Shown here piece after piece: positions 1-64,000 of a stretch of 64,000 nucleotides of DNA. The notes under the pieces are model-generated. The model made no database searches. It saw only the letters and a list, made by a program, of their open reading frames with translations, and was not told the origin of the DNA. Both the position numbers and the translations under genes were made by a program. The DNA is from Myxococcota bacterium (lineage in GTDB: Bacteria > Myxococcota_A > Polyangia > Polyangiales > Sandaracinaceae), in assembly GCA_036149055.1 (NCBI GenBank), contig JAYZQJ010000074.1, positions 22,454 to 86,453 of the forward strand. The letters run 5' to 3'. Numbering within the stretch: position 1 is the stretch's first letter; each line of letters opens with the position of its first letter.

Positions 1-2
1 CG

Positions 3-1715
3 GCGCGCTGCGTCTTCACCGGCGACTGCGTGGACGACGACGACTGCGGGGTCGGGGCGCGCTGCCAGGACGCGCGCTGCGTGGCCACCGGGTGCGGGCG
101 CGACTCGGACTGCCGCGCCGACGAGGTCTGCTCGATCCTGCTCCGCCGCTGCGTGCCCCGCGACGCGTGCGCCCGCGACGCCGACTGCGCGCCCGGGCAG
201 CTCTGCCTGGTCGGCAACTGCACCCCGATCCCGAGGTGCACCACGAGCGCGGACTGCCCGCCCCCGCAGCGCTGCGACGGCTTCCGCTGCGTGCCGGGGC
301 CGGAGTGCCGGAGCGACGCCGAGTGCCGCATGGACGAGCGCTGCGACGGCGACACCTGTCAGCCCATCACCTGCGCCGCCGACCCCGACTGCCGCGGGGG
401 CTGGCGCTGCATCGCGAGCCGGTGCCTGCCGCCCTTCATCTGCGGCAGCGACGCCGACTGCCCGTTCCCGGGCCAGGTCTGCCGGGACCGGATGTGCGAG
501 GTCCCCGGCGGCTGCACCGCGGACGCCGACTGCCCGGCGATGGCCCCGGTGTGCATCGACGGCGCGTGCGTCCCGCTCCCGCCGCCCACCTGCAGCCGCG
601 ACGCCGACTGCCCGCGAGGGCAGGAGTGCAACTTCGGGTTCTGCGAGGAGCGGCGGGTCTGCCCGACCGACTTCACCTGCCCGCCCGGCTCGGTCTGTGA
701 GCGCGGGGCCTGCGTCGTCCCGCCCGAGTGCTCCACCGCCGCCGACTGCATGGCGAGCGGGATGGACTGCGTGGACGGGCGCTGCGTGCCGACCGGGGTG
801 TGCGCCGGCGACGCCGACTGCCCCAGCCTCTACGCGTGCGTGAGCGGGAGCTGCGTCTTCGTGGGCAGCTGCGGCCGCGACGCCGACTGCATGCCGGGCT
901 TCCGCTGCGTGCTCGGCAACTGCGAGCTCGTCCCGGGGTGCACCTCCGACGCGGACTGCGGCGCCGGCGAGACCTGCGTGAGCGGCAGCTGCAGCGACGC
1001 CCCGTGCCGACGCGACGGCGACTGCGCGGCGGGCGAGGTCTGCAACCTGGGCACCCGGACCTGCGTCCCGGACATCACCTGCGGCTCGACCGCGGACTGC
1101 CCGCTCGGCTGGAGCTGCATCGGCGACCAGTGCTACTCGTTCCCCTTCTGCAGCCCGCCGGGCACGATGGGGGGCTGCCCGCCCGGCACGGTCTGCGCCG
1201 ACTCGAGCGTCTGCTTCGTCGCCCCCGAGTGCGCGAGCGACCGCGACTGCGGCGCGGGGGAGCGCTGCGACGCGGGCTACTGCCAGCCCACGACCTGCGC
1301 CGGCGACGACGACTGCGCCTTCCAGTGGAGCTGCGTGTCCAGCCGCTGCCTGCCCTGGTTGCTCTGCGGCTCGGACGCCGACTGCCCGGACATGCGCACC
1401 TGCGTCAACAACACCTGCACGGTCCCCGGCGGCTGCATGCGGGACGCGGACTGTCCACCGACCCAGAGCTGCTTCGCCGGGCTCTGCTTCAGCCTGCCGC
1501 CGCCCGCGTGCACCACCGACGCCGACTGCATCGCCGGCGAGCGCTGCCAGCTCGGCTTCTGCCAGCCGAGCACGCCCTGCCGGATCAGCCGCGACTGCCC
1601 GACCGACCAGGTCTGCGTGGGCGGCTTCTGCCGGCTGCCGACCGAGTGCCTGAGCGACGCGGACTGCGGCCCGACCGAGCGCTGCGACGAGCGCGCCCAG
1701 TGCGTGCCCAGGTGA
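3..1715 (+). CDS. Cys-rich repeat protein (5' partial, runs off window start)
   Basis: Frame is open from position 3 (ARCVFTGDC..). Many tandem C-x-x-D-x-D-C-x4/5-C-x4-C units, GC3-rich codons, TGA at 1713-1715. Confidence 0.85.
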   Translation, partial: ARCVFTGDCVDDDDCGVGARCQDARCVATGCGRDSDCRADEVCSILLRRCVPRDACARDADCAPGQLCLVGNCTPIPRCTTSADCPPPQRCDGFRCVPGPECRSDAECRMDERCDGDTCQPITCAADPDCRGGWRCIASRCLPPFICGSDADCPFPGQVCRDRMCEVPGGCTADADCPAMAPVCIDGACVPLPPPTCSRDADCPRGQECNFGFCEERRVCPTDFTCPPGSVCERGACVVPPECSTAADCMASGMDCVDGRCVPTGVCAGDADCPSLYACVSGSCVFVGSCGRDADCMPGFRCVLGNCELVPGCTSDADCGAGETCVSGSCSDAPCRRDGDCAAGEVCNLGTRTCVPDITCGSTADCPLGWSCIGDQCYSFPFCSPPGTMGGCPPGTVCADSSVCFVAPECASDRDCGAGERCDAGYCQPTTCAGDDDCAFQWSCVSSRCLPWLLCGSDADCPDMRTCVNNTCTVPGGCMRDADCPPTQSCFAGLCFSLPPPACTTDADCIAGERCQLGFCQPSTPCRISRDCPTDQVCVGGFCRLPTECLSDADCGPTERCDERAQCVPR

Positions 1716-1789
1716 AAGAAGGATCGCGGTGAGGCGTCGTGCTCTCCTCTTGCGCGAATGCGCGCGGGGGATGAATCTCGGGGGAGCCA

Positions 1790-2476
1790 GTGACCTCCGG
1801 TTCCTACGACGAGCCCGCCTCCGCGGGCGATGACGCGTTCATCGGGCGCTTCCTCCTCCTCGAGGACGACGGCGCGATCCGCGAGCGCCTGCGCGACCGC
1901 CTCGAGGCCCATCGGCCCGTCGAGGCGGCGGAGGGCGTCTCCCGCGCGCGGACGCTCCTGGCGGGCGAGCTGCCGTTCATCGGCTACGCCTTCGACATCC
2001 ACCTGGACGACGGGAGCGGGCTCCGGCTGCTCGACCAGCTCCGCGCCGCCGGCTCCACCGTGCCCGCGGTGGTGATGACCGGCCTGCCGATGACGCGGGA
2101 GCTGGTCCTGGAGGTCGGCCCGCTCGGGCGGCTCCTGCCCAAGCCCACCTCCCCCAACGCGGTGGACGCGTTCGACCAGGGCCTCGACGCCTTCGTGCGT
2201 GACGCGCTGCTGTTCGAGCGGCGCACCTACGGCCTCAAGGCGGCGCTCTTCGACCTCTCCGACGGCGAGCTGACGCCGACGATGATGGAGGTGGCCGTGC
2301 TGGGCGTGCGCGGCTGGTCCCGGGAGGAGATCGCCAAGCACCTCGGCATCTCGGCGACCACGGTGCGAAACCACGTGTCGGAGGTGCTCGACCGGTGCGG
2401 GCTCAAGGGCCAGAGCCTGCGCGCGCTGCGGCGCACGGTCGAGGAGCTGATCCCCGATCGGGCCGAGCGCGAGTAG
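1790..2476 (+). CDS. Response regulator with LuxR-type HTH
   Basis: Receiver motifs LLLEDD, FDIHLDDGSG, VVMTG, LPKP; C-terminal GWSREEIAKHLGISATTVRNHVS. Confidence 0.85.
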   Translation: MTSGSYDEPASAGDDAFIGRFLLLEDDGAIRERLRDRLEAHRPVEAAEGVSRARTLLAGELPFIGYAFDIHLDDGSGLRLLDQLRAAGSTVPAVVMTGLPMTRELVLEVGPLGRLLPKPTSPNAVDAFDQGLDAFVRDALLFERRTYGLKAALFDLSDGELTPTMMEVAVLGVRGWSREEIAKHLGISATTVRNHVSEVLDRCGLKGQSLRALRRTVEELIPDRAERE

Positions 2477-2510
2477 CACGGCGCCTTCGACGGGGTCATC
2501 CTGTCCGGGC

Positions 2511-3296
2511 ATGGGCCAGCGCGGCGGCCAACCGAAGAGCGAGCCACCGAGGCGCCCCGCCGTCCGGCGGACCGTCGCGAAGGACCGCGTCGGGCCGCTC
2601 CTCGAGTCCTTCTCGGAGGTGCGCCACCGCGCGTTCGGGCGCTCGCTCGAGGCGAAGCACCGCCAGACCACCGAGTCGCACCTCGCCGCGGCGCTCCTCC
2701 GCGAGGAGTCGGTGCGCCGGGCGGTCGCGGCGTGCGGCGCGGACCCGGACGACGTCGAGGCGCTCGTCGAGGGCACGGTGGATCAGGAGCCGCGCCGGCC
2801 GTGGTGGTCGCTGGCCCGCACCCGCGAGAGCCCCGGGCTGCTCTCGCTCTACGACCGCGCCCTCATGCACGCGATCAGCGCGGAGCTCGACCGGGTCAGC
2901 CCCGTGCTGCTGCTCATCCGCGTCGTCGAGTCGGCCCCGCCGAGCGTGGTGGCCGAGCGGCTCCTCGCCTTCGACGTCGACGAGGCCAGGCTCAAGCGCT
3001 GGGCGGCCCACGGCCGGGTGGACGACGCGCCGCTCCCGCGGGGATCCGGGCGCGCCGGCGTGCGGCTGCTCGACGACCCGTTCACCACGAAGGAGGCGGT
3101 GATCGCGCTGCTCACCACCCACCTCGACCTGGACGAGGAGCGCGCCGAGCGGCTGATGCTCCGGGTGCACGAGGGCGGCCGCGCGGTCGTCGGACGCGGG
3201 CCCTGGGACTGGGCGCGCCAGAAGGCGGAGGCGATCCGCGAGGAGGCCCGCGCCATGGGCTTCCCCCTCGGCGTCGAGCTCGAGCCCGAGGAGTGA
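2511..3296 (+). CDS. Clp N-terminal domain fused to ClpS-like adaptor domain
   Basis: N part HRQTTESHLAAALLREESVRRAVAACGAD resembles the ClpA N domain; C part LLDDPFTTKEAV..LMLRVHEGGRAVVG..ARAMGFPL resembles ClpS. Start uncertain. Confidence 0.75.
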   Translation: MGQRGGQPKSEPPRRPAVRRTVAKDRVGPLLESFSEVRHRAFGRSLEAKHRQTTESHLAAALLREESVRRAVAACGADPDDVEALVEGTVDQEPRRPWWSLARTRESPGLLSLYDRALMHAISAELDRVSPVLLLIRVVESAPPSVVAERLLAFDVDEARLKRWAAHGRVDDAPLPRGSGRAGVRLLDDPFTTKEAVIALLTTHLDLDEERAERLMLRVHEGGRAVVGRGPWDWARQKAEAIREEARAMGFPLGVELEPEE

Positions 3297-3297
3297 C

Positions 3298-4140
3298 CTA
3301 CAACCCGAAGGCGAGCAGGGTACAGGTCTGCCCGACCGCGTCGGCGGGCCGGGTGTTCGGGATCTCCACCCGGTCGAGCTGGGTGGGCGCGCTCCCCGGG
3401 AAGACGACGTGCACGCGCGCGGAGCCGTGGGCGGGCACCCGCACCGGCGTCACCCAGGCGTCCGCGCCCGGCAGGCTGACCGGGCGGAGCGCGCGGCCGT
3501 CTCGGTCGGCGAAGGTCGCGGCGCCGATCGGGCCGAGCTGGAGGGTGCGGTCGGCGGGGTTCTCGAACACGAGCCAGACGCGTCGCCCGCCGTCGGGCAG
3601 CTGGCGCGGCACCGGGGCCACCGGCTCCTCGCCGTCCACCCGCACCGTCGCGCCCTCGCAGATGTCGCTGGCCCGCGCCGGCGGCAGCCCGGGCGGCGCG
3701 CTCGGCGGCGAGGAGGGAGGAGAGCGCATCCCCTGGGCCAGCTGCTCGAGCAGCTCTCGCATGCCCTCGCCGATCCCGCGCATCGCCTCGCCCAGATCGG
3801 CGCCCGGCAGCGCGCACTCGGCGATCACCGCGTCGCCCTCCCGCGGCGCGCCGGTGCCCGGGAGCAGCACCAGGGCCGGCTCGCCCCCCGCCGCCGTCGC
3901 CAGCGCGCACGCGTCCTGCCGGAGGGTCACCTGGTGGTCGCTCGAGATCGACAGCTCCACGTCGACCTGCCCCTCGATGACGGTGACGCCCTCGACCTGG
4001 CCGACGCGCACGCCGGAGACCATCACCGGCGAGCCCTCGCCGAGGCCCGCGCCCTGGCTGATCCGCGCGTGGTGGGTGTCGTCGCAGCCGACGCACATCG
4101 ACGCGGCCAGCGCGATCGCGAGCGAGACTCGAAGCTTCAC
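3298..4140 (-). CDS. MlaD/MCE-domain lipoprotein
   Basis: Signal peptide ending CVGC; MCE motif AGLGEGSPVMVSGVRVGQV. Confidence 0.75.
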   Translation of the reverse strand: MKLRVSLAIALAASMCVGCDDTHHARISQGAGLGEGSPVMVSGVRVGQVEGVTVIEGQVDVELSISSDHQVTLRQDACALATAAGGEPALVLLPGTGAPREGDAVIAECALPGADLGEAMRGIGEGMRELLEQLAQGMRSPPSSPPSAPPGLPPARASDICEGATVRVDGEEPVAPVPRQLPDGGRRVWLVFENPADRTLQLGPIGAATFADRDGRALRPVSLPGADAWVTPVRVPAHGSARVHVVFPGSAPTQLDRVEIPNTRPADAVGQTCTLLAFGL

Positions 4141-4220
4141 GCCGCCAGTACACCGCAACCGTCCGCTCTGTTCCAGCCGGTAGAGGGCGGGGCGGCGAGC
4201 GGCGCGGTAGGCTCCCCGCC

Positions 4221-5387
4221 ATGCCGAGATTCCCGAACACCGCGTCCAGCGCGGGCAGCCTCAGCGACCGCGTGTTCAGCCGCCTCGCGGCGCGCGCCCG
4301 GCAGCACGACGGCCCCCTCTACCCGCTGCACGTGGGCGACACCTGGATGGAGCCGCTCGAGTCGGCGCGCGCGGAGGCCCAGCGCACCGAGGCGCATCCT
4401 CGCTTGCACAACTACGCGCCGGTCCAGGGAGAGCTCGCCCTCCTCGAGGCGATCGAGGCGCACCTGCAGCGCCGCGGCGAGTGCCTGGTGGACCGCGACT
4501 GCGTGCAGGTCACCAGCGGCGCGACGGCCGGGCTCAGCGTGGTGGCCGAGGCGCTCCTCGACCCCGGCGACGAGGTCCTCCTGCCCGCGCCGTTCTGGCC
4601 GCTGATCCGCGGCATCATCCGCAAGCGCGGCGCGGCCGCGGTGGAGGTGCCCTTCTTCGACCGCCTCGAGGATCCGGCGTGGGACGCGGAGGCGGCCCTC
4701 GAGGCGGCGGTGACCGAGAAGACCGCCGCGATCTACCTCAACACCCCCCACAACCCGACCGGGCGCATCCTCTCGGACGCGGAGATCGCGGCGGTCGCGA
4801 AGGTGGCCGAGCGTCACGATCTCTGGATCTGGTCGGACGAGGTCTACGAGGAGCTCTACTTCGGGGCGTTCCCGCCGAAGCCGGTGTGGGCGCGCGCCGA
4901 CTACCAGACGCGCTGCGTGGCCGTGCACTCGATGTCGAAGGCCTACGGGCTGGCCGGCGCCCGGGTCGGCTGGGCCCACGGGCCGCACGAGGCGATGAAG
5001 GCGATCCGCGGCGTGCAGACCTTCTCGACCTACTGCGCGCCGCGGCCGATGCAGCTCGGCGCGGCCAACGCCCTGCGGGAGGGCGGCGCGTGGCTGGAGC
5101 AGGCGCGCCGGAGCTACGAGGAGGCCGCCGAGCGCACCGCGCGCACCCTCGGACTGCGCAAGCCCGACGGCGGCACCTTCGTCTTCTTCGACGTCTCGGC
5201 CCGCCGCCGGGAGGGAGAGGACACCCTCGGCCTGCTCGAGCGCTGCCTCGACGCGGGCGTGCTCCTGACGCCCGGCGCCGCCTCCGGGGAGGCCTACGAG
5301 AGCTGGGTCCGCCTGTGCTTCACCAGCGTGCGCCCGGAGGAGCTCCAGGAGGCGCTGGATCGGATCGCGCCGATCGTCGGCGCCTGA
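4221..5387 (+). CDS. PLP-dependent aminotransferase class I/II
   Basis: NTPHNPTG, SDEVYE, SMSKAYGLAGARVG motifs. Confidence 0.92.
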   Translation: MPRFPNTASSAGSLSDRVFSRLAARARQHDGPLYPLHVGDTWMEPLESARAEAQRTEAHPRLHNYAPVQGELALLEAIEAHLQRRGECLVDRDCVQVTSGATAGLSVVAEALLDPGDEVLLPAPFWPLIRGIIRKRGAAAVEVPFFDRLEDPAWDAEAALEAAVTEKTAAIYLNTPHNPTGRILSDAEIAAVAKVAERHDLWIWSDEVYEELYFGAFPPKPVWARADYQTRCVAVHSMSKAYGLAGARVGWAHGPHEAMKAIRGVQTFSTYCAPRPMQLGAANALREGGAWLEQARRSYEEAAERTARTLGLRKPDGGTFVFFDVSARRREGEDTLGLLERCLDAGVLLTPGAASGEAYESWVRLCFTSVRPEELQEALDRIAPIVGA

Positions 5388-5391
5388 CCGC

Positions 5392-5712
5392 TCACCCGAG
5401 CGTGGCCCAGAGCTCGCACCAGCCGGCCGGGTGGATGGGGCCCTCCAGCACGCGGCAGCTGCCGCAGCGCCCCTCGCCGCCGGACTGGTAGTAGCGGCAG
5501 TTGTCGCAGCGCTCCTCCGGGCGCGGCGACTCGTCCACGTAGCTCTGCTGACGGCGGGCCGCGATGACGGCCTGCGAGAGCCCGGTGGTGTCGTCGCAGC
5601 GGAGCGCGGGCTCCCCCTGCTGCTCCTCGCCACACCCGACGAGCGACGGCGCGACCGCGGCCGCCCCGAGCACGAGCAGCGCCCTCCTCCGACCGATCTT
5701 CAGAGTCGTCAT
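5392..5712 (-). CDS. High-potential iron-sulfur protein (HiPIP), Tat-exported lipoprotein
   Basis: RRRALL twin-Arg signal, LVGC lipobox, CDNCRYY..C..IHPAGWC; GGAGG upstream of ATG at 5712. Confidence 0.85.
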   Translation of the reverse strand: MTTLKIGRRRALLVLGAAAVAPSLVGCGEEQQGEPALRCDDTTGLSQAVIAARRQQSYVDESPRPEERCDNCRYYQSGGEGRCGSCRVLEGPIHPAGWCELWATLG

Positions 5713-5757
5713 CGTGTCCTCCAACAGTTTCGGCCCACCCGACCGTGTCTACAGGCA

Positions 5758-5806
5758 TGGGGGCCCGATCCCCGGGCACAGGATACCCGCTGGGGGCCCG
5801 ATCCCC
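5758..5806. repeat. Perfect 16-bp direct repeat (2 copies, 33-bp period) in a divergent promoter region
   Basis: TGGGGGCCCGATCCCC at 5758-5773 and 5791-5806. Confidence 0.85.
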
Positions 5807-5888
5807 CGAGCCTCATCGCTCGTAGAGCATTCTCACAGACTTCCATCGCCAGCACGGCGATTGCAGCCGACCCGCTCGGGGGAGACGC

Positions 5889-6491
5889 ATGAACCCGCTC
5901 ACACGACTCGAAGAGACCCTCTCACCCGACCTCGCTCGGTGGCTTCACGCCGCGGAGGGGGATCTCTCGCTGGCCTGGCGCACCTGCCCTCGACCGGACT
6001 GGCTGATCCAGATCGCGCTGTCGCTCGGCGTCGATCGGAGCCTGGTGGTGCACGCGGCCCTCGAGGTCGCGGTCGACGCGGTCTCCCGCCACCGCATCGC
6101 CGATCTTCGCCCGCGCCGCGCGCTGATGACCGCCCTCGGCTGGATCGACGGGCGCGCGCCCGGCACCGAGACGTGGGCCCACGGCTTCGCGGCCAACGAA
6201 GTGGCGGAGGCGCTCGAGGGGCCGGCGCGGCACGCGGCCCACGCGGCGGCCTGCGTGGCCTTCGCCTGCGACGATCAGGCCGACGAGGCCTACTACGCGC
6301 ACCGCGCCTACGCGGCCCTCGCCGTGCGTCACGCGGCGAGCGCCCTCGACCCGGCGCGCTGCTGCGTGACGATCCGCGATCGCATCCCGCTCGCGGTCGT
6401 GCTCGAGCGCTTCGACGTGGCCTCGCGCCCGCCGCCGCCGCTCCCGCTCGGCCTCGACCCGGCCGAGATCAGCGACTCGTTCTACTGCTGA
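5889..6491 (+). CDS. Hypothetical helical protein (Imm5-like appearance)
   Basis: GGAG RBS plus ATG, normal codon bias; D-x-RPRRAL..W and AAHAAA segments reminiscent of Imm5-like proteins (weak). Confidence 0.7.
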   Translation: MNPLTRLEETLSPDLARWLHAAEGDLSLAWRTCPRPDWLIQIALSLGVDRSLVVHAALEVAVDAVSRHRIADLRPRRALMTALGWIDGRAPGTETWAHGFAANEVAEALEGPARHAAHAAACVAFACDDQADEAYYAHRAYAALAVRHAASALDPARCCVTIRDRIPLAVVLERFDVASRPPPPLPLGLDPAEISDSFYC

Positions 6492-6533
6492 CGGTGGACG
6501 CCCCGGGGGTTCGGCCCGACACTGCGGGCACCC

Positions 6534-7673
6534 GTGGAGCTGCGCATCGAGCTGAGGTCCGGCCTCGAGGGCATCGCGCCCGAGGCGTGGGACGCGCTGG
6601 CCGGAGAGAACGACCCCTTCGTCGAGCACGCGTTCCTGCACGCCCTCGAGGTGAGCGGGAGCGTCGGCGCGGACGCCGGGTGGCAGCCGCTGCACGTCAC
6701 GGTGTGGTCGGGCGAGCGGCTGATCGGCGCCCTCCCCCTCTACGCGAAGGACAATTCCTGGGGCGAGTTCATCTTCGACTTCGCCTGGGCCCGGGCCGCG
6801 CACCAGGCCGGCCTGCCCTACTACCCGAAGCTGGTCGCGATGGCGCCCTTCACCCCGGCGACCGGCAAGCGCTTCCTGGTGGCCGACGACGTCGACCGGC
6901 TCGAGGTCACCCGCGCGCTCCTGACCGGGGCCCGCGCCGCCGCCGACGAGGTGGACGCCTCCTCGATCCACCTGCTCTTCCTCACCGACGAGGAGCGCCG
7001 CCTCGCGGTGGAGCTCGGCTTCGCGCCGCGGCTCTCGGTGCAGTTCCACTGGGACGACGACGGCTACGCGACCTTCGACGACTACCTCGGGCGCTTCCGG
7101 TCCAAGAAGCGCAAGCAGGTGCGGAAGGAGCGGCGCGCGGTGGCGGAGAGCGGGCTCGAGATCGCGGTGAAGGAGGGCCCCGAGCTGACCGCGGACGACT
7201 GGGACGCGATCCACCGCTTCTACCGCGAGAACTGCATGCGGCACGGCTCCTACGGGTACCTGACGCCGGGGTTCTTCGACGTCGTGCGCCGCACCGACGC
7301 GCACCGCCTGGTGGCGGCCATCGCCTACCGCCGCGGGACCCCGGTGGCCGCGTCGATCAACTTCGAGAAGGGCGCGCACCTCTACGGCCGCTACTGGGGC
7401 TGCCTGGAGGACCACGACTTCCTCCACTTCGAGCTCTGCTACTACCGACTCATCGAGCGCGCCATCGCCCGGGGCATGACCCACTTCGAGGCGGGCGCGC
7501 AGGGCTTCCACAAGCTCAAGCGCGGGCTGCTGCCGGTGGAGATCCACAGCGCGCACTGGATCCGCGAGCCGGCCCTCGCCGAGGCGGTGGGCCGCTACCT
7601 CCCCTCGGAGGCCTTCCAGGTGAAGGCCGAGATCGCCGCGCTGCACGACCGAGCGCCGTTCCATCGCGAGTGA
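6534..7673 (+). CDS. FemAB-related GNAT family protein (DUF482-like)
   Basis: SWGEFIFDFAWA, YYPKL..PFTPATG, LYGRYWG, LHFELCYY, FEAGAQG.HKL.RG. Confidence 0.9.
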   Translation: MELRIELRSGLEGIAPEAWDALAGENDPFVEHAFLHALEVSGSVGADAGWQPLHVTVWSGERLIGALPLYAKDNSWGEFIFDFAWARAAHQAGLPYYPKLVAMAPFTPATGKRFLVADDVDRLEVTRALLTGARAAADEVDASSIHLLFLTDEERRLAVELGFAPRLSVQFHWDDDGYATFDDYLGRFRSKKRKQVRKERRAVAESGLEIAVKEGPELTADDWDAIHRFYRENCMRHGSYGYLTPGFFDVVRRTDAHRLVAAIAYRRGTPVAASINFEKGAHLYGRYWGCLEDHDFLHFELCYYRLIERAIARGMTHFEAGAQGFHKLKRGLLPVEIHSAHWIREPALAEAVGRYLPSEAFQVKAEIAALHDRAPFHRE

Positions 7674-7716
7674 TGCGCCCGGGCCCGGATTCGGGGTAGT
7701 CTCTCTCTCCCACGTC

Positions 7717-8868
7717 ATGCGCAGGGACAAGCCCGGAAAGATCATCGCGGGGCGCTACGAGCTGCTCGAGCCGGCAGGCGAAGGCGGCATGGCCGTCGTC
7801 TGGCGGGCGCTCGTCCGGGGCGCCGGCAAGTTCGCGCGCCCGGTCGCCGTCAAGCGCATCCACGCGACGAAGGGCGCCGACAACCACTTCATCCGCCTCT
7901 TCGAAGAGGAGGCGCGGGTGGGCGCCGGGCTCCAGCACCCGAACGTGGTGCAGATCATGGACTTCGGCGTCGACGACGACGGCGACTACTTCCTCGTGAT
8001 GGAGTGGATCGAGGGGCTGGACCTGCATCACTGGGTCCGCAGCCACCCGCGCGGCCTCCAGCTCACGCCCTGGCCGCTGGTCACCGCGATCGGGGTCGAC
8101 GTGCTGCGCGCGCTCGGGGCGGCCCACGAGCGCCGCGACGACGCCGGCGCGCTCTCGCCCGTCTACCACCGCGACGTCTCCCCCTCGAACGTGCTGCTCG
8201 GCACCAACGGCACGATCAAGCTCACCGACTTCGGGCTCGCGCGCGCCATGGACCGGGCGAGCATGACCCGCCCGAACGTCATCAAGGGCAAGCTCGCCTA
8301 CTGCGCGCCCGAGCTCATCAGCGGCGCCAAGGCCTCGGCCCAGAGCGACCTCTTCGCGCTCGGCGTGGTGCTCTGGGAGGCGCTCTCGCAGCAGCGCCTC
8401 TTCACCGGCAAGAACGACCTCGAGGTGCTGCTCTCGGTCCGCAAGGGCGAGATCCCGAGGGTCAGCGAGGTGCGGACCGACATCCCGGCGCCGCTCGAGC
8501 TGGCCATCCAGCAGGCCCTCGAGCCCGATCCGAAGAACCGCTTCGAGACCGCGACCGAGATGGCGCGCGCGCTCGCCGCGATCCTGCGCACCCACCCCGA
8601 GCCGATCGACGCGGAGCCGATGGGCAAGAGCGTCCGGCAGGCCGCGGAGCGCCTCGGGCTGGCCAAGAAGGCCAAGGGCGCCGCGCCCCAGGACCCGAGC
8701 GTGCACGACCTCAGCCTCAGCGACGTGGAGATCGTCGACCCCGAGGTCAAGAGCCTGGAGCTCGACATCTCGGTGCAGGAGGTCCCGCCTCCTTCGCCGG
8801 TCTCCTCGTCCGAGTCGAAGGCCCCGGTCCGCGGCCTCTGGTCCGAGAAGGACGACGGCAGCGGTTGA
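7717..8868 (+). CDS. Ser/Thr protein kinase (Hanks type)
   Basis: GEGGMAVV, VAVK, HRDVSPSN, DFG, APE. Confidence 0.93.
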   Translation: MRRDKPGKIIAGRYELLEPAGEGGMAVVWRALVRGAGKFARPVAVKRIHATKGADNHFIRLFEEEARVGAGLQHPNVVQIMDFGVDDDGDYFLVMEWIEGLDLHHWVRSHPRGLQLTPWPLVTAIGVDVLRALGAAHERRDDAGALSPVYHRDVSPSNVLLGTNGTIKLTDFGLARAMDRASMTRPNVIKGKLAYCAPELISGAKASAQSDLFALGVVLWEALSQQRLFTGKNDLEVLLSVRKGEIPRVSEVRTDIPAPLELAIQQALEPDPKNRFETATEMARALAAILRTHPEPIDAEPMGKSVRQAAERLGLAKKAKGAAPQDPSVHDLSLSDVEIVDPEVKSLELDISVQEVPPPSPVSSSESKAPVRGLWSEKDDGSG

Positions 8869-8910
8869 AACGCGGTCTCTGCCACCGGTAACTTGAAACC
8901 GGAGGTGGGG

Positions 8911-10662
8911 ATGCCTCGCTTACTTGCTTGGATGGGTGCGGTCGCGCTGCTGTGCGGCTGTGGGTTGACGATCGACCACGAGCCGGCGGACGGGAGCGCC
9001 GGAGGAGACGCGGCGACGCGGCTGGACGGCGGGGCCGCGGACGGGAGCGCCGGCGACGCCGGGCCGACGGACGTGGACTCGGGCCCGGACGGGGGGCCCG
9101 CCTGCGTCGACGCCGACCTGGACGGGGTGACGGGTTGCGCGGGCGACTGCGACGACGGAGACCCGACGCGCCACCCCGGCGCGCCCCCGATCTGCGGGGA
9201 CGGGATCACGCAGGACTGCACCGACGCCCTCGAGGACGCCGCCTGCGGGGGGCTCGGCACCTTCGTGTCGAGCGCGACCGGCGACGACACGAACCCGGGC
9301 ACCCAGGCGAGCCCGGTGGCCACGATCGCGGCCGGCCTCGCCCACGCCATGATCATCGGCGGGGGCGTCGACGTGTACGTGGCCGAGGGCGTCTACCCGG
9401 AGGACGTCACCCTGGTCGACGGGGTCAGCCTCTTCGGCGGCCACGACCCGTCGAGCTGGGCGCGGGACCCGGCGCGCCTCGTCTCGACCGTGCGGCCGCC
9501 GAGCTTCGTCGGCGTGCGCGCGCCCGCCGGAGTGGGGAGCGGCACCCGCTTCGACGGCTTCCGGGTGGAGGCCTCCGGCGGGCCCTCGACCGGCACCGCG
9601 GTGACGATCCTCGCGGGCGCCGAGCCGGTGATCGCGAACAACGTGCTGCTCGGGCCCGACGTGGGCGGCGCCTCGCGCGGCGTCGCCGTCAACCCGGCGG
9701 GCGCGTCGAACCCCGGCGTCCGGCCGCGCGTCGTCGACAACGAGATCCGCCTCGGGCGCTCCGGGAGCGGCTGGGGCGGCGGCAACGGCGGCTGGGGCGT
9801 CTACGCCAACCAGACCGCGGTCGACGTGATCGGCAACCGGGTGGTGCTCTCCGAGGCCTACACGGTGCAGCGCGGCGTGGAGCTCTTCGACTGCCCCGAC
9901 GGGCTGGTGGAGGCGAACGACATCTCGGGCGCGAGCGGGCCCGACACCGCCTTCGGCGTGCGCATCGCGAGCAGCAGCGCGAGCGTGAACGCGAACGTGA
10001 TCGCGCCCGGGAGCGTCGACCAGTACGGCCTCGGGATCGCGATCGAGGGCAACGTGGGCGTGGTGTCCGTCACCAACAACGTCGCGCGCGGCGCCGACGG
10101 GACCCGCCGCGCCTCGGCCGGGCTCTGGATCGCCTTCGAGGGGCCGCCCACCACCCGCCCCGACGTGCTCGTCCACTCGAACTTCTTCGCGGCGGGCGCG
10201 GCGCGCTCGGGCATGGCGGCGGGCGCCGGGCTCGTGCTGGAGCGCGGCGGCCCGCTGACGGTCGGGCGCTTCTACGACAACGTGATGTTCGCGAGCGCGA
10301 GCGGCCTGGGCGCGGCCTTCGCGGAGCTGCCGGCGGGGCAGATCGATCCGGAGGTGTTCGTGAGCAACGCGCTCCACGACCCGAGCGGGGCGTCGGCCGG
10401 CGCGGGCCCCGGGCTCTACCTCGACGAGGGCTCGACCCGGATGATCCGGATCGCCGACGTCAACATGCTCGCCGGCGCGCGCGGCAACCTCTGGGAGTCC
10501 TGCGGGCTCCTGGGCCTGGCGGGCGGCGACTATCACCTCGCGGCGGGGTCGGCGTGCCTCGACGCGGGGGACGGGACGGAGCTGCCCGCGGCCGACTTCG
10601 AGGGCGACGCGCGGCCTCACGGGGCCGGGCCGGACATCGGGCCCGACGAGCGCGTGCCCTGA
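8911..10662 (+). CDS. Secreted lipoprotein with MopE-like Ca/Cys motif and right-handed beta-helix
   Basis: LCGC lipobox, DADLDG..GDCDDGDP..HPGA, GDDTNPGT..PVATI, PbH1-like repeats, C-terminal DYHL..S.CLDAG..PDIGPDE. Confidence 0.8.
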   Translation: MPRLLAWMGAVALLCGCGLTIDHEPADGSAGGDAATRLDGGAADGSAGDAGPTDVDSGPDGGPACVDADLDGVTGCAGDCDDGDPTRHPGAPPICGDGITQDCTDALEDAACGGLGTFVSSATGDDTNPGTQASPVATIAAGLAHAMIIGGGVDVYVAEGVYPEDVTLVDGVSLFGGHDPSSWARDPARLVSTVRPPSFVGVRAPAGVGSGTRFDGFRVEASGGPSTGTAVTILAGAEPVIANNVLLGPDVGGASRGVAVNPAGASNPGVRPRVVDNEIRLGRSGSGWGGGNGGWGVYANQTAVDVIGNRVVLSEAYTVQRGVELFDCPDGLVEANDISGASGPDTAFGVRIASSSASVNANVIAPGSVDQYGLGIAIEGNVGVVSVTNNVARGADGTRRASAGLWIAFEGPPTTRPDVLVHSNFFAAGAARSGMAAGAGLVLERGGPLTVGRFYDNVMFASASGLGAAFAELPAGQIDPEVFVSNALHDPSGASAGAGPGLYLDEGSTRMIRIADVNMLAGARGNLWESCGLLGLAGGDYHLAAGSACLDAGDGTELPAADFEGDARPHGAGPDIGPDERVP

Positions 10663-10665
10663 CGA

Positions 10666-11160
10666 TCACTCGGGCGGCGGCTCGAGGAGGCGGCGCACGA
10701 CCTCCTCGGGCCGGCGCGCCTCGCCGTCGATCTCCTCCGCCGGCGTCCAGGACTGGTCGGCCTCGAGTCGGTAGCTGCCCCGGAAGGCGTGCGGCGGGGC
10801 GCCGCCCCAGTCGTCGGGGCTGAGCATCGAGAAGTAGAGCGTCTCGTTCGGGCGCTCGTAGAGGTGGTACACGGTGCCTGCGCGCTTCTGGAACGCGCAC
10901 TCGGCGCGGTGCAGATCGAGGTCGCGGCGGGCGCCCTCGAGGATGTCCTTCGCCTCCTCCTGGAGCGCGCGGATCTGCTTGGCGATCACGTCGAGCTTCG
11001 AGGTGACGACGGTGCCGATGGTGCGGTCCGCCTGCTGGATCTGTCGCGCCACGTCCACGAGGTCGTGCGCGGGCGCGAGCCGGCTCATCGGGTACGGCGA
11101 GGTCCGCGCGGGGCCCTGGTGCAGATCCCCGGCGTCGCGGGTGGTGTCGTCGTCGGCCAC
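10666..11160 (-). CDS. DUF2452-like protein
   Basis: SPYPMSRL, IAKQIRALQEEA, AECAFQKRAG.VYHLY..YFSMLSPDDWG..FRGSYRLE.DQSW. Confidence 0.8.
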   Translation of the reverse strand: MADDDTTRDAGDLHQGPARTSPYPMSRLAPAHDLVDVARQIQQADRTIGTVVTSKLDVIAKQIRALQEEAKDILEGARRDLDLHRAECAFQKRAGTVYHLYERPNETLYFSMLSPDDWGGAPPHAFRGSYRLEADQSWTPAEEIDGEARRPEEVVRRLLEPPPE

Positions 11161-11183
11161 GGCCGCGATATGAGGCGATCCCC

Positions 11184-12233
11184 TCAGCCTGGCAAGCGCG
11201 CCCACTCTCGGACGACCTCGCCGCCCTCGATCACGTGGTAGCGGTCGTGCATCGCGGCGGTGATGCAGGCGTGGTTGGGCCACACCCGGACCTGATCGCC
11301 GACCGACAGCGCGAGCGGCGCCGCCCCGACGACCCGGCCGTGCTCCTGGTGGGTCGAGACCACCCGCCCGAGGCGCGCGCCGTCCAGGGTCGTCACCTCG
11401 CCGAAGCCCGCGCCGCCGACCGCGTCGAGGCTGCGCTCGCTGCTCAGCGCGAGGGTGCCGGCGTCGATCCACACCGAGCCGTCCGGCCGCCGGGAGATCA
11501 CCGACGCGAGCACGCTCAGCGCGAGCTCGTCGCGCGCGCAGCTGCCGATCGCGTGCTGGAACAGATCGAAGAAGACGTGCACCCCGGCGCGCACCTCGGT
11601 GACTCCGTCGAGCCGCTCGGCGTGGAGCGCGGTGGGCGTGGAGCCGACGCTGACCTCCGGGCACGGGACGCCGGCCGCGCGGATGCGCGCTGCCGCCTCG
11701 ACCGCCGCGCGACGCTCCTCCTCCGCCACCTGGCGCATCGCCTCCGGGGTGCGGCAGGCGTAGCTCTGACCGCCGTGGGTCAGCACCCCGCGGAGCCGCG
11801 GCCCGAGCGCCCGCGCCGCCTCGACCAGCGCCGGATCGCCCGGCGCCCGCCCTCCCCGGTCGAGCCCGCAGTCGACCTCGAGCCAGGCGTCGAGGCCCGC
11901 CTCCGCGATCGCCGCGGCGACGTCGGGCTCGTCGGTGAGCACCTGCAGCCCCAGCGCGCGCGCGGCCGGGAGCTTCTGCGGCGTGATCCCGACCGCGTAG
12001 ACGAGGTCCTCGAAGCCGGCCTCGCGGAAGCGCCGCGCCTCGGCCAGCGTCGAGACGGTCAGCCCGCGGAAGGGCGCGTCGCCGAGCGCCGCCTCCGCGA
12101 CCTCGACGCACTTGGCGGTCTTCACGTGGGGCCGCAGCCGCACCCCGTGCCGCGCCACCGCCGCTCGCATGCGCGCGCAGTTCGCCTCGAGCCGCGCGCG
12201 ATCGAGCAGCAGGCACGGCGTGAGGAGGTTCAC
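11184..12233 (-). CDS. Alanine-racemase-fold PLP enzyme (D-serine dehydratase / D-threonine aldolase family)
   Basis: [39 protein letters not shown] overlaps the tdh stop. Confidence 0.88.
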
Positions 12234-13260
12234 CCGGCCTTCCGCCAGTCGAGCACGACCTTGCCGCTCTCCCCGGAGCGCATGACGTCGAAGCCCTTCT
12301 GGAACTCGTCCACCGGCAGCGTGTGGGTGAGGATCGGCGAGACGTCGAGCCCGCTCTGGAGCATCGAGATCATCTTGTACCAGGTCTCGAACATCTCCCG
12401 GCCGTAGACGCCCTTGAGCACGAGGCCCTTGAAGATGACCTGATCCCAGTCGATGGCGGTGTCCGACGGCGGGATGCCCAGGATCGCGATCCGGCCGCCG
12501 TGGTTCATGTTGCGCAGCATGTCGCGCAGCGCCTGGCCGTTGCCGCTCATCTCGAGGCCGACGTCGAAGCCCTCGGTCATGCCGAGCTCCTTCTGCACCG
12601 CCTTGATGTCCTCGGTCCGCACGTCGATGGTGCGGGTCGCGCCGAGCTTCTTGGCGAGCTCCAGGCGGAAGGGGTTCACGTCGGTGATCGCGACGTGCCG
12701 GGCGCCGACGTGCTTGCAGATCGCGACCGCCATGCAGCCGATCGGGCCGGCGCCGGTGATGAGCACGTCCTCGCCGACCAGGTCGAAGCTGAGCGCGGTG
12801 TGCACCGCGTTGCCGAGCGGGTCGAGGAACGCCGCGATGTCGTCGGAGACGTCGTCCGGGAGCTTGAAGGCGTTGACCGCCGGGATGGCGAGGTACTCGG
12901 CGAAGGCGCCGGTCCGGTTCACGCCGACGCCCACCGTGTTGCGGCAGAGGTGACGCTTGCCCGCCCGGCAGTTGCGGCAGTGCCCGCAGGTGATGTGACC
13001 TTCGCCGCTGACCCGGTCGCCGACCTCGAAGCCGCGCACGTGGCTGCCGACCTCGGCGACCCGGCCGACGAACTCGTGGCCCACCGTCATCGGCACCGGG
13101 ATGGTCCGCTGCGACCACTCGTCCCAGTTGTAGATGTGGACGTCGGTGCCGCAGATGGCGGTCTTGGAGATCTCGATGAGGACGTCGTTCGGGCCGATCT
13201 CGGGGCGCGGCTGCTCCTGCATCCAGATCCCCTCCTCGGCCTTCGCCTTCACGAGGGCCT

Positions 13261-13264
<4 letters not shown>
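12230..13264 (-). CDS. tdh: L-threonine 3-dehydrogenase
   Basis: [44 protein letters not shown]. Confidence 0.97.
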
Positions 13265-14457
<1,193 letters not shown>

Positions 14458-14579
14458 GCACGCCTCCGGATTCTTTGGGGTTCCCGTTCGCCGGGAGAGG
14501 GGGAGCGGAAGTCTGCGTCGGCCCCCGACCGGCAGCAATGGGCCTCCTCACGCGCGATCGGGTGCTACGGTCCGGGCCG

Positions 14580-15647
14580 ATGTCGGAGCCGGTCTCGCGC
14601 GTGTTGGTGCTGTACACCGGGGGCACCATCGGGATGAAGAAGGGCGCCCGCGGCTACGAGCCGGTCGAGGGCTGGTTCGCCGAGGAGATCGCGCGGCAGC
14701 CGCAGCTCCACGACCCGAGCCGCGAGCGCTTCACCACCTTCCCCTCCCGCAGCGGCCGGCGCATCCGCTACGACATCGAGGCCTACTCGCCCCCGCTCGA
14801 CTCGGCGAACCTCGCGCTCGCCGACTGGGCGCGGTTCGCGGCCGACATCGGGCGGCACTACGACGCCTACGACGCGTTCGTCGTCGTGCACGGCACCGAC
14901 ACGATGGCGTACACGGCCAGCGCGCTGAGCTTCATGCTCGCCGGGCTGACCAAGCCGGTGATCCTGACCGGCGCGCAGATCCCCCTCGAGCAGCTCCGCA
15001 ACGACGCCCTCGACAACCTCCTGGGCGCGCTCGGGCTGGCAGGGCACTACCGCATCCCGGAGGTCGGGCTCTACTTCCACCACAAGCTCCTCCGGGGCTG
15101 CCGGGCGACCAAGGTCGACGCGGCCGGGCTCGACGCCTTCGACTCGCCCAACCTGCCGCCCCTCGCCGAGGTGGGCATCGACGTCGAGGTCCGGTGGGGC
15201 GTGGTGCGCTCGCCGCCGGTCGGCGGCCTCGACGTGCACACCGACCTGAGCCCGCACGTGGCCGCGCTGCGGCTCTACCCCGGCATCACCCGGGCCATCC
15301 TCGAGAACTTCCTCCGGCCGCCGCTCGAGGGGCTGGTGCTCGAGACGTTCGGCAGCGGCAACGCGCCCGACCGCGACGACGACCTGCTCGGCGCGCTCCG
15401 GGACGCGTCCGAGCGCGGGGTGGTGATCGTGAACGTGACCCAGTGCCTCAAGGGCCACGTGCGCACGAAGTACGCCGCCGGCCGGGCGCTGCTCGACGCG
15501 GGCGTGGTGCCCGGCGCGGACATGACGCCCGAGGCGGCGCTGGCCAAGCTCGCGTTCCTGCTCGGGCAGGGGCTGCCCCCCGACGAGGTGCGCGCCCTCG
15601 CCGGCCGCTCGCTGCGCGGCGAGCTGACCGAAGAGGTCGAGGACTGA
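14580..15647 (+). CDS. ansA: Type I L-asparaginase
   Basis: [37 protein letters not shown]. Confidence 0.92.
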
Positions 15648-15652
15648 ACGCC

Positions 15653-16870
15653 ATGGACGTGCTGTTCCTCTCGCCGAGCTACCCGCCGGAGATGCAGCAG
15701 TTCACCCGGGGGCTCGCCGAGGTCGGCGCGCGGGTCTACGGGGTGGGCGACACCCCGGAATCCGAGTTGACGACTGCCGTGCGCGGCGCGCTCTCGGCGT
15801 ACCTGCACGTCCCGAGCTCGCTCGACGAGGCGGACGTGACCCGGCGGCTCGAGGGCTGGCTGCGCGGGCGCAACGTCGACCGGGTGGAGACCAACTGGGA
15901 GCCGATGATCCTGCTCGCCGCCGACCTCCGCGCCCGCTGGGGCCTGCCGGGGATGCGCCGCGAGCAGGTGCTCGCGTTCCGCGACAAGGTGCTGATGCGA
16001 GAGCGCCTCGCCGCGGCCGGGCTCCGGGTGCCGCGCACCTTCCGGGTGCGCACGGCGGACGAGGCCTGGGCGGCGGCGGAGCGCGTCGGCTACCCGCTGA
16101 TCTTCAAGCCGATCGCCGGCGCGGGCTCGGCCGACACCTGGCGCGCGGGCTCACCGGCGGAGCTGTCCGACGTGCTCGCCCGGACCGCGCACGTGCCCGA
16201 GGCCAGCGTCGAGGAGCTGATCGAGGGCGACGAGCTCACCTACGAGACCCTCTGCGTCGACGGCGCGCCGGTCCTCGAGGGCTGCTGCCGGTACTACCCG
16301 AACGTGCTCGACGCCCGGAAGAACGAGTGGATCAGCCCGATCATCCTGAGCCTGCGCGACCTCGCGAGCGAGGAGACCGCGCGCGGCGTGGCCCTCGGGC
16401 GGCGCGCCCTCGACGCGCTCGGCATGGGCACCGGCTTCACCCACATGGAGTGGTTCCGGACCGCCGCGGGCGAGGCCGTCTTCGGCGAGATCGCGTGCCG
16501 CGCGCCCGGCGCGAACATGGTCGACCTGATGAACTACGCGGGCGACGTCGACCTCTTCGTCGAGTGGGCGCGCGCGGTCGTGCACGGCCGGGTCGAGGCG
16601 CCGGCGGAGAACCCCCACCACGCGGCCATCGTCTTCAAGCGCGCCCGGGGCCAGGGACGCATCCGGGCCATCGAGGGGCTCGACGCCTTCCTCCACGCCC
16701 ACCGCGCCCACGTCGCGCGGGTGGACCTCCTGCCCATCGGCGCGCCGCGCCGGGACTGGCAGCAGACCTTCCTCGGCGACGGAAACCTCGTCGTGCGTCA
16801 CCCCGACCGCGACGCCGCCCTCGCCCTGGCCCAGCGCGCCGCCTCGACCATCCACCTCTACGCCGGCTGA
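15653..16870 (+). CDS. ATP-grasp domain protein
   Basis: FRDKVLM, YPLIFKPIAGAGSADT, GFTHMEWF, GEIACR. Confidence 0.88.
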   Translation: MDVLFLSPSYPPEMQQFTRGLAEVGARVYGVGDTPESELTTAVRGALSAYLHVPSSLDEADVTRRLEGWLRGRNVDRVETNWEPMILLAADLRARWGLPGMRREQVLAFRDKVLMRERLAAAGLRVPRTFRVRTADEAWAAAERVGYPLIFKPIAGAGSADTWRAGSPAELSDVLARTAHVPEASVEELIEGDELTYETLCVDGAPVLEGCCRYYPNVLDARKNEWISPIILSLRDLASEETARGVALGRRALDALGMGTGFTHMEWFRTAAGEAVFGEIACRAPGANMVDLMNYAGDVDLFVEWARAVVHGRVEAPAENPHHAAIVFKRARGQGRIRAIEGLDAFLHAHRAHVARVDLLPIGAPRRDWQQTFLGDGNLVVRHPDRDAALALAQRAASTIHLYAG

Positions 16871-16883
16871 CCCCGCTTGGCGC

Positions 16884-17058
16884 TACGGGGACGGAGTTTC
16901 CTCGTTGCCGAACGCCTCTCCTCGGCCACGATCGGCCCGGTCAGAGCCTCCGGGGCCTGGGAGAGCCGAAGCGACACGGCGCCGACGCGTGCGTTCTCGG
17001 CGAGCTCCTCGCCCCTCGCGCCGCGCGGGCCCGGTTGGGCAACGAGGAGCTCCGTCTC
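16884..17058. mobile_element. MITE-like short element with imperfect terminal inverted repeats
   Basis: Left GGGACGGAGTTTCCTCGTTGCC (16888-16909) vs right GGCAACGAGGAGCTCCGTCTC (17038-17058); left end recurs at 41563-41591; lies between convergent genes. Confidence 0.55.
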
Positions 17059-17081
17059 AGGACCTGTCCCAGGACCTGTTC

Positions 17082-17696
17082 TCAATCGCGGAACTTGATG
17101 GAGCAGCCGATCGAGCGGGTCTGGGCGTTGGCGATCGGGCGGCCGGCGACGAGGGCGTCGAGGGCGTCGGCGAGGTGGCGCTGCTGCACCTGGTCGGGCT
17201 GGTGCGCGTTGTCGTCGACCGCGCCGTGGTAGACGAGCCGGCCGCGGCGGTCGAAGAGGAAGACCTCGGGGGTGCGGGTGGCGCCGAAGCGCCGCGCGAC
17301 GTTCGAGGTCTCGTCGACGACGTACGGGAAGCGCATGCCCGCCGCTCGGTGTCGCCGCTGCATCTCCTCGAAGCCGTCGGAGGGGTACTCCCCGGGGTCG
17401 TTCGGGTTGATCGCGATCACCCCGACGCCGCGGCCGAGGGCGGCGTTGCCGAGCTCGGTGATGCGCGCCTCCCAGGCCTGCGCCCAGGGGCAGTGGTTGC
17501 ACGTGAAGATCACCAGGGTGCCGCGCTCGCCGGCGGCGCTCTGGATGGAGACCTGCTGGCCGTCCACGTTGCGCATGCGGTGGGTCCGCATCGGCGCCTG
17601 GGCGCCGAGCGCGAGCGCGTCCTGCGCGTGGGCGCCGGAGGCGAACGCGGTGAGGGCGAGGGTCAGCGTGGTCGCGATCGAGAGGGTCTTCGTCAT
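17082..17696 (-). CDS. Exported thioredoxin-family (AhpC/TSA-like) protein
   Basis: Signal peptide, FTCNHCP, GATRTPEVFLFD, YHGAVDD, GCSIK. Confidence 0.9.
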   Translation of the reverse strand: MTKTLSIATTLTLALTAFASGAHAQDALALGAQAPMRTHRMRNVDGQQVSIQSAAGERGTLVIFTCNHCPWAQAWEARITELGNAALGRGVGVIAINPNDPGEYPSDGFEEMQRRHRAAGMRFPYVVDETSNVARRFGATRTPEVFLFDRRGRLVYHGAVDDNAHQPDQVQQRHLADALDALVAGRPIANAQTRSIGCSIKFRD

Positions 17697-18277
17697 CGTC
17701 CTGCTTCGGCTTCGGTGCCCGTTCCCGGGCGAGCTGTTCTCAGATGGGCTTCGATCGGCCCTCGCAGCGCCGCCTCGTCGACGGGCTCGGGCCAGAAGTG
17801 CACGACGCGGCGCTCGCGGTCGAGGAGGAGCGTCGCCGGGAGCGCGCCAGACCACTCGGGGTGCAGCGCCTCGATGAAGGCGTCGTCGCCGCCGGTCTTG
17901 AAGTAGCTCGGCTCCGGCGCGCCCTGCTCCCGCAAGAAGGAGAGCGCCTCCGCGCGGCGGGTCGGCGGCTCGGCCGCGATCAGCGCGAGCCCGAGGCCCT
18001 GCCCCTCGTAGCGACGCGCGGTGGCGATGACGTCGGGCATCTCCTCGACGCAGGGCTCACACCAGGTGGACCAGACGTTGACGAGCAGCGCCGGCGCCGG
18101 GTGCTCCCGCAGGGTCTCCCGCACCGACGTCGCGTCGACGTCGATCCACGGGCTCTCCGCCGCCACCTCGGGCGCCGCCTCCGCGGCCGGGGCCGGGGCG
18201 GGGGGCTCCGCCGGCGGCTCGGGATCGGCCGCGCCGCTGCAGGCGGTGAGCGCGAGGGCGACCCAGACCGGACGCAT
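17693..18277 (-). CDS. TlpA-like thioredoxin lipoprotein
   Basis: LTAC lipobox; NVWSTWCEPCVEEMP; WSGALPAT; overlaps the next gene by 4 nt. Confidence 0.88.
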   Translation of the reverse strand: MRPVWVALALTACSGAADPEPPAEPPAPAPAAEAAPEVAAESPWIDVDATSVRETLREHPAPALLVNVWSTWCEPCVEEMPDVIATARRYEGQGLGLALIAAEPPTRRAEALSFLREQGAPEPSYFKTGGDDAFIEALHPEWSGALPATLLLDRERRVVHFWPEPVDEAALRGPIEAHLRTARPGTGTEAEAGR

Positions 18278-18392
18278 TCCGACCGCTGTCATGGAGGACA
18301 CTGTGGAGCCGCTTCGGGACGGCGCCACCCCCAAATCCGGTCCTCGGTGGAAGCTCGCGGGGCTGCGGCGGCTCGACAGGGGTCATTCCTGG

Positions 18393-20096
18393 CTACGTGT
18401 CCATCGCCGCGCGGATCGCGGCGCCGAGCGCGCGCGGGTCGCCGGGGGCGATCTCGGTGACGCCCTCGAGGCCACGCAGGCCGCAGGCGGGCGAGGCGAT
18501 CACCGGGACGCCGCGACCGAGCGCGCGCAGGAGCGGCGACGGATCCCGGGGGACCCAGGCGGGCGCGACCACGACCGCGGCGCCGTCGAGCGGATCGGCG
18601 CCCGGCGCTCGCACCGGACGGCCCCAGTCGAAGCCGCCCTCGAGGTCGCGGCCGCCCACGATCAGCGGCGAAGGCAGCCCGCGCGCCGCGTCCCGGAGGG
18701 CGTGCGCGCCCTCGCGCCCGACCACCGGCCCGAGGAACGCGATCGCGTCGCCGCGGCGAGCGGGCGCGCCTCGAGGCACGCGCCACGCCAGCTTCACCGC
18801 CCGCGGCCCGAAGGCGTCGGCGATCGCGGCGTGGGGCGTGATCACGCGCCGAGCCCGGGCGAGCGCGACCTCCTCGTCGGCGACGAGCCCGGCCGGGGCG
18901 CGGAAGTCGGCGAGGGTCGGGCTCTCGGGGTGCCGGCGCGCGGCCTCGTCGAGGCGGGCCTGGAGGAGCCGCAGGGGCCAGCGACGCATCACCACGTCGA
19001 AGGTGCGGCCGCCGAGCGCGCCCTCTCGGTGGAGGTGCGGCAGGAGGTGCTGGTGCACCACGAGGTGGGTGTCCTCGGGCCCCAGGCGCGCGGCCATCCA
19101 GCCGGCCAGCCGGGCGTCGTGCGCGAGCAGGGCCCGCTGACGGGCGGCGCCCTGACTGCCGAGCCGACGGCTCTCGAGGGCGCGGCGCGCGACGAGCGCG
19201 AGCGCCTGATCGACACGCGAGAAGCCCGCCGTCGTCCAGGCGTAGCGGGGCCGCCGCCAGCGCTGTCCGTCGCAGGGGATCAGCAGCCGGTCCCCCGGGC
19301 GACGCGCGCCGGAGAGCCAGTCGTCGATCTCCGGCGTCACGCCGTCGAGCAGGAAGGCCGTCCGTCCGACCGGCGCGGCGAGCTCCGGCGCTCTCGAGAC
19401 GCAGCCGGTGCGGGCGCAGCGGTCGCAGCTCCCGGTGGGCTCCGGTCGCCGCGCCAGCGAGACCCGCGTCGGCGCCGCGCCGCGCCCCCGCAGCCGCACC
19501 TCGAGGTGGGTCGCGTCGAGCGCCACCTCCACCCCGAACGGCGCCGGCGCGGTGAAGCGCAGGTCGACGTAGCGCCAGAAGACGGTGGCGTCGCGGCCGC
19601 GCTCGGCGAGCGATCCCGGCACCACGACCGAGTGGGCGTGCCGCTCCACGATCTCGAAGCCGGCCTCGAGCGCGGCGTCGTAGAGGGCGTTCGAGAGCTG
19701 GCAGAGGCCGCCGCCGACCGAGGGCACGAGGCACCCCTCCCGGACCTCGCGCCCGAGCGCGTACCCGCCGCGCCGGGTGGGCCGGCCGACGTGGCGCCAG
19801 AAGCTGAAGATCTCGCCGGCCTCGAACCGCCGCCCGTGCAGCGCGCGCGCCGCGACCCGGAGGTTCTGCACCTTCCCCGCCTCGAGCCGCCGCTCGGCCG
19901 CGGGCTCGGCTGAGCGGGACCAGAGCGGGGTGCGCGAGCGCCCGGCCACCGGGAGATGGTCGATCCCGCCGCGCCGGCCGAGCGGGGTGGGCGCGCGGAG
20001 CTCCGCGGCCGCGCGGATGAGCTGATGACGCGCCGCGCGCGCTTCGAACCAGGCGCGCGACAGCTGCTGCCGCGCCCACGAGCCCTCGCGCTCCAC
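18393..20096 (-). CDS. VanW-domain protein with degenerate glycosyltransferase-like C-terminus
   Basis: GKVQNLR, FSFW..VG, GGGLCQLSNALY, ERHAHS, GRDATVFW.YVDLRF; C-terminal LRALGRGVPVIASPACG. Confidence 0.85.
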   Translation of the reverse strand: MEREGSWARQQLSRAWFEARAARHQLIRAAAELRAPTPLGRRGGIDHLPVAGRSRTPLWSRSAEPAAERRLEAGKVQNLRVAARALHGRRFEAGEIFSFWRHVGRPTRRGGYALGREVREGCLVPSVGGGLCQLSNALYDAALEAGFEIVERHAHSVVVPGSLAERGRDATVFWRYVDLRFTAPAPFGVEVALDATHLEVRLRGRGAAPTRVSLARRPEPTGSCDRCARTGCVSRAPELAAPVGRTAFLLDGVTPEIDDWLSGARRPGDRLLIPCDGQRWRRPRYAWTTAGFSRVDQALALVARRALESRRLGSQGAARQRALLAHDARLAGWMAARLGPEDTHLVVHQHLLPHLHREGALGGRTFDVVMRRWPLRLLQARLDEAARRHPESPTLADFRAPAGLVADEEVALARARRVITPHAAIADAFGPRAVKLAWRVPRGAPARRGDAIAFLGPVVGREGAHALRDAARGLPSPLIVGGRDLEGGFDWGRPVRAPGADPLDGAAVVVAPAWVPRDPSPLLRALGRGVPVIASPACGLRGLEGVTEIAPGDPRALGAAIRAAMDT

Positions 20097-20153
20097 GTCG
20101 GGTCATACGCGCCGGGCCCCCGCCATTCTTCCCCGGGGACGCGGCCGCGGCGA

Positions 20154-20223
20154 CAGGCCGTCAGGGAATCGAACCCTGCGCGGCGGGGGTTGGAAGCCCG
20201 CCTGTGCGCACAGCACCCGGCCT
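20154..20223 (-). tRNA. Irregular tRNA-Trp(CCA)-like gene with miniature D-arm
   Basis: Minus strand: acceptor AGGCCG/CGGCCT with G73; T arm CAGGG-TTCGATT-CCCTG; anticodon loop TT-CCA-AC; 5-nt variable region; D arm CTGT-GCGC-ACAG; no encoded CCA. Confidence 0.7.
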
Positions 20224-20273
20224 ATGTGGATTGTTCCGGACGGAATCGTCCGTTTGATCGCGCGTGCGATCGA

Positions 20274-20367
20274 TCGGGGTGACAGGACTCGAACCTGCAA
20301 TGCCCGAAGGCTCCCGGGCTACAACCGGGTGGGGGTACCAGCTCGTACCAGCTCCCCCTTCACCCCG
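20274..20367 (-). tRNA. Irregular tRNA-Tyr(GTA)-like gene, long variable arm, expanded D-loop
   Basis: Acceptor CGGGGTG/CACCCCG with A73; D stem GGGGG/CCCCC; anticodon arm CCCGG-TTGTAGC-CCGGG; variable arm GCC-TTCG-GGC; T arm GCAGG-TTCGAGT-CCTGT. Confidence 0.8.
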
Positions 20368-20408
20368 CTCTCTCCGCCGTGCGGGGGCGGCGACCGGGCG
20401 GGTGACGG

Positions 20409-20443
20409 AAAAGAAAAACCGCCCGGCCTGGAGGCCTGGGCGG
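20409..20443 (-). terminator. Intrinsic terminator, probably an attenuator, upstream of the tRNA-like genes
   Basis: Minus strand CCGCCC-A-GGCC-TCCA-GGCC-GGGCGG followed by TTTTTCTTTT. Confidence 0.85.
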
Positions 20444-20471
20444 CGATCGATCACGACGCGTACGCGACGGA

Positions 20472-20540
20472 TCAGGCCGACACCGGACCTCCGGTCGGAA
20501 TGCGCCAGACGCGCCAGAGTCGATAGGTGTGACGGCTCAT
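20472..20540 (-). CDS. Putative leader peptide MSRHTYRLWRVWRIPTGGPVSA (22 aa)
   Basis: GGAGG 4 nt before ATG; stops about 30 nt before the terminator; atypical codons TAT, CGA, ATT, GGA, GGT; two TGG. Confidence 0.65.
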   Translation of the reverse strand: MSRHTYRLWRVWRIPTGGPVSA

Positions 20541-20549
20541 GATGCCTCC

Positions 20550-20578
20550 GTCTTACGTCGCCTTCGCGCCCCTGTCAA
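20550..20578 (-). promoter_or_regulatory. Sigma70-like promoter
   Basis: TTGACA (20578-20573), 17-bp spacer, TAAGAC (20555-20550). The -35 overlaps the methyltransferase stop codon. Confidence 0.55.
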
Positions 20579-21663
20579 GAGATCAGTGACAGTTGTTCGT
20601 CGCCCTTCAATCCGGCTTCGTGGAACGCCCGCTCCACCGAGGCCGCGGCGCGCTCCACCCGAGCTCGGTCGGGGCCGACGAGGAAGATCATCTCCCGGTT
20701 GCGGGTGTGGCTGACCTCGCCGACCCGCCGGCCCTTGGGATCGTGGATGCCGATCTTGGCGCCGACGTACCGATCGAAGCCGGTGGTGGCCACCCGGACG
20801 TGGCCGCGCTCGGAGAGCATCGCCTCGAGCGTCTCCCGGTCGAGGAAGCCCTCGTCGCTGAAGCTCACCACCAGCTCGGGGGCGCGCACCGCGGCCACCA
20901 CCCGCGCCATCGCCTCGGCGATGCGGCGGCGGCTGTTGAAGGGGTTCTTGTAGGTCTTGCAGTCGATCCGCTTGTTCGCGACGCCGTAGGTCTCCGGATC
21001 GTCCCAGCGCACCAGGGTCTCCCACACGTGGTAGTTCCCCTTGTAGCTGTGCTGGTTGTAGGGCGGGTCGAGGTAGGCCACGTCCGCCTCGACCCCGGCC
21101 GCCTCCTCCGCCTCGAGCTGGAGCGCCTCGCCCGGCCCCTCGGTGAGCGCCGGCAGCCGCAACGCGAGCGGGTTGTAGCTGCGCTTCGCCCAGCTCTTCA
21201 GGTACGCCATCTGGACGCCGGTCGTGGAGTCGACGCGGTCCGCGGCCTCCATGAGCGCGGTGAGCGCGATGGCCTCGAGCTCCGGTGAGAGCGTCTGGGC
21301 CGCGATCGCCTCGCGCATGCCCTCCACCCGGGCGCCGTTGTCGGGCTGCAGGTAGCGCGCGTCCCGGCAGAAGGCCTGCGTGAACCAGCCGTCCCGCGGC
21401 GGCGCCTCGGCCAGCGCCTCGAGCAGCCGCGCGGCCGGCTCGCGGTGCTCCCGGGCGTCCGCCGCCACGTAGCAGCGCGCGAGGGTCGCCGCGTAGGCGA
21501 GGTGGTCGTTGGAGGTCACCCGGAGCCCGGCCTCCTTGAGCGCGCGCCCCACCCGCGCCGTCCCGCTGAAGAGATCGAGCGCGCGCTTCGCGCCGCCGAA
21601 GCCGGTGACGCCGGCCACGATCGGGCCGATGAGCTTGCGCTTGCTGCCGATGTACTTGATCAC
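20575..21663 (-). CDS. Adenine-specific DNA methyltransferase (D12 class)
   Basis: IKYIGSK, DLFSGTARV, YLDPPYNQHSY. Confidence 0.92.
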   Translation of the reverse strand: MIKYIGSKRKLIGPIVAGVTGFGGAKRALDLFSGTARVGRALKEAGLRVTSNDHLAYAATLARCYVAADAREHREPAARLLEALAEAPPRDGWFTQAFCRDARYLQPDNGARVEGMREAIAAQTLSPELEAIALTALMEAADRVDSTTGVQMAYLKSWAKRSYNPLALRLPALTEGPGEALQLEAEEAAGVEADVAYLDPPYNQHSYKGNYHVWETLVRWDDPETYGVANKRIDCKTYKNPFNSRRRIAEAMARVVAAVRAPELVVSFSDEGFLDRETLEAMLSERGHVRVATTGFDRYVGAKIGIHDPKGRRVGEVSHTRNREMIFLVGPDRARVERAAASVERAFHEAGLKGDEQLSLIS

Positions 21664-21726
21664 GCCGAGCGCATCTTCGTCGATCCCCCTCCCGTCGCAA
21701 GGCGGTTGACTGATATTCTCGCGGCC

Positions 21727-23733
21727 ATGGATCCGCTCTGCCCGCGCTCGGTCGTCGATACGGTTCGCACGGAGCAGACGGACCTGCCCCTGGACGTCGT
21801 GGAGGGGACCTACCCGTCGGATCTGCGCGGGCACCTCTACATGGTCTCGCCGGCGCACACCTTCGACGCCGACCCGGCCGCGCGCCGCACGACGCTGATG
21901 GTCGGCGATGGGCTCGTGACCCGCTTCGACCTCGAGAACGGGCCGACGCTCACGAGCCGGCTCGCGAAGACCTTCGACTACGTCGCCGACGAGCTGACGC
22001 ACACCGATCCGGACCTGCGCGCCTTCCGGTTCGAGAACGCCGGGCTGGTCCGCATCAGCCTGCTCGGCACGCGGGACTTCGCGAACACCGCGTTCGTGCC
22101 GATGAAGATCGGGAGCGAGCCCACGCGGCTGGTGCTCACCTACGACGCCGGCCGGCCGGTCGAGATCGATCCGGTGACCCTCGAGGTCGTCACCCCGGTG
22201 GGCGCGCGCGACGACTGGCGCCCCGAGGCGCTGCCCGACCAGGTCTTCCCCACCGTGCTGAGCCCGGCGCACCCCGCCTACGACCGCGCGACCGGCGAGC
22301 TGTTCACGCTCAACTACGGCCGCGGCATCGCCAACTTCGCGCTCACCGTCCCCATCGTCTACCTGCTGAGCAAGCTGCCCCGCTGGGCGCAGCACGCCTT
22401 CCACCAGGTCGCCACCCTGCTCGGCGTCGAGCAGGCGTACCGCTGGCTGCTCAAGCATTTCGAGCGCCTCACCACGCGGGTCGATCGCTGCCTCGAGCGC
22501 TTCCAGGACCGGTGCCTGCCGTTCTTGCCCGACACCTTCACCGACGTGGTGCGGTGGGACGGCAGCGGCGCCTTCGAGCGGTGGCGAATGGTCCTTCCGA
22601 ACGGGCGCGAGGTCTCGATCGCGCAGTCGGTGCACCAGATCGCGGTCACGGCGGAGCACGTCGTCGTGCTCGAGACCGGCTTCAAGATCGGCATGCAGTC
22701 GGCCTTCAACGACCCGTTCACGCCCGACGGCTTCGACATGCTGCTGCGCGCGATGCTGACCAAGCCGCAGCTCCCCTACACCGTGTTCTACGTGCTGAAG
22801 CGCGCCGACCTGCGGCCCGACGCCCCGCGCGGCGACGACGGCGTGCGGCGGGTGCCCTGCCGCCGCGTGCAGATCCCCGTCGAGGCCGACCACTTCCTCG
22901 CCGACTACGACGACTCGGGCGGCCTGATCCTGCACGTCGCCCACGCCCCGGCCACCGATCTCGCGGAGTGGATCCGCCCCTACGACCGCTCGCACTACGA
23001 CGGCGGGGAGATCGACGACGCGCTGCACGGGATGCTGGCGGTCGGCGCGATGGACGTGGGCCGCTTCGGTCGCTACCGGATCGACGGCGACACCGGCCGG
23101 GTGCTCGAGTCGGACGTGCTCGCGGACGACGAGCTGGGCTGGGCGATCGCGCTCTACGCCGGCCAGCAGCTCAACACCGAGGACGCGCTGCCGGATCGCA
23201 TCGAGAACCTCTGGTGGTGCACCGAGGGCGTCTTCCCGGATCTGCTGACCCGCTTCGTCTACGACCTCTACGAGCGCTACCCACACCGGCTGACCCCGCT
23301 GTCCGAGATGGCGAAGCTGGCCGAGGGCGGCCGGCCCTCGGGGGTGGTGCGCCTCGACACGCGCACGCTGACCATCGCCGACCGCTTCCCCCTGCCGAAG
23401 GGCGTGATGGCCGGCTCGCTCCAGCTCGTCCCCAAGCCGAACGCGACCTCGGATCTCGACGCCTACCTCGTGGGCACGATGTACACCGACACGCGCACCG
23501 AGCTCTGGGTGCTGGACGCGGGGGACCTCGCGGCCGGGCCCGTCTGCAAGCTCGCCTCACCGAGCTGGCGCACCGGCTTCTCGCTCCACACCGCCTGGCT
23601 CCCGACCCTGCAGCCCCGCACGTCGAGCTACGTCGTCCGCGCCGAAGACGACCTCCGCCGACAGGTCGAGGCGCTCGGAAACCCGGCGCTGACCGATCGC
23701 TTCGCTCAGGACCTCTACCCGCGATTTCCCTGA
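21727..23733 (+). CDS. Carotenoid oxygenase (RPE65/CCD) family protein
   Basis: VEGTYPSDLRG, GDGLV.RFD, ANTAFV, PAHPAYD, SVHQIAVT, C-terminal GPVCKL..GFSLHTAW. Confidence 0.85.
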   Translation: MDPLCPRSVVDTVRTEQTDLPLDVVEGTYPSDLRGHLYMVSPAHTFDADPAARRTTLMVGDGLVTRFDLENGPTLTSRLAKTFDYVADELTHTDPDLRAFRFENAGLVRISLLGTRDFANTAFVPMKIGSEPTRLVLTYDAGRPVEIDPVTLEVVTPVGARDDWRPEALPDQVFPTVLSPAHPAYDRATGELFTLNYGRGIANFALTVPIVYLLSKLPRWAQHAFHQVATLLGVEQAYRWLLKHFERLTTRVDRCLERFQDRCLPFLPDTFTDVVRWDGSGAFERWRMVLPNGREVSIAQSVHQIAVTAEHVVVLETGFKIGMQSAFNDPFTPDGFDMLLRAMLTKPQLPYTVFYVLKRADLRPDAPRGDDGVRRVPCRRVQIPVEADHFLADYDDSGGLILHVAHAPATDLAEWIRPYDRSHYDGGEIDDALHGMLAVGAMDVGRFGRYRIDGDTGRVLESDVLADDELGWAIALYAGQQLNTEDALPDRIENLWWCTEGVFPDLLTRFVYDLYERYPHRLTPLSEMAKLAEGGRPSGVVRLDTRTLTIADRFPLPKGVMAGSLQLVPKPNATSDLDAYLVGTMYTDTRTELWVLDAGDLAAGPVCKLASPSWRTGFSLHTAWLPTLQPRTSSYVVRAEDDLRRQVEALGNPALTDRFAQDLYPRFP

Positions 23734-23819
23734 CCGCTCCCATCTGGGGACTGTGTCGAACCGGCTCGAGCGGATATGTGGAGCGGGTCGCTTTCTCCTG
23801 GGGGGGTGGAGCGCGCCCC

Positions 23820-26705
23820 GTGTCCGAACCCGATCGCACCGCCTATCGCGCACACGTCCCCCTCCCGCCGGGCTGGCCGCCCGTGCTCGAGGGTCTGGGC
23901 GCGCGCGAGGCGAGCGGAGACGCGCCCGACCTGCTGTTCTGCGACGCGGCCAGCCTCGCGGGCGTCACCGCGGCCCTCGCCTCCACGCCCCGGCCGTCGT
24001 GGCCGCTGATCGCGCTGGTGGACGACGGGCTGCCGACCGCTCGGCTCGCCGCGCTCCTCGCCGCGGGCGCCGACGAGCACCTCCCGCGCGACCTCCCGGA
24101 CGCCGCGCTCGAGCGCCGGCTGATGGTGCTGCTCGCCTGCGCCCGCAAGCGCCGGGAGGTGAACCTCGCCGCCGCGTTGACCGGGATCGAGACGCTCTTC
24201 CAGGACATCGGCGACGTCTTCGGCGACATCGTCTTCGTCGTGAACGCCGACATGTCCCAGACGCTCTACGTCAGCCCCGGGCTCGAGCGCATGGTCGGGA
24301 TCCCGCGGGCCGTCGCCTACACCGACGCGATGGCGTACTTCGCCCGGGTCCACCCCGAGGACCGCGAGGCGTTGATGGGGCTGTCCACCGCCACCGCGCC
24401 CATCGAGCACCGGGTGGCCGGCGCCGACGGGCGCTATCGATGGGTGGAGACCCGGGTCGAGGCCGCGCGCGACGCGGACGGCACGCCGCTGCGATGGATC
24501 GGCGTGACCAGCGACGTCGGCCGGCGCAAGCGCGCCGAGGAGGACGCGAGCGCGCTCGAGGGCCTGCTCGACGGCGCGACGCTCGCGCTCGCGACCCTCC
24601 TGAAGGCGGGCGACGCGGAGGCGGCGATGCCGTCGGTGCTCGAGACGGTGGGGCGCGCGACCGACGCCCACCGCGTCTACACCGCGGTGCACGGCGTGAG
24701 CGACGAGGGCAGGCCGACGATCCGCTTCTCCCACGAGTGGCACGCCGAAGGGATCCCGCCGATCGACGACCCGGCGCTCTTCACCGAGCGGGAGATCGCC
24801 GAGGGCACCTCGCCGGTGATCGCCAAGCTGACGGAAGGGCGCACCCTCTCCGTGGTCACCGAGCAGATGAGCCCGTCGATGCGCGAGCGGATCGCGTCGA
24901 CCGGCGCGAGGGCGGTGCTGATGGTGCCGATCGTGGTGCGCGGCACCTGCCGGGGTCACATCGGCTTCGTCGACTGCGAGCGGGCGCGCGCCTGGTCGAC
25001 CCCGATGCGGCGCATCCTGCAGCTCACCGCCGCCGCCATCGGCACGGTCGCGCTGCGCGAGCAGGCCGAGCAGGAGGTCGCCACCCAGGGCGCGCGGCTC
25101 CGCGCGCTCTTCGAGGCGACCAACCCGGTGGCCTCGGTGCAGGCGCAGCTCGACGCGCTGCTCGAGACGGCGGTCACCGCCTTCCACATGGAGAGCGGCG
25201 TCATCCTGAAGCTCGACGCCGACGCGCGGCGGTGCGAGACGGTGCACGCCCACCCAGCCGGCGGCTGGCTGCAGCCCGGGAACGTGGCCGAGGCGCCCGA
25301 CGAGATGCTGAAGGTGGTCCGCGACCGGCGCGCGCGCCTCGCGGACGAGCCGTCGGAGGGCGTGTGCGAGTACGGCCGCGAGCGCGCCGTGCGCGCCACG
25401 ATGACCGTCCCGATCCACGTCCGCGAGGAGCCGTGGGGCGTGCTGGCGCTGCTCCGCCGCTCCCCGCGGCCTCAGCCGTCGAACGAGGCCGACCGCGACT
25501 CCCTCGAGCTGCTCGGCCGGCTGGTCGGGCTGCTCCTCGAGCGCGAGGAGTGGGAGGCGGAGCGGCGCGCGCTCGACCGCCGCATGCAGGAGGCGCAGCG
25601 GCTGGAGAGCCTCGGCGTGCTCGCCGGCGGCGTCGCGCACGACTTCAACAACCTGCTGATGGCGATCCTCGGCAACGCCGAGGTCGCCAAGCTCGACCTG
25701 CCGCCGGGGCACGCGGCGCGCGAGTCCCTCTCTCACATCGCGCTCGCGTCGCAGCGGGCCGCGGAGCTGACGCAGCAGATCCTGGCCTACGCGGGCAAGG
25801 CGCGGACGGAGCGCGAGGCGGTCGACGTCGGGCAGGTGGTGGCGGAGATGGGGGAGCTGCTCAACGCGGCCTTGCCCAAGAACGCGACCCTGCGCATCGC
25901 CGAGTCGGGCGGGGTGCCGCCGATCGAGGCGGATCCGGCGCAGCTCCGGCAGGTGCTCCTGAACCTGCTCACCAACGCGTCCGAGGCCCTCGGCGGCGCG
26001 CCGGGCGAGATCACCCTGTCGGTCAGCGAGACCGACGCGGCGCCGGCCGGGCGCATCGGCGCCGAGGCCCTCGACGCGGCGCGCTGGGTCTGCGTGGAGG
26101 TGCGCGACACCGGCCGCGGCATGACGCCCGAGACCCTCGAGCGCGCGCTCGACCCGTTCTACTCGACCCGCGAGCAGGGGCGCGGCCTCGGGCTGGCGGT
26201 GGTGACCGGCGTGGTCCGCGGTCACGGCGCGGTGCTCGATATCGACAGCGCCCCCGGCGAGGGGACGCGCGTCCGCATCTACTGGCCGGTGGCGAGCGCG
26301 ACGACCGCGGCCGCGGCGCCGGTCCCTCCGCCGGTGGACGGAGCGCTGCGAGGGCAGCGGGTGCTGGTGGTCGACGACGAGCCGCTGGTCCTCCGCGCGG
26401 TCGAGTCCCTGCTCAGCCGGGTGGGCGCGCGGGTGCGGGTCGCGCACGACGGCGACGAGGCGCTGAGCGCGTTCGAGGCCGAGGGGCCGTTCGAGATGGT
26501 CATCCTCGACCTGACCATGCCGCGACAGCACGGCTCGGAGGTGCACGCCAAGCTGCGCGCGCGCCACGCCGCGCTCCCCATCGTGATCATGAGCGGCTAC
26601 CCGGAGGACGGCCTCGCGACCGATCCGTACACCGCGTTCCTGCAGAAGCCCTTCCGCCCGCCGGAGCTCATGGAACGCGTGGAGTCGCTGCTCGTCCGAG
26701 GGTAG
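23820..26705 (+). CDS. Hybrid sensor histidine kinase (PAS-GAF-GAF-HisKA-HATPase-REC)
   Basis: VHPEDR PAS; LAGGVAHDFNNLL; NLLTNA; DTGRGM; GLGL; VVDDE..LDLTMP..LQKPF. Confidence 0.92.
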   Translation: MSEPDRTAYRAHVPLPPGWPPVLEGLGAREASGDAPDLLFCDAASLAGVTAALASTPRPSWPLIALVDDGLPTARLAALLAAGADEHLPRDLPDAALERRLMVLLACARKRREVNLAAALTGIETLFQDIGDVFGDIVFVVNADMSQTLYVSPGLERMVGIPRAVAYTDAMAYFARVHPEDREALMGLSTATAPIEHRVAGADGRYRWVETRVEAARDADGTPLRWIGVTSDVGRRKRAEEDASALEGLLDGATLALATLLKAGDAEAAMPSVLETVGRATDAHRVYTAVHGVSDEGRPTIRFSHEWHAEGIPPIDDPALFTEREIAEGTSPVIAKLTEGRTLSVVTEQMSPSMRERIASTGARAVLMVPIVVRGTCRGHIGFVDCERARAWSTPMRRILQLTAAAIGTVALREQAEQEVATQGARLRALFEATNPVASVQAQLDALLETAVTAFHMESGVILKLDADARRCETVHAHPAGGWLQPGNVAEAPDEMLKVVRDRRARLADEPSEGVCEYGRERAVRATMTVPIHVREEPWGVLALLRRSPRPQPSNEADRDSLELLGRLVGLLLEREEWEAERRALDRRMQEAQRLESLGVLAGGVAHDFNNLLMAILGNAEVAKLDLPPGHAARESLSHIALASQRAAELTQQILAYAGKARTEREAVDVGQVVAEMGELLNAALPKNATLRIAESGGVPPIEADPAQLRQVLLNLLTNASEALGGAPGEITLSVSETDAAPAGRIGAEALDAARWVCVEVRDTGRGMTPETLERALDPFYSTREQGRGLGLAVVTGVVRGHGAVLDIDSAPGEGTRVRIYWPVASATTAAAAPVPPPVDGALRGQRVLVVDDEPLVLRAVESLLSRVGARVRVAHDGDEALSAFEAEGPFEMVILDLTMPRQHGSEVHAKLRARHAALPIVIMSGYPEDGLATDPYTAFLQKPFRPPELMERVESLLVRG

Positions 26706-26726
26706 AGTCGCGCCGGGAGGTCCCTG

Positions 26727-27269
26727 ATGAGGTTCACGCTGGCGCTCACCATCCTGGCGCTCTCGGGCTGTGGCGCTCCGGCCGACGAGGAGGCCGCAGT
26801 CACCGAGGAGACGGTCACCACCGGCGACGAGGCGCCCGAAGGCGAGCTCCCCGGGCCTCCGATGGCGTGGGAGGAGATGGACCACGACGCCCAGGCGCGC
26901 TGGATGATGACCGAGGTGGTGCCGCGCATGGAGCAGCGCTTCCAGGCCTACGACGGCGAGCGCTACGCGAGCTTCGGGTGCGCGACCTGTCACGGGCCCA
27001 ACCCGCAGGAGGTCCAGTTCGAGATGCCGTCGCGCGCGCTCCCGGCCCTCCCCGCCACCGGGACGCCCGAGCAGCATCAGATGGTGCGCGAGTACCCGGA
27101 GATGGTCCGCTTCATGTTCAACGAAGTGCTGCCGACGATGCAGACGCTGGTCGGCGGCGCCGACTTCGACGAGGAGACCGGCGAGGGGTTCAGCTGCTAC
27201 TCCTGCCACCCGCACGCCGGCGACGAAGGCACCACGCTCGTGCACCTCGAGGGCGAGCCGGCCGAGTGA
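26727..27269 (+). CDS. Diheme c-type cytochrome lipoprotein
   Basis: LSGC lipobox; CATCH and CYSCH. Confidence 0.8.
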   Translation: MRFTLALTILALSGCGAPADEEAAVTEETVTTGDEAPEGELPGPPMAWEEMDHDAQARWMMTEVVPRMEQRFQAYDGERYASFGCATCHGPNPQEVQFEMPSRALPALPATGTPEQHQMVREYPEMVRFMFNEVLPTMQTLVGGADFDEETGEGFSCYSCHPHAGDEGTTLVHLEGEPAE

Positions 27270-28168
27270 GCGAGCAGGAAGCGCCGATCACCCTGGATCA
27301 GATCCAGGTGTTCCTGTGCGTCGTCGAGGAGGGCAGCTTCTCGGGGGCGGCCAAGCGGCTGCGTCGCGTGCAGTCGGCCATCAGCTACTCGATCGCGAAC
27401 CTCGAGCGGCTCCTCGAGGTGGAGCTCTTCGATCGGTCCGGCCGGAAGCCGGTGCTGACCGACGCCGGGCGCGCGCTGGTGGCCGACGCCAAGGCGGTCG
27501 ACGAGCGGGTGGATCTCCTGCACGCGCGCGCCAAGAGCATCTCGTCCGGGGTGGAGGCGCGGCTCAGCCTCGCCGTCGACATGCTCTTCCCCTCGCAGCC
27601 GCTCCTCGACGGCCTGCGCGCGTTCAACGAGCGCTACCCGCTGGTCGACCTCCACCTCCGGGTCGAGGGGCTCGGCGCGGTGGTGCAGCTGGTCGACGAG
27701 GGCACCTGTCAGCTCGGCATCGCCGTCGACTTCGACACCTACCCTCGCTCGCTCACCGTGCGCCCGCTGTGCACCGTGCCCATGTCGCAGGTCTGCGCGC
27801 CCGACCACGCGCTCGCCCGGGTGGAGGGCCCGATCCCGGAGGACGTCCTGCGCCACGAGACCCAGCTCGTGGTGACCGACCGCAGCTCGCTGACCGAGGG
27901 CCGGGACCGCGGGGTCGTCTCCGAGCGCACCTGGCGCATCGCCGATCTGCACACCAAGCGCATGCTCCTGCTGAACGGCTTCGGCTGGGGCAACATGCCG
28001 GACCACGCCATCGCCAACGACCTCGAGGCGGGCCGCCTCGTCCGCATCCAGCCGGCGCACCGGGCCGAGGACGTCGACGTGCCGCTGAGCGCCATCGCGC
28101 GCACCGCCGATCCGCCGGGCCCCGCGGCGAGCTGGCTCCTCGACCAGCTCGCCGAGCGCTGCGCCTGA
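27266..28168 (+). CDS. LysR family transcriptional regulator
   Basis: TLDQIQVF..EEGSFSGAAKRLRRVQSAISYSIANLE..LFDR. Confidence 0.95.
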   Translation: MSEQEAPITLDQIQVFLCVVEEGSFSGAAKRLRRVQSAISYSIANLERLLEVELFDRSGRKPVLTDAGRALVADAKAVDERVDLLHARAKSISSGVEARLSLAVDMLFPSQPLLDGLRAFNERYPLVDLHLRVEGLGAVVQLVDEGTCQLGIAVDFDTYPRSLTVRPLCTVPMSQVCAPDHALARVEGPIPEDVLRHETQLVVTDRSSLTEGRDRGVVSERTWRIADLHTKRMLLLNGFGWGNMPDHAIANDLEAGRLVRIQPAHRAEDVDVPLSAIARTADPPGPAASWLLDQLAERCA

Positions 28169-28173
28169 GCCGC

Positions 28174-28596
28174 CTACCAGTCGACGGACTTCCGCGACTG
28201 CTTCCGCTCGCTGCGCTGCTTCTTGGCCTTGAGCCGACGCTCCTTGGCCCCGCGCGAGGGCCGGGTCTTCTTGCGCTTCTTCGGCGGGTGGAGCGCGCTC
28301 CGGATCAGCGCCGCGAGCTTCTCCCGCGCGTCCTCGAGGTTCCGGGACTGGTCGCGGGTGGCCTGGCTGGTGATCTGGATCCGGCCCTCCCTGTCGAGCC
28401 GGTTCGCGGCCAGGCGACGCAGCCGCCCCTTCACCTCGTCGCGGAGCGCGGTGGTGCCCTCGAGGTCGAAGCGCAGGTCGACCTTCGTCGCGACCTTGTT
28501 CACGTTCTGGCCGCCCGGGCCGGAGGAGGTCGCGGCGCTCCACGAGAGATCCGCGCTCGGGATCACCGTACGCTGACTGACGGGGAGATCGTCCAC
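28174..28596 (-). CDS. arfB: Alternative ribosome-rescue peptidyl-tRNA hydrolase
   Basis: SSGPGGQNVNKVATKVDLRFD; basic tail PKKRKKTRPS..ERRLKAKK. Confidence 0.95.
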   Translation of the reverse strand: MDDLPVSQRTVIPSADLSWSAATSSGPGGQNVNKVATKVDLRFDLEGTTALRDEVKGRLRRLAANRLDREGRIQITSQATRDQSRNLEDAREKLAALIRSALHPPKKRKKTRPSRGAKERRLKAKKQRSERKQSRKSVDW

Positions 28597-28606
28597 ACCG
28601 GCAGGA

Positions 28607-30535
28607 CTAGCGCCGCCCGAAGGCGCCGACCACCTCGATGTGGTCCTCGACCGTGCGCACGCTCGGAGCGATCGCGCCGAGCTCCACCCCGGACTCGAGC
28701 CCGAAGAGGCTGAAGACGGCGCTCGTCTGGAGGCTGGGGATGGGGAGCGTCGGCGCCCCCTCGTTCAGGGCGAAGCGCGCGGTGTGGTGCGCGAACGCCA
28801 CGAGGAAGGCGTACGCCCCGGGTCGGTCGCCGGGCGGGAGCGCGGGGTCACTCGTCCAGCGCAGCTCGGTGATCTCGACGTCGCCGAACTCCGGGTCCTC
28901 GCCCGCGCCGGCGGTCAGCGTCGCGCGCGCGGTCGCCCCGAAGCGCACCCGGGTGCCGTCGCCGTAGGGGCCGCCGGCCACCGTCATCGTCATGCCGCCG
29001 AGCTGCACCTCGACCTGGTCGCCGCCCACGCTCGAGGCGACCGGCGGCAGCGCCGAGCCCACCTGGATCATGTCCGGCGCGACGATCATGTCGGGGGCCA
29101 CGATCATGTCCGGCGCGACGATCATGTCCGGGGCCAGGATCATGTCCGGCGCGACGATCCCCTCGACGCCGCCGGCCCGCCAGAGCCCGTGCAGGGCGAA
29201 GTTCATGACCGCCTCGCTCACCCGGTTGCCGACCGGCATCTCGGTGTCGCTCGCCGCCCGGACGGTGGCGCCGATGGCGACGCCCAGGCTCCGGCGATCG
29301 ATCGGGGCGTCCTCCTCCGCGTGCCGGGTGCCGAGGTCGAAGACGACCCCGGCGGGGCTGGCCTCGACGCCGGTGAAGAAGCTCTCGAAGCTGAGGCTCG
29401 TCATCGCCCCGTCGAGCCCGGGCACCGGGACCGAGGCGCCGAGCGAGCGCACGTCGATGCTGGAGAGCAGGATGTCGAGGAAGCCCGACAAGCCGGTCGC
29501 GGTGAAGCTGGCGATGCTCTCGCGCAGCGAGTCCCCCGAGTCCCGGTCGATGTGGTCGGCGACGCCTCTCTCGACGATCGACCGGTAGCTGGACGGCAGC
29601 CCGGGGAAGCTCGAGGTGACCGGGCCGGTGCGCACGCTCCGGACCTCGCGCACCGTCGCCTCGAGCTCGCCGTCCTCGTCGACGCCGAGATCGAGGTCGA
29701 TCTCGAGCTCGATGAATTCGATGTCGATGTCGCCGGGCGTGGGGCCGAAGCTCCGGGGCAGGCCCGCGTCCACGATCTGCTCGCCCGAGACGTCGACCGA
29801 GAGCCGGATGCCCTCCACCCGGCCGAAGAAGCGGAAGCCGCCGTCGATCGGCGCGAGGGTCGAGGTGCTGGCGCCCAGCACCGACGTGTCCCGGAAGTCG
29901 ACCGAGCTGGCGAGCTCGCACGCGTCGTCGGCCCGGCGCTGGTCACACGAGCGCGTCTTGATGTCGACGGTCGGCGAGCTGAAGCGCATGTCGAGCAGGG
30001 ACTCGAGCGCCCCGCCCTGGAGCAGCGCGAGGAAGACGTCGTTCAGGCTCTGGATGGGCTCGGCGACCCCGTCGCCGTCGTCCACCGCCTCGGGGCCGAG
30101 GCGCATGGTGACCGAGCCCGGGAGCAGCTCCGCGTCGGGGTGGAAGCGCGGCGCGGCGAGGAAGGTGCAGAGCTCGGAGAACGTCCGGCCGTCGGTCGCC
30201 TCGAGCTCGACCTCGACGTGGTTCATGCCGTAGCGGGCGGCGACCGGGATCGTGACCAGCCCGAGCGCGTCGGGCTCGAGGTCGACCCCCTCGGCCGTGA
30301 CGCGGGCCGCGAGCGACGGGTCCCCGACCGCCACCACCAGGCCGACCTCCTCGCCCTCGGCCGCCACCGTCATGGCGCCGTGCTCGGGGTTCACGCAGCG
30401 CAGCGACAGCGCCCGCGGGGGGCCCGCGTCTCCGGCGCCGGCGTCCTCGGGCGCGTCCACGCCTCCGTCGGTCGCGCCCCCGCCATCACACGCGGCGAGC
30501 AGCAACATGGCGAGCGCAATCGAGCTTCGCGGCAT
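28607..30535 (-). CDS. Hypothetical lipoprotein with internal hexapeptide repeat
   Basis: LAAC lipobox, DGG/DAG linker, (V/L)APDMI x5. Confidence 0.75.
   Translation of the reverse strand: MPRSSIALAMLLLAACDGGGATDGGVDAPEDAGAGDAGPPRALSLRCVNPEHGAMTVAAEGEEVGLVVAVGDPSLAARVTAEGVDLEPDALGLVTIPVAARYGMNHVEVELEATDGRTFSELCTFLAAPRFHPDAELLPGSVTMRLGPEAVDDGDGVAEPIQSLNDVFLALLQGGALESLLDMRFSSPTVDIKTRSCDQRRADDACELASSVDFRDTSVLGASTSTLAPIDGGFRFFGRVEGIRLSVDVSGEQIVDAGLPRSFGPTPGDIDIEFIELEIDLDLGVDEDGELEATVREVRSVRTGPVTSSFPGLPSSYRSIVERGVADHIDRDSGDSLRESIASFTATGLSGFLDILLSSIDVRSLGASVPVPGLDGAMTSLSFESFFTGVEASPAGVVFDLGTRHAEEDAPIDRRSLGVAIGATVRAASDTEMPVGNRVSEAVMNFALHGLWRAGGVEGIVAPDMILAPDMIVAPDMIVAPDMIVAPDMIQVGSALPPVASSVGGDQVEVQLGGMTMTVAGGPYGDGTRVRFGATARATLTAGAGEDPEFGDVEITELRWTSDPALPPGDRPGAYAFLVAFAHHTARFALNEGAPTLPIPSLQTSAVFSLFGLESGVELGAIAPSVRTVEDHIEVVGAFGRR
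29066..29155. repeat. 18-bp coding tandem repeat x5
   Basis: GATCATGTCCGGCGCGAC-type units with synonymous variation. Confidence 0.9.
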
Positions 30536-30589
30536 CCGACCTCCCCAGCGCGGCCAGCATAGCACCGCGACGCGCCGGTCCCAGCGGGG

Positions 30590-32521
30590 TCAGAAGATCG
30601 GCGGCTCGCCGACGCTCTCGGTGGTCCAGACGGCGATGTGGTTGGACGTCGCGAGGTCCTGGAAGGGGAGCGCGAAGGCGGCGTGGCTCGGGTCCTCGCC
30701 GCGCGCGGCCGCCTCCGGCTCGACGGCGGTCATCCAGAGCCACGTCCCCCGGTCGCTCTCGCCCGAGCTGCTGCTCGGGGTCTCGCGGAGGCCGTAGCGG
30801 CGAGTGCTGGAGAAGCTGACCCACATCACCCGCGTGCTGCCCAGGTCGCCGCTGCCGAGCACGAACTCGAAGGGCGCGAAGCGCGGGAAGGTGTTGGCGA
30901 GGTCGTCGGTCTCGTCGAGCGCGCCGCGCGCCTGGGCGCGGGCCAGCCGGACCGGGGCGCCGCCGTCGCGCCCGATCGCCCAGATGGTCGCCGTCGGGTC
31001 GGTGTCCGCGTTGCAGTCCCCCGAGGCGACGTCGCCGCCCGGGCACACGCTCTCGTCGAACAGGAGGAAGCTCGAGTCGACGGCCCAGGCCGGGTTGTAC
31101 CGGTTGAGGCCGTCGCCGCGCTCCACGAGGGTGACCGGCGCGCTCCACCCGTCCCCCTCGCGGGCCACGTAGGCGATGGCGCCGTGGCCGGGGCGCTGCG
31201 AGGTGCGGTGGTGACCCACGTCGGTGAAGGCGATGCGGCTTCCGTCGGGGGACCAGTCGGGGTGGCTGGCCTCGCGCCCCCCGAGGTCGATGCGGCCGGT
31301 CTGCTGTCCACAGGTGTCGAGGCTCGCGGCGTCGCAGCGGGTGTCGAAGAGGAAGAGGTCCCCGAAGCCCTCGCGACCGGTGTCGTCGCCGTAGACCCCG
31401 ACCAGCGAGTCGCCGTCGGGAGCGAAGGCCGCGAACTGCAGGATGTGGTCGTCGTCCGACGAGGCGTTGAAGACCGGGGTGAACGACTCGAGATCCATGA
31501 GGATCATGCCGCCGCGGTTCTGGCCGCCCACCGATCCGACCAGCTTGCGCCCGTCGCGCGACAGCGCGTGGCAGCCGACGCAGCGCCCGTTCTCGGCCAG
31601 CTCGGGGCCCATCACCCGCTCGGCCGCGTCGGCGCCCGCGCCGAAGTCGTAGCGCATGATCCGGCCCCCCTCGGAGACGGTCCAGTAGTAGATGGTGCCG
31701 CTGAGCGGGTCGCGCCCGAAGCGCATCTCGAAGGCGCTCGACGCGCCCACCGCGCTCCCCTCGTCGTCGGTGCCCCGCACGGTCACCCGGAGCGGCGCGC
31801 CGCCGGCGTTCGTGTCGGCGATCCACGTCCACTGGGCGCCCGCCGGCTCCCAGACGCAGCCGTCCTCGCGCACCCCCTCCGGGCGCTCACAGCGCACGTG
31901 GGCGCGCACGTCCGTGAGGTCGTTCTCGAAGGCCACCTCGAAGAGGGTGTTGGCCTCGCTCCCACGCAGCCAGTGCACCTCCACCCGCCCGAGGTTCGGC
32001 GGCAAGACCACGCCGTCGTTCGGGTAGACCAGGGTGGGAGCGCGCGCCGGATCCTCCGGGCCCCCGAAGAGCGCGCCCGGCTCGTCGGGGATGGGCGCGC
32101 CGTCCGCCGGGGGCACGGACACCGTCTGCCGGAGCTGCACCGTCACGGAGGTCTCGGCGTACACGTCGCCGGCCGTCGCCTCGACCACGCCGCGCCCACC
32201 GACGCTGGTGCCGGTGGTGAAGACGTTGGCGCGGAAGGTGCCGAGGCGCCGGAGGGACCGCAGGCCCCAGCTCACTCGGGGCGTGACGTCGGCCTCGGTG
32301 CCGTCCTCGAAGGCGCCGATGGCGGTGTAGGTCTGCGTCGCCTGCACCCCGCCCTCGACCACCAGCCGCGCGTCGGCGGGCTCGATGCGCATCGAGACGA
32401 GGCCCTCGATGGGCGGCGGGGCCCCGTCGAACAGCGGCTCTCCGCCGTCGCCGTAGAGCGCCGGGTCGCCCGCGCAGTCGCAGCCGGAGACGAAGAGGAG
32501 GAGGAGGCAGAGGCGTCGCAC
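30590..32521 (-). CDS. TolB-like beta-propeller lipoprotein
   Basis: VSGC lipobox; LVYPNDGVVLPPN; GTIYYW; CVGCH; PDWSPDG (PD40-like) repeats. Confidence 0.8.
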   Translation of the reverse strand: MRRLCLLLLFVSGCDCAGDPALYGDGGEPLFDGAPPPIEGLVSMRIEPADARLVVEGGVQATQTYTAIGAFEDGTEADVTPRVSWGLRSLRRLGTFRANVFTTGTSVGGRGVVEATAGDVYAETSVTVQLRQTVSVPPADGAPIPDEPGALFGGPEDPARAPTLVYPNDGVVLPPNLGRVEVHWLRGSEANTLFEVAFENDLTDVRAHVRCERPEGVREDGCVWEPAGAQWTWIADTNAGGAPLRVTVRGTDDEGSAVGASSAFEMRFGRDPLSGTIYYWTVSEGGRIMRYDFGAGADAAERVMGPELAENGRCVGCHALSRDGRKLVGSVGGQNRGGMILMDLESFTPVFNASSDDDHILQFAAFAPDGDSLVGVYGDDTGREGFGDLFLFDTRCDAASLDTCGQQTGRIDLGGREASHPDWSPDGSRIAFTDVGHHRTSQRPGHGAIAYVAREGDGWSAPVTLVERGDGLNRYNPAWAVDSSFLLFDESVCPGGDVASGDCNADTDPTATIWAIGRDGGAPVRLARAQARGALDETDDLANTFPRFAPFEFVLGSGDLGSTRVMWVSFSSTRRYGLRETPSSSSGESDRGTWLWMTAVEPEAAARGEDPSHAAFALPFQDLATSNHIAVWTTESVGEPPIF

Positions 32522-32645
32522 GCAGGCAGCTTTCCACGGTGCGCGCTGGCTGAGAAGTCGGGGCCCGCCCGACGTTGTCTCGCGCCCCGGGAGCCGGTAT
32601 GAAGCGCGCTTCGCGGCGGAGCCGCGTGCCGTACGGGGGGCGTCC

Positions 32646-33371
32646 ATGGAGCGAGCGCTGCGGGTGTTGTTGATCCAGGTCCGGGACGCGGACGATCCGA
32701 TGCGGGAGCACGAGCTCGAGTGCTTCGCGACCCGCACCCGGCTGCGCCGCGAGGCGTTCGGGGTCTGGGACGCGGTCGGGCGCTCGCCGACCCTCTCGGA
32801 GGTGCGCGGCTACGACGCCCTGATGGTCGGCGGCAGCGGCGACTACAACGTCTCCAAGCGCAACCAGCCCGGGCTCGCCCCCCTGCTCGAGCTGCTCCGC
32901 GAGGTCTCGGCGGTCGGCCACCCGACCTTCGCCAGCTGCTACGGCTTCCAGTGCCTGGTCGCGGCCCACGGAGGCGAGGTCGTGCACGACGAGGCCCGGA
33001 CCGAGGTGGGGACCTACGAGATGGAGCTCACCGACGCGGGGCGCGCCGACCCGGTGCTCGGCTCCCTCCCGCCCCGCTTCGAGGCGCAGCAGGGTCACAA
33101 GGACCACGCCGACCGGCTCCCCGACGGCTTCGAGAACCTGGCGCGGAGCGAGCGCTCGCCGCTCCAGGCGGTGCGGGTGCCCGGGCAGCCGGTGTGGGGC
33201 GTGCAGTTCCACCCGGAGCTCGATCACGTCGCCAACCGTCGGCGCTACGAGCACTACCTCGACGCCTACTCCGCCGGCATGACCGCGGAGGAGCGGGCCC
33301 GGGCGCTCGACCGCTTCCGGCCGAGCCCCCAGGCGTCCGAGCTGCTGCGGGCCTTCCTCGCGCTGGTGTAG
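32646..33371 (+). CDS. Type 1 glutamine amidotransferase
   Basis: ASCYGFQ nucleophile; GVQFHPE. Confidence 0.9.
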   Translation: MERALRVLLIQVRDADDPMREHELECFATRTRLRREAFGVWDAVGRSPTLSEVRGYDALMVGGSGDYNVSKRNQPGLAPLLELLREVSAVGHPTFASCYGFQCLVAAHGGEVVHDEARTEVGTYEMELTDAGRADPVLGSLPPRFEAQQGHKDHADRLPDGFENLARSERSPLQAVRVPGQPVWGVQFHPELDHVANRRRYEHYLDAYSAGMTAEERARALDRFRPSPQASELLRAFLALV

Positions 33372-33493
33372 CCGGCGTTTAGGAAACTCTGAGGATCCCG
33401 TAGGGAACACTTAGGAAGCGCGGGCCGGAGGCATCGCTAGCTTCCAGGTCGAGAGGCGCGCCCGGTGGCGACGCCTCCCCTGGAGAGCCGATC

Positions 33494-34600
33494 ATGCGCC
33501 CCTCCCCCACCGCGCCGACCCCGGCGACGGCGCCCGCGCCCCTGCGCCCGCCCCCGCTCCGCGCCGCCTTCGCCCTGTACGTCTGCGGCGCCGCGCTCGT
33601 GCTCGGGTCGCTGACCGCGTGCCGGCCCGAGGTCACGGCGCCGGTCCGAGCGCCCGGGGCGCCGAAGCCGCCGCCCGAGCGGCTCGAGGACACCGGCCTG
33701 GCGCGCGCCGCCCTGCTGTCCTTCTCGCCGCAGTACCCGCTCTGGACCGACGGCGCCGACAAGCGCCGCTGGATCGCGCTGCCGCCGGGGACCTCGATCG
33801 ACGCCAGCGACCCCGACGACTGGCGCTTCCCCCCGGGCACCCGCCTCTGGAAGGAATTCTCCTTCGGCGGCCGCCCGGTCGAGACCCGGTACATGGAGGC
33901 GCGGTCGGACGGCTCGTGGAGCTACGCGACCTACGTCCACGGCGAGGACGGCGTCGCGCGGCGGGCCCCCGACCGCGGCGTGCCCGAGGGCGTGCCGGTC
34001 GCGGGCGGCGCGGGCCGACACGTGATCCCCGGCCAGGCCGACTGCGTGTCGTGCCACGAGGGGCGCCCGAGCCCGGTGCTCGGCTTCAGCCTGCTCCAGC
34101 TCTCGGGCGATCGGGACCCGAACGCGCCTCACGCCGCCTTCGGACCGGAGGACGTGAGCGTCGCCGCGCTCGTCCGGACCGGCCGGCTCCGGCGATTGCC
34201 TCCGACGCTGGTCGCGCCGCGGGTGGAGGCGTCGTCGCCCACCGAGCGGGCCGCGCTCGGCTACCTGCACGGCAACTGCGGCGGCTGCCACAACGACGTG
34301 GGGCCGCTCGCGCCGCTGGGCATGGTGCTCGCCCAGTCGTTCGGCCGGCCGCGCCCGGTGCAAGGCACGCTGCTCGCGCGGGAGAGCCGCTTCCGGCTCT
34401 GGGACCGCCCCGACGCCGTGCATCGGGTCCACGCAGGCGAGCCCGAGCGCAGCGTGCTGCTGCACCGGCTGCGCTCCCGTGACCCGAACACCCAGATGCC
34501 GCCCGTGGGCTCCCTCGTCGCCGACGAGGAGGCCGCGGCGCTGCTCGAGCGATGGATCCGCGACCTGCCCGGTGGCCGGCTCGTGGGCCTCCACAACTGA
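33494..34600 (+). CDS. Diheme c-type cytochrome-like lipoprotein
   Basis: YPLWTDGADKRRWI, FPPGTRLWKEF, CVSCH, YLHGNCGGCH, QMPP. Confidence 0.82.
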   Translation: MRPSPTAPTPATAPAPLRPPPLRAAFALYVCGAALVLGSLTACRPEVTAPVRAPGAPKPPPERLEDTGLARAALLSFSPQYPLWTDGADKRRWIALPPGTSIDASDPDDWRFPPGTRLWKEFSFGGRPVETRYMEARSDGSWSYATYVHGEDGVARRAPDRGVPEGVPVAGGAGRHVIPGQADCVSCHEGRPSPVLGFSLLQLSGDRDPNAPHAAFGPEDVSVAALVRTGRLRRLPPTLVAPRVEASSPTERAALGYLHGNCGGCHNDVGPLAPLGMVLAQSFGRPRPVQGTLLARESRFRLWDRPDAVHRVHAGEPERSVLLHRLRSRDPNTQMPPVGSLVADEEAAALLERWIRDLPGGRLVGLHN

Positions 34601-34612
34601 AGAGAGAACGCC

Positions 34613-35191
34613 ATGACCCGCCACGCGATCATCCCCCTTTCGCTGCTCCTCCTCCTGCTCGCCGGCTGCCAGGAGGCGCCCGCCCCCGCCGAGGCCGCGC
34701 CGGCGATCGCCACCCTCAGCCCGGTCGAGCGCGGGCAGTACCTCGTCGACGTCGGCGGCTGCCACGACTGCCACACGCCGTGGACCATGCAGGAGAACGG
34801 CCCCGGCCCGGACCTCACCCGGGCGCTCTCGGGCCACCCCGCCGACCTGGAGATGCCCGACCCGCCCGCGCCGGTGGGGCCGTGGATCGTCGCGTCGGCG
34901 GCGACCAACACCGCGCACGCCGGCCCCTGGGGCGTGAGCTTCACCGCCAACCTCACCCCGCACGACGAGACCGGCCTCGGCACCTGGACGACCGAGACCT
35001 TCATCGCGACCATCCGGAACGGTCGGCACATGGGCCGCGGTCGACCGCTCCTCCCGCCGATGCCGTACTTCAACTACGCGAAGGCGACCGACGAGGACCT
35101 CGCGGCCATCTTCGCCTACCTGCAGACGGTGCCGGCCATCGACAACCGCGTCCCGTCGCCGCGCCCCCCGCGCCTGGCCCAGGCGCAGTGA
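34613..35191 (+). CDS. c-type cytochrome lipoprotein
   Basis: LAGC lipobox; ERGQYLV..GCHDCHTP; ANLTP..TGLGTW; PPMP. Confidence 0.88.
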   Translation: MTRHAIIPLSLLLLLLAGCQEAPAPAEAAPAIATLSPVERGQYLVDVGGCHDCHTPWTMQENGPGPDLTRALSGHPADLEMPDPPAPVGPWIVASAATNTAHAGPWGVSFTANLTPHDETGLGTWTTETFIATIRNGRHMGRGRPLLPPMPYFNYAKATDEDLAAIFAYLQTVPAIDNRVPSPRPPRLAQAQ

Positions 35192-35193
35192 GG

Positions 35194-36615
35194 TCAGCCG
35201 CTCGCGTCGAGCCGCTCCTCGAGGGAGAGGTCGCAGTCGAGCTCGACCCCGAAGCGGCCGCGGGCCCGGCGCACGAGCCGCACGTCGGGGCACTTCTGCT
35301 CGAGGCGCTTGCGGAGCAGGATGAGCCGGCTCTCGAGGTTGTCCTTCACCGGCGGCAGCCCGAGGGTCGGGTCGAGGCGGAGCTCGCGGTTCGTGAACTC
35401 CGTCCGGCCCGACCCGCGCAGCTCGGTGAGCAGCTTCCAGAGGATGCGCCCGGGCACGTTCCGGATGAGATACTCGCCGTCCACGAACACGCAGTCGTCG
35501 TTGCGATAGAAGACGAATCTGCGCACCGGCAGGCCCCGCGGACAGGGCGCGTGCTCCGCCTCCGCGAGCCGGTCGATGCCGGCCGCGACCTGGTCGGCGA
35601 CCACCCCGAGGAACGCCTCGTGCCAGCTCTCGAAGCAGCTCCCGCTCCGCGACTCGAAGGCGAGCACGCCGACGAGGCGCTGCCCCACCTGGAGCGGCAG
35701 CGCGAGCTGACTCTGGGCGTCCGGGAGGCCGGGGAGCGGGACCGGCGGCGCGAAGCTCTTGCGCCCCTCGGCCTCCTCGCCCGCCCGGGCGGCGAGCCCG
35801 TAGCGGAGCGCGCCCTCGAGCTGCCCCACCCGCAGCACCCGGCGCTCGGCCGCGACCGTGCCGACGAGCCCGTCGCCGAGCGCGACCTCCGAGCCCACGC
35901 CGTCGTCGTCGTAGCCGTGGCTGGCGACGGTGAAGAGGCGGCGCTCGCCCTCGTCCCACAGCAGCACCATCGAGTGCGCGAAGCCGAAGTCGACGGCCAG
36001 CCGGTCGAGCACGCCGTCGAGCAGCTCGTCGAGCTCGGTCGCGCAGGCCAGCTGATGGGAGAGGCGCTGCAGCGCCCAGAGCTCCTCGCGCGCCTCGGGC
36101 GGCCGGGCGAGCTGATCGGCGCTGTCCAGCTCCTCGCCCTCGCAGGTCGCCTCGGGCTCGGGGGGCGCCAGGTGGCTCGTGACCTCCACGACGTCGTCGA
36201 CCACGAACAGATCCGCCGCCTGCAGCTTGAAGATCCCCTTCATGCCGGTGTGCGAGGCGATGGCCTCGATGCGCACCGCCATCTCGTCGAACAGCGGCCC
36301 GTCGGTCTGCGACGCGAGGAAGCGCGCCCGGATGCGGTAGATGGTGAAGTCGACGGGGTCCCACAGCGAGACGAGGACCGCCGGGTTCTCGAGCACGTTG
36401 CGCGTGGTCTTGTTGAAGAACTGCCGGGAGAGGGCGACGTGCCGGTCGTCCACCCGGTAGACCTGGCTGAGCACGGCGACGTTCGGCACGCCGTTCGCCG
36501 AGCAGGTGGCCACCGTCGCCGGCACGATCCCGTCGAACAGGCGCGACGGAAGGCGGGCGAGGGACGCGCGGGCCACCCCGGTCACAGCCTCCCCGGTCAC
36601 AGCCACCCCGGTCAC
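35194..36615 (-). CDS. Pyridoxamine-5'-phosphate-oxidase-like + GAF + C-terminal putative DNA-binding domain protein
   Basis: GIVPATVATCS..PNV..LSQV..ALSRQFFNKT; GAF FTVASHGY..VGSEV; C-terminal FTNRELRLD..DNLESRLILLRKRL; GTG overlaps the upstream stop. Confidence 0.82.
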   Translation of the reverse strand: MTGVAVTGEAVTGVARASLARLPSRLFDGIVPATVATCSANGVPNVAVLSQVYRVDDRHVALSRQFFNKTTRNVLENPAVLVSLWDPVDFTIYRIRARFLASQTDGPLFDEMAVRIEAIASHTGMKGIFKLQAADLFVVDDVVEVTSHLAPPEPEATCEGEELDSADQLARPPEAREELWALQRLSHQLACATELDELLDGVLDRLAVDFGFAHSMVLLWDEGERRLFTVASHGYDDDGVGSEVALGDGLVGTVAAERRVLRVGQLEGALRYGLAARAGEEAEGRKSFAPPVPLPGLPDAQSQLALPLQVGQRLVGVLAFESRSGSCFESWHEAFLGVVADQVAAGIDRLAEAEHAPCPRGLPVRRFVFYRNDDCVFVDGEYLIRNVPGRILWKLLTELRGSGRTEFTNRELRLDPTLGLPPVKDNLESRLILLRKRLEQKCPDVRLVRRARGRFGVELDCDLSLEERLDASG

Positions 36616-36616
36616 A
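36572..36616. repeat. 15-bp tandem repeat x3 at a gene junction
   Basis: GCCACCCCGGTCACA / GCCTCCCCGGTCACA / GCCACCCCGGTCACA. Confidence 0.85.
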
Positions 36617-37094
36617 GGGGCTCTCCCGCGCTCGGCCCGGGCGTCTGCTCGAACATCGAGGCCACCCGAAAGCGCACCGCCACGCACGGCCAGCTCACCA
36701 GCCGGGCGCTCACCGAGCGCGGGATGCCGACCTTGGCGAACGCCGCCTCGCGCCGCTCGAGCAGCCCGTCGAGGAAGCGGCGGTCGTCGTCGGTGGCGTC
36801 CCTCAGCGCGACCAGCCGCCCCTTGAGCTGCATGGAGCGGTCGTCGGTCACCCGGGAGACGCTGAGCGCGACCTCGCCGTTGTGGGCCGCGTTGGCGCGG
36901 GTCGCCTGGGCGAAGACCGAGGGCACGTAGGCCTCGAGGGTTCCATCCGGCAGGACCCGCGCGCCCGCGGCGAGCACGGCCTCGGGCACCCGCTCCGGAT
37001 CGCGGGTGCCGAGGAACATGATCAATCCGTCCTGGAGGAACGAGGCGACCTCGGACGGGATGACGAGGTCCGTTCCGGCTTCGGTGCCGCGCAT
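36612..37094 (-). CDS. Pyridoxamine 5'-phosphate oxidase-like FMN-binding protein
   Basis: MFLGTRD...P, NGEVAL, SMQLKGR, FEQTPGP.AG. Confidence 0.75.
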   Translation of the reverse strand: MRGTEAGTDLVIPSEVASFLQDGLIMFLGTRDPERVPEAVLAAGARVLPDGTLEAYVPSVFAQATRANAAHNGEVALSVSRVTDDRSMQLKGRLVALRDATDDDRRFLDGLLERREAAFAKVGIPRSVSARLVSWPCVAVRFRVASMFEQTPGPSAGEPL

Positions 37095-37142
37095 GATGAC
37101 GACGCGGCCAAGATAACCCCGCCCGGGCCCCCGGGCGATAGC

Positions 37143-37781
<639 letters not shown>

Positions 37782-37898
37782 GTCAGTCCTCCCTCTGTGC
37801 GGTGTGAGCTGTCGGTGTATGCGGGAGGACAGATCTGGTCCCGCGCGGCGTCGACGTCTGTGACCTTTCTCCGCCGCCGGGACCGGAATCTTCCGGCT

Positions 37899-38237
37899 TC
37901 AGGATCCGCGGTAGGTCGAGTAGCCGAACGGGCTGAGGAGCAGCGGCACGTGATAGTGCTCGTCGGCGCTCTTCACCCGGAACTCGATCTGCACGCTCGG
38001 GTAGAAGGTCGGCTCGCCCGCGTAGTAGGCGCCGGTGTCGAAGGAGATGCGGAAGACGCCGGGCTCGAGGGCGCCGGGCTCCATCAGGTCGGTGATGCGG
38101 CCGTCGTCGTCGGTCTCGCCGCTGCCCACCTCGCGGAAGGCGCCGCCGTCCTTGCGCTCGAGGGTGACGGGCACGCCCCGCGCGGGGCGACCGGAGGCGG
38201 TGTCGAGGACGTGGGTGGTGATCGGGCTCTTGCTCAT
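37899..38237 (-). CDS. uraH: 5-hydroxyisourate hydrolase
   Basis: ITTHVLD..GRPA; HYHVPLLLSPFGYSTYRGS. Confidence 0.96.
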   Translation of the reverse strand: MSKSPITTHVLDTASGRPARGVPVTLERKDGGAFREVGSGETDDDGRITDLMEPGALEPGVFRISFDTGAYYAGEPTFYPSVQIEFRVKSADEHYHVPLLLSPFGYSTYRGS

Positions 38238-38734
38238 GATTCGTCCAGAAGCTTGTGGAGCCGAAGCTCGGTGATCTTCATCTGCTCGGCCGCCGCCACG
38301 GCGAGCTCTTCGTCGGGGTCGTTGTCCATGCGCGCCTCGAGCAGCGCGAGCATCTCCGCCGCGCTCTTGCCGGTGGCGCACACGATGAAGATGTGTCCGA
38401 AGCGCGCCTCGTAGGCGACGTTGCCGTCCCGCAGCCGCTCGAGCGTCGCCTCGTCGGCCGCGGCGGCGCCCGCCTGCTCGCCCGCCGACCAGTCCTTCGT
38501 CGCCGCGAACTTCTCGCGGAGCTTGGCGAGGTCGGCGCCGATGCGCGGGTGATGCTCGAACGCCTCGAGCACGTCGGCGCGCTCCATCGTCGCCCACACC
38601 GCGCGGGCCCGCTCGATCGGCGCGTCGCCGAGCGGGCGCGACCGGAGCATGCCCTCGACCCAGCGGGAGGCGCCGCAGCAGCGGGTCAGCGCCGCGCGGG
38701 CCTCGGGCTCGCTCATCGCGTCGAGCGCGCTCAC
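38234..38734 (-). CDS. uraD: OHCU decarboxylase
   Basis: CCGASRW, EAFEHHPRIG, EQAG, YEARFGHIFIVCATGKS, EQMKITELRL. Confidence 0.95.
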   Translation of the reverse strand: MSALDAMSEPEARAALTRCCGASRWVEGMLRSRPLGDAPIERARAVWATMERADVLEAFEHHPRIGADLAKLREKFAATKDWSAGEQAGAAAADEATLERLRDGNVAYEARFGHIFIVCATGKSAAEMLALLEARMDNDPDEELAVAAAEQMKITELRLHKLLDES

Positions 38735-39735
38735 GTCGGCTTCCCGAACAACCTCAGCCGGCTGATGCCGCCGTCGGGATAGATGTCGAGCTTGACGTGG
38801 GTGAAGGGCCCCTTCGCCTGCAAGCCGTCCTTCACGAACCGCCGGTCGTGCGCCTCGAGCTTCGTCTCCGGGAGGAGGGTCTGCCAGTCCTCGCGCTTCA
38901 CCAGCTCGGTGAGCCTCGCGCCGGGGGCGTGCACGCCGCGCAGCGCGCAGCGGTCGGGGTAGTTGCCCTTGAAGTGGTTGGTGTCGATCTCGGCGACCTC
39001 GATCACGCCGGGCGCGCCGAGGCGGATCAGGATCCAGTCGTGGCCGGGCGCGGGGCGCTTGCGCCGGGTCTCCCAGCCGCCGCCCATGTTCTCGGCGCGG
39101 CTCGGGAGGAGGAGGTTGTCCATCGGCCCGAAGAAGGCGTCGCTGCACGCGAGCGCCTTGCCGCCGCGGTTCACCGCCGCGAGGTCCACCAGCCCGGCGG
39201 GCACGTGCTGCTCCTGCACCTCGTCGAGCGCGGAGGGCTCGCGGCTCGCGGCCACCTCGCCCCACACCTTGAGCCGCGCGACGCCGCCGTCCGGGTAGAT
39301 GTGCAGGCGCACGTGATCGAAGACCTCGTCCGACGCGAGGGTGAAGAGGTTCTGCGAGCCGGGCCGCAGCGGGCTCTCGGGGAGCAGCTCCACCCAGTCC
39401 CCGTCGCCGCGGCGCGCCTCGAGGCTCGCGAACGGCGGGTGGTTGCCGAGGAAGTGGTTGGTGTCGATGTCGAGGGCCCGGATCCGACCGGGCGCCCCGA
39501 GCCGCACGACGCAGTGATCGTGGCCCTCGACGCGCTTGCGGCGGCTCTCCCAGCCGTCCATCCACTTGCCGCGGTCGGTGTAGCGGTCCGGGTCGAACAC
39601 GCCCCTGCCGGGCTTCACGAGGTTGTGCATCGACGCGAAGAAGTCGTCGGTGCAGGAGATGGCCTCGCCGCCGAGCGCGCCGGCCGCGAGATCGATGAGC
39701 CCGCCGAAGCGAGCGCCTTCTTCCGGTCGGCTCAC
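38731..39735 (-). CDS. alc: Allantoicase
   Basis: Duplicated domain with DGWESRRKR / GWETRRKR, DTNHF.GN, IYPDGG(V/I).RL. Confidence 0.95.
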   Translation of the reverse strand: MSRPEEGARFGGLIDLAAGALGGEAISCTDDFFASMHNLVKPGRGVFDPDRYTDRGKWMDGWESRRKRVEGHDHCVVRLGAPGRIRALDIDTNHFLGNHPPFASLEARRGDGDWVELLPESPLRPGSQNLFTLASDEVFDHVRLHIYPDGGVARLKVWGEVAASREPSALDEVQEQHVPAGLVDLAAVNRGGKALACSDAFFGPMDNLLLPSRAENMGGGWETRRKRPAPGHDWILIRLGAPGVIEVAEIDTNHFKGNYPDRCALRGVHAPGARLTELVKREDWQTLLPETKLEAHDRRFVKDGLQAKGPFTHVKLDIYPDGGISRLRLFGKPT

Positions 39736-41069
39736 GCCGTCCCTCCACGGTGCAAGAGAGGCCGCCCGTGCGGCCCGATCACGTCGTCGCCGTCGAAGAC
39801 GACGGCGCCGCGGAGCCACGTGCGGAGCACGCGCCCGCTCAGGGTGCGGCCCAGGTAGGGCGACACCGGGTGCTTGAAGCGGAGGCCACTGGCCGTGACC
39901 TCGCGGGTGGCGTCGGGATCCCAGAGCACCAGGTCGGCGTCCAGGCCCGGCGCGATGGCGCCCTTTCGGTCGGCGACGCCGGCGAAGCGCGCGGGGCGCG
40001 CGGAGAGCCACTCGGCGACGCGCGTCACGTCGGCGCCGCGCGCGCGGGCCTCGGTCCACACGCTCGAGAGCCCGAGCGAGAGCGAGGCGATGCCGCCCCA
40101 CGCGTCGATGAAGTCGCCCCGCTCGGGGACCTTGAGATGCGGCGTGCACGGAGAGTGGTCGCTGACCACGAAGTCGATCACGCCGTCCAGGAGCCCCTGC
40201 CAGAGCCGGGCCCGGTTCTCCTCGCCGCGGATGGGCGGCGCGCACTTGTACTCGGTCGCGCCGTCGGGCACGTCCTCGGCGCGCAGGCAGAGATAGTGCG
40301 GGCAGGTCTCGACCGTCAGCGGCAGGCCCTCGCTCTTGGCGGCCTCGATCATCGGCAGCGCGCCCGCGCTCGAGAGGTGCACCACGTGCACGGGGCAGCG
40401 GGTCTCGCGGCAGAGCTCGATGAGCATCGCGATCGCCGCGTCCTCCCACTCCGGCGGCCGCGCCCCCAGCCAGGCGTCGTACTTGCGCGGGTCGGTGGTC
40501 GCGGGGTGCGCGTCCAGCTCGAGCTCGGCGTGGGCGAGGAGCGGGATCGCGGCGTCTTTCATGCGCGGCATCGCGGCCCGCAGCGTCGCCTCGTCGGCCT
40601 TCGGGAAGTCGTCGATGCCGGAGTGGCAGAGGAAGGCCTTGGCCCCGAGCGCCCCTTCGGTGGCGAGCGCCGACAGGTCACCCTCGTTGCCGGGCACGAC
40701 CCCGCCCCAGAACCCGACGTCGACGTGCAGCTCCCCGTCGGTCGCGTCCTTCTTCCGCAGCAGCGCGTCGCGGGTCGTGGTGACCGGGATGCAGTTGAGG
40801 GGCATGTCGACGAGGCTGGTGACGCCGCCCGCGGCCGCCGCCTGGGTGGCGGTGACGAAGCCCTCCCACTCGGTTCGCCCCGGCTCGTTGACGTGCACGT
40901 GCGTGTCGACGAGCCCGGCCATGAGCACCCCGTCGACCTCGTCCACCGGCATGCCCTCGGGCCCGGCGCCGACCGGTCGCACCTCGGCGATCCGCTCCCC
41001 CTCGATCATCACGAGGGCGGGGCGGACCCCATCGGGCGTGACCACGCGTGTGCTCTGGATGCCTCGCAT
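39732..41069 (-). CDS. allB: Allantoinase
   Basis: DTHVHVNEPGRTEWEGF, DMPLN, ETCPHYL, KCAPPIR, SDHSP, AWGGI. Confidence 0.96.
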   Translation of the reverse strand: MRGIQSTRVVTPDGVRPALVMIEGERIAEVRPVGAGPEGMPVDEVDGVLMAGLVDTHVHVNEPGRTEWEGFVTATQAAAAGGVTSLVDMPLNCIPVTTTRDALLRKKDATDGELHVDVGFWGGVVPGNEGDLSALATEGALGAKAFLCHSGIDDFPKADEATLRAAMPRMKDAAIPLLAHAELELDAHPATTDPRKYDAWLGARPPEWEDAAIAMLIELCRETRCPVHVVHLSSAGALPMIEAAKSEGLPLTVETCPHYLCLRAEDVPDGATEYKCAPPIRGEENRARLWQGLLDGVIDFVVSDHSPCTPHLKVPERGDFIDAWGGIASLSLGLSSVWTEARARGADVTRVAEWLSARPARFAGVADRKGAIAPGLDADLVLWDPDATREVTASGLRFKHPVSPYLGRTLSGRVLRTWLRGAVVFDGDDVIGPHGRPLLHRGGTA

Positions 41070-41132
41070 CGGAATCGCGCTGCTTACCACGTCCCGCCCT
41101 CCTCCGCGACGCGGCCGCGAAGGTCGACCCGG

Positions 41133-41513
41133 CTAGGCGCGCGTCCAGCGAGCGACCCGGTAGAGCGGGAGGCGGCGATCGACGTCGCCGACGACGCCGC
41201 CCAGCGTGGCGAGCCGGCTCCACGCCAGCCGCCTGGCGCGGACCCGGAGTCGGCTCCCCGGCGTGATCGCAGCGCCGCAGGGGATGGCCACCGCGACCGG
41301 TCGTCGCTCCCCCACCACCCGCGCCCGGTGCAGCGTATGCAGCCGTCCTCCACCCCCGCACAATGGCGCGGTCCTTGGGGCGGTCTGGATCACCACGTCG
41401 AGCGAGATCCACTCGCCGGGCCCGAGGTCGTCCCCCCGCGCCGTGGCTGACGCCCCGCCGATCGAGGCCGCGAGGACCGCCGCCACGACCCCCGTGGCGT
41501 AGCCAGCGTTCAT
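41133..41513 (-). CDS. Small hypothetical exported protein
   Basis: Hydrophobic N-terminus, same strand as neighbours; no recognised domain. Confidence 0.45.
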   Translation of the reverse strand: MNAGYATGVVAAVLAASIGGASATARGDDLGPGEWISLDVVIQTAPRTAPLCGGGGRLHTLHRARVVGERRPVAVAIPCGAAITPGSRLRVRARRLAWSRLATLGGVVGDVDRRLPLYRVARWTRA

Positions 41514-41562
41514 GAACCGGAGTCTAGCGCGTCCCTCCGCATCGACCCTCTCCGGACGGCGA

Positions 41563-41630
41563 TACGGGGACGGAGTTTCCTTGTTGCCGAAGCCATCGTT
41601 CCGGCCACTCACGGACCCATGGAGGGCCTC
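41563..41630. repeat. Truncated second copy of the 16884 element's left end
   Basis: TACGGGGACGGAGTTTCCTTGTTGCCGAA matches 16884-16912 at 28/29; weaker similarity continues (CGGCCAC..GCCTC). Confidence 0.75.
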
Positions 41631-41637
41631 GACGAGA

Positions 41638-43296
41638 TCAGCCGAGGATCTGGCTCGCGCTGGCGCGGGAGAGGCCGGCGAGGGAGACGTCGTGCAGGGT
41701 GACGGCGAGGGCGTCGAGGAGGGCGAGGAGCTCGGGCGGGGCGTCGTGGCCGCGGTACGAGAGGCCGAGGTGGGTGCTCTCGCGGTAGTGGCGGCGGCCC
41801 TCGGCGAGCGGCGCGAGCACGATCTCGCGGTCTCCGATCGCCGGGGCGCGCAGGGCGATCACCAGCGCGTCGTCCTGCCAGCTCGCGGTCCGCGCCTCGA
41901 CGTCCGGCGGGAGGGCGAGGCGGGCGAGCAGGGGCGCGCTCGGGGGGCAGGGGGCGCTCGGTCGATCGAGCGGGCGGGCGGGCGCGTCGCCGGCGGCTCG
42001 GACCAGCTCGTCCTGCAAGGCCGCGAGCTCGCGGAAGGTCTCCCGGCGCTCGAGCTCGGTCACCCGCGGCGGCAGTCGTGAGATCACGTCGTCGTGGTCG
42101 TCGAAGGTCTCGCCCGCCGGTCCCGGCCAGGCGTGCACCGCGGCGTCGCCCAGCGCGGTCCCCGGGAGCGGCTGGTAGGTCGACCAGATGATCGACCCCG
42201 GCCGCAGCTTCTTCAGCAAGGAGACGGTGGAGGCCGCCTGGGCGCGCGTCTCGGTCGGCAGCATCGTCATCAGCGACGCGCTGGTCGGGAGCCCGAGCTC
42301 CCGGCAGTCCTCGAAGAGCCGCTCGAGGCGCGCGTCCGGCGAGCGACGGTTCAGCACCTCGCGCCGCAGGGGCTCGTCCCCCGCCTCGACGCCGCAGTGG
42401 AAGAGCACGCAGCCCGCCTCCACCAGGAGCTCCAGCCGGGCCCGGCTCGCCGCGTTGGGGTGCATCTCCACCTTGAACGGGAGCCCCACGCGACGGGGAT
42501 AGACGTCGGCCAGCTCGCGCAGCCAGCCGAGGTCGATCGGGAAGTGCTCGTCCCAGAGCTCGAAGCCCTCGGGCGCGTAGCGGGCGCCGAGGTCGGCGAG
42601 CTCGTCGCAGAGCGCCTCGACGCTGCGCACGTTCTTCATCGGCGCGCGGCGGAGGCCCAGCAGCTCGCCCCACCGAGGCGCCGAGCAGTAGGCGCAGGAG
42701 AAGGGGCAGCCGCGGCTCGCTCGGGTGGGGAGGTAGCCGTCGACGTGCGGGCCGAAGGTGTTGATGCCCCGGCCGAGGATCTCGCGAACGTCGCCGAAGA
42801 CCTCGTAGTCCCAGCGCGGCAGGGCGTCGATGTCGGGCTCCGGGTCGGCGGGAGGCGGCGCGCCCTCGAACCCGCCCTCCCCTCGGATCCAGAGGCCCGG
42901 GAAGCTCTCGCCGGCGTCGCCCGTCGAGAGGCGCTCGAGCAGGCAGGCGAGCGGCCGCTCTCCCTCGCCCACGCAGATCGCGTCGACCCGGGCGCAGGCG
43001 GCGACGTCGCGCGGCGCGAGCGAGGCGTGGTAGCCGCCGACGACGACGAAGGCCTCGCTCGACAGCTCCCGCAGCAGCCCGGCCGCGCCCGGCCAGTCGC
43101 GCGTCATGGCGGAGACGGCGATCACGTCGGCGTCCGTCGCCTCCACGCGCCGGGCCGCGTCCACGATGCGCCCGCGGCGACCGAGCTCGATGGCGCAAAC
43201 GTCGTGTCCGGCCGCCCGCGCCACCGCGGAGAGCTGCGCCACCGACGAGCTGAACGCGCGCGGCGGATCGGTGAAGAAGACGAAGGCGACCCGCAT
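41638..43296 (-). CDS. B12-binding radical SAM protein
   Basis: VVGGYHAS..CVGEGE (B12-binding-like), SRGCPFSCAYC, GVEAG. Confidence 0.9.
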   Translation of the reverse strand: MRVAFVFFTDPPRAFSSSVAQLSAVARAAGHDVCAIELGRRGRIVDAARRVEATDADVIAVSAMTRDWPGAAGLLRELSSEAFVVVGGYHASLAPRDVAACARVDAICVGEGERPLACLLERLSTGDAGESFPGLWIRGEGGFEGAPPPADPEPDIDALPRWDYEVFGDVREILGRGINTFGPHVDGYLPTRASRGCPFSCAYCSAPRWGELLGLRRAPMKNVRSVEALCDELADLGARYAPEGFELWDEHFPIDLGWLRELADVYPRRVGLPFKVEMHPNAASRARLELLVEAGCVLFHCGVEAGDEPLRREVLNRRSPDARLERLFEDCRELGLPTSASLMTMLPTETRAQAASTVSLLKKLRPGSIIWSTYQPLPGTALGDAAVHAWPGPAGETFDDHDDVISRLPPRVTELERRETFRELAALQDELVRAAGDAPARPLDRPSAPCPPSAPLLARLALPPDVEARTASWQDDALVIALRAPAIGDREIVLAPLAEGRRHYRESTHLGLSYRGHDAPPELLALLDALAVTLHDVSLAGLSRASASQILG

Positions 43297-43416
43297 CCGA
43301 GCGGAGTTTACCGACAGAATGACGCGCCGGCGCGCTCGACCGGCTCATCGCCCGACAAATCGTCAAAACGAATCTCGGAAGTGAACGTGAGGCCCGCGGG
43401 ACGTGACGCATGGATC

Positions 43417-44130
43417 ATGCGCCCGCTCGTCCCGATGTTGCTCCTCCTCGCGCCGCTCCCCGCCGCGGCCCAACCGTCGCTCTTCCCCGAGTACGACCGC
43501 GACGACCCTCGCTCGCGGCGGCACCTGCCCCGCTCGCCCGAGGTCGAGGCCCTCGAGTCCGAGCATGGCGTCCCGCCTTGCGGCGCGGAGAGCTGGGGAC
43601 GCTCCCGGCTCGACGGCGCCCTCGCCTCCCGGCCACGCGACGCCGACCTCCCGTGCCGCGAGGTCTGGGACGCCGACGTGCGCTTCGAGGTCGGGCTCGT
43701 CGGGGGCGGGCGTCTCGAGGCGCCCGACGGCGGCTGGGGCGGCCTCTCGATCCAGCTCGGCCTGCGCTTCCACGACGTGTTCAGCGTGATGTTCCAGAGC
43801 CTCGCCCTCTTCGGCCGCTGGGACCTCGGGCAGGGCGAGCGGCTGCGCGGCGCGAGCTGGAACGCGTTCCTCTTCGAGCTCTCGCCCGTCGATCGCCTCG
43901 CGGTCGGCCTCGGCCCCTCCATGGATCTCGAGGCGGGCTGCGACCTCGACGCCTTCGGGGCCCCGAGCGCCTGCGGCTACACCCTCGGCTACGGGGCCCA
44001 CGCCCGGGTCACCCTCCAGCTGGCCACGCTCCCGTTCGGCGGCCTCACCCTGACCGGCGACCTGCACGCCGCGTTCGGAGAGGGCGCGCCGCAGCCGACG
44101 ATGCTGCTCGGGCTGGGGCTGAGGCTGTGA
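43417..44130 (+). CDS. Hypothetical exported protein, possible beta-barrel
   Basis: Signal peptide ending AAA-Q; alternating beta strands; C-terminal LGLGLRL. Confidence 0.7.
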   Translation: MRPLVPMLLLLAPLPAAAQPSLFPEYDRDDPRSRRHLPRSPEVEALESEHGVPPCGAESWGRSRLDGALASRPRDADLPCREVWDADVRFEVGLVGGGRLEAPDGGWGGLSIQLGLRFHDVFSVMFQSLALFGRWDLGQGERLRGASWNAFLFELSPVDRLAVGLGPSMDLEAGCDLDAFGAPSACGYTLGYGAHARVTLQLATLPFGGLTLTGDLHAAFGEGAPQPTMLLGLGLRL

Positions 44131-44139
44131 GCGCGGCGA

Positions 44140-44733
44140 TCAGTCGGACTGACGATGCGTCCGGAACATCAGCGCCATGCGCGGGTCGGCGTGGCGCTGC
44201 TTCGGGACCGCGTGGTGCCAGTATCGTTGACAGGCGCCGCCCATCACCATCAGGTCGCCCCAGCCGACCGACCAGGTCCGCGAGGGGCCGCCCTCGGCCG
44301 GGCGCACCATGAACTTGCGCGGGCCGCCGAGCGAGACGACCACGACGGTGGCGGTCGGGTGATCCCGCAGCTCCTGGTCGGCGTGCCAGGCGACGCTGTC
44401 CCGGCCGTCCCGATAGAGGGCGAGCGTGATCGAGGTCAGTGGCGCGCGGTAGCGCACGCTCAGCCTCCGGCTCATCTCGTCGAGCAGGGGATGGGCGCCG
44501 TCGCGAGGCACGCTCGCGAGCAGCCGCGGCACCTCCACCACCCGGTCGTACATGGGCCGACGCTGGGCCTGCCAGCGCATCGCGCCCCGCAGAGTCTCGA
44601 AGAGCGTCTCGTGCCCGCTCACCCAGCCCGGGCAGCGATCGATCCAGCTCTCGGCGTCGAGCCAGACGCGCTCGAGCCGCGTGAACCCGGGGTCGAGCGC
44701 CGGCGGCTCGTGGCCGAAGAGCGAGGCCTGCAT
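44140..44733 (-). CDS. AlkB-like 2OG-Fe(II) dioxygenase
   Basis: LYRDGRDSVAWHAD, SLG, GDLMVMGG.CQ..WHHAVPK, RMALMFR. Confidence 0.9.
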   Translation of the reverse strand: MQASLFGHEPPALDPGFTRLERVWLDAESWIDRCPGWVSGHETLFETLRGAMRWQAQRRPMYDRVVEVPRLLASVPRDGAHPLLDEMSRRLSVRYRAPLTSITLALYRDGRDSVAWHADQELRDHPTATVVVVSLGGPRKFMVRPAEGGPSRTWSVGWGDLMVMGGACQRYWHHAVPKQRHADPRMALMFRTHRQSD

Positions 44734-44764
44734 GCCCCGAACGATACTGAACGGACGCGCAGCG

Positions 44765-45502
44765 TCAAGCCGCGGCCGGCCGGGGCGCGGTGGCTCGCGC
44801 GTCGAGCGCGAAGAGGCCGGCGAAGATCACGAAGAAGCCGAGCGCGCTCCACTGGTAGAAGGTCAGCCCGAGCGCGAAGACCGGCTCGGGGCGCCACGAC
44901 TCCGAGACGAAGCGGAACGCCATGTAGGCGAGGATGTAGAGCTTGACGCGCTGGAGCCGGAGGAGGTCGCGGCGCGCGAGCCCGAGCAGGACGGCGGCCA
45001 TGCCGAGGTGGAAGGCGACCTCGTAGAGCTGGTTCGGGTGGCGCGCGACGCCGTCGCCGAGGTCGACGCCCCACGGCAGATCGGTGGGCGCGCCGTAGCA
45101 GCAGCCGCCCCACAGGCACGCGAGCCGCCCCACCCCGATCGAGACCGCCAGCGGGACGGCGAAGCCGTCGCCGGTCTTGGCCTTCACGTCGGCGAGCCAC
45201 TTGGCGAGCTCGACCCCGAAGTAGCCGCCGGCGAGGCCCCAGGTGATGGTGCGGCCGTCCGACAGCCACGCCGCGCCGCTGATCGCGCCCGCCGGATCGC
45301 CCAGCACGTAGGGCAGCTTCGCGCCGAGCGTGCCGCCGACCACCGCGCCGAAGAGGAGCGCGCCCCGCTGCCGGCGGGACAGGGAGACCGCGCCGGACGC
45401 GCCCTTGGCGTGCGGCTCCTTCGTCAGCCGTCGGGCGAGCGCCCCGGCCGCGATCGCGGCGGCCACGATCAGGACGTAGACGGCGTCGACGTCACGATCC
45501 AC
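44765..45502 (-). CDS. Lgt-like (prolipoprotein diacylglyceryl transferase family) membrane protein
   Basis: GVGRLACLWGGCCYG.PT.LPWG, RHPNQLYE, Y..FRF..E..R; multiple TM helices. Confidence 0.85.
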   Translation of the reverse strand: MDRDVDAVYVLIVAAAIAAGALARRLTKEPHAKGASGAVSLSRRQRGALLFGAVVGGTLGAKLPYVLGDPAGAISGAAWLSDGRTITWGLAGGYFGVELAKWLADVKAKTGDGFAVPLAVSIGVGRLACLWGGCCYGAPTDLPWGVDLGDGVARHPNQLYEVAFHLGMAAVLLGLARRDLLRLQRVKLYILAYMAFRFVSESWRPEPVFALGLTFYQWSALGFFVIFAGLFALDARATAPRPAAA

Positions 45503-46979
45503 GGCGCTTGCCGAGCGTGACCAGGTCGCCCTCGGGCGGCTGCGCGATGCCCGCGTCGACCAGGCGGGGGAGCGCCACGTGCCCCTCGCGGTAGAGCACG
45601 TTGTAGGCGCAGAAGGGGATCACGTGGCCGCTCGGCAGCACATGATGAATGCAACACTTCATGACGCGCCTCACGTCGAAGTTGTAGGCGTCCAGGAAGC
45701 TCGTGATCGTGATGCGGAAGACGTCCTCGGGGTCGAGGGTCTCTCTCAGGGCGCGCTCGAAGAAGTCGCGCGCCACCGGCGGGAGCGCGGGCAGCTCGCC
45801 CAGCGCGCCGAGGAACGCGTCGAGCCCGGAGCAGCCGTCGTCGGCGCAGCCCTTCACCTTCAGGTACGACTCGATCAGCGCCCGCCCGCGCGGCCGGCTG
45901 AGCGCGATGCCGTTGGCGAGCAGATCGAGGTGGTCCCTGGCGTCCATGAAGCGGAGCAGCGGGTGGATCGCGCCCTCGTGGCGATAGGCGTAGGTGAGCG
46001 TGTGGCAGTTGGGGTGCGCGCAGGGGAGCGGCATGAAGTCGTCCTGCACGAACATGCCGTCCGTCTGCTCCTCGATGAGGCGCACCACGTCGGGATAGGT
46101 GATGCGCCGCTCGAGGTCCTCCGGCGTGACGTGCCGGCCGCTGTAGGTCGCCGGCTGGAAGGAGACCCCGGTGATCCACGGCCGCGCGACGGCGAAGCGG
46201 ACGACCTCGCCGATCGAGTGGTCGTTGACGCCCGGCTGCAGCGTGGACACGAGCGTGGTGCGCACGCCCCGCTCCCCGAGCCGCTCGACGGCGCGCAGCT
46301 TCAGCGCGGTGAGCTCTGCCCCCCGCAGCGCGCGCGAGGCCTCGTCGTCGAAGGCGTCGAGCTGCAGGTAGACCTCGATCCGCCGGCGATGCTCGGTCAG
46401 CAGATCGAGGAGCGCGTCGTCTCGCGCCAGGGTCACGCCGTTCGTGTTCACCATCACGACGTCGATGGGCGCGTCCACCGCGTAGCGCAGGATCTCGGCG
46501 AAGCGGGGGTGCACCGTCGGCTCGCCGCCGGAGAGCTGCAGGACCTCCGGCCGGCCCTCCACCTCGACCAGCCGATCGATGCTGCGGAGGACCGCCTCGA
46601 GGGGCTCGTGCCGACCGTCGGGGCCGCTCGACGCGTAGCACATCGGGCACTTCAGGTTGCAGGCGCTGGTGAGCTCGACGAGCCCGAGGCAGGTGTGCTG
46701 CTCGTGGTCCGGGCAGAGCCCGCAGTCGAGCGGGCAGCCGCGGTCCACCTCGGCGCCGAACGACGCCGGGATCTTGCCGGGCACGCTGAAGCGGAGCTGG
46801 TCGTACTGCGTCACGTCGGAGCAGACGAAGTCGGCCCGCTCGCCGTGCTCGGGGCAGCGCTTGAGGAAGTACACCCGGCCGCCGCGGTCGACGATCTTCG
46901 CCGGCACCACCCGCAGGCAGTCCGGGCAGAGGCTCTGGGTCGTCCCGAGGAACGTGTGCTCGCGGAGCGGCAAGGTCAT
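45492..46979 (-). CDS. Radical SAM protein, Tes/MJ0619 (tetraether-synthase-like) family
   Basis: TQSLCPDC..KRCPEHG, GCPLDCGLCPDHEQHTC, CNLKCPMC, SGGEPT.HP, HPNC, KCCIH..IPFCAYN. Confidence 0.88.
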   Translation of the reverse strand: MTLPLREHTFLGTTQSLCPDCLRVVPAKIVDRGGRVYFLKRCPEHGERADFVCSDVTQYDQLRFSVPGKIPASFGAEVDRGCPLDCGLCPDHEQHTCLGLVELTSACNLKCPMCYASSGPDGRHEPLEAVLRSIDRLVEVEGRPEVLQLSGGEPTVHPRFAEILRYAVDAPIDVVMVNTNGVTLARDDALLDLLTEHRRRIEVYLQLDAFDDEASRALRGAELTALKLRAVERLGERGVRTTLVSTLQPGVNDHSIGEVVRFAVARPWITGVSFQPATYSGRHVTPEDLERRITYPDVVRLIEEQTDGMFVQDDFMPLPCAHPNCHTLTYAYRHEGAIHPLLRFMDARDHLDLLANGIALSRPRGRALIESYLKVKGCADDGCSGLDAFLGALGELPALPPVARDFFERALRETLDPEDVFRITITSFLDAYNFDVRRVMKCCIHHVLPSGHVIPFCAYNVLYREGHVALPRLVDAGIAQPPEGDLVTLGKRRGS

Positions 46980-47461
46980 CAGTGAATCGCGCCCCCGATG
47001 ATGGCGAGGCAGACGATCAGGAAGAGCACGACCGCCGCGATGAAGAGGAGCGCCAGCGCGGCGAGGACGCCGCCGGCGAAGATGAGCCCCATCGCCACGC
47101 CCTGCAGCACCTCGGTGCCGTCCTGCCCCTGGCCGCCGCGCAGCGTGACGTGGGCGACCTTGCCGAGCGCGGCGAACATGATCAGCACGCCGAGCGCGTA
47201 GGGCACGAGCAGCCCCGGCCAGTTGAAGAGCAGCTCCAGCCCGACCAGCCCGGCGACGAACGCGATGCCGAGGAACATCACCGTCCAGCCGGCCGCGAAC
47301 CACCTCCGGTGCGGGCTCGGCCGGGCCCTGCGCGCGGCGAGCCGGGTGGGCGCGGGCTGCGCCGCGGCGTCTCCCTCTCGCGTGAAGCCGCAGACCCAGC
47401 ACCGCGGGGCGCCGACCGCGTTGCCGCTGCCGCAGACCGGGCACGCCACGACGCCGCTCAC
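46979..47461 (-). CDS. Zinc-ribbon membrane protein
   Basis: CPVC..CWVC followed by 3-4 TM helices; overlaps both neighbours. Confidence 0.75.
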   Translation of the reverse strand: MSGVVACPVCGSGNAVGAPRCWVCGFTREGDAAAQPAPTRLAARRARPSPHRRWFAAGWTVMFLGIAFVAGLVGLELLFNWPGLLVPYALGVLIMFAALGKVAHVTLRGGQGQDGTEVLQGVAMGLIFAGGVLAALALLFIAAVVLFLIVCLAIIGGAIH

Positions 47462-48084
47462 TCGGCGCCTCCGTCCGAGAGATCCGCGTAGGCCTCCACC
47501 GCGCGCCGCACCTCGACCAGGATCGCCGAGGTCACGACGCCGCAGAGGATCAAGGCCGCGACGGTCGTGAGCTGCCAGTGCGGCGGCACCTGCAGCGCCG
47601 GCCGCCGGACGCCGACGTCGAGCAGCACGAACCCGTAGCCGGCCACCGCGCCGGCGGTCGCGAAGGCCACCAGGCCCCGGTCGAGGCGCGTCCCGGCGAG
47701 CACGATGACCAGGAGCAGCGCGAGCAGCACCGGGCTCCGCGGCCCGTCGGCCAGGGTGAGCACCGCGGTGAGCAGCACGAGGTCGGCGCCGGTGCTCACG
47801 TACTTCAGCGCCGGCGGGAAGAGGTGACTCTTGAGCGCGACGAGCACCCCGGCCGCGAGCGCGATCCAGGCCACCGCGAGCGCGGTCGCCATCGCGTGGA
47901 AGTCCGCGTCGACGCCGTCGACCGGCGCGACCCGCAGCCCGCCCAGCGAGAGGCCGCGGTAGTTGAGGACCTCGAGCGCGTAGAAGACGGCCACCCCGAT
48001 CACCCGGAGCAGGTTCGCGCGCTCCTCGCCGCGCAGGGCGGCCAGGCGGCGCGTGACGTGCCAGGCGGAGGGGCGCTCGCTCAC
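47458..48084 (-). CDS. Multi-pass membrane protein
   Basis: About 6 hydrophobic helices; KYVSTGADL..DGPRSP. Confidence 0.75.
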   Translation of the reverse strand: MSERPSAWHVTRRLAALRGEERANLLRVIGVAVFYALEVLNYRGLSLGGLRVAPVDGVDADFHAMATALAVAWIALAAGVLVALKSHLFPPALKYVSTGADLVLLTAVLTLADGPRSPVLLALLLVIVLAGTRLDRGLVAFATAGAVAGYGFVLLDVGVRRPALQVPPHWQLTTVAALILCGVVTSAILVEVRRAVEAYADLSDGGAE

Positions 48085-48122
48085 CCGCGCAGGGTCGCCC
48101 GCGCGCGGTCACCGACGCAATG

Positions 48123-48926
48123 CTAGAGGTGGAGAACCTCCTCGACCGCGGGGTGGCCGTACTCGGCCGCGCCGACCCGCACCTCGAGGTTGTCGGTGAT
48201 CTGGACCCGGCAGCGATCGTGGGTGTGCCCCGCGAGCACCGTGATCTTCCGGTCCGGGTGCGAGGCGGCCAGCTCGCGCAGCGCCTCGCCCACCGCGTGA
48301 CAGGTCATCCACGGCAGGAAGTCGTCGCCGCAGACGTGGCCGCGGTGGGTGGTCGCCTCGCGGAAGGGCGGGATGTGCGTGGCGACGTAGACGTGGCGGT
48401 GCGGGGCGAGCGCCTCGCCGAGGAGCGCGCGCAGCTTCTCGGCCTCGCGCCGCCCCAGCTCGCCCACCACCCGCACCAGCTCCTCGCGCGTCTCGGTCTT
48501 CAGCTCGTCGATGCGCACCGCGTCGTTGAAGAGGATCGGCGTGGTCAGGGCGTTGCCGAGCCGGCCGTCACCCCAGCCGTCGACGCCGACCAGCGCGGTG
48601 TCCCGGTCGAGCTTCACCACCCCCGACGCCGGCAGCCAGCGGAGGCGCGGCTCGATGGCGGAGATCTGGGTCAGCGCGTCGCGCATCTTCGCGACGCTCG
48701 CGCCGTAGTAGTCGTGGTTGCCGGCGACGAACCAGCAGGGCATGCGCCAGGCAGAGACGAGCTTCGCGAGGTGCCGGCCGAGCGCGGGCGCGACCGAGAT
48801 GTCGCCGGTGAGGATCACCCCGTCCGCACCGGTGCGCGCGACCTCGGCGCCGAACGCCGCGATCTGCGCGTCGGAGAGGAAGTCGAGGTGGATGTCGGTC
48901 AGCCAGGCGAGCTTGCGGTGGGTCAT
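48123..48926 (-). CDS. Metallophosphoesterase (CpdA/Icc-like)
   Basis: TDIH, LTGDIS, GNHDYY, THIPP, GHTH. Confidence 0.92.
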   Translation of the reverse strand: MTHRKLAWLTDIHLDFLSDAQIAAFGAEVARTGADGVILTGDISVAPALGRHLAKLVSAWRMPCWFVAGNHDYYGASVAKMRDALTQISAIEPRLRWLPASGVVKLDRDTALVGVDGWGDGRLGNALTTPILFNDAVRIDELKTETREELVRVVGELGRREAEKLRALLGEALAPHRHVYVATHIPPFREATTHRGHVCGDDFLPWMTCHAVGEALRELAASHPDRKITVLAGHTHDRCRVQITDNLEVRVGAAEYGHPAVEEVLHL

Positions 48927-50497
48927 CGCTCCGGCTGGAGGCGTATCCGGATCACGCCGGTCTGGCCACTGCGGGCCCCCGGAGCGCGCAAGTCGAGCGT
49001 CATGTCCGTGCCGCGCTCGGGGATCTGGCTCGCCTCGAGATCCGCGGTGCCGATGACCTCGTCGTTCACCGTGTCCTCGTCGTAGACGACGAAGCGGATC
49101 GGGAAGTCCTCCTCGCGGAGCGCGCCCGGGAGCCAGAGCCCGAAGCGGGCCTCGCGGTTGTCGTCCACCACCGGCGAGCGCGCGAGCTCGCGGCCGTCGC
49201 GCGCGATCGAGACGACGACCACGTAGGGATCGGGGTCGCCCCCGATGACGTCCCAGGAGCCGCCGCTCGCGTTCTCCGCCGCGACGCTCACGCTCCGGAC
49301 CTCGACCCGGATCGCGCGGCCGCGGGTGCCCGAGGGGACCACCGTGCTCGAGGTCGCGCCGGGCTGCGGGCCGCCCTGCGCGACCGCGGCGCCGCCCTCC
49401 CCCTCGGCCACCGGCGTGACCCGGTAGCGCAGCTGCGCGGGGAGCGACGAGCCCGAGAGGGGGGTGACCACCAGCACCGAGCGGCAGTCGGCGCTGTCGA
49501 GGCGCACCGAGCGCGGCGCGTGGGTGCTCCGGAGCTCGGCCACGCGATCCCCCTGCGGCGGCCCCTGGCGCTGCCCGTTCCACGCCGCGTCGAGCCAGGC
49601 GTGCAGCGTGTCCTCGCACACCCGGCGGACCTCCGCGCCGTCGCCCTCCTCGAGCTCGACGTCGAGGTTCACCCCGGCGGCGTCGCTCGCGATCGGGCCG
49701 ACCACGTCCATGCCGCCCGGCCACACCGCGGAGCGCTCGTTGACGAGCCAGGCGCCCTGCCCCGGCGACATCTCCCACGGGCGGAGCGGCGTCTGGCCGC
49801 GCGGCAGCTCGCCGAGCATGAAGTCCATCTGCTCGGTGTCGAGCTGGTAGGTGACGGTGAAGCCGGTCGCGAGCCGCTCCTGGAGCCGCTGCGATCCCTC
49901 CTCGGCCGCCTGCTGCTGCGCGCGATCGCTCGCCGAGCTGCCGGTCATGTCGAGGATGCCGCCGAGGAGCGACGAGAAGAGGCCGGTCGCCTCCGCCTGC
50001 ACCAGGCCGGTCGGCTCGACGTGCGCGGTGACGCCGGGCGCCGGGTGGAGCCAGATGCTCGCGATCCGGGTGCGCGCGTCGTAGCCGAGGTGGAAGGAGG
50101 CGGCGAAGGTCGCCTCGCCGTCGAAGCGGAGGTACTGCCGCACCCGGAAGCCGGTGCTCTCGCGGTCGAGCCAGGTCCAGCCCGGGCCCCCGATCGACAC
50201 CCGGAGCCGGTCGTCCTCCACCCGCGCCTCGCAGCGGCGGATCCACCAGCGACCGACCGCGGCGTCCTGCCCCGCCGCCGGGCCCTCGTGCGACTCCTCG
50301 CCGGGCAGGCCGATGAAGCTGCCGGTGACCTGCTCGCAGATCCGGGGCGCGATCAGGTTGGCCATCAACTCGCTGAGCTCGTCCGGCGTGCCCTCCTCGC
50401 CGCCCGCGGTCTCGTCGCACTGCGCCTGCTGCGGCTCGCCGTACGAGACCGGGCCGCAGCCGGCCAGCAGGATCGTCAGACAGATGATTCGGTGCAC
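48923..50497 (-). CDS. Lipoprotein with C-terminal C2-like domain
   Basis: LAGC lipobox; GSWDVIGGDPDPYV..VYDEDTVNDEVIG. Confidence 0.78.
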   Translation of the reverse strand: MHRIICLTILLAGCGPVSYGEPQQAQCDETAGGEEGTPDELSELMANLIAPRICEQVTGSFIGLPGEESHEGPAAGQDAAVGRWWIRRCEARVEDDRLRVSIGGPGWTWLDRESTGFRVRQYLRFDGEATFAASFHLGYDARTRIASIWLHPAPGVTAHVEPTGLVQAEATGLFSSLLGGILDMTGSSASDRAQQQAAEEGSQRLQERLATGFTVTYQLDTEQMDFMLGELPRGQTPLRPWEMSPGQGAWLVNERSAVWPGGMDVVGPIASDAAGVNLDVELEEGDGAEVRRVCEDTLHAWLDAAWNGQRQGPPQGDRVAELRSTHAPRSVRLDSADCRSVLVVTPLSGSSLPAQLRYRVTPVAEGEGGAAVAQGGPQPGATSSTVVPSGTRGRAIRVEVRSVSVAAENASGGSWDVIGGDPDPYVVVVSIARDGRELARSPVVDDNREARFGLWLPGALREEDFPIRFVVYDEDTVNDEVIGTADLEASQIPERGTDMTLDLRAPGARSGQTGVIRIRLQPER

Positions 50498-50740
50498 CGT
50501 CCCCTCCATCGCGCGGGAGCATACCGCCCCTCGGGTCGGGCGCGTGAACGCTCCCGCGCCCCGTCCGCATTTCCGGAGCCGTCAGACGGCTGGCGCCGGG
50601 GTCGGGGCGCCGTCGCTCTCGGGCGCCCGCGCGGCCCCCTGCGCCCGAGGAAGCGCGCGGCACGCGGAGTGCAAACCCACGCCTCGATGACCGCATCCGC
50701 CGCTCGCACCCTCCACGGCTACGCCGGGGGAGTCGCCGCC

Positions 50741-52018
50741 ATGACCCCGGTGGAGGTGCCGGAGCGCCTCGCCTCGATCCAGGACCGCTACGACATCGGC
50801 CCGCCGATCGGCGAGGGCGGCATGGGCGTCGTCTACCGGGTCCGCCACGTGCTGCTCGGTCGCGACATGGCCCTCAAGCTGCTGCGCCCGGAGCACGCCC
50901 GCGACCCGCTGGTGCTCGAGCGCATGCACCGGGAGGCGCTGAGCGCGGCCCAGATCGACAGCCCCCACGTGGCCCGGGTCTTCGACTTCGGCCTGCTCGA
51001 CGACGGCGCCCCCTACATCGTCATGGAGCTGCTCGAGGGGCGGGAGCTGTCGGAGGAGCTGCAGCGGGAGGCGCGGCTGCCGTGGGCGCGGGTCGCCGAT
51101 CTCGCCCTGCAGGTGTGCGACGCGCTGGCCAAGGTGCACCGCGCGGGCGTCGTGCACCGCGATCTCAAGCCCGAGAACCTCTTCCTCGTCGACCGCCCCG
51201 AGGGCGAGGACTTCGTGAAGATCCTCGACTTCGGCCTCGCCAAGGTCTCCGGCGGCGCCTCGCTCTCGCGGGCCGGGATGGCGATCGGCACGCCGAGCTA
51301 CATGTCGCCCGAGCAGTGCGCGGGGGAGGCGACCGACGCGAGCACCGACCTCTACGCGCTCGGCTGCGTGCTCTACGAGCTGCTCTCCGGCCGGCCGCCC
51401 TTCGTCGCCGAGCGCTACAGCGACGTGCTGGTCGCGCACATCACCCAGGCGCCGCAGCCCCTCGGCGAGCTCGTCCCCGGGCTGCCCGAGGACGCGGAGG
51501 CGCTGGTGATGCGCTGCCTGCAGAAGGACCCGGAGTGGCGGTTCGAGTCGGTCGACGAGCTCGCCGACGCCATCCGCGCGGTCGACGGCGCCGTCCCGGA
51601 GCGCTCGGGCACCCGCCGCATCCCCGAGGCTCGACGCCGCCGCGCGCCGATCGCCCTGCCCGCCCCGGCCGAGCCCTCGAACGCGCTCGTCTGGACCCTG
51701 GCGGTGGCCCTGCTCGGCGCGGTGGCCGCGCTGATCGCCGCGTTCGCGCTCGTTCGCCCCGCAGCGCCCACGAGGCCGACGGCGCCGACGATCGCGGCCG
51801 CGCCCGCCGAGACCTTCCTCCTCGCCACCGATCCGCCCGGCGCCGCGCTCCGGGTCGACGGCGCGCCCCGCGGCCACACCCCACTCCGCCTCTCCGCCGA
51901 GGACGTGGCCGGCCGCGCGCTCGAGCTGACGCTCGAGGGCCACGCGCCGCGTGAGCTCCGCCTCTCGCCCGACGTCTCGGGCGCGGTGCGCGTCTACCTC
52001 GACCCCGTCTCGCCTTGA
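50741..52018 (+). CDS. Membrane Ser/Thr kinase with PEGA domain
   Basis: GEGGMGVV, HRDLKPEN, DFG, GTPSYMSPE; TM helix; TDPPGA.LRVDG..GHTPL. Confidence 0.93.
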   Translation: MTPVEVPERLASIQDRYDIGPPIGEGGMGVVYRVRHVLLGRDMALKLLRPEHARDPLVLERMHREALSAAQIDSPHVARVFDFGLLDDGAPYIVMELLEGRELSEELQREARLPWARVADLALQVCDALAKVHRAGVVHRDLKPENLFLVDRPEGEDFVKILDFGLAKVSGGASLSRAGMAIGTPSYMSPEQCAGEATDASTDLYALGCVLYELLSGRPPFVAERYSDVLVAHITQAPQPLGELVPGLPEDAEALVMRCLQKDPEWRFESVDELADAIRAVDGAVPERSGTRRIPEARRRRAPIALPAPAEPSNALVWTLAVALLGAVAALIAAFALVRPAAPTRPTAPTIAAAPAETFLLATDPPGAALRVDGAPRGHTPLRLSAEDVAGRALELTLEGHAPRELRLSPDVSGAVRVYLDPVSP

Positions 52019-52052
52019 CCGCCGCCCGCGCGCGCCCGGAAGCTCCCCCGAC

Positions 52053-52550
52053 GTGCGCGCCCTCTGCCTCCTCCTCGTCGCGCTCGGCGCCGGCTGCAGC
52101 GAGCCGCCGCCTCCGCGGCGCGCGTCGCTCCCGCCCGCGACCGAGGAGGTGCTCCGGCGCGTGGTCGCGAGCGAGGCCCCCGCGCTCTTCACCGGCGGCT
52201 CGGAGGCGGCCCGGCTCGCCTGGATGAGCGCGCTCGCGAAGGCGCGCGATCCGGGGCGACCCTTCCGCGTCGTGCGGACCGACGCCGACGCGGCGCGGGT
52301 GGAGGGCGGAGAGGTCGCGCTGATCCCGACCGTCGAGCGGCTCTCGCTCCCCGCCCAGCGGCGCCTCCGCGATCGGATGGCCGAGCGTGAGATCCGGGCC
52401 CTCGGCGGCTCCGACGTGCGCGCCGACGCGCCGGAGCTCGACCCGGCCTTCCACCACCGGCTCTCGGTGCTCGTCCTGCACGTCCCGGGGCTCGACGCCG
52501 TCGACGGCCCCGCCAAGGAGCTCGCGCGCTGGGCGTCAGCCGACCGGTAG
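52053..52550 (+). CDS. Small lipoprotein-like protein resembling a degenerate sigma54-activator AAA domain
   Basis: GAGC lipobox; ERLSLPAQRRL..EREIRALGG and FHHRLSVLVLHVPGL. Confidence 0.55.
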   Translation: MRALCLLLVALGAGCSEPPPPRRASLPPATEEVLRRVVASEAPALFTGGSEAARLAWMSALAKARDPGRPFRVVRTDADAARVEGGEVALIPTVERLSLPAQRRLRDRMAEREIRALGGSDVRADAPELDPAFHHRLSVLVLHVPGLDAVDGPAKELARWASADR

Positions 52551-55500
52551 GTCCGCGACGCCGTCCCAGCCCTCGGGCACGCCCTCGGCCGCCAGGGCGT
52601 GGGCCCGCTCCAGGGAGCGGCGGGCGAGGCGGTCGGCGGGCGTCGCGCGCAGGCAGGCCTCGAAGCCGGCGATGGCCTCGTCCACCCGGCCGGCCTCGAA
52701 CGCCTCGAGCGCGGCCTCGAAGCCGGCCCGGGTGTTCAGCCGCCGCTCCATCACCTCGGCCGGCTCCGCGTCGAGCACCTCGAAGAGGGTCAGCGCGCGC
52801 GCCCGGCCCCGCACCCGCACGCGGCCGGCTCGCCGGAGCGTGAACGCGCCCGGGTCGACCAGGCGGGCGACGGTCTGGTCGGAGACGAGCACGCGCGAGC
52901 CGCTCCAGCGCGTCAGGGTCTCGATGCGCGCGGCGACGTTCACCGCGTCGCCCACCACGCCGCACTTGATCGCGTGCGGGCCGCCGATGGTGCCGAGCGT
53001 CACCTCGCCGGTGTTGAGGCCCACCCCGGTGCGCACCTCGGGCAGCCCGCCGCGACGGCGCTCGAGGTTGAAGCGCTCCAGCGACCGGTGCACCGCGATC
53101 GCGGCCGAGACCGCGCGCTGCGGGTTCACGTCCGGCTCGTCGAAGAGGGCCATGATCCCGTCGCCGAGGTAGCTGTCGATGAAGCCGCCGCTGCCCGTGA
53201 TCGCCGGCTCGGCGAAGGAGAGGTAGCGGTTGACGAACGCGAGCGCGGTCTCGGCCGAGAGGCGCTCCACCAGCGGCGTGAAGCCCCAGATGTCCGAGAA
53301 GAAGACGGTGACCTCGGCGAGGCGGTGATCCCCCACCTCGACGTCCACGATGTCCTGCCGCCCGAGGCTGCGGAGGAACTGCGCCGGGACGAAGCGGTGC
53401 TGGGCCTCCTGGAGGCGCACGTTGCGCACGCTGACCGCGAGCTGCGGGGCGAGCATCTCGAGCACGCGCACCCGGTCGGGCCCGAACGCGCCCTCGGCGA
53501 GGTCGTTCTCGAAACACACGACGCCGAGGGTGCGGCCGCGGTGCTGGATGGGCGCGCAGAGGACCGAGCGGCCGTCGTCGTCGTGCACCTCGGCCCGCCC
53601 GCCGCGCCACACTCGCCGCACGATCGCCACCGGCAGCGAGGGCTCCGCCTCGAGGGGCGCGCCGCCCCGGAGCCTCGCCGGCTCACCGACCGCGCCGGTG
53701 GCCTCGAGGGCGAGCTCGCCGCGGCGCGTGAGGAGGAGCGCGCCGCGACGCGCGCTGACGCTCGACAGCAGGATCTCCATCGCGCGCGCGAGCAGGGCGT
53801 CGAGGCTCACCTCCTCCGCGATCGCCTGGCTGGCCTGGAGCACGCTGTCCAGGTCGAGCTCTCGCGAGGGGACGCTGCCGCTCGACGACTCGCTGCGGGC
53901 GCGAGGGACCGAGCTCTCGGCAGGCAGCCGGTGCTCGCGCTCGAGCCGGGCGACCTGCGCGGTGGCGCCCCAGCGCTGCCAGGCGTGCCGCGCGTCGCGG
54001 AGGCAGATCTCGGCCATGCGATCGGCGCCCGCGTCGAGGTGCATCGCGGCCGCGCGCTCGTTGGCCCACGCCGCGTGGTGCACGAAGCCGCTCCGCTCCG
54101 CGCCGTCGATCGCCTCCTCGTAGAGCCGGGCGGCGGCGCCTCCGTCACCCTCGGCGCGCGCGAGCTCGGCGTCGAGGAGCGCGAGGAGGTGCGCGCCCGA
54201 GGCGGGGTTGTGCGCCGCGCAGGCCGCCACCGGGGCGCGCAGCTCTCGCGCCCGCTCGAGCGCCCGGTCGACGCCCGCGTCGAGGAGCGCGGCCGCCGCC
54301 TGCACCCGCATCGTCACCTGGTAGAAGAGCGCGAGGGCCCCGTCGGCGAAGCGCAGCACGTCCTCGGCCGCGGCGGCCGCGCCCTCTCGATCCCCGGAGA
54401 AGCTGCGCGCCATGAGGCGACAGACCGAGAGCACGAGCGCGGCCGCCCGGAAGTCGGTCGCGACGTAGCCCTCGAGCAGCGCGGCCTCGTCGTAGCCGTC
54501 GCCGTCGAGCCGCGCGGGGTCGTCGGTCTCGCCGCGCATCGCCGCGATCAGCCGCTGCAGCTGCAGCGTGCAGTGCAGCGCGGCCTGCACGTCGTGGAGC
54601 CGCATCACCGCCACGGCCCGGTCCGCCTCGAGGGCGAGCTCGTCGAGGGAGACCCCGGCGAGCACCCCGTTGAGCACCCGCATGTGCAGGACCCAGCCCG
54701 CGTACTCCAGGTCGCCCGCGTCCATGAGCGCGCGGTGCACGTCCGGGCTGTCCTCGTAGATCCGCCGGAGCGAGTCGTTCCATACCCGGGGGTAGTGATG
54801 CACGACGTGGCGAACCGGCCCCTCGAGCGCCCGCTCGCCCAGCCGCTCCTGGAGCGCGAGCGCGGTGCGCCCCTGCGCCGTCCCCTCCTCGAGCATCCAC
54901 CCGGCGCAGAGGCACAGCGAGTAGACCCCGAAGCCGTAGGCCGACTCCGCCGACGCCCCGCGCTCCACCGTGCGCCGGACCAGCTCGCAGGCGATCAGCG
55001 GCAAGAGGCTCGGCTCGGCCACGTAGGCGGCGGAGGCGATGCGCACGAGCAGGCCGCGGGCCGCGCGCTCGACCGCGTCGCCCTCGAGGCGCTTGGCCGA
55101 GACCGCGTCGGCGTCCCGGTCGCCGAGGGTCGCCATCGCGCCTCCGATGGCCGCCTGCACGTCCTCGGGCCCAGGGCGGCGCTCGAGGACGACCCCGACC
55201 TCCGAGAGCGCGGCGAGGGCGGCGTCGAGCGCCTCGTGCAGCTCGCCCGCGGCGATGCGCGCCTGCACGACGACCTCCTCCGCGCGCAGCCGGTCGACCG
55301 GGTCTCGCGCGCGCTCGCGGAGGGCGCCGAGGTGCGTCGCCATGCGGGCGCGGTCGCCGACGAGCCAGGCCGCGCGCGCCGCCTCCCGCAGGGTCCTCCG
55401 CGCGCCCTCGGGGTCCGCGTCCAGCCCGCCGAGCGCGAGCGCGGCCTCGAAGAAGCGGTGCGCCGGATCGAAGGCGCTCGACTCGAGGGCGCGGTGGCCG

Positions 55501-57686
55501 GCGCGGGCCAAGAGCGCGTGGACCCGAGCGCGCTCCGCGTCGTCCAGCCGCGCGGTCGCCGCGAGGGCCCAGTGCTCGGCCGCGGCGAACAGCCGGTCGG
55601 GCGAGGTCGAGAGGGCGCGCGCCAGCGCCAGGTGGGTCCGCGCGCGCTCGCCCTCGGGGAGCAGCTCCCGCGCGACCTGCTGCAGGCGATCGTGCACGAA
55701 GGTGAACCGCGCCCGGGCGGCCCCGGCCCACCAGCCGTCGTCGACCGGCGAGATGATCTGGGCGCGCACCGCCTCCGCGAGCGCGCGCCCGCACGCCTCC
55801 GCCGACAGGTCGAGCGCGTCCCGCACGATCTCCGCGTCGAGCTCGTCGCCCAGCAGGGAGGCGGCGGCGAGCACCCGGCGCGTCTCGTCGGTGAGCGCGG
55901 ACAGCTCCCGGGAGAGCAGGCCGACGACGTTGTCGGACGGCCCGAGGCGCCGGATCGCGGCGAGGTCCCAGCCCCACGCGCGGCGCTCCACGTCGAAGCG
56001 GAGCGCGCCCTCGGCGTTGGCTCGCTCGAGCAGGCGGCGGAGGAAGAACGGGTTGCCGTGGGTCTGGCCGTGCAGCGCGGCCGCCAGCGGGGCCACCGGC
56101 GCGAGCGAGGGCTCGAGGGCGCGGGCGACCAGCGCCTCCACGTCGTCGGCCGCGAGCGGGGCGAGCGCGAAGCGGCGGACGCTCACCCCGGTCGAGGCCA
56201 CCGCGTCGAGCGTCGGCAGCAGCGCGTGGTCGGCGCCCACCTCCTCGGCGCGCCACGCCCCGAGGAGCAGCAGGTGCGCCAGCGTCGGATCGCGGAGCAG
56301 CGTCTCGAGCGCCCGGAGCGACGGCAGGTCCGCCCACTGGAGGTCGTCGAGGAAGAGCACCAGCGGTCGCTCGGCGCTGGCCACCGCGCGCAGCGCGCGG
56401 CGCATCGTCTCGTGCAGCCGACGCTGCGCCTCGGTCGGCCCGAGCGGCGGCACCGGGGGCTGCGGTCCGAGCAGGATCTCGAGGCTCGGCGCGAGCTCGA
56501 GGAGGAGCCGGGCGTTCGGCGCGACCGCGGCCAGGAGCCGCTCCCGCTCGCGCTCGACCTCCTCGGTCGGGGCGGACAGGACCTCCTCGCAGAACGCCTC
56601 GAGCGCCTGACGCAGCGCGAGGTACGGCTGGTCCCGCGCGAACTGATCGAACTTCCCGCTGACCACCCGCGCCCCCGCCGCGGTCGCCGGCGCCAGGATC
56701 TCGCGGACGAGCGACGTCTTGCCGACGCCGGCCTCGCCTTCGATCCAGACGACCTCGACCGCCCCGGCCCGCGCGCCGTCGAGGGCGGCCCGGAGCGCGC
56801 TCACCTCCCGGTCGCGCCCGCGCAGCCCCTCGGGCAGGGTCACCTGATCGCCGACCAGGCGGCCGACGGTGGGCGCGCTCGCGTCGTCGAGCCACGCCTC
56901 CAGGTCCATCACGACGCCCTCGGCGCTCTGGTAGCGCTCCTCGGGGGCCTTGCGGAGCAGCGCCCCGACCAGCGCGGGCAGCGCCGCCGGGAGGCCGCGC
57001 ATCACCGGGGTCAGCGGCGGGGCCGGCGCGGCGAGGTGGGCGTGCACGTAGCCGAGCAGGTCGGCGCGCTCGAACGGGAGGCGCCCCGCGAACAGCTCGT
57101 AGAGGGTGACGCCGAGCGCGTAGAGGTCGGAGCGCGGGTCGACCGACCGGTTCGTGCGCCCGGTCTGCTCGGGCGCGAGGTAGGCCGGCGTGCCCTCGAG
57201 GCTGCCGAGGGGCTGAGGCCGCGCGCGGCGACGCGGGACGGCGGAGGCGAGGTCGAAGTCGATCAACCAGACCCGCCGGCTCGCGAGCTCCACCAGACAG
57301 TTGGACGGGTTCAGGTCGCGGTGGAGGACGCCCTTGGCGTGCACCCGGGCGAGCGCGCGGGCGAGGCCGAGGGCCACGGTGAGCGCGATCTCCGCCGACG
57401 CGCGCGCCTCGCCCATCACCCGCGCGAGCGCCACGCCGCCGACGTCTTCGGTCGCGAGCCACGCCGTCCGGCCGAGCTCGAGGGCGACCGGCGCCGGGGC
57501 CCCCTCCCCGTCCACCGTGCTCAGGAGCGCGTGCTCGCGCCGCAGCCGGTCCAGCTCCGCCGACGTCGGCCAGAAGGAACGGAGCTGCTTGAGCACGAGC
57601 CGCCGCCCCGCCTCGTCCTCGCCGCGCACGACCCGCGTCCGCGGCCCGTCGTACAGGACCTCGAGCTCCCGAATCCCCTCCGTCAT
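52536..57686 (-). CDS. Multidomain Ser/Thr kinase-AAA ATPase-GAF-adenylate/guanylate cyclase
   Basis: HRDLNPSN, GEAGVGKTS, FLDDLQWAD, THGNPFF, FVHDRLQ, GAF, FFSDIWGFT, YLGDGIMA, GDAVNVAARIE. Confidence 0.93.
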   Translation of the reverse strand: MTEGIRELEVLYDGPRTRVVRGEDEAGRRLVLKQLRSFWPTSAELDRLRREHALLSTVDGEGAPAPVALELGRTAWLATEDVGGVALARVMGEARASAEIALTVALGLARALARVHAKGVLHRDLNPSNCLVELASRRVWLIDFDLASAVPRRRARPQPLGSLEGTPAYLAPEQTGRTNRSVDPRSDLYALGVTLYELFAGRLPFERADLLGYVHAHLAAPAPPLTPVMRGLPAALPALVGALLRKAPEERYQSAEGVVMDLEAWLDDASAPTVGRLVGDQVTLPEGLRGRDREVSALRAALDGARAGAVEVVWIEGEAGVGKTSLVREILAPATAAGARVVSGKFDQFARDQPYLALRQALEAFCEEVLSAPTEEVERERERLLAAVAPNARLLLELAPSLEILLGPQPPVPPLGPTEAQRRLHETMRRALRAVASAERPLVLFLDDLQWADLPSLRALETLLRDPTLAHLLLLGAWRAEEVGADHALLPTLDAVASTGVSVRRFALAPLAADDVEALVARALEPSLAPVAPLAAALHGQTHGNPFFLRRLLERANAEGALRFDVERRAWGWDLAAIRRLGPSDNVVGLLSRELSALTDETRRVLAAASLLGDELDAEIVRDALDLSAEACGRALAEAVRAQIISPVDDGWWAGAARARFTFVHDRLQQVARELLPEGERARTHLALARALSTSPDRLFAAAEHWALAATARLDDAERARVHALLARAGHRALESSAFDPAHRFFEAALALGGLDADPEGARRTLREAARAAWLVGDRARMATHLGALRERARDPVDRLRAEEVVVQARIAAGELHEALDAALAALSEVGVVLERRPGPEDVQAAIGGAMATLGDRDADAVSAKRLEGDAVERAARGLLVRIASAAYVAEPSLLPLIACELVRRTVERGASAESAYGFGVYSLCLCAGWMLEEGTAQGRTALALQERLGERALEGPVRHVVHHYPRVWNDSLRRIYEDSPDVHRALMDAGDLEYAGWVLHMRVLNGVLAGVSLDELALEADRAVAVMRLHDVQAALHCTLQLQRLIAAMRGETDDPARLDGDGYDEAALLEGYVATDFRAAALVLSVCRLMARSFSGDREGAAAAAEDVLRFADGALALFYQVTMRVQAAAALLDAGVDRALERARELRAPVAACAAHNPASGAHLLALLDAELARAEGDGGAAARLYEEAIDGAERSGFVHHAAWANERAAAMHLDAGADRMAEICLRDARHAWQRWGATAQVARLEREHRLPAESSVPRARSESSSGSVPSRELDLDSVLQASQAIAEEVSLDALLARAMEILLSSVSARRGALLLTRRGELALEATGAVGEPARLRGGAPLEAEPSLPVAIVRRVWRGGRAEVHDDDGRSVLCAPIQHRGRTLGVVCFENDLAEGAFGPDRVRVLEMLAPQLAVSVRNVRLQEAQHRFVPAQFLRSLGRQDIVDVEVGDHRLAEVTVFFSDIWGFTPLVERLSAETALAFVNRYLSFAEPAITGSGGFIDSYLGDGIMALFDEPDVNPQRAVSAAIAVHRSLERFNLERRRGGLPEVRTGVGLNTGEVTLGTIGGPHAIKCGVVGDAVNVAARIETLTRWSGSRVLVSDQTVARLVDPGAFTLRRAGRVRVRGRARALTLFEVLDAEPAEVMERRLNTRAGFEAALEAFEAGRVDEAIAGFEACLRATPADRLARRSLERAHALAAEGVPEGWDGVADLPVG

Positions 57687-57724
57687 CCCCGTGCGGACAG
57701 TCTAGCAGCCCGGGGCTCGGGACC

Positions 57725-59095
<1,371 letters not shown>

Positions 59096-59223
59096 CCGCC
59101 GATTGAATCACCCCGACCCCACCGGGTCACGGAAGCGGCACGGTCCGACACGCCGACCCGGTGGCCCCGCAAAAGTTTCAGGGTCGGATGGCGATCTGAG
59201 GAGGGATCGCCGATCAGCCGTCA

Positions 59224-59238
59224 CGGAACGGCGATTGC
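59224..59238 (+). promoter_or_regulatory. Putative sigma54 (-24/-12) promoter
   Basis: CGGAACGGCGATTGC has correct GG-N10-GC spacing versus consensus TGGCACG-N4-TTGC; intergenic, oriented to the sigma factor gene. Confidence 0.5.
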
Positions 59239-59612
59239 GATCAGGGTGCGCGTCGCGCGGCCGGGCGCGCGGCGAGCTCTTCGACGTACCGCGAATGGGG
59301 AGGCCCCGAGGTGAGCGAGACGCCCACCGACCACAGGCGACGTGGCGCCGCGAGGCGGGGTGACGGGTGCGCTTTCCGTACGGCCATGATAGGTTCGGCC
59401 GTTGGCGCGTCGTCTGAGAGAGCATGGGACCGTCCGGGGTCGCTCGTCCAGCACGAGCGGAACCAGGGACCCTTCGTCCCAGGGCTCGACGCGACGCGAG
59501 GTGCACACGCGTGGCGGCGTGGGCGCAAACATACTTACCTTGTATGGCGACGGCGCGCGACCTGGCGGATCGAGCGCGGCGACGTCCACGGATCGGTGGA
59601 AGGGGATCGAGA

Positions 59613-61442
59613 TTGACCAGCAAGAGCAACGCGGGAGCGCGCGCGCCGCGCGATGACGACGAGGCGGAGGCGGTGGAGGCCGTCGACCGTGAGGCCTACC
59701 GGCAGGACCTGAAGGCCACGGCGGGGCTGATCGACGCGTTGATCGCCTCGGGCCGGACGGACGGGTACCTGACCTTCGACGAGGTCGCCCGGGCCATCGG
59801 CTCGGCGCCGCGCATGGATCGCGCCGTCAACTGGCTGATGAAGCGGCTCCCGGTCGAGGGCATCGAGATCCGTGACTCCGACTACGTCCCGACGAACAGC
59901 AAGTCGTCGAAGGACAAGGAGCGGCCGAGCGTGATGCCGACCGAGGAGGAGCGGCTGAGCGAGACGCCCAGCAAGAGCGCCGCGCCGCCCGGGGTCGATC
60001 CGATCCAGGCCTACCTCGGCAAGATGGGCAGCCTCTCGCTCCTGACCCGCGAGGGTGAGGTCGAGTTCGCGCGCCGCATCGAGAAGGGGCGCCTGTTCAT
60101 CCTCTGGGCGCTCGCGCGCTCGTCGATCCGCATGCCCGAGCTGACCGATCTCATCGAGCGGCTCGAGGAGAACGACATCCGCGTCCGGGACGTGGTGGAC
60201 GGCATGACCAGCTCCACCGAGGACGAGGAGGCGGAGGTCCGGCCGGACGCGCTGCGACACCTCAAGCGCCTCAAGCGGCTCGAGAAGACGAACCGTCGGC
60301 TCCTGAAGGAGCTCGAGGGCGAGCGGCGCCTGACCAAGCGCGCGCGCGGCGACCGCGAGAAGGAGCTCGAGGAGAACTGTCAGCAGCGCTACGAGGTGCT
60401 GCAGGAGCTCGGCCTCCACGAGCGGCAGCTCGAGCGGATCACCGACCGGCTCAAGGACTACGTGCACCGCCTCGAGAAGGCGGAGACCGAGCTGGCCACC
60501 GCGGCGCGCGACGTCGGCGTCGACCACCCAGAGAAGCTCGAGGAGCGGCTGCCCCGCATCCGCCCGGGCCGCAAGGTCACGCGGTCGGCGCTGATGCGGG
60601 CCGAGCGCGCGGTCAAGGACCTCCACCGCGTGCGCAAGCAGGTCGAGGAGGACGCCGGCCGCCCCTGCGACGTCGTGCGCGAGAACTACCGCGAGCTGCG
60701 CCGCGCCGAGGACGAGGTGGAGGCGGCGAAGGCGGAGATGGTGGAGGCGAACCTGCGCCTCGTCGTCTCGATCGCCAAGAAGTACATGAAGCGCGGCCTG
60801 CCGTTCCTGGATCTCATCCAGGAGGGCAACATCGGCCTGATGCGCGCGGTCGAGAAGTTCGACTACCGCCGCGGCTACAAGCTCAGCACGTACGCCTCGT
60901 GGTGGATCCGGCAGTCGATCGCCCGCGCCACCGCCGACCAGGCGCGCACCATCCGCCTCCCGGTGCACGCCTTCGAGCGCCTCAACAAGATGGTGCGGGT
61001 CACGCGCGAGCTGATGGGCCAGCTCGGCCGGGAGCCGACGCCCGAAGAGCTCGCGAAGACGATGCAGATGCCCGTCAACAAGGTGCGCGATCTCCTGGCG
61101 ATCAGCCGGGACGCGATCAGCCTCGAGACGCCGGTCGGCAACGACGGCAGCGGGCAGCTGGCCGACTTCATCGAGGACGAGTCGGCGGCCTCGCCGATGG
61201 ACGGCGTGGTCAACGACGACCTCGAGCAGAACGTGCTCCGCGCGCTGTCGATCCTGACGCCGCGAGAGGAGAAGATCCTCCGCATGCGGTTCGGCATCGG
61301 CGCGAGCGAGGTGCACACCCTGGCCGAGGTCGGCGAGGTCTTCGGCGTCAGCCGGGAGCGGATCCGTCAGATCGAGGCGCTCGCGCTACGCAAGCTCCGT
61401 CAGAGCGGCAACGAGGCCGCGCTCCGTAGCTTCGTGGACTGA
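59613..61442 (+). CDS. RpoD-like sigma70 factor (probable paralogue)
   Basis: [82 protein letters not shown] start estimated from AGGGG RBS. Confidence 0.92.
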
Positions 61443-61448
61443 CTTTTC

Positions 61449-61561
61449 GGGCAGGGGCGGGTCCGCCCCCGCCCCCCCGCTGCGCCGGCACACCGGCGCG
61501 CGACTTCGGGCGCATCCGCGCCCTACGCACGCGCCGCTGCACCGGCTCCGCGGGGCCCCCC
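61449..61561 (+). repeat. Palindromic intergenic repeat, copy 1
   Basis: 44-nt core GGGCAGGGGCGGGTCCGCCCCCGCCCCCCCGCTGCG.CGGCACA shared 43/44 with 63904-63947. Confidence 0.8.
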
Positions 61562-61773
61562 CTACCCACTCCGGGACCTCGCTCCGCTCGGCCCCGACCC
61601 CAGCGACGGGGCGCTGGGGGCCCTGCGGCTCGCGCTCGCGCTGCGCGCTCGCTGGCCGCCCGCTGCCGCGGGGTCGACGGGGTCGGGGTGGCGCGTGCGG
61701 CGACCTCGCTGCGCTCGTCGCCTGCCGTCGTCTCGGGTCAGTCGTCGCGGAAGCGGGGCTCCCGGTACCGAGC

Positions 61774-62087
61774 CTGGGCTACGTCGTGCAGGAGGACGCG
61801 ACCGACGAGGATCTGGTCGTGCTGACGACGGTGGTGGAGGAGCTACCCGAGCCGTCGCGGGAGGTCGCCATGAGCGCGAGAGATCGGTTGATCGAGATCG
61901 GCATCGAGCAGGGGCTCGAGAGGGGGATCGACAAAGGTATGCACGGGATGCTGCGCAAGTAGCTGGTGCTCCGCTTCGGCGAGCTCCCGGCGTGGGTCGA
62001 GGAGCGCTCGGGCGGGCCGACCGCGCGACGCTCGAGCGCCTCGGGGAGGACCTACTGACTGCGTCCACCCTCGAAGAGCTCTTCTGA
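61774..62087 (+). pseudogene. Rpn/DUF4351-like C-terminal remnant
   Basis: ..REVAMSARDRLIEIGIEQGLERGIDKG..LRK*LVLRFGELPAWVEER / RADRATLERLGEDLLTASTLEELF; TAG at 61960-61962 and a frameshift near 62005; N-terminus absent. Confidence 0.75.
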
Positions 62088-62100
62088 AGCGGGCTCGGCG

Positions 62101-63459
62101 TCAGGCGAGCTCGGCGACGGCGGCGCTGGCGATCGAGTGGGCGAGCTCCTCGATCTCGCGCGGGTCCTCGCCTTCGACCATGACGCGGAGCTTGGGCTCG
62201 GTGCCGCTCCAGCGGACGACGACGCGGCCGTTCTTGCCGAGCTTCTTCTCGACCGCCTTCACCGCCTTGCTCGTCTTGGGCATCTCGCTCAGCGGGCGGC
62301 GCTCCTTGAGCTTGGCGTTGACCAGGATCTGCGGGACGCGCTGCATGCACTCGGCGGCGAGCTCGCTCAGCGGGCGCTCCTCGCGCAGCACGATGGCGAG
62401 CAGCTGGAGGGCGGCCACGAGGCCATCACCGGTCGAGGCGTGGTCGAGGAAGATCATGTGCCCCGACTGCTCGCCGCCGAAGTTGTAGCCCTTGTTGCGC
62501 ATCGCCTCGACGACGTAGCGGTCGCCGACCGCGGTGCGGACGAGCTTGCCGCCCGCGCTCGCGACCGCGCGCTCGAGGCCGAGGTTGCTCATCACCGTGG
62601 CGACGAGGGTCTTCTTGCGGAGCGTCCGCTCGTTGAGCATGCGCGTCGCGCAGAGCGCCATGACGACGTCGCCGTCGACCTTCTCGCCCTTCTCGTCGAT
62701 CACGATCACGCGGTCGGCGTCGCCGTCGAGGGCGATGCCGAGGTCGGCCTTCTTCTTCAGGACCTCGCGGGCGCACGCCTGCGGGTGCACCGCGCCGACC
62801 TTCTTGTTGATGTTGCGGCCGTCGGGGCGGACGCCGATGGTCGCCACCTCGGCGCCGAGCTCGTAGAAGACCGCGGGGGCGACCTTGTAGGCGGCGCCGT
62901 GCGCGGCGTCGACGACGATGCGCATGCCCTCGAGGGTGAGCGCGCTCGGGAAGCTCTGCTTGACGAAGGCGACGTAGCGGCCGGGCGCGTCGTCGAGGCG
63001 GACCGCGGTGCCGACCTTGCGGCCGGTCGGGCGGCGCTCGTCGATCTCGCTCGCGCCGATGAGCCGCTCGAGCTCCTCCTCGGCGTCGTCGGGGAGCTTG
63101 AAGCCGTCGCCCCCGAAGATCTTGATGCCGTTGTCTTCGTACGGGTTGTGGCTCGCGCTGATCACGATGCCCGCGTCGGCGCGCATGCTGGTGGTCAGGT
63201 GCGCGATGGCGGGGGTGGGCAAGGGGCCCGAGAGCATCACCCGGCCGCCCTGGCTGCACACGCCGGCGCTGAGCGCCTGCTCGAACAGGTAGCCGCTCTG
63301 CCGCGTGTCCTTGCCGATGACGACCCGCGGCTGATGCGAGTTCTGCTTGCGCAGCTGGTAGGTCACCGCCGCGCCGATGCGGAACGCGACCTCCGGGGTC
63401 ATGTTCCCCTCGTTCGCGAGCCCGCGGATACCGTCCGTGCCGAAGAGCTTCCTGGCCAT
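62101..63459 (-). CDS. glmM: Phosphoglucosamine mutase
   Basis: RKLFGTDGIRG, VISASHNP, DGDADR, GGEQSGH, RWSGTEPKLRVMVEG. Confidence 0.97.
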   Translation of the reverse strand: MARKLFGTDGIRGLANEGNMTPEVAFRIGAAVTYQLRKQNSHQPRVVIGKDTRQSGYLFEQALSAGVCSQGGRVMLSGPLPTPAIAHLTTSMRADAGIVISASHNPYEDNGIKIFGGDGFKLPDDAEEELERLIGASEIDERRPTGRKVGTAVRLDDAPGRYVAFVKQSFPSALTLEGMRIVVDAAHGAAYKVAPAVFYELGAEVATIGVRPDGRNINKKVGAVHPQACAREVLKKKADLGIALDGDADRVIVIDEKGEKVDGDVVMALCATRMLNERTLRKKTLVATVMSNLGLERAVASAGGKLVRTAVGDRYVVEAMRNKGYNFGGEQSGHMIFLDHASTGDGLVAALQLLAIVLREERPLSELAAECMQRVPQILVNAKLKERRPLSEMPKTSKAVKAVEKKLGKNGRVVVRWSGTEPKLRVMVEGEDPREIEELAHSIASAAVAELA

Positions 63460-63529
63460 CGTCGGCGTGCTACCCGAAGGCGCTGCCGTCGGCAACTCGC
63501 GCCGGCGTCGAGGGTGGTAGATTCCGCCG

Positions 63530-63889
63530 ATGCGCGCCCCGCTGCTGTCCGTTCTCCTGCTGGTCGCCTGCAGCCAGGACTGCCCCGCCGATCGCTCCCG
63601 GAGCTACGGCGACGAGACCTACTGCGGGACCGCCTGCGCCGCCTGCGCGGAGTGCGAGGAGGGCTTCAGCTGCCAGTTCCGCGCCGGGCGTGGGGTGTGC
63701 GTCGACGAGGCCTTCCTCCGCGACCGCGGGGTCAGCACCGCGTGCGAGGACCCGTGTCCGTCCGGGCAGGCGCGCTACCAGGGCGAGTGCGCGGCCATCT
63801 GCACGGTCGACGGAGAGTGTGAGCACTGCTGCGTCGAGCCGGCGGAGCTCGAGTTCTTCATCTGCGCGCCCAGCCCGGACGCCTGCTGA
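63530..63889 (+). CDS. Small Cys-rich lipoprotein
   Basis: LVAC lipobox and many Cys in 119 aa; GC3-rich codons. Confidence 0.75.
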   Translation: MRAPLLSVLLLVACSQDCPADRSRSYGDETYCGTACAACAECEEGFSCQFRAGRGVCVDEAFLRDRGVSTACEDPCPSGQARYQGECAAICTVDGECEHCCVEPAELEFFICAPSPDAC

Positions 63890-63903
63890 GCTGCTCTTTT
63901 TTT

Positions 63904-64000
63904 GGGCAGGGGCGGGTCCGCCCCCGCCCCCCCGCTGCGGCGGCACAACGATGTTCGCTCCGGGCTGCGCCCTCCGCAAACATCGCTGCGCCTCCTCCGC
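63904..64000 (+). repeat. Palindromic intergenic repeat, copy 2 (runs off window end)
   Basis: Same 44-nt core as 61449-61492, also directly after a stop codon and T-run. Confidence 0.8.

What the first reader, a model, noticed from the sequence alone, without database searches (positions are those of the whole stretch)
20154..20578. Candidate undescribed system: ribosome-attenuator-controlled cassette of non-canonical tRNAs
Seen, in order on the - strand: TTGACA-17-TAAGAC promoter, 22-aa ORF with one Tyr and two Trp codons, strong intrinsic terminator, tRNA-Tyr(GTA)-like gene, two small spacer hairpins, tRNA-Trp(CCA)-like gene, VanW-domain gene. The ORF track shows none of this. Known: leader-peptide attenuation (trp operon type) normally controls biosynthesis or resistance proteins, while housekeeping tRNAs are not placed behind terminators. 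Inference: an emergency tRNA supply switched on by ribosome stalling (Trp/Tyr tRNA depletion, anticodon-nuclease attack, antibiotics). The leader contains the codons the downstream RNAs would read, giving a feedback loop; the odd structures could evade or decoy tRNA-targeting toxins.
Basis: partly seen in the sequence, partly recalled or inferred. Interest (0 to 1): 0.9.

Follow-up and report, generated by a model that had tools for sequence, protein, structure and literature searches.

The report
Attenuator-gated spare tRNA cassette
A 429-base insert carrying two oddly shaped spare tRNA genes behind a tiny test gene and a transcription stop signal is a cut-down copy of the long tRNA gene arrays found in its bacterial order, which look wired to switch on when ribosomes lag.

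Summary
The cassette is not a one-off. It is a two-gene offshoot of the long tRNA arrays of Polyangiales (Myxococcota).

In 19 array leaders from relatives, a small ORF ends at a stop codon (TAG, once TAA among the 14 read by eye). The last base of that stop begins an antiterminator arm (GGGCGGTC) that competes with a conserved intrinsic terminator. The switch covaries. The ORF's frame is kept open (median 80 codons against 21-22 in the other frames).

An exact-pattern scan of 185,579 species genomes gave 10 Myxococcota matches. All 10 are followed by same-strand tRNAs.

The window's leader is a diverged member. It has the same promoter/ATG spacing as this genome's own 14-tRNA array. Its antiterminator arm lies in the last seven codons and competes with a terminator about 10 kcal/mol stronger.

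The Trp(CCA) gene belongs to a conserved non-canonical tRNA family. The Tyr gene has a window-specific 10-nt duplication.

A near-identical strain lacks the whole 429 bp.

Codon-specific Tyr/Trp feedback and toxin evasion remain untested. My literature searches found no description of attenuator-controlled tRNA genes. Earlier unchecked notes from this scan report analogous leaders on other DNA, mostly phages.

The parts
20145..20573 (-). The whole 429-bp cassette: the A of TTGACA through 9 nt past the Trp-like gene
   Evidence: RNA-library contigs from two runs of one study join 20144 directly to 20574 at 99+% identity, with no microhomology. The same unit sits at the same place in G001.
20550..20578 (-). 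Promoter-like TTGACA-17-TAAGAC. The -35 overlaps the methyltransferase stop codon.
   Evidence: Sequence read. The architecture TTGAC-N18-TAAGAC-N5-CATCATG occurs only here and upstream of the own-genome tRNA array on C148. The consensus scanner did not call it.
20472..20540 (-). Leader ORF of 22 codons plus TGA. The ATG lies 9 nt after the -10, so the mRNA is probably leaderless or nearly so.
   Evidence: Translation. G001 has a 26-codon ORF with the same start, an in-frame 12-nt indel and the same stop position.
20476..20494 (-). Antiterminator 5' arm (last seven codons, GGAGGUCCGGUGUCGGC region). It pairs with 20444-20427.
   Evidence: This pairing is the minimum-energy fold of the transcript before the terminator's 3' arm exists. 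P(paired) is 0.98 without a ribosome, 0.00-0.54 with the A site at codons 13 and 15-21, and 0.86 at codon 14.
20448..20474 (-). Hairpin overlapping the stop codon. It corresponds to the variable middle hairpin of canonical array leaders.
   Evidence: A structurally equivalent hairpin with a different sequence is present in G001.
20409..20444 (-). Intrinsic terminator: bulged 11-bp stem, UCCA loop, UUUUUCUUUU tract
   Evidence: It is homologous to the CCGCCC...GGGCGG-T run terminator of the array leaders. Model R2 matches 20408-20495 at 20.2 bits, E = 9e-4.
20274..20367 (-). Array-type tRNA-Tyr(GTA). Features: C1-G72, A73, A8, G37, long variable arm, and a window-specific tandem duplication of GAGCTGGTAC in the D loop (20354-20335).
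   Evidence: G001 and G018 lack the duplication. Identity to G001 is 94% outside the duplication.
20224..20273 (-). Spacer with two small hairpins
   Evidence: Identity to G001 is 66%.
20154..20223 (-). Non-canonical tRNA-Trp(CCA). Features: A1-U72, G73, 7:66 mismatch, 4-bp D stem with a 5-nt loop lacking GG, 6-bp anticodon stem plus a C-C mismatch, 3-nt variable loop, canonical T arm.
   Evidence: Model R1 scores it at 86.1 bits.
18393..20096 (-). VanW-domain gene, a downstream neighbour and not part of the cassette
   Evidence: Pfam PF04294, E = 1.6e-33. It is adjacent to the methyltransferase only in G000 and G001 among the 12 family loci fetched.
20575..21690 (-). D12-class N6-adenine DNA methyltransferase, an upstream neighbour and a family-wide core gene
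   Evidence: Pfam PF02086, E = 2.5e-29. It matches in 28 of 32 family genomes.

Best explanation
The 429-bp cassette is a reduced, two-gene paralogue of the long tRNA arrays of Polyangiales, together with the arrays' leader module.

How the canonical arrays are built. A strong promoter drives a small ORF. The last base of that ORF's stop codon begins segment A (GGGCGGUC). A pairs with B (GACCGCCC). B is also the 5' arm of an intrinsic terminator (B:C, followed by a U tract) that sits 18-480 nt before the first tRNA.

How the switch would work (inferred). A ribosome that keeps pace with the polymerase and reaches the last codons covers A and the ORF-internal arm. B is then free to pair with C, and transcription stops. 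If ribosomes are late, stalled or absent, A:B forms first and the polymerase runs on into the tRNA genes. The array would then be a reserve tRNA supply switched on by poor translation.

The window copy. It keeps the promoter/ATG spacing, a 22-codon ORF, the middle hairpin and the terminator. Its antiterminator arm lies wholly inside the last seven codons, and its terminator is about 10 kcal/mol more stable than the alternative fold. It therefore probably terminates most of the time. It would read through when ribosomes stall at or before codon 12, a stretch that holds Tyr6, Trp9 and Trp12.

The two products. Both are array-type supernumerary tRNAs kept by selection. The Trp gene is one of a conserved non-canonical family. 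The Tyr copy carries a recent 10-nt duplication that may have disabled it.

Shown: homology, the mutually exclusive folds, covariation, maintenance of the ORF frame, and the association with tRNAs. Inferred: translation of the ORF, ribosome control of the switch, induction under stress, and aminoacylation of the tRNAs.
For: Derivation from arrays:
- Relatives of the Tyr gene are the first gene of arrays of 7-21 tRNAs.
- The Trp type sits inside arrays in 12 of the 14 hits scoring 58.6 bits or more, found in 13 of 151 order genomes.
- The promoter/ATG motif occurs twice in the genome: here and before the C148 array. That array lacks Tyr and the Trp type.

The switch in canonical leaders:
- In 14 of 14 canonical leaders, the fold before C is made is A:B, starting at the stop codon's last base or, in one (the TAA leader), the base after it (-27 to -34 kcal/mol). 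Masking 15 nt from the stop gives the terminator in 14 of 14.
- Equilibrium P(terminator) without a ribosome is below 0.65 in 11 of 14 and at or above 0.91 in the other three. It is at least 0.95 in 14 of 14 when the A site is in the last two codons or the stop.
- On 19 leaders, 82.5% of cells are paired against 37-43% when the partners are slid. Of 15 pairs, 12 show double changes, and 0 of 500 shuffles reach the observed values (the alignment was fitted to the model).
- The frame ending at the conserved stop is open for at least 63 codons in 14 of 14 (median 80.5, against 21 and 22.5 in the other frames).
- Substitutions are spread evenly over codon positions. The frame matters, not the peptide.

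Association with tRNAs:
- The exact pattern gave 14 matches in 185,579 species genomes. Ten are in Myxococcota, and 10 of 10 have same-strand tRNAs downstream. The other four matches have none.

The window leader:
- Model R2 matches it over its full length (20.2 bits, E = 9e-4 in 174 kb).
- The fold before C exists sequesters the terminator arm with P = 0.98 unless the ribosome's A site is at codons 13 or 15-21 (P at codon 14 stays 0.86).

Selection on the tRNAs:
- Identity to G001 is 94% (Tyr) and 90% (Trp), against 57-73% in spacers and flanking genes. Four of the seven Trp differences form two compensatory pairs.
- In the Trp family, 91.4% of cells are paired and 12 of 22 pairs show double changes.

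RNA evidence:
- An RNA-library contig (20529-20374, one study) bridges the termination point.
Against: - There is no direct evidence of translation, termination or read-through. The RNA evidence is one 156-nt contig, which cannot show ends or strand.
- For the window and G001, equilibrium folding gives the terminator at nearly every ribosome position (0.86-1.0 and 0.96-1.0). The free-energy gap is 9.8-13 kcal/mol, against 1.4-7.9 in canonical leaders.
- G001 and G018 did not reach E = 0.01 with model R2, and G001's fold before C exists is less clear-cut.
- Three of 14 canonical leaders, including this genome's own C148 leader, also favour the terminator at equilibrium.
- At least two related arrays (G021, G041) show no such leader.
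- The 10-nt D-loop duplication and the existence of a strain without the cassette fit dispensability.
- The covariation alignment for the switch was fitted to the model.
Confidence: 0.6

Rival explanations
1. Codon-specific feedback attenuator. The leader senses shortage of charged tRNA-Tyr and tRNA-Trp specifically, through stalling at UAU and UGG, and answers by making exactly those tRNAs, in the manner of the trp operon.
For: - The window leader has Tyr6, Trp9 and Trp12. G001 keeps TY.LW. G018 has two Tyr.
- In the fold before C exists, Trp12 is the last codon at which a stalled ribosome leaves the antiterminator intact: 0.98 at W12 and 0.27 at R13.
- This genome's long array lacks exactly Tyr and this Trp type.
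Against: - The counts are 4 Tyr and 3 Trp in 63 residues of three related, non-independent leaders. G018 has no Trp.
- In the model, a stall anywhere in codons 1-12, or no translation at all, gives the same outcome, so no codon specificity is required.
- Canonical leaders in front of arrays of 10-21 tRNAs show no selection on the peptide.
- Making more tRNA does not relieve amino-acid starvation.
Confidence: 0.2
2. Decaying relic. The cassette is a leftover fragment of an array behind a now constitutive terminator, and the two tRNA genes are silent or non-functional pseudogenes on their way out.
For: - The Tyr D loop carries a window-specific 10-nt duplication.
- Rfam scores are low.
- The terminator is about 10 kcal/mol more stable than the alternative fold.
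- The cassette is absent from a 99+% identical strain.
- G001 shows a degenerate third tRNA remnant after the Trp gene.
Against: - The tRNAs are 90-94% identical between two species whose flanking genes are 68-73% identical, and they carry compensatory pair changes.
- The Trp type is a conserved covarying family, not a degraded canonical tRNA.
- The alternative fold and the ORF are retained in three genomes.
- An RNA contig covers the leader and runs past the terminator.
Confidence: 0.15
3. The hairpin switch is real but is set by something other than the ribosome, such as a protein, a small RNA, a tRNA or a ligand. On this view the ORF is incidental.
For: - Leader peptides are not conserved across clades.
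- The conserved 'GF.G' and 'E[DG]P' codons are explained by RNA pairing with the terminator's apical region.
Against: - A stop codon (13 TAG, 1 TAA) abuts or overlaps segment A in 14 of 14 leaders, and only that frame is kept open. In-frame indels occur.
- No Rfam family, T-box included, matches the window or five canonical loci.
Confidence: 0.1
4. The terminator is simply the methyltransferase gene's terminator, and the tRNAs are ordinary genes that happen to lie downstream.
For: The terminator lies about 130 nt after the methyltransferase stop codon.
Against: - The terminator is inside the 429 bp that a near-identical strain lacks.
- It is homologous to the array-leader terminators.
- Ten other family genomes have the methyltransferase with no tRNAs within 1.5 kb.
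- In G018 the cassette lies elsewhere.
- There is no room for a promoter between the terminator and the Tyr gene: the gap is about 41 nt here and 8 nt in G018.
Confidence: 0.03

Closest known systems
Leader-peptide transcription attenuators of amino-acid operons (trpL, hisL, pheL and others)
   Same: A short leader ORF, an intrinsic terminator, and a mutually exclusive antiterminator that shares the terminator's 5' arm. The ribosome's position near the leader's stop codon decides the outcome. As I recall for E. coli trp, the terminator is thermodynamically stronger than the antiterminator, so the choice is kinetic.
   Different: The regulated genes are tRNAs, not biosynthetic enzymes. Canonical array leaders have 48-74 codons with no run of regulatory codons. 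No 'segment 1' enforces termination when translation is absent, so any loss of translation should give read-through.
Ribosome-mediated attenuators of antibiotic-resistance genes (erm, cat, vmlR and msrD-type leaders; recalled, not read here)
   Same: They sense slowed or stalled translation in general, through a short leader ORF coupled to a terminator/antiterminator.
   Different: Those leaders control resistance proteins and often use specific arrest peptides. Here the output is a set of tRNAs, and the peptide is not conserved.
Long tRNA arrays (L-arrays), e.g. the Anabaena PCC 7120 trn operon (PMC8421152, PMC10272220)
   Same: Supernumerary tRNA genes in long arrays beside a housekeeping set. 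In Anabaena they are silent until translation is impaired, which is the same physiological logic as inferred here. Some array genes there are pseudogenes.
   Different: In Anabaena the control is a protein repressor, TrcR (abstract of PMC10272220). A text search of PMC8421152 found 0 occurrences of 'terminator' or 'leader'. The window holds only two genes, so it is not itself a long array.
Compact-D-arm tRNAs (tRNA-Pyl, mitochondrial tRNA-Ser(UCN); recalled)
   Same: The Trp type has a short D loop without the usual GG in the window copy, 0-1 nt between the acceptor and D stems, a lengthened anticodon stem and a 3-nt variable loop.
   Different: It has a CCA (Trp) anticodon, bacterial Trp identity marks (A1-U72, G73; recalled) and a fully canonical GGTTCGA T arm. 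There is no sign of a dedicated synthetase.
T-box riboswitches
   Same: A leader terminator/antiterminator that responds to tRNA status.
   Different: No Rfam T-box match in the window or in five canonical loci. T-boxes control synthetase and amino-acid genes, and they have no leader ORF.

Membership tests
Ribosome-mediated (leader-peptide) transcription attenuator | Short ORF in the leader that is translated | tested here: inconclusive
   The ORF is present. The frame ending at the conserved stop is kept open in 14 of 14 canonical leaders (median 80.5 codons against 21 and 22.5). G001 keeps the start, the stop and an in-frame indel. Translation itself cannot be tested with these tools.
Ribosome-mediated (leader-peptide) transcription attenuator | Intrinsic terminator between the leader ORF and the regulated genes | tested here: met
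   The stem at 20444-20418 plus a U tract lies 41 nt before the Tyr gene. The same holds in 19 array leaders.
Ribosome-mediated (leader-peptide) transcription attenuator | Antiterminator mutually exclusive with the terminator | tested here: met
   Canonical leaders: 14 of 14, with covariation. Window: the alternative fold is the minimum-energy structure before the 3' arm exists, but it is 9.8 kcal/mol weaker than the terminator fold.
Ribosome-mediated (leader-peptide) transcription attenuator | Ribosome position selects the fold | tested here: inconclusive
   Tested by masking models only. Canonical leaders switch to the terminator at the last 2-3 codons. In the window the antiterminator is lost with the A site at codons 13 and 15-21 (P at codon 14 stays 0.86). 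No experiment was done.
Ribosome-mediated (leader-peptide) transcription attenuator | Regulatory codons matching the regulated pathway | tested here: inconclusive
   Window: 1 Tyr and 2 Trp in 22 residues. G001: 1 and 1 in 26. G018: 2 and 0 in 15. The numbers are too small and the leaders are related. Canonical leaders show no pattern.
Long tRNA array (L-array, PMC8421152) | Long run of same-strand tRNA genes (up to 43), far more than accretion would predict | tested here: not met
   The window has two genes. Its relatives are in arrays of 7-21 genes. The genome's own array on C148 has 14.
Long tRNA array (L-array, PMC8421152) | Supernumerary to a housekeeping set | tested here: met
   A canonical tRNA-Trp lies on C47 (70.6 bits) and another tRNA-Tyr on C208 (59.8 bits). 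The draft assembly is incomplete for tRNAs.
Long tRNA array (L-array, PMC8421152) | Silent, and induced by translational stress | not testable with these tools
   The architecture of the leader is the only evidence.
Canonical elongator tRNA (Rfam RF00005) | Reaches the family's gathering score with standard core features (U8, G18G19, 5-bp anticodon stem) | tested here: not met
   No match at gathering with default filters. Tyr scores 29.5 against 29 only with relaxed filters, and it has A8 and a 19-nt D loop. Trp fails the tRNA model and has a compact D arm and a 6-bp anticodon stem.
tRNA pseudogene | No constraint on sequence or structure | tested here: not met
   Identity to G001 is 90-94% against 57-73% for the surroundings, with compensatory changes and family-wide covariation. 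The Tyr duplication may be a recent inactivating event and is left open.
T-box riboswitch | Match to the T-box model | tested here: not met
   No Rfam match at gathering threshold, or at E up to 10, in 20000-20700.

The most novel reading that the evidence does not exclude
Polyangiales keep a reserve set of tRNA genes (long arrays, plus small offshoots such as this cassette) behind a ribosome-sensing attenuator. On this reading, these would be the first tRNA genes shown to be controlled by leader-ORF attenuation.

The non-canonical builds of the reserve tRNAs are adaptive. Examples are A8 in 13 of 15 array Tyr genes, the C1-G72/G37 Tyr subtype, and the Trp family with a minimal D arm. These builds would let the tRNAs escape tRNA-cleaving toxins or other damage that hits the housekeeping set. 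When decoding falters, the cell would then transcribe replacements that the attacker cannot recognise.

In the small cassette, the leader's Tyr and Trp codons would make the response specific to the two tRNAs it carries.
Probability: 0.25. Interest if true: 0.9.

Novelty: new variant of a known kind. Interest (0 to 1): 0.75.

Why it matters
Leader-ORF attenuation is a textbook control for amino-acid and resistance genes. Inducible spare tRNA arrays are known from one cyanobacterium, where a protein repressor does the job.

Here the two ideas meet. A conserved, covarying ribosome-position switch sits directly in front of tRNA genes across several families of a bacterial order. This genome holds both a full and a cut-down version.

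If it works as inferred, tRNA supply itself is under feedback from decoding performance. That gives a direct and testable handle on what supernumerary tRNA arrays are for.

It also delivers a new, conserved non-canonical tRNA-Trp architecture whose charging and ribosomal use can be tested. The empty-site strain shows that such cassettes are gained or lost within a species.

Tried and rejected
- The consensus scanner found no promoter and no terminator in 19800-20900. The elements are there but fall outside its rules.
- Rfam at gathering threshold found nothing in the window. Relaxed hits to rnk_pseudo, ncS037, P5 and others are far below their cut-offs and were set aside as chance.
- BLAST with the Trp gene alone found it in only 2 of 32 family genomes and missed G018. 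A covariance model was needed.
- RNAalifold on a MAFFT alignment of 15 Tyr genes recovered only the anticodon and T arms, because the window's duplication misaligned the 5' end. I counted stems by script instead.
- MAFFT put three leaders one column out of register, so I did not count pairs on alignment A2. I used folding per sequence and a model-fitted alignment.
- My first reading was that the window, G001 and G018 have no antiterminator. It rested on folding from the stop codon onward and on equilibrium probabilities. I revised it after folding the whole leader and the transcript before the 3' arm exists.
- Peptide-level function of the leader ORFs is not supported. Substitutions are spread evenly over codon positions, and the conserved motifs are explained by RNA pairing.
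- Runs X16, X17 and X19 have no contig on the cassette, and X18 has none on the tRNAs or flanking genes. Missing cover is not evidence of silence.
- The four non-Myxococcota matches to the exact pattern have no tRNAs downstream and were treated as unrelated.
- A look-up of earlier scan notes near this place and by leader sequence gave nothing.
- I did not use protein homology searches, structure prediction or complex prediction. No claim here depends on them.
Full report
**What is in the window**

Read on the - strand, the sequence runs as follows.
- A D12-class DNA methyltransferase gene (PF02086, E = 2.5e-29) ends with TGA at 20577-20575.
- That stop lies inside TTGACA (20578-20573). After 17 nt comes TAAGAC (20555-20550), and 9 nt later an ATG at 20540.
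- The ORF reads MSRHTYRLWRVWRIPTGGPVSA*.
- A hairpin at 20474-20448 overlaps the stop codon.
- A bulged GC-rich stem at 20444-20418 is followed by UUUUUCUUUU (z = -4.3).
- Next come a tRNA-Tyr(GTA)-like gene (20367-20274), a spacer with two hairpins and a tRNA-Trp(CCA)-like gene (20223-20154).
- After 57 nt a VanW-domain gene begins (20096-18393, PF04294).

ARAGORN calls both tRNAs. Rfam at gathering threshold calls neither. With relaxed filters the Tyr gene scores 29.5 bits against a cut-off of 29, with a 13-nt D-loop insertion, and the Trp gene fails the tRNA model. Both fold as cloverleaves. The simple promoter and terminator scanner saw nothing.

**The cassette is an offshoot of long tRNA arrays**

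A DNA search of 41 relatives matched 11 genomes, G000 included.
- G001, of the same genus, has the same unit at the same place behind the same methyltransferase and before VanW.
- G018, of another genus, has ORF, terminator, Tyr, Trp and an Ile(GAT) gene on a short contig. The downstream gene there is different, and the unit is not beside that genome's methyltransferase.
- In other relatives the Tyr homologue is the first gene of arrays of 7 to 21 tRNAs.
- The window's own genome has a 14-tRNA array on contig C148. It lacks Tyr and the Trp type.
- In the whole 9.9-Mb genome, TTGAC-N29-CATCATG occurs twice: at the window cassette and in front of that array. Both copies have TTGACA-17-TAAGAC.

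Long arrays (L-arrays) are a known kind of element. They contribute supernumerary tRNAs and occur in scattered species of several phyla, all classes of Proteobacteria among them (PMC8421152, section 18 read).

**A conserved switch heads the arrays**

Upstream of arrays in many Polyangiales genomes the same module recurs.
- A promoter has an A/T-rich upstream tract and CTTGACC.
- An ORF of roughly 48-74 codons follows.
- Its stop codon is TAG in 13 of the first 14 leaders and TAA in one. In the 13 TAG leaders its last base begins GGGCGGTC or GGCGGT (segment A); in the TAA leader A starts at the next base.
- A small variable hairpin comes next, then GACCGCCC (segment B), then a small hairpin, then GGGCGG (segment C) and a run of T.

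A and C are the same word, and both are complementary to B. The folding results are:
- In 14 of 14 leaders, the minimum-energy fold of the transcript before C exists is A:B, starting at the stop codon's last base or, in the TAA leader, the base after it (-27 to -34 kcal/mol).
- Masking the stop codon plus 12 nt gives the terminator in 14 of 14.
- The two states differ by only 1.4-7.9 kcal/mol.
- Equilibrium probabilities of the terminator are below 0.65 without a ribosome in 11 of 14. The exceptions are L052, L040 and the own-genome C148 leader. They rise to at least 0.95 in all 14 when the A site is in the last two codons or the stop.

A covariance model of the A:B fold found 19 leaders among the loci held. 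On their model-fitted alignment:
- 82.5% of cells pair, against 37-43% when the partners are slid.
- 12 of 15 pairs show changes on both sides.
- 0 of 500 shuffles reach the observed values.

A fitted alignment leans towards its own structure.

The ORF evidence is as follows.
- The frame that ends at the conserved stop is open for at least 63 codons in 14 of 14 (median 80.5). The other two frames have medians of 21 and 22.5.
- Among four related leaders, substitutions fall evenly on the three codon positions.
- The conserved 'GF.G' and 'E[DG]P' codons are the complement of the terminator's apical region.
- What is kept is therefore an open frame and its stop position, not a protein.

For specificity, the exact pattern TAGGGCGGT-N8-36-ACCGCCC-N6-24-GGGCGGTTT was scanned over one genome for each of 185,579 species and matched 14 places.
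- Ten are in Myxococcota records (Polyangiales, Myxococcales and Sandaracinaceae MAGs). All ten are followed by same-strand tRNAs 18-480 nt downstream, with up to 18 tRNAs within 2.5 kb.
- The other four (two betaproteobacterial MAGs, a Desulfovibrio and a Deinococcus) have none.

Rfam finds no known leader family in five canonical loci. Not every related array has the module. The G021 and G041 arrays do not.

**How the switch most likely works (inference)**

A ribosome that follows the polymerase closely and reaches the end of the ORF covers A and the ORF-internal arm. B then pairs with C and transcription ends. If the ribosome is late, stalled or absent, A:B forms as soon as B is made, and the polymerase runs into the tRNA genes.

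This is the logic of leader-peptide attenuation. There is no segment that enforces termination without translation, so any failure of translation should open the array. It fits what is known for the Anabaena array, which is silent until translation is impaired. Control there is by the repressor TrcR (abstracts of PMC8421152 and PMC10272220). 'Terminator' and 'leader' do not occur in PMC8421152.

**The window's copy of the switch**

The canonical model matches 20408-20495 over its full length, but weakly (20.2 bits, E = 9e-4 in 174 kb). G001 and G018 stay above E = 0.01.

The ancestral TAG-GGCGG appears to have changed. Compare GGAGGGTCCGGTGTAGGGCGG in L031 with GGAGGTCCGGTGTCGGCCTGA here. The ORF runs two codons further, and the post-stop arm is gone.

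Folding from the stop codon onward shows no antiterminator. At equilibrium the terminator dominates at almost every ribosome position: 0.86-1.0 for the window and 0.96-1.0 for G001.

Folding the whole leader shows an alternative.
- The last seven codons (20494-20476) pair with the terminator's 5' arm and loop (20444-20427), enclosing the stop-codon hairpin.
- This state is 9.8 kcal/mol less stable than the terminator fold. The gap is 10.0 in G001 and 13.0 in G018.
- It is nevertheless the minimum-energy fold before the 3' arm exists (-37.6 kcal/mol over 80 nt, within the canonical range of -32.5 to -49.3).

In that pre-terminator transcript the arm is sequestered as follows.
- P = 0.98 with no ribosome, and 0.90-0.98 with the A site at codons 1-12.
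- P = 0.27 at codon 13, 0.86 at codon 14 and 0.00-0.54 at codons 15-21.
- P = 0.62 at codon 22 and 0.85 at the stop.

Tyr6, Trp9 and Trp12 all lie in the permissive stretch, and Trp12 is its last codon.

As I recall, the E. coli trp terminator is also much more stable than its antiterminator, so a large equilibrium gap does not exclude a kinetic switch. I rate the window copy as probably still switchable but biased towards termination. G001's model is less clear.

**The tRNAs**

The Trp gene:
- It is one of a conserved non-canonical family.
- Nine distinct sequences align with 91.4% of cells paired. Twelve of 22 pairs change on both sides, and 0 of 500 shuffles reach this.
- Its features are A1-U72, G73, a mostly mismatched 7:66 pair, a 4-bp D stem with a 3-5-nt loop, a 6-7-bp anticodon stem, a 3-nt variable loop and a canonical T arm.
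- A model of the family finds 14 hits of 58.6 bits or more in 13 of 151 order genomes. The next hit scores 51.4 and belongs to ordinary tRNAs.
- Twelve of the 14 lie inside arrays, typically between Asn and Asp. Two (G000 and G001) lie in the small cassette.
- A canonical tRNA-Trp exists elsewhere in the genome (C47, 70.6 bits).

The Tyr gene:
- It belongs to the array-type Tyr family. All 15 sequences have 7 of 7 acceptor pairs with varied sequences, and 13 of 15 have A at position 8.
- The window, G001 and G018 form a subtype with C1-G72 and G37.
- The window alone has a tandem duplication of GAGCTGGTAC in the D loop, which may have disabled it.

Between the window and G001, the Tyr gene is 94% identical outside the duplication and the Trp gene 90%. 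Spacers and flanking coding sequence are 57-73% identical. Four of the seven Trp differences form two compensatory pairs. These are not freely decaying pseudogenes.

**The cassette is dispensable and bounded**

RNA-library contigs from two runs of one study, 99+% identical to the window, join 20144 to 20574 and skip exactly 20145-20573 with no shared letters at the joint. The simplest reading is a strain without the cassette.

Most DNA holders carry 0.78-1.00 of the words of 19900-20900 and so must hold at least part of the cassette.

A 156-nt contig from another study's RNA library covers 20529-20374. That span runs from codon 4 of the leader, through the terminator, to 7 nt before the Tyr gene. 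This would fit a read-through leader cut at the tRNA's 5' end. It is one contig, however, and contigs show neither ends nor strand.

The methyltransferase is a core gene, matching in 28 of 32 family genomes. That tally includes the unpublished genome G023, from which nothing else is used. In ten other family loci it has no tRNA within 1.5 kb.

**Comparison with what is known, and novelty**

The module works like a leader-peptide attenuator, or like a ribosome-mediated resistance-gene attenuator. What it controls is an L-array-type set of spare tRNAs.

I found no description of this combination.
- 'tRNA array' with 'leader peptide' gave 0 papers.
- Four of five terms on tRNA genes, attenuation, stalling, leader ORF and tRNA depletion gave 0 papers.
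- No listed paper joined the tRNA-array terms to 'antiterminator' or 'attenuator'.
- None of the 12 listed papers (of 24 matching) joined Myxococc- to the array terms.
- Two further searches gave only the Anabaena and survey papers.

The library lacks most subscription journals, and I did not read supplements.

Earlier AI notes of this scan describe leader-ORF attenuators before tRNA arrays on other DNA, mostly phages and one other genome. I did not test them, and they are not independent support.

I class the finding as a new variant of a known kind.

**Verdict**

- Supported by homology and modelling: an attenuator-type leader gating non-canonical tRNAs.
- Untested: codon-matched feedback and toxin evasion.
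- Not part of the unit: VanW.
- The cassette is a reduced array derivative rather than a stand-alone system.

Noticed in passing
window 20145-20573; contigs of runs X16 and X17: A form that joins the methyltransferase stop directly to the VanW upstream region, lacking the whole 429-bp cassette, exists in RNA-library contigs 99+% identical to the window. There is no microhomology at the joint. The right-hand joint falls in the centre of the palindrome CGCGGCCGCG.
   Followed up: partly
own genome C30:3449-3539, C42:30971-31061, C94:12-102, C128:19-109, C150:27219-27309, C192:9124-9214: Six near-identical copies of a 91-nt element that ARAGORN calls 'tRNA-???' (two-base anticodon). Five of the six lie within about 110 nt of a contig end. 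They are probably the terminus of a repeated mobile element.
   Followed up: no
own genome C208:24813-24883: A well-scoring tRNA-Tyr(GTA) (59.8 bits) with a short variable arm and G73, which is unusual for a bacterial tRNA-Tyr. No ordinary long-arm housekeeping tRNA-Tyr was found in this draft, which also lacks several Ser and Leu tRNAs.
   Followed up: no
own genome C148 (locus L019:3470-9300): The genome's 14-tRNA array has the canonical leader. It also has a second strong terminator 3 nt before its first tRNA (Lys), about 350 nt after the first terminator. The array lacks Tyr and the non-canonical Trp, which are exactly the two kinds held by the window cassette.
   Followed up: partly
L036:11-143 (-), genome G105: An Rfam YrlA (Y RNA-like) match at 70.1 bits (cut-off 69) lies at the distal end of a tRNA array. 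In other bacteria, as I recall, Y RNA-like genes accompany RNA-repair operons.
   Followed up: no
L009, L036, L052 and L039 leaders: The conserved 'GF.G' codons of these leader peptides (GGCUUUGCC) are the reverse complement of the terminator's apical hairpin (GGCAAACGCC). They form an outer helix of the antiterminator. The peptide motif is therefore explained by RNA pairing.
   Followed up: partly
L060, L064, L066, L067: Four matches to the exact leader pattern lie outside Myxococcota (two betaproteobacterial MAGs, Desulfovibrio sp. DV, Deinococcus antarcticus), with no tRNA within 2.5 kb. They could be chance or unrelated A:B:C-type attenuators.
   Followed up: no
L021 (G001), just after the Trp-like gene; L003:345-416 (G018): G018 has a third gene, tRNA-Ile(GAT)-like, after the Trp gene. 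G001 keeps a degraded remnant of it with a ruined T loop. The window has lost it.
   Followed up: partly

Follow-up and report, generated by a model that had tools for sequence, protein, structure and literature searches.

An attenuator-like leader precedes an accessory tRNA-Tyr with a flipped C1:G72 pair in a Myxococcota bacterium

The window, i.e., the whole 64,000-nt stretch of DNA analyzed here, lies on contig C74 of a Myxococcota genome (G000), the assembly of which comprises 289 contigs and 9.9 Mb at 96% completeness. Sequencing runs that contain the stretch are mostly marine. The minus strand of the window encodes an accessory tRNA (20274..20367) with a GUA anticodon and a variable arm, which carries C1:G72, A73, A8, G37, and a 5-bp D-stem according to folding, ARAGORN, Rfam and comparison with a genome of the same genus (G001). 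The cloverleaf (20367-20274) consists of a 7-bp acceptor stem, A8-A9, a D-stem of five G-C pairs, a variable arm with a 3-bp stem closed by a UUCG loop and a canonical T-arm; CCA is not gene-encoded. Its fold energy is -49.8 kcal/mol (z -3.3), and 0 of 200 shuffles are equally stable. ARAGORN calls a tRNA-Tyr(GTA) with a misplaced 5' end (20358). In the Rfam search of the whole window the gene found no match at the gathering threshold, and with an 801-nt stretch as query the tRNA family matched with 29.5 bits (cut-off 29). Above the gathering threshold tRNA alone matched, and Y RNA or any other Rfam family was therefore rejected. A sequence-only reading of the window had already described four paired stems, GUA with G37, a variable arm with a UUCG loop, C1:G72/A73, and A8, all of which we recover.

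While the tRNA itself was recognized in that reading, an attenuator-like leader ORF and terminator upstream and a tRNA-Trp-like gene downstream were overlooked. The unit, all on the minus strand, is ordered as promoter-like site, 22-codon leader ORF, terminator, tRNA-Tyr, and degenerate tRNA-Trp. The putative promoter (20550..20578) combines TTGACA (20578-20573), a 17-nt spacer, and TAAGAC (20555-20550), with the start site placed by sequence only; its -35 box overlaps the stop codon of an upstream D12-type methyltransferase gene. A stock sigma-70 promoter scan reports 0 sites at the cassette, the -10 box of which fits 3/6. The putative leader ORF (20472..20540) has 22 codons plus TGA, with UAU as codon 6 (20525-20523) and UGG as codons 9 and 12. 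Base pairing predicted between its 3' end and the terminator's 5' arm could form an antiterminator. The intrinsic terminator-like hairpin (20409..20444) folds with about -22 kcal/mol and is followed by a U tract; a stock terminator scan leaves it unreported because loops are limited to 8 nt. A custom scan for the promoter/short-ORF/terminator layout returned 2 units in G000, the cassette and a tRNA array on contig C148, and terminator hairpins of like type precede accessory tRNA units in relatives. Downstream of the tRNA-Tyr, ARAGORN and folding identify a degenerate tRNA-Trp(CCA)-like gene (20154..20223) with A1:U72 and G73, which lacks the D-loop GG and has mismatches at 7:66 and 31:39. The next positional neighbour is a VanW-domain ORF (18393..20096, minus strand; Pfam PF04294, E 1.6e-33), which is possibly read through from the cassette.

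Comparable units exist in relatives. In G001, the unit occupies the equivalent place and is likewise followed by the VanW ORF; in G018, it lies at a different site, next to another neighbour and with an extra tRNA-Ile. Counterparts of the tRNA-Trp come after the C1:G72 tRNA in both genomes, and the tRNA-Ile is intact in G018, a remnant in G001, and absent from G000. The leader UAU, the terminator and the tRNA-Trp determinants are retained in all three genomes. The tRNA-Tyr genes of G000 and G001 are identical at 79/84 bases (with the D-loop repeat set aside), compared to 73-77% identity in the flanking coding DNA. This difference and the maintained pairing of the acceptor stems argue that the accessory tRNA-Tyr is under constraint.

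Within the species, the locus varies in two ways. A 10-nt tandem duplication (20335..20354, minus strand) enlarges the D-loop from 8 to 18 nt. Strain alleles were read from contigs of 4 of 24 listed runs (X3, X8, X18, and X19). An unbroken contig of run X3, which stems from another study (depth 3.8), crosses the duplication with zero differences, whereas the 10 duplicated letters are missing in run X8; the G001 and G018 copies have no duplication either. The sequence-only reading had placed an exact 10-nt repeat at this position and considered it a strain-specific lesion or an assembly artefact. Position, length, and strain specificity hold, and an artefact is unlikely since the contig of the independent study spans the repeat; we therefore reject it. 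Furthermore, a 429-nt segment that comprises the whole cassette (20145..20573) is absent in some strains. The deletion joint 20144-20574 occurs in contigs of the RNA runs X18 and X19, and a minor contig of the DNA run X8 has a similar joint (20134-20574) with 12 other letters. Hence, the duplication is a real polymorphism and, because X18, X19 and the minor X8 contig lack all of it, the cassette is dispensable in the species. As both RNA runs hold the deletion allele, they say nothing on expression of the cassette. The duplication itself is ordinary, and the 18-nt D-loop is likely a mildly harmful product of slippage.

The accessory tRNA is not the ordinary tRNA-Tyr of the group, a possibility that would have undermined the earlier reading. 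The housekeeping tRNA-Tyr of relatives has G1:C72 and sits in a Thr-Tyr-Gly-Thr-tufB cluster in 5/5 genomes checked (G001, G003, G010, G018, and G019); G001 and G018 thus hold both this copy and an accessory C1:G72 tRNA-Tyr. ARAGORN and a pattern scan found two GUA tRNAs in G000, the one in the cassette and an odd one on contig C208, and the tufB-cluster tRNAs were not found in this assembly. We attribute the missing housekeeping copy to an assembly gap because G000 has one assembled tuf 5' end (after fusA) versus two 3' ends and because the normal copy is present in 5/5 relatives. That the cassette encodes the sole or housekeeping tRNA-Tyr is rejected on account of C1:G72, A8, the stand-alone cassette, and the position of the relatives' normal copy before tufB. 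The GUA anticodon, A73, and the long variable arm are shared with housekeeping bacterial tRNA-Tyr. As side observations, contig C221 (~3850-5060) encodes a divergent EF-Tu paralogue beyond the two standard tuf copies, and tgt is present in G000 (a link to queuosine was considered).

How widespread the flipped pair is can be estimated from a pattern search for GUA tRNAs with a variable arm that end in G72-A73. Among 401 genomes of the order, 6 matched, of which five contain tRNAs (G000, G001, G018, G172, and G190) and one is coding DNA. A sample of 401 genomes of the phylum, which partly overlaps the order set and does not include G018, G172, and G190, gave 5/401 matching rows; G000 and G001 alone are real and none was added. 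The other three phylum matches were rejected: one is a repeated 3' end of tRNA-Pro, one is an intron-bearing tRNA of eukaryote-like type, and one matched by chance. In L189 (G407 C814, ~2215-2295), a tRNA-Tyr that is eukaryote-like and contains an intron lies at the end of a contig from a bacterial assembly and is probably contamination.

We assembled a family of 48 atypical tRNA-Tyr loci after removal of housekeeping-type rows, false matches, and three near-copies; G137 and G182, both counted among the 48, may be variants of the housekeeping gene, and G387 and G023 count only in the denominators of genome scans. A73 is present in all 48, G1:C72 in 43 and C1:G72 in 5. Position 8 is A in 21 members and U in 6. 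Thus, A8 is present as the earlier reading stated, but it is nothing special given that only 6/48 members kept U8; A8 and the long D-stem are family traits. On a tree of 82 columns, in which positions 1, 72, and 73 were excluded and many forks remain open, C1:G72 requires three changes, and a single clade is rejected (p-AU 1.8e-10), suggesting that the flip arose at least three times. The acceptor stems of G018, G172, and G190 remain paired through base changes, and the stem of G172 equals that of G003 apart from the flip. By eye, variation at pair 2:71 is no rarer in the family than variation at 1:72. Many members head, or sit inside, long arrays in relatives (Tyr-Lys-Gln-Asn-Asp-Phe...) of up to 10 or more genes, whereas the cassette here holds two tRNA genes rather than a long tandem array. 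The cassette probably derives from the long spare-tRNA arrays of Polyangiales. When all genome contigs were scanned for the long-D-stem subtype, 39 loci emerged; 33 belong to Actinomycetota (mainly Lentzea, each with G1:C72), 2 come from this order, and 4 are of another kind. Loci L048-L086 (Lentzea, Actinophytocola, Nocardia sp., and MAGs) show a solitary atypical tRNA-Tyr with A8 or C8 and a long D-stem; roughly a third have a terminator and a UAU-bearing leader, the remainder a bare promoter.

The leader of the cassette contains a rare codon. In G000, UAU occurs 0.82 times per 1000 codons versus 14.4 for UAC (crude ORF set). UAU had been seen in several leaders before its enrichment test was set; for the test, leaders were defined by a codon-blind rule, i.e., as the longest ATG-initiated ORF that has no more than 90 codons and ends within 110 nt of the terminator. 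From 48 loci, 29 have a terminator and 26 of these a leader ORF. An in-frame UAU is found in 19/26 leaders versus 7.7 in base shuffles. With one leader per genus, the count is 13/20 (the 20 probably include two non-leaders) versus 4.3 expected from dinucleotide shuffles (0/5000). UAU ranks first of 61 codons (z 5.0, next codon 2.8) and, counted by frame in the one-per-genus set, occurs 14 times in frame, 0 times in +1, and 7 times in +2. UAC is not enriched across leaders, and neither is UGG (11 vs 10.8 expected), for which reason sensing of Trp was rejected. Leaders of arrays without detected Tyr contain UAU in 1/8 cases (Fisher p 0.03, with kin not independent and four of the eight homologous). 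Most leaders carry a single UAU at a variable position; in G001, the leader counterpart also has it at codon 6. Five leaders of Tyr units are without UAU, four of them with UAC, and an ATG-initiated leader is lacking in G190. G033 (which is among the 20) and G024, two units inspected afterwards, both begin with a Tyr gene and have an in-frame UAU. In Actinomycetota, a terminator is present at 12/33 loci, and 9/12 leaders contain UAU versus 2.0 expected (three lineages at most); the remaining three have a UAU-bearing short ORF in a different frame. Since custom scans found almost no leaders of this type before protein genes, the controls are limited to shuffles, other frames, and arrays without Tyr. 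These comparisons suggest that the regulatory codon of the leaders is cognate to the tRNA product.

In 26/28 folded leaders, the stop codon lies 22-44 nt ahead of the terminator arm and often overlaps the complement of this arm. Modeling a ribosome stalled at Tyr in full-length folds lowers the terminator probability from 1.00 to 0.04 or less in 9/26 leaders. In nascent G000 RNA, the predicted antiterminator probability is 0.95 with the ribosome stalled, 0.12 at the stop codon and 0.61 in shuffles, whereas in the full-length fold the terminator stays at 0.96 on stalling. G001 has no margin over shuffles (0.49 vs 0.51) and no full-length switch, and the mean margin is modest (0.81 vs 0.62). In G398 (L181 and L182), arrays are split by two to three successive leader/terminator units, and UAU occurs in the unit directly before tRNA-Tyr. 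Arrays without detected Tyr (L173, L175, L176, and C148 of G000) are preceded by leaders of a second family, which have UGG as codon 3 or 4. The C148 array (23469-29250, minus strand) is long, lies behind two leader/terminator units, and includes many degenerate tRNAs, an HNH-like ORF, a TROVE/Ro60-like ORF (recognized by eye), and short repeated non-tRNA RNAs between genes; Tyr is undetected in it, and its first leader has UAC and no UAU.

Next, we consider the enzymes that could charge the tRNA. G000 encodes one bacterial TyrRS with an S4 domain, one TrpRS, and one ProRS. Among solved structures, the TyrRS is nearest to the B. stearothermophilus enzyme, and its acceptor-contact region, if the residue roles are as we assume, looks ordinary. 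G001, G018, G172, and G190 each have two PF00579 genes, read as TyrRS and TrpRS, and the TyrRS proteins of G000, G001, and G018 are bacterial when read individually. No second TyrRS was found in the five C1:G72 genomes (incomplete assemblies, 82-100% complete) and no second ProRS in G000. The suggestion that the tRNA is orthogonal to the host TyrRS thus lacks a partner, with one bacterial-type TyrRS in G000 and a pair of PF00579 genes per genome in the remaining four. The TyrRS of G000 and G001 belongs to the B. stearothermophilus/E. coli-like subtype and that of G018 to the other bacterial subtype. Because of this difference, the flip does not track the enzyme, and co-adaptation of TyrRS is rejected. 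Four other family members (L039-L042, as opposed to L001 and L038 of G000 and G001) have the other subtype; a replacement of TyrRS by transfer in the genus of G000 and G001 is probable.

Taken together, we lean towards a back-up tRNA-Tyr that is switched on when ribosomes stall at UAU and receives tyrosine from a bacterial TyrRS tolerating C1:G72. Anatomy, family, distribution, polymorphism, and the codon bias of the leaders are observed, and we infer promoter use, leader translation, switching, processing, and tyrosine charging. Transcription would start just upstream of the leader ORF. A ribosome reaching the leader stop codon would mask the antiterminator strand, allowing the terminator to fold and keeping the tRNAs switched off, and slow decoding of UAU would open the attenuator and lead to production of the spare tRNA-Tyr, resulting in negative feedback. 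The sole bacterial-type TyrRS would charge the tRNA with tyrosine, probably less efficiently than the housekeeping copy. C1:G72 would be a tolerated flip that arose several times in a relaxed tRNA family, and the D-loop duplication a lesion that slippage recently caused in one strain lineage, within a losable cassette. As 43/48 relatives have G1:C72, the circuit presumably evolved for tyrosine-charged tRNAs, and tolerated charging by TyrRS is favoured because the C1:G72 copies are conserved and keep GUA, A73, and the variable arm. The tested bacterial Tyr determinants in a review table are A73, G34, and U35 only, so that pair 1-72 is omitted there (PMC9976931). Two bacterial-type organellar TyrRS ignore pair 1-72, where C1-G72 costs 1.9-fold (PMC6310243). 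The text of PMC9976931 and PMC1934993, in the portions available, attribute the barrier between bacteria and archaea to pair 1-72, and charging by the G000 TyrRS may therefore be poor.

A rival view takes the cassette for a decaying relic, in which a stranded piece of an array, weakened in charging by C1:G72, drifts to loss and yields a nearly functionless RNA. The whole-cassette deletion in X8, X18, and X19 and the duplication in other strains fit this view, as do the degenerate tRNA-Trp and the fate of the tRNA-Ile (intact in G018, a remnant in G001, and gone in G000). We regard it as unlikely, however, because the identity to G001 exceeds that of the coding flanks with differences that preserve the stems, because the leader UAU, terminator, and tRNA-Trp determinants are conserved in three genomes, and because three separate double changes preserve pair 1:72. 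Alternatively, the tRNA might be a deliberate mistranslator comparable to tRNA-ProX, a part of the pool being charged by the host ProRS via G72, A73, and G37, so that proline is inserted at Tyr codons upon UAU stalling, e.g., in tyrosine shortage. The acceptor stem indeed equals that of the host tRNA-Pro(UGG) in all 7 pairs and A73, G37 is found in 3/5 C1:G72 versus 2/43 G1:C72 copies (those three are kin), and E. coli ProRS charges a tRNA-ProN with U35, which mistranslates, according to the portion of PMC10404621 at hand. Yet G35 and G36 are absent, the variable arm is present, and the tRNA-ProX marks A33 and A34 as well as a ProRSx are missing beside the single ProRS of G000; moreover, the acceptor stems of G018, G172, and G190 match tRNA-Pro only at 1:72/73, and body and leader are common to the 43 G1:C72 relatives. 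Mistranslation, one of the options of the sequence-only reading, hence gains the matching acceptor stem and becomes our second choice there, but with a body shared by a family that is G1:C72 in 43/48 members and no second ProRS, we consider it very unlikely.

A further proposal sees the flip, A8, and the long D-stem as products of selection for evading or absorbing tRNA-targeting toxins of competitors, prey, or phages. It would account for the repeated flips and the family-wide loss of U8, the C148 array contains the HNH-like and TROVE/Ro60-like genes recognized by eye, cyanobacterial arrays help survival under translational stress (PMC8421152, available part), and it is compatible with a back-up tRNA-Tyr provided that the RNA is also charged. 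On the other hand, no toxin was identified, pair 2:71 is by eye at least as variable as 1:72, and C1-G72 gives no protection from AtaT in the part of PMC7595197 consulted, leaving escape from AtaT unsupported. The decoy suggested by the earlier reading found no positive support, and we judge this proposal highly improbable. Barely credible to us is an orthogonal tRNA with an archaeal-type TyrRS that escaped assembly or comes from a phage or plasmid. CPR bacteria do pair a C1-G72 tRNA with a variable arm with such an enzyme (PMC5370408, accessible text), and G000 is 96% complete in 289 contigs; still, each of the five C1:G72 genomes (82-100% complete) has two PF00579 genes, the TyrRS read in G000, G001, and G018 is bacterial, and the cassette has no adjacent synthetase. 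Finally, a bolder combination would have a UAU-sensing attenuator release a tRNA with a Tyr anticodon and a Pro acceptor, relieving stalled ribosomes by regulated Tyr-to-Pro mistranslation or by a toxin-proof tRNA, with the flip selected three times in myxobacteria while the synthetase stayed unchanged. We hold this to be quite unlikely.

Several known systems resemble parts of the cassette. Leader-peptide attenuators are known from trp, his, and pheST. The cassette shares with them a short ORF, a stop codon over a predicted antiterminator strand, an intrinsic terminator, and a codon cognate to the product, but here the product is the tRNA itself, there is usually one codon rather than a run, and UAU is preferred over the synonymous UAC. 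Other leader-type examples are the wblC uORF (PMC7157823) and bmrB (PMC4191407), each as far as the available text goes. The CPR tRNA-Tyr likewise has C1-G72, GUA, a long variable arm, and an origin from bacterial-type tRNA-Tyr (PMC5370408, accessible part; Mukai et al., 2017). In that text, it always goes with an archaeal/eukaryal-type TyrRS, none of which was found here, and in contrast to CPR the tRNA here supplements a normal G1:C72 tRNA-Tyr and follows an attenuator-like leader. L-arrays and the Anabaena trn operon consist of supernumerary, patchy tRNAs that are silent until translation is stressed (PMC8421152, available part), and homologues of our tRNA head such arrays. Similarly, the cassette is redundant to a housekeeping isodecoder, patchy, and dispensable, but it has two genes and what looks like codon-specific leader-peptide control as opposed to the repressor TrcR (PMC10272220, available part). 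The array dataset of PMC8421152 may list these loci; "Tyr" or "Myxo" gave no match in the main text. The tRNA-ProX group (ProA, ProN, and ProT of Streptomyces and Kitasatospora) combines C1:G72 and A73 with a non-proline anticodon and is not known to have a variable arm. According to the available part of the source, its marks are G21, A33, A34, and A15:A48, whereas the cassette tRNA has U33, G34, U35-A36, and a variable arm (PMC10404621). Furthermore, a full or truncated ProRSx gene adjoins tRNA-ProX, while the cassette neighbours are VanW and D12 methyltransferase genes, and the cassette tRNA clusters with accessory tRNA-Tyr on our tree (which holds no tRNA-Pro).

Pair 1-72 is the textbook barrier between the bacterial and archaeal tyrosine systems and the basis of orthogonal pairs in genetic code expansion. 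Natural repeated flips in which the variable arm is kept and an archaeal TyrRS is absent are a test of how strict this barrier is, since either the flip is accepted by the bacterial TyrRS or the amino acid on the tRNA is a different one. If the back-up reading is true, a rare Tyr codon in the leader would gate a spare tRNA-Tyr in both Myxococcota and Actinomycetota, a feedback loop acting on tRNA supply, and UAU gating would provide a specific trigger for tRNA arrays. Literature searches, which covered few subscription papers, found neither a C1:G72 tRNA-Tyr without an archaeal TyrRS nor leader-peptide attenuation of tRNA genes, and the accessible parts of PMC5389517, PMC7157823, PMC7595197, and PMC6337575 do not describe leader attenuation of tRNA genes or the flip. 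Already in print, in the parts available, are C1-G72 with a variable arm in CPR bacteria (PMC5370408) and stress-induced tRNA arrays (PMC8421152). Worth attention are the flip, which recurs in genomes where no matching synthetase was found, and the putative UAU-gated supply of a spare tRNA-Tyr.

Other unusual tRNA genes were noted along the way. The odd GUA tRNA-like gene of G000 (C208:24813-24883, minus strand; L015 ~5814-5884) has C1:G72, U73, and no variable arm, and directly precedes a 771-aa ORF without a Pfam match. On contig C194 (29532-29615, minus strand), a tRNA-Leu has the anticodon AAG instead of the usual GAG/UAG. In G033 (L183, C739, ~660-1150), a tRNA-Tyr and a tRNA-Lys contain related T-loop inserts of ~65-90 nt, one also being present in the D-arm of the Tyr gene; these are too short for group I introns. 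Repeats in gammaproteobacterial and Acidimicrobiia MAGs (L076, L077, and L080), which ARAGORN leaves uncalled, consist of a hairpin followed by a 5' end that resembles tRNA-Leu, an atypical body, and a T-arm.

Follow-up and report, generated by a model that had tools for sequence, protein, structure and literature searches.

Tes/GDGT-MAS of M. jannaschii (MJ0619; structures 7TOL and 7TOM; NCBIfam NF045702) couples lipid tails through Csp3-Csp3 bonds and makes a substrate S-C intermediate at its C-terminal cluster. Since 2022 the bacterial homologues of Tes have posed an open question (PMC9433317, PMC8941075). In E. coli Lgt (5AZB; PF01790), the HGGL motif is described as the proposed peptide site, and the residues discussed below as retained are described as forming a periplasm-facing lipid site (PMC4728403). 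The DAG-RiPPs described in PMC13056109 combine a tailoring enzyme with a diacylglyceryl-cysteine on a co-encoded substrate. They depend on MNIO enzymes, on a signal peptide at the N-terminus and on the lipoprotein pathway of the host, whereas the cassette reported here brings a dedicated Lgt of its own and pairs a lipid-type radical SAM (rSAM) enzyme with a cysteine that is C-terminal or internal. A literature search, with TrsS gene neighbourhoods outside the comparison, found no description of this cassette.

Gene organization of the cassette

The cassette lies in a 64,000-nucleotide stretch of a Myxococcota genome, hereafter the window. The four overlapping genes noticed in the first-pass annotation were all found as ORFs on the minus strand (48084-44765), in the order membrane protein, Cys-tail protein, rSAM enzyme and Lgt paralogue (Table 1). 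Successive ORFs overlap by 4 nt (GTGA), 1 nt (TGATG) and 11 nt, and the third-codon-position GC is 0.97 to 0.98 in all four frames. For three of the ORFs, we infer GTG as the start codon. A scan for promoters and terminators returned a single weak site, placed downstream of the operon.

Table 1. Cassette features and their positions in the window
Feature	Position	Strand	Basis
Accessory multi-pass membrane protein, 208 aa, PilS-like (lead only)	47458..48084	-	ESM Atlas neighbours
Cys-tail membrane protein, 160 aa, putative lipid acceptor	46979..47461	-	helix-end Cys, CxxC-x10-CxxC knuckle
Codon of conserved Cys151	47009..47011	-	alignment A2
Tes/GDGT-MAS-superfamily radical SAM enzyme, 495 aa, not a Tes orthologue	45492..46979	-	PF04055, PF23545, 7TOL
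Lgt-family paralogue, 245 aa, module-specific clade	44765..45502	-	PF01790, 5AZB, residue table, tree

Candidate cassette members on either side were rejected, since they were absent from the 79 loci of relatives: an AlkB-like gene (44140-44733), a B12-rSAM gene (41638-43296), a phosphoesterase gene (48123-48926) and the gene at 48923-50509. Clustering of the ORFs at the relative loci, leaving out one mixed 17-locus cluster and clusters confined to eight near-identical genomes, gave no widely shared neighbour besides the PilS-like gene, the Cys protein and shadow frames. The product of the first gene had no Pfam or NCBIfam match. Its ESM Atlas clusters at 0.97 to 0.98 contained PF25323 (6TM_PilS) in 15 to 48% of members, and a homologue was present at 30 of the 79 loci. 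As a lead, it may be an accessory stand-alone PilS-like membrane domain.

The radical SAM enzyme and its distance from Tes

All of the cysteine and histidine motifs claimed for the rSAM enzyme were located in its translation. Alignment indicated that the Tes ligands for the rubredoxin iron and the three [4Fe-4S] clusters are present: C18, C21, C42 and H45 at the rubredoxin-type site, C82, C86, C89 and H92 (with H95 and C97) at the N-terminal cluster, C107, C111 and C114 at the SAM cluster, and, by alignment-based assignment, C325, C442 and C457 at the last one. Each ligand, at the rubredoxin-type site and at the clusters, was kept in 70 to 76 of the 76 members of the rSAM clade, in which C53, C97, C320, C443 and H326 are extra invariant residues. 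A sequence search gave an E value of 5e-81 to 7TOL. The predicted model (pLDDT 92) shared the four-domain fold of 7TOL and 7TOM with TM scores of 0.78 to 0.79 and 31% identity; the next matches reached at most 0.38, and peptide maturases at most 0.37.

Thus the Tes-like character proposed in the first-pass annotation holds at the level of superfamily fold and cluster ligands, but not as Tes orthology, which we rejected on the score cut-off, the clade and two altered residues. The window enzyme scored 301.6 bits on NF045702 (289.4 in the genome search), below the cut-off of 450. All 13 sampled Tes-motif proteins passed that model (488 to 731 bits), and none of 22 proteins from outside the Tes clade did so. 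M439 and Y459 are completely conserved in archaeal Tes; in the window enzyme the position of M439 is occupied by T426 (Thr in 72/76 clade members), and that of Y459 by H446 (His in 73/76). The Tes set had Tyr in 54/54 (unselected) and Met in 54/54, the Met having been selected by the search pattern; this set consists of motif-scan proteins, 13 of them validated by NCBIfam, rather than named archaeal Tes sequences. Both residues are dispensable, as Tes M439A and Y459F remain active (PMC9433317). In a quick, midpoint-rooted IQ-TREE phylogeny of 107 rows, MJ0619 itself being absent, the window enzyme fell in a 30-row clade (SH-aLRT 99) outside the separate 30-row clade of the Tes set (also 99), so the phylogenetic check went against membership of the Tes set. 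At least 90% conservation in both clades was seen at 51 columns. The rSAM clade comprises Planctomycetota and Polyangiales and is patchy, being present in 16/81 and 17/60 genomes.

TrsS, a radical SAM (seleno)protein, gave the top-scoring NCBIfam model (NF045646), with a near full-length match. Orthology to TrsS was rejected at 348.3 bits against a cut-off of 490, and the window gene has no in-frame TGA. Other Tes-like branches adjoin methyltransferases, so a shared fold is no guarantee of a shared substrate, a point against our main reading of the locus.

The Lgt paralogue and the helix-end cysteine

The Lgt paralogue scored 84.7 bits on PF01790 (cut-off 24.9), and its predicted model matched 5AZB with a TM score of 0.62, the sole match under E 0.001. 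The genome carries five further Lgt genes. On TIGR00544 the paralogue scored lowest of the six Lgt-family proteins (30.2 bits, cut-off 118.9), and none of the six passed (best 111.4), so this cut-off is non-discriminating in the lineage. The equivalents of R143, R239, Y235, E243, R246, D129 and G154 of E. coli Lgt were kept in 72/72 rows of Lgts from the module, and that of Y26 in 65/72. At the H103 position in the HGGL motif, 71 of the 72 have V, T, M or L (T87 in the window), and a new K/R stands three residues before it (K/R84).

Several of these changes bear on activity. Changes at H103, at E151 and at G145 abolished the activity of E. coli Lgt, as reported in PMC4728403; E151 and H103 are replaced in the module Lgts and the window protein has Ala at the G145 position, both of which count against our main reading of the locus. 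According to PMC13251419, E151A Lgt supported growth in another study, and working Lgts exist with Y, W or F in place of His103, so losing His103 says little by itself. N146 is changed to Cys in 72/72 module Lgts, a change that the same source notes in distant Lgts; N146C and E151C are common to ordinary Lgt paralogues. The motifs GR..C..GCC.G, HP.QLYE and GRTITWG that had been pointed out are present in the window protein. The first of them is shared by ordinary Lgt paralogues, both in this genome and in planctomycetes, and Cys occupies the three GCC positions in 9, 8 and 7 of the 10 other paralogues, so GCC was rejected as a mark of divergence. The module Lgts have an altered HGG motif and group in a dedicated clade, separate from the 10 other paralogues (SH-aLRT 98). 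Their distinctive signature is the non-aromatic residue at H103 together with the new K/R three residues earlier.

The Cys-tail protein has an N-terminal knuckle and three predicted helices, the last of which carries C151 at its outer end. This residue is the cysteine in IVCLAIIGG that had been proposed as a candidate acceptor, and the proposal gained ground in the comparison. A helix-end Cys was found in 57 of 63 upstream membrane genes versus 37 of 785 control ORF tails; at 13 of the 79 loci a membrane gene directly upstream of the rSAM gene was absent, which counts against the main reading. In the alignment of these proteins (A2), whose rows were chosen for having the helix-end Cys, this Cys is the only column with at least 90% conservation, and mean column identity is 25%. 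The zinc knuckle was present in 41/57. Basic residues preceded the helix rather than followed the Cys in 45/57 (tied in 11), and from this charge distribution the Cys is predicted to face outward, the side of the Lgt active site. A canonical lipobox ([LVI][ASTVI][GAS]C, the pattern given in PMC12462473) occurred in only 2/57, the median uncharged stretch was 25 residues, and C151 comes after three helices, close to the C-terminus, rather than behind an N-terminal signal peptide with a lipobox. An ESM Atlas search with the protein gave leads below 0.9 only.

The rSAM enzyme might instead directly bond the Cys sulfur to a carbon in a lipid tail, the S-C intermediate of Tes being redirected, with the Lgt-like protein only presenting or cleaving the lipid. 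The loss of the labile Met ligand, the extra Cys and His residues around the C-terminal cluster and an Lgt paralogue without the proposed catalytic His would fit such a reaction. We regard it as highly unlikely: the predicted outer location places the Cys beyond a cytoplasmic enzyme after insertion, and the transfer site of the Lgt is otherwise intact.

Conservation of the cassette and the proposed pathway

An Lgt paralogue was present at 65 of the 79 relative rSAM loci, within 400 bp at 61 of the 65, versus 0 of 80 Tes-motif control loci. Six of the 14 loci without it end within 248 bp of the rSAM gene, and the other eight genomes all carry a 44 to 53% orthologue elsewhere. The pairing is far beyond chance and, as the first-pass annotation had asked of its neighbourhood, is conserved. 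The two genes stayed separate: the loci showed no frame fusing Lgt to the rSAM enzyme, and, as weaker evidence, a search of 8000 longer candidate proteins yielded a single match, itself not an rSAM fusion. In a reverse test, 200 genomes of the phylum were searched with an Lgt profile. Among the 10 strongest matches other than our own, the rSAM gene was within 4 kb in six and elsewhere in the genome in the other four, versus none nearby for the next 10 matches; a detectable Cys-tail ORF was found at only three of the top 10 loci, which counts against the main reading. Among clades further removed, 11/19 Lgt-bearing loci had a Cys-tail ORF versus 0/24 Lgt-less loci, many of the latter with flanks of only 1.5 kb; wider flanks added three Lgt-bearing loci and, among 13 widened Lgt-less loci, one doubtful Cys match. 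The trio was also present at Bacteroidota loci and Mycobacterium plasmid loci, and cultured carriers include Blastopirellula marina DSM 3645 and Tundrisphaera lichenicola. These genomic comparisons show that the rSAM enzyme, the Lgt paralogue and the Cys-tail protein travel together in several bacterial phyla.

This distribution bears on two further explanations. One is that the rSAM enzyme, like Tes, makes membrane-spanning or macrocyclic lipids in bulk, with the Lgt-like protein remodelling head groups and the small protein serving as a scaffold. This would account for the retained Tes fold and cluster ligands, and bacterial Tes homologues have been proposed for brGDGTs (PMC8941075). We consider it quite unlikely, since the enzyme fails Tes membership, the Tes-motif loci lack the Lgt, and the conserved Cys is left unexplained; a weaker point is that twelve cultured Planctomycetia, which may lack the patchy rSAM clade, showed no membrane-spanning lipid (PMC13159169, Table S21). 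The other, a membrane module that senses redox state or metals, or else an lgt that is redundant and lies beside the rSAM gene by chance, would involve no new lipid; the zinc knuckle, the PilS-like membrane domain, the many cysteines and the six Lgt-family genes of the genome are in line with this. Such a reading seems very improbable given the separate clade and K/R signature of the module Lgts and a co-occurrence that persists across phyla and after operon splits.

The split operons inform another alternative, in which, resembling a DAG-RiPP, the rSAM enzyme modifies the small protein (by a cross-link or in the backbone, before insertion or in its cytoplasmic part), while the diacylglyceryl group that the Lgt attaches is an ordinary one. 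Among eight split operons, the Cys gene was beside the Lgt in two and beside the rSAM gene in three; it thus shows no clear tendency to stay with the Lgt, which counts against the main reading. It lies directly before the rSAM gene at 57 loci, the rSAM clade has its extra invariant residues, and DAG-RiPPs themselves exist (PMC13056109). Against this, the small proteins share almost nothing besides the Cys, and by fold the rSAM enzyme matches a lipid enzyme far better than it matches peptide maturases. We judge this alternative unlikely.

The reading that we prefer, at somewhat short of even confidence, is a dedicated pathway that would S-lipidate the Cys of its own membrane protein with a radically tailored lipid. 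The cytoplasmic rSAM enzyme would probably abstract hydrogen from a lipid alkyl chain, and its C-terminal cluster would join or modify the tails as Tes does. No export signal was visible in its sequence and the Cys is predicted to face out, so it would most likely act while the phospholipid is still free, and this order would account for a separate Lgt being needed. In a step that we hold about as probable, the Lgt paralogue would bind phosphatidylglycerol or a modified form at the R143/R239 site and move diacylglyceryl to the helix-end Cys. This acceptor would be non-canonical and probably stays uncleaved, because its uncharged stretch spans about 25 residues and another helix sometimes comes after it. 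The PilS-like gene would be an optional partner. A more specific form of this pathway is doubtful: the Tes-like enzyme may weld the tails of phospholipids together, giving a membrane-spanning or macrocyclic lipid that the Lgt staples to the uncleaved Cys.

Bacterial Tes homologues serve as candidate markers of brGDGT producers, and a large share of loose Tes matches (E 5e-81 to MJ0619) belongs to a different, Lgt-linked branch. A simple test splits this branch from Tes, by the Met439 and Tyr459 positions, the cut-off and the neighbours, and Cys151 is a concrete putative substrate residue. If the preferred pathway is true, Lgt chemistry would take in acceptors without a lipobox, and radical chemistry on lipid tails would take in protein anchors. 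If the stapled spanning lipid is also true, the product would be a protein anchored by a bilayer-spanning lipid. Being bound to protein, that lipid would escape ordinary extracts, and this pathway would be the true role of many bacterial 'Tes homologues' now listed as brGDGT candidates.

Operon layout and neighboring genes

The four overlapping genes claimed by the first-pass annotation were confirmed as minus-strand ORFs, with successive overlaps of 4, 1 and 11 nt and GC3 values of 0.97 to 0.98, and all of its listed motifs were found in them. We compared the module with 79 relative loci from GTDB genomes, taken from the best 80 of 504 matches, among which the closest named relative was a Sandaracinaceae genome (79%), which points to a Polyangiales myxobacterium as the probable host. 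The product of the first gene is similar to a stand-alone PilS-type membrane domain, which serves as a lead only, and the gene is accessory, a homologue being present on 30 of the 79 loci. None of the window's remaining flanking genes recurred on these 79 loci. The AlkB-like gene adjoins the module downstream, with the sigma-70-like site beside it, and the B12-binding radical SAM protein has a C-terminal extension and scored under all NCBIfam cut-offs; both genes were unlinked to the module in relatives.

Table. Module genes and neighboring features in the window
Feature	Coordinates	Strand	Length
PilS-like membrane ORF	48084-47458	minus	208 aa
Cys-tail membrane ORF	47461-46979	minus	160 aa
Radical SAM ORF	46979-45492	minus	495 aa
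Lgt paralogue ORF	45502-44765	minus	245 aa
AlkB-like 2OG-Fe(II) oxygenase	44140-44733	minus	
Weak sigma-70-like site	44768-44741		
B12-binding radical SAM	41638-43296	minus	
Metallophosphoesterase, preceded by a 528-aa lipoprotein-like ORF without family match	48123-50509	minus	
Presumed purine/allantoin breakdown cluster (allantoinase-, allantoicase-, OHCU decarboxylase- and HIU hydrolase-like ORFs, by eye)	~37900-41090	minus	
One ORF with presumed pyridoxamine-oxidase-like, GAF-like and winged-helix-like parts (by eye)	35194-36400	minus	

Comparison of the radical SAM enzyme with Tes

The radical SAM protein matches Pfam PF04055 and PF23545, and M. jannaschii GDGT-MAS (Tes) with an E-value of 5e-81. 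Its predicted model (pLDDT of 92, from an 83-row alignment) superimposed on the GDGT-MAS structures 7TOL and 7TOM with TM scores of 0.78 to 0.79, as opposed to 0.38 or less for every other fold. An alignment of 76 rows from its Planctomycetota/Polyangiales clade, 47 other rows and 54 Tes rows showed that the clade retains every Tes cluster ligand. However, Thr occupies the Met439 position in 72/76 clade rows, and His occupies the Tyr459 position in 73/76, compared to Tyr in 54/54 Tes rows; the clade also adds C53, C97, C320, C383, C443 and H326. According to Lloyd et al. (PMC9433317), Met439 and Tyr459 are fully conserved in archaeal Tes, yet dispensable for activity.

The Tes comparison set came from a motif scan of metagenome contigs (80 of 119 matches listed with flanks). 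The NCBIfam Tes cut-off of 450 was passed by 13/13 scored Tes-motif proteins and 0/22 other relatives, and the window's enzyme scored 301.6. A quick tree built on 107 of the 177 aligned rows, which has no true root and does not include MJ0619, placed it within the Planctomycetota/Polyangiales clade (SH-aLRT 99) and outside the motif-scan Tes set, which formed a separate branch (SH-aLRT 99); several further branches also lay apart from the clade. The earlier description as "Tes-like" therefore stands for fold and cluster ligands, whereas membership in Tes fails on the sub-cut-off score, the separate clade and the changes at Met439 and Tyr459. The enzyme is also below the NCBIfam cut-off for the TrsS family (348.3 against 490), which was reportedly defined by Haft and Tolstoy in 2025. 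TrsS is also listed in PMC13188914. By analogy with Tes, the enzyme probably carries out radical chemistry on a lipid chain. Bulk synthesis of a membrane-spanning lipid, which the shared fold might favor and the separation from Tes might disfavor, seems unlikely.

Pairing with an altered Lgt

An Lgt-like gene was present on 65/79 radical SAM loci (within 400 bp on 61 of the 65, with one value from a frameshifted radical SAM gene) versus 0/80 listed Tes-motif loci (of 119; flanks of up to 2.5 kb around the motif, some short), so the proposed neighborhood conservation was borne out. Of the 14 loci lacking it, 6 end at most 248 bp from the radical SAM gene, and the other 8 genomes all carry a 44 to 53% orthologue elsewhere. 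In the reverse direction, the Lgt profile matched in 43/201 phylum genomes, and we examined the best 20 of 47 non-own matches: the top 10 had a Tes-like radical SAM gene within 4 kb in 6 cases and elsewhere in the genome in the other 4, and the next 10 had none nearby (0/10). As a baseline, any Tes-like radical SAM occurs in 45/151 order genomes. The window's own clade occurs in 5/150 other order genomes and went undetected in the one same-genus genome searched; matches at E 1e-100 or better were found in 16/81 and 17/60 genomes of two planctomycete families. As this distribution is patchy, we infer that the module is accessory and probably mobile. Since related genomes are not independent, these counts are not statistical tests.

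At five loci (L100, L106, L108, L288 and L289), a window-type Lgt lies beside a radical SAM gene of a more distant branch, which suggests partner swaps between modules. Other Polyangiales loci (L104/L132, L109, L111, L114 and L127) carry tandem pairs or triplets of Tes-like radical SAM genes with no Lgt nearby, and haloarchaeal and Mycolicibacterium plasmids (L115:3426-5704, L117:3477-5845) couple one to a methyltransferase, not Lgt.

Both family and fold mark the 245-aa protein as an Lgt, and all 43 radical SAM-linked Lgts in the tree formed a single clade (support 98). The genome has five further Lgt-family genes (C7:77557, C40:5217, C206:30334, C19:16383 and C210:10267; L080-L084), none of which passed the TIGR00544 cut-off and only one of which has the canonical-type His motif with the signature Asn and Glu. 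R143, R239, Y235, E243, R246, D129 and G154 of E. coli Lgt are invariant in 72 module-clade Lgts, and Y26 is kept in 65/72. In contrast, His103 is replaced by V/T/M/L in 71/72, and N146 and E151 are both Cys in all 72, but also in 9/10 and 8/10 other paralogues, respectively. A K/R three residues before the His103 position was found in 72/72 clade Lgts and 18/18 distant modules versus 1/10 other paralogues; V/T/M/L at His103 with this K/R is the module signature. Legood et al. (PMC13251419) report frequent replacement of H103 by Y/W/F, and find N146C and E151C among distant Lgts. In the account of Mao et al. (PMC4728403), R143/R239 form the lipid site, which faces the periplasm, while HGGL is assigned to the peptide site. 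Because the lipid-site residues are invariant and the HGGL region is altered, the module Lgt reads as having a kept donor site and a changed acceptor site. However, the window's Lgt carries Ala at the G145 position, and this change abolished the activity of E. coli Lgt (PMC4728403). That no new lipid is made at all is quite improbable. Separately, Lgt variants without the CC pair (L298, L302 and L305) have no radical SAM gene within 4 kb; the one such genome tested (G311) has a Tes-like one elsewhere.

The cysteine-tail protein and the putative function of the module

Upstream DNA was too short at 3 of the 79 loci; of the rest, 63 had a membrane gene directly upstream and 13 lacked one. A Cys ends the hydrophobic stretch in 57/63 of these proteins versus 37/785 membrane-ORF tails of the window's genome. 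The 57 proteins span ~40-residue single helices to four-helix forms with little else in common; a zinc knuckle occurs in 41 and a canonical lipobox in 2. Basic residues precede the helix in 45/57 (tied in 11), and in the longer forms the chain crosses back and ends in a basic tail; by the positive-inside rule, the Cys is thus predicted to face outward. At 43 distant loci, a Cys-tail ORF occurred on 11/19 with Lgt versus 0/24 without; extending the flanks brought in 3 further Lgt-bearing loci, with the ORF on the opposite strand, plus one doubtful match at 13 Lgt-less loci. A Cys-tail match also came from 3/74 Tes loci. Chondrinema and Mycobacterium plasmid loci carry the full trio with tandem Cys proteins. 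However, only 3/10 top reverse-test loci had the Cys-tail ORF, and in 8 split operons the Cys gene adjoins Lgt in 2 and the radical SAM gene in 3, which speaks against a strict trio. Myxobacterial Cys-tail proteins often end in His (7/35 short tails), and one distant clade has Cys-x-x-His ends; these endings were noted at 46979-47461 in the window and at loci L119, L120, L125, L129 and L131.

The Lgt paralogue probably moves a diacylglyceryl-type group onto the outward Cys; the first-pass annotation had already suggested lipid transfer to the co-encoded membrane protein. Because the radical SAM enzyme and the Cys would lie on opposite membrane faces, the simplest order would have the enzyme act on free phospholipid first; a direct thioether between lipid tail and Cys has a low probability. 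Peptide tailoring by the radical SAM enzyme, as in DAG-RiPPs, is unlikely for such variable proteins. The co-inheritance, folds, and retained and changed residues are observed, and on them we tentatively combine Lgt lipidation of the Cys with radical chemistry on the lipid chain.

Full-text searches, with subscription papers mostly outside their scope, returned no description of this combination of radical SAM enzyme, Lgt paralogue and Cys protein, and the module is apparently undescribed; related literature comprises Zeng 2022 (PMC8941075), Sahonero-Canavesi 2022 (PMC13159169, including Table S21), a 2026 review (PMC13459092) and PMC13056109. The module is real and widespread, and its enzymes are variants of two already known; the window contributes an example from the myxobacteria, a Tes-validated negative control and a signature at the level of single residues.
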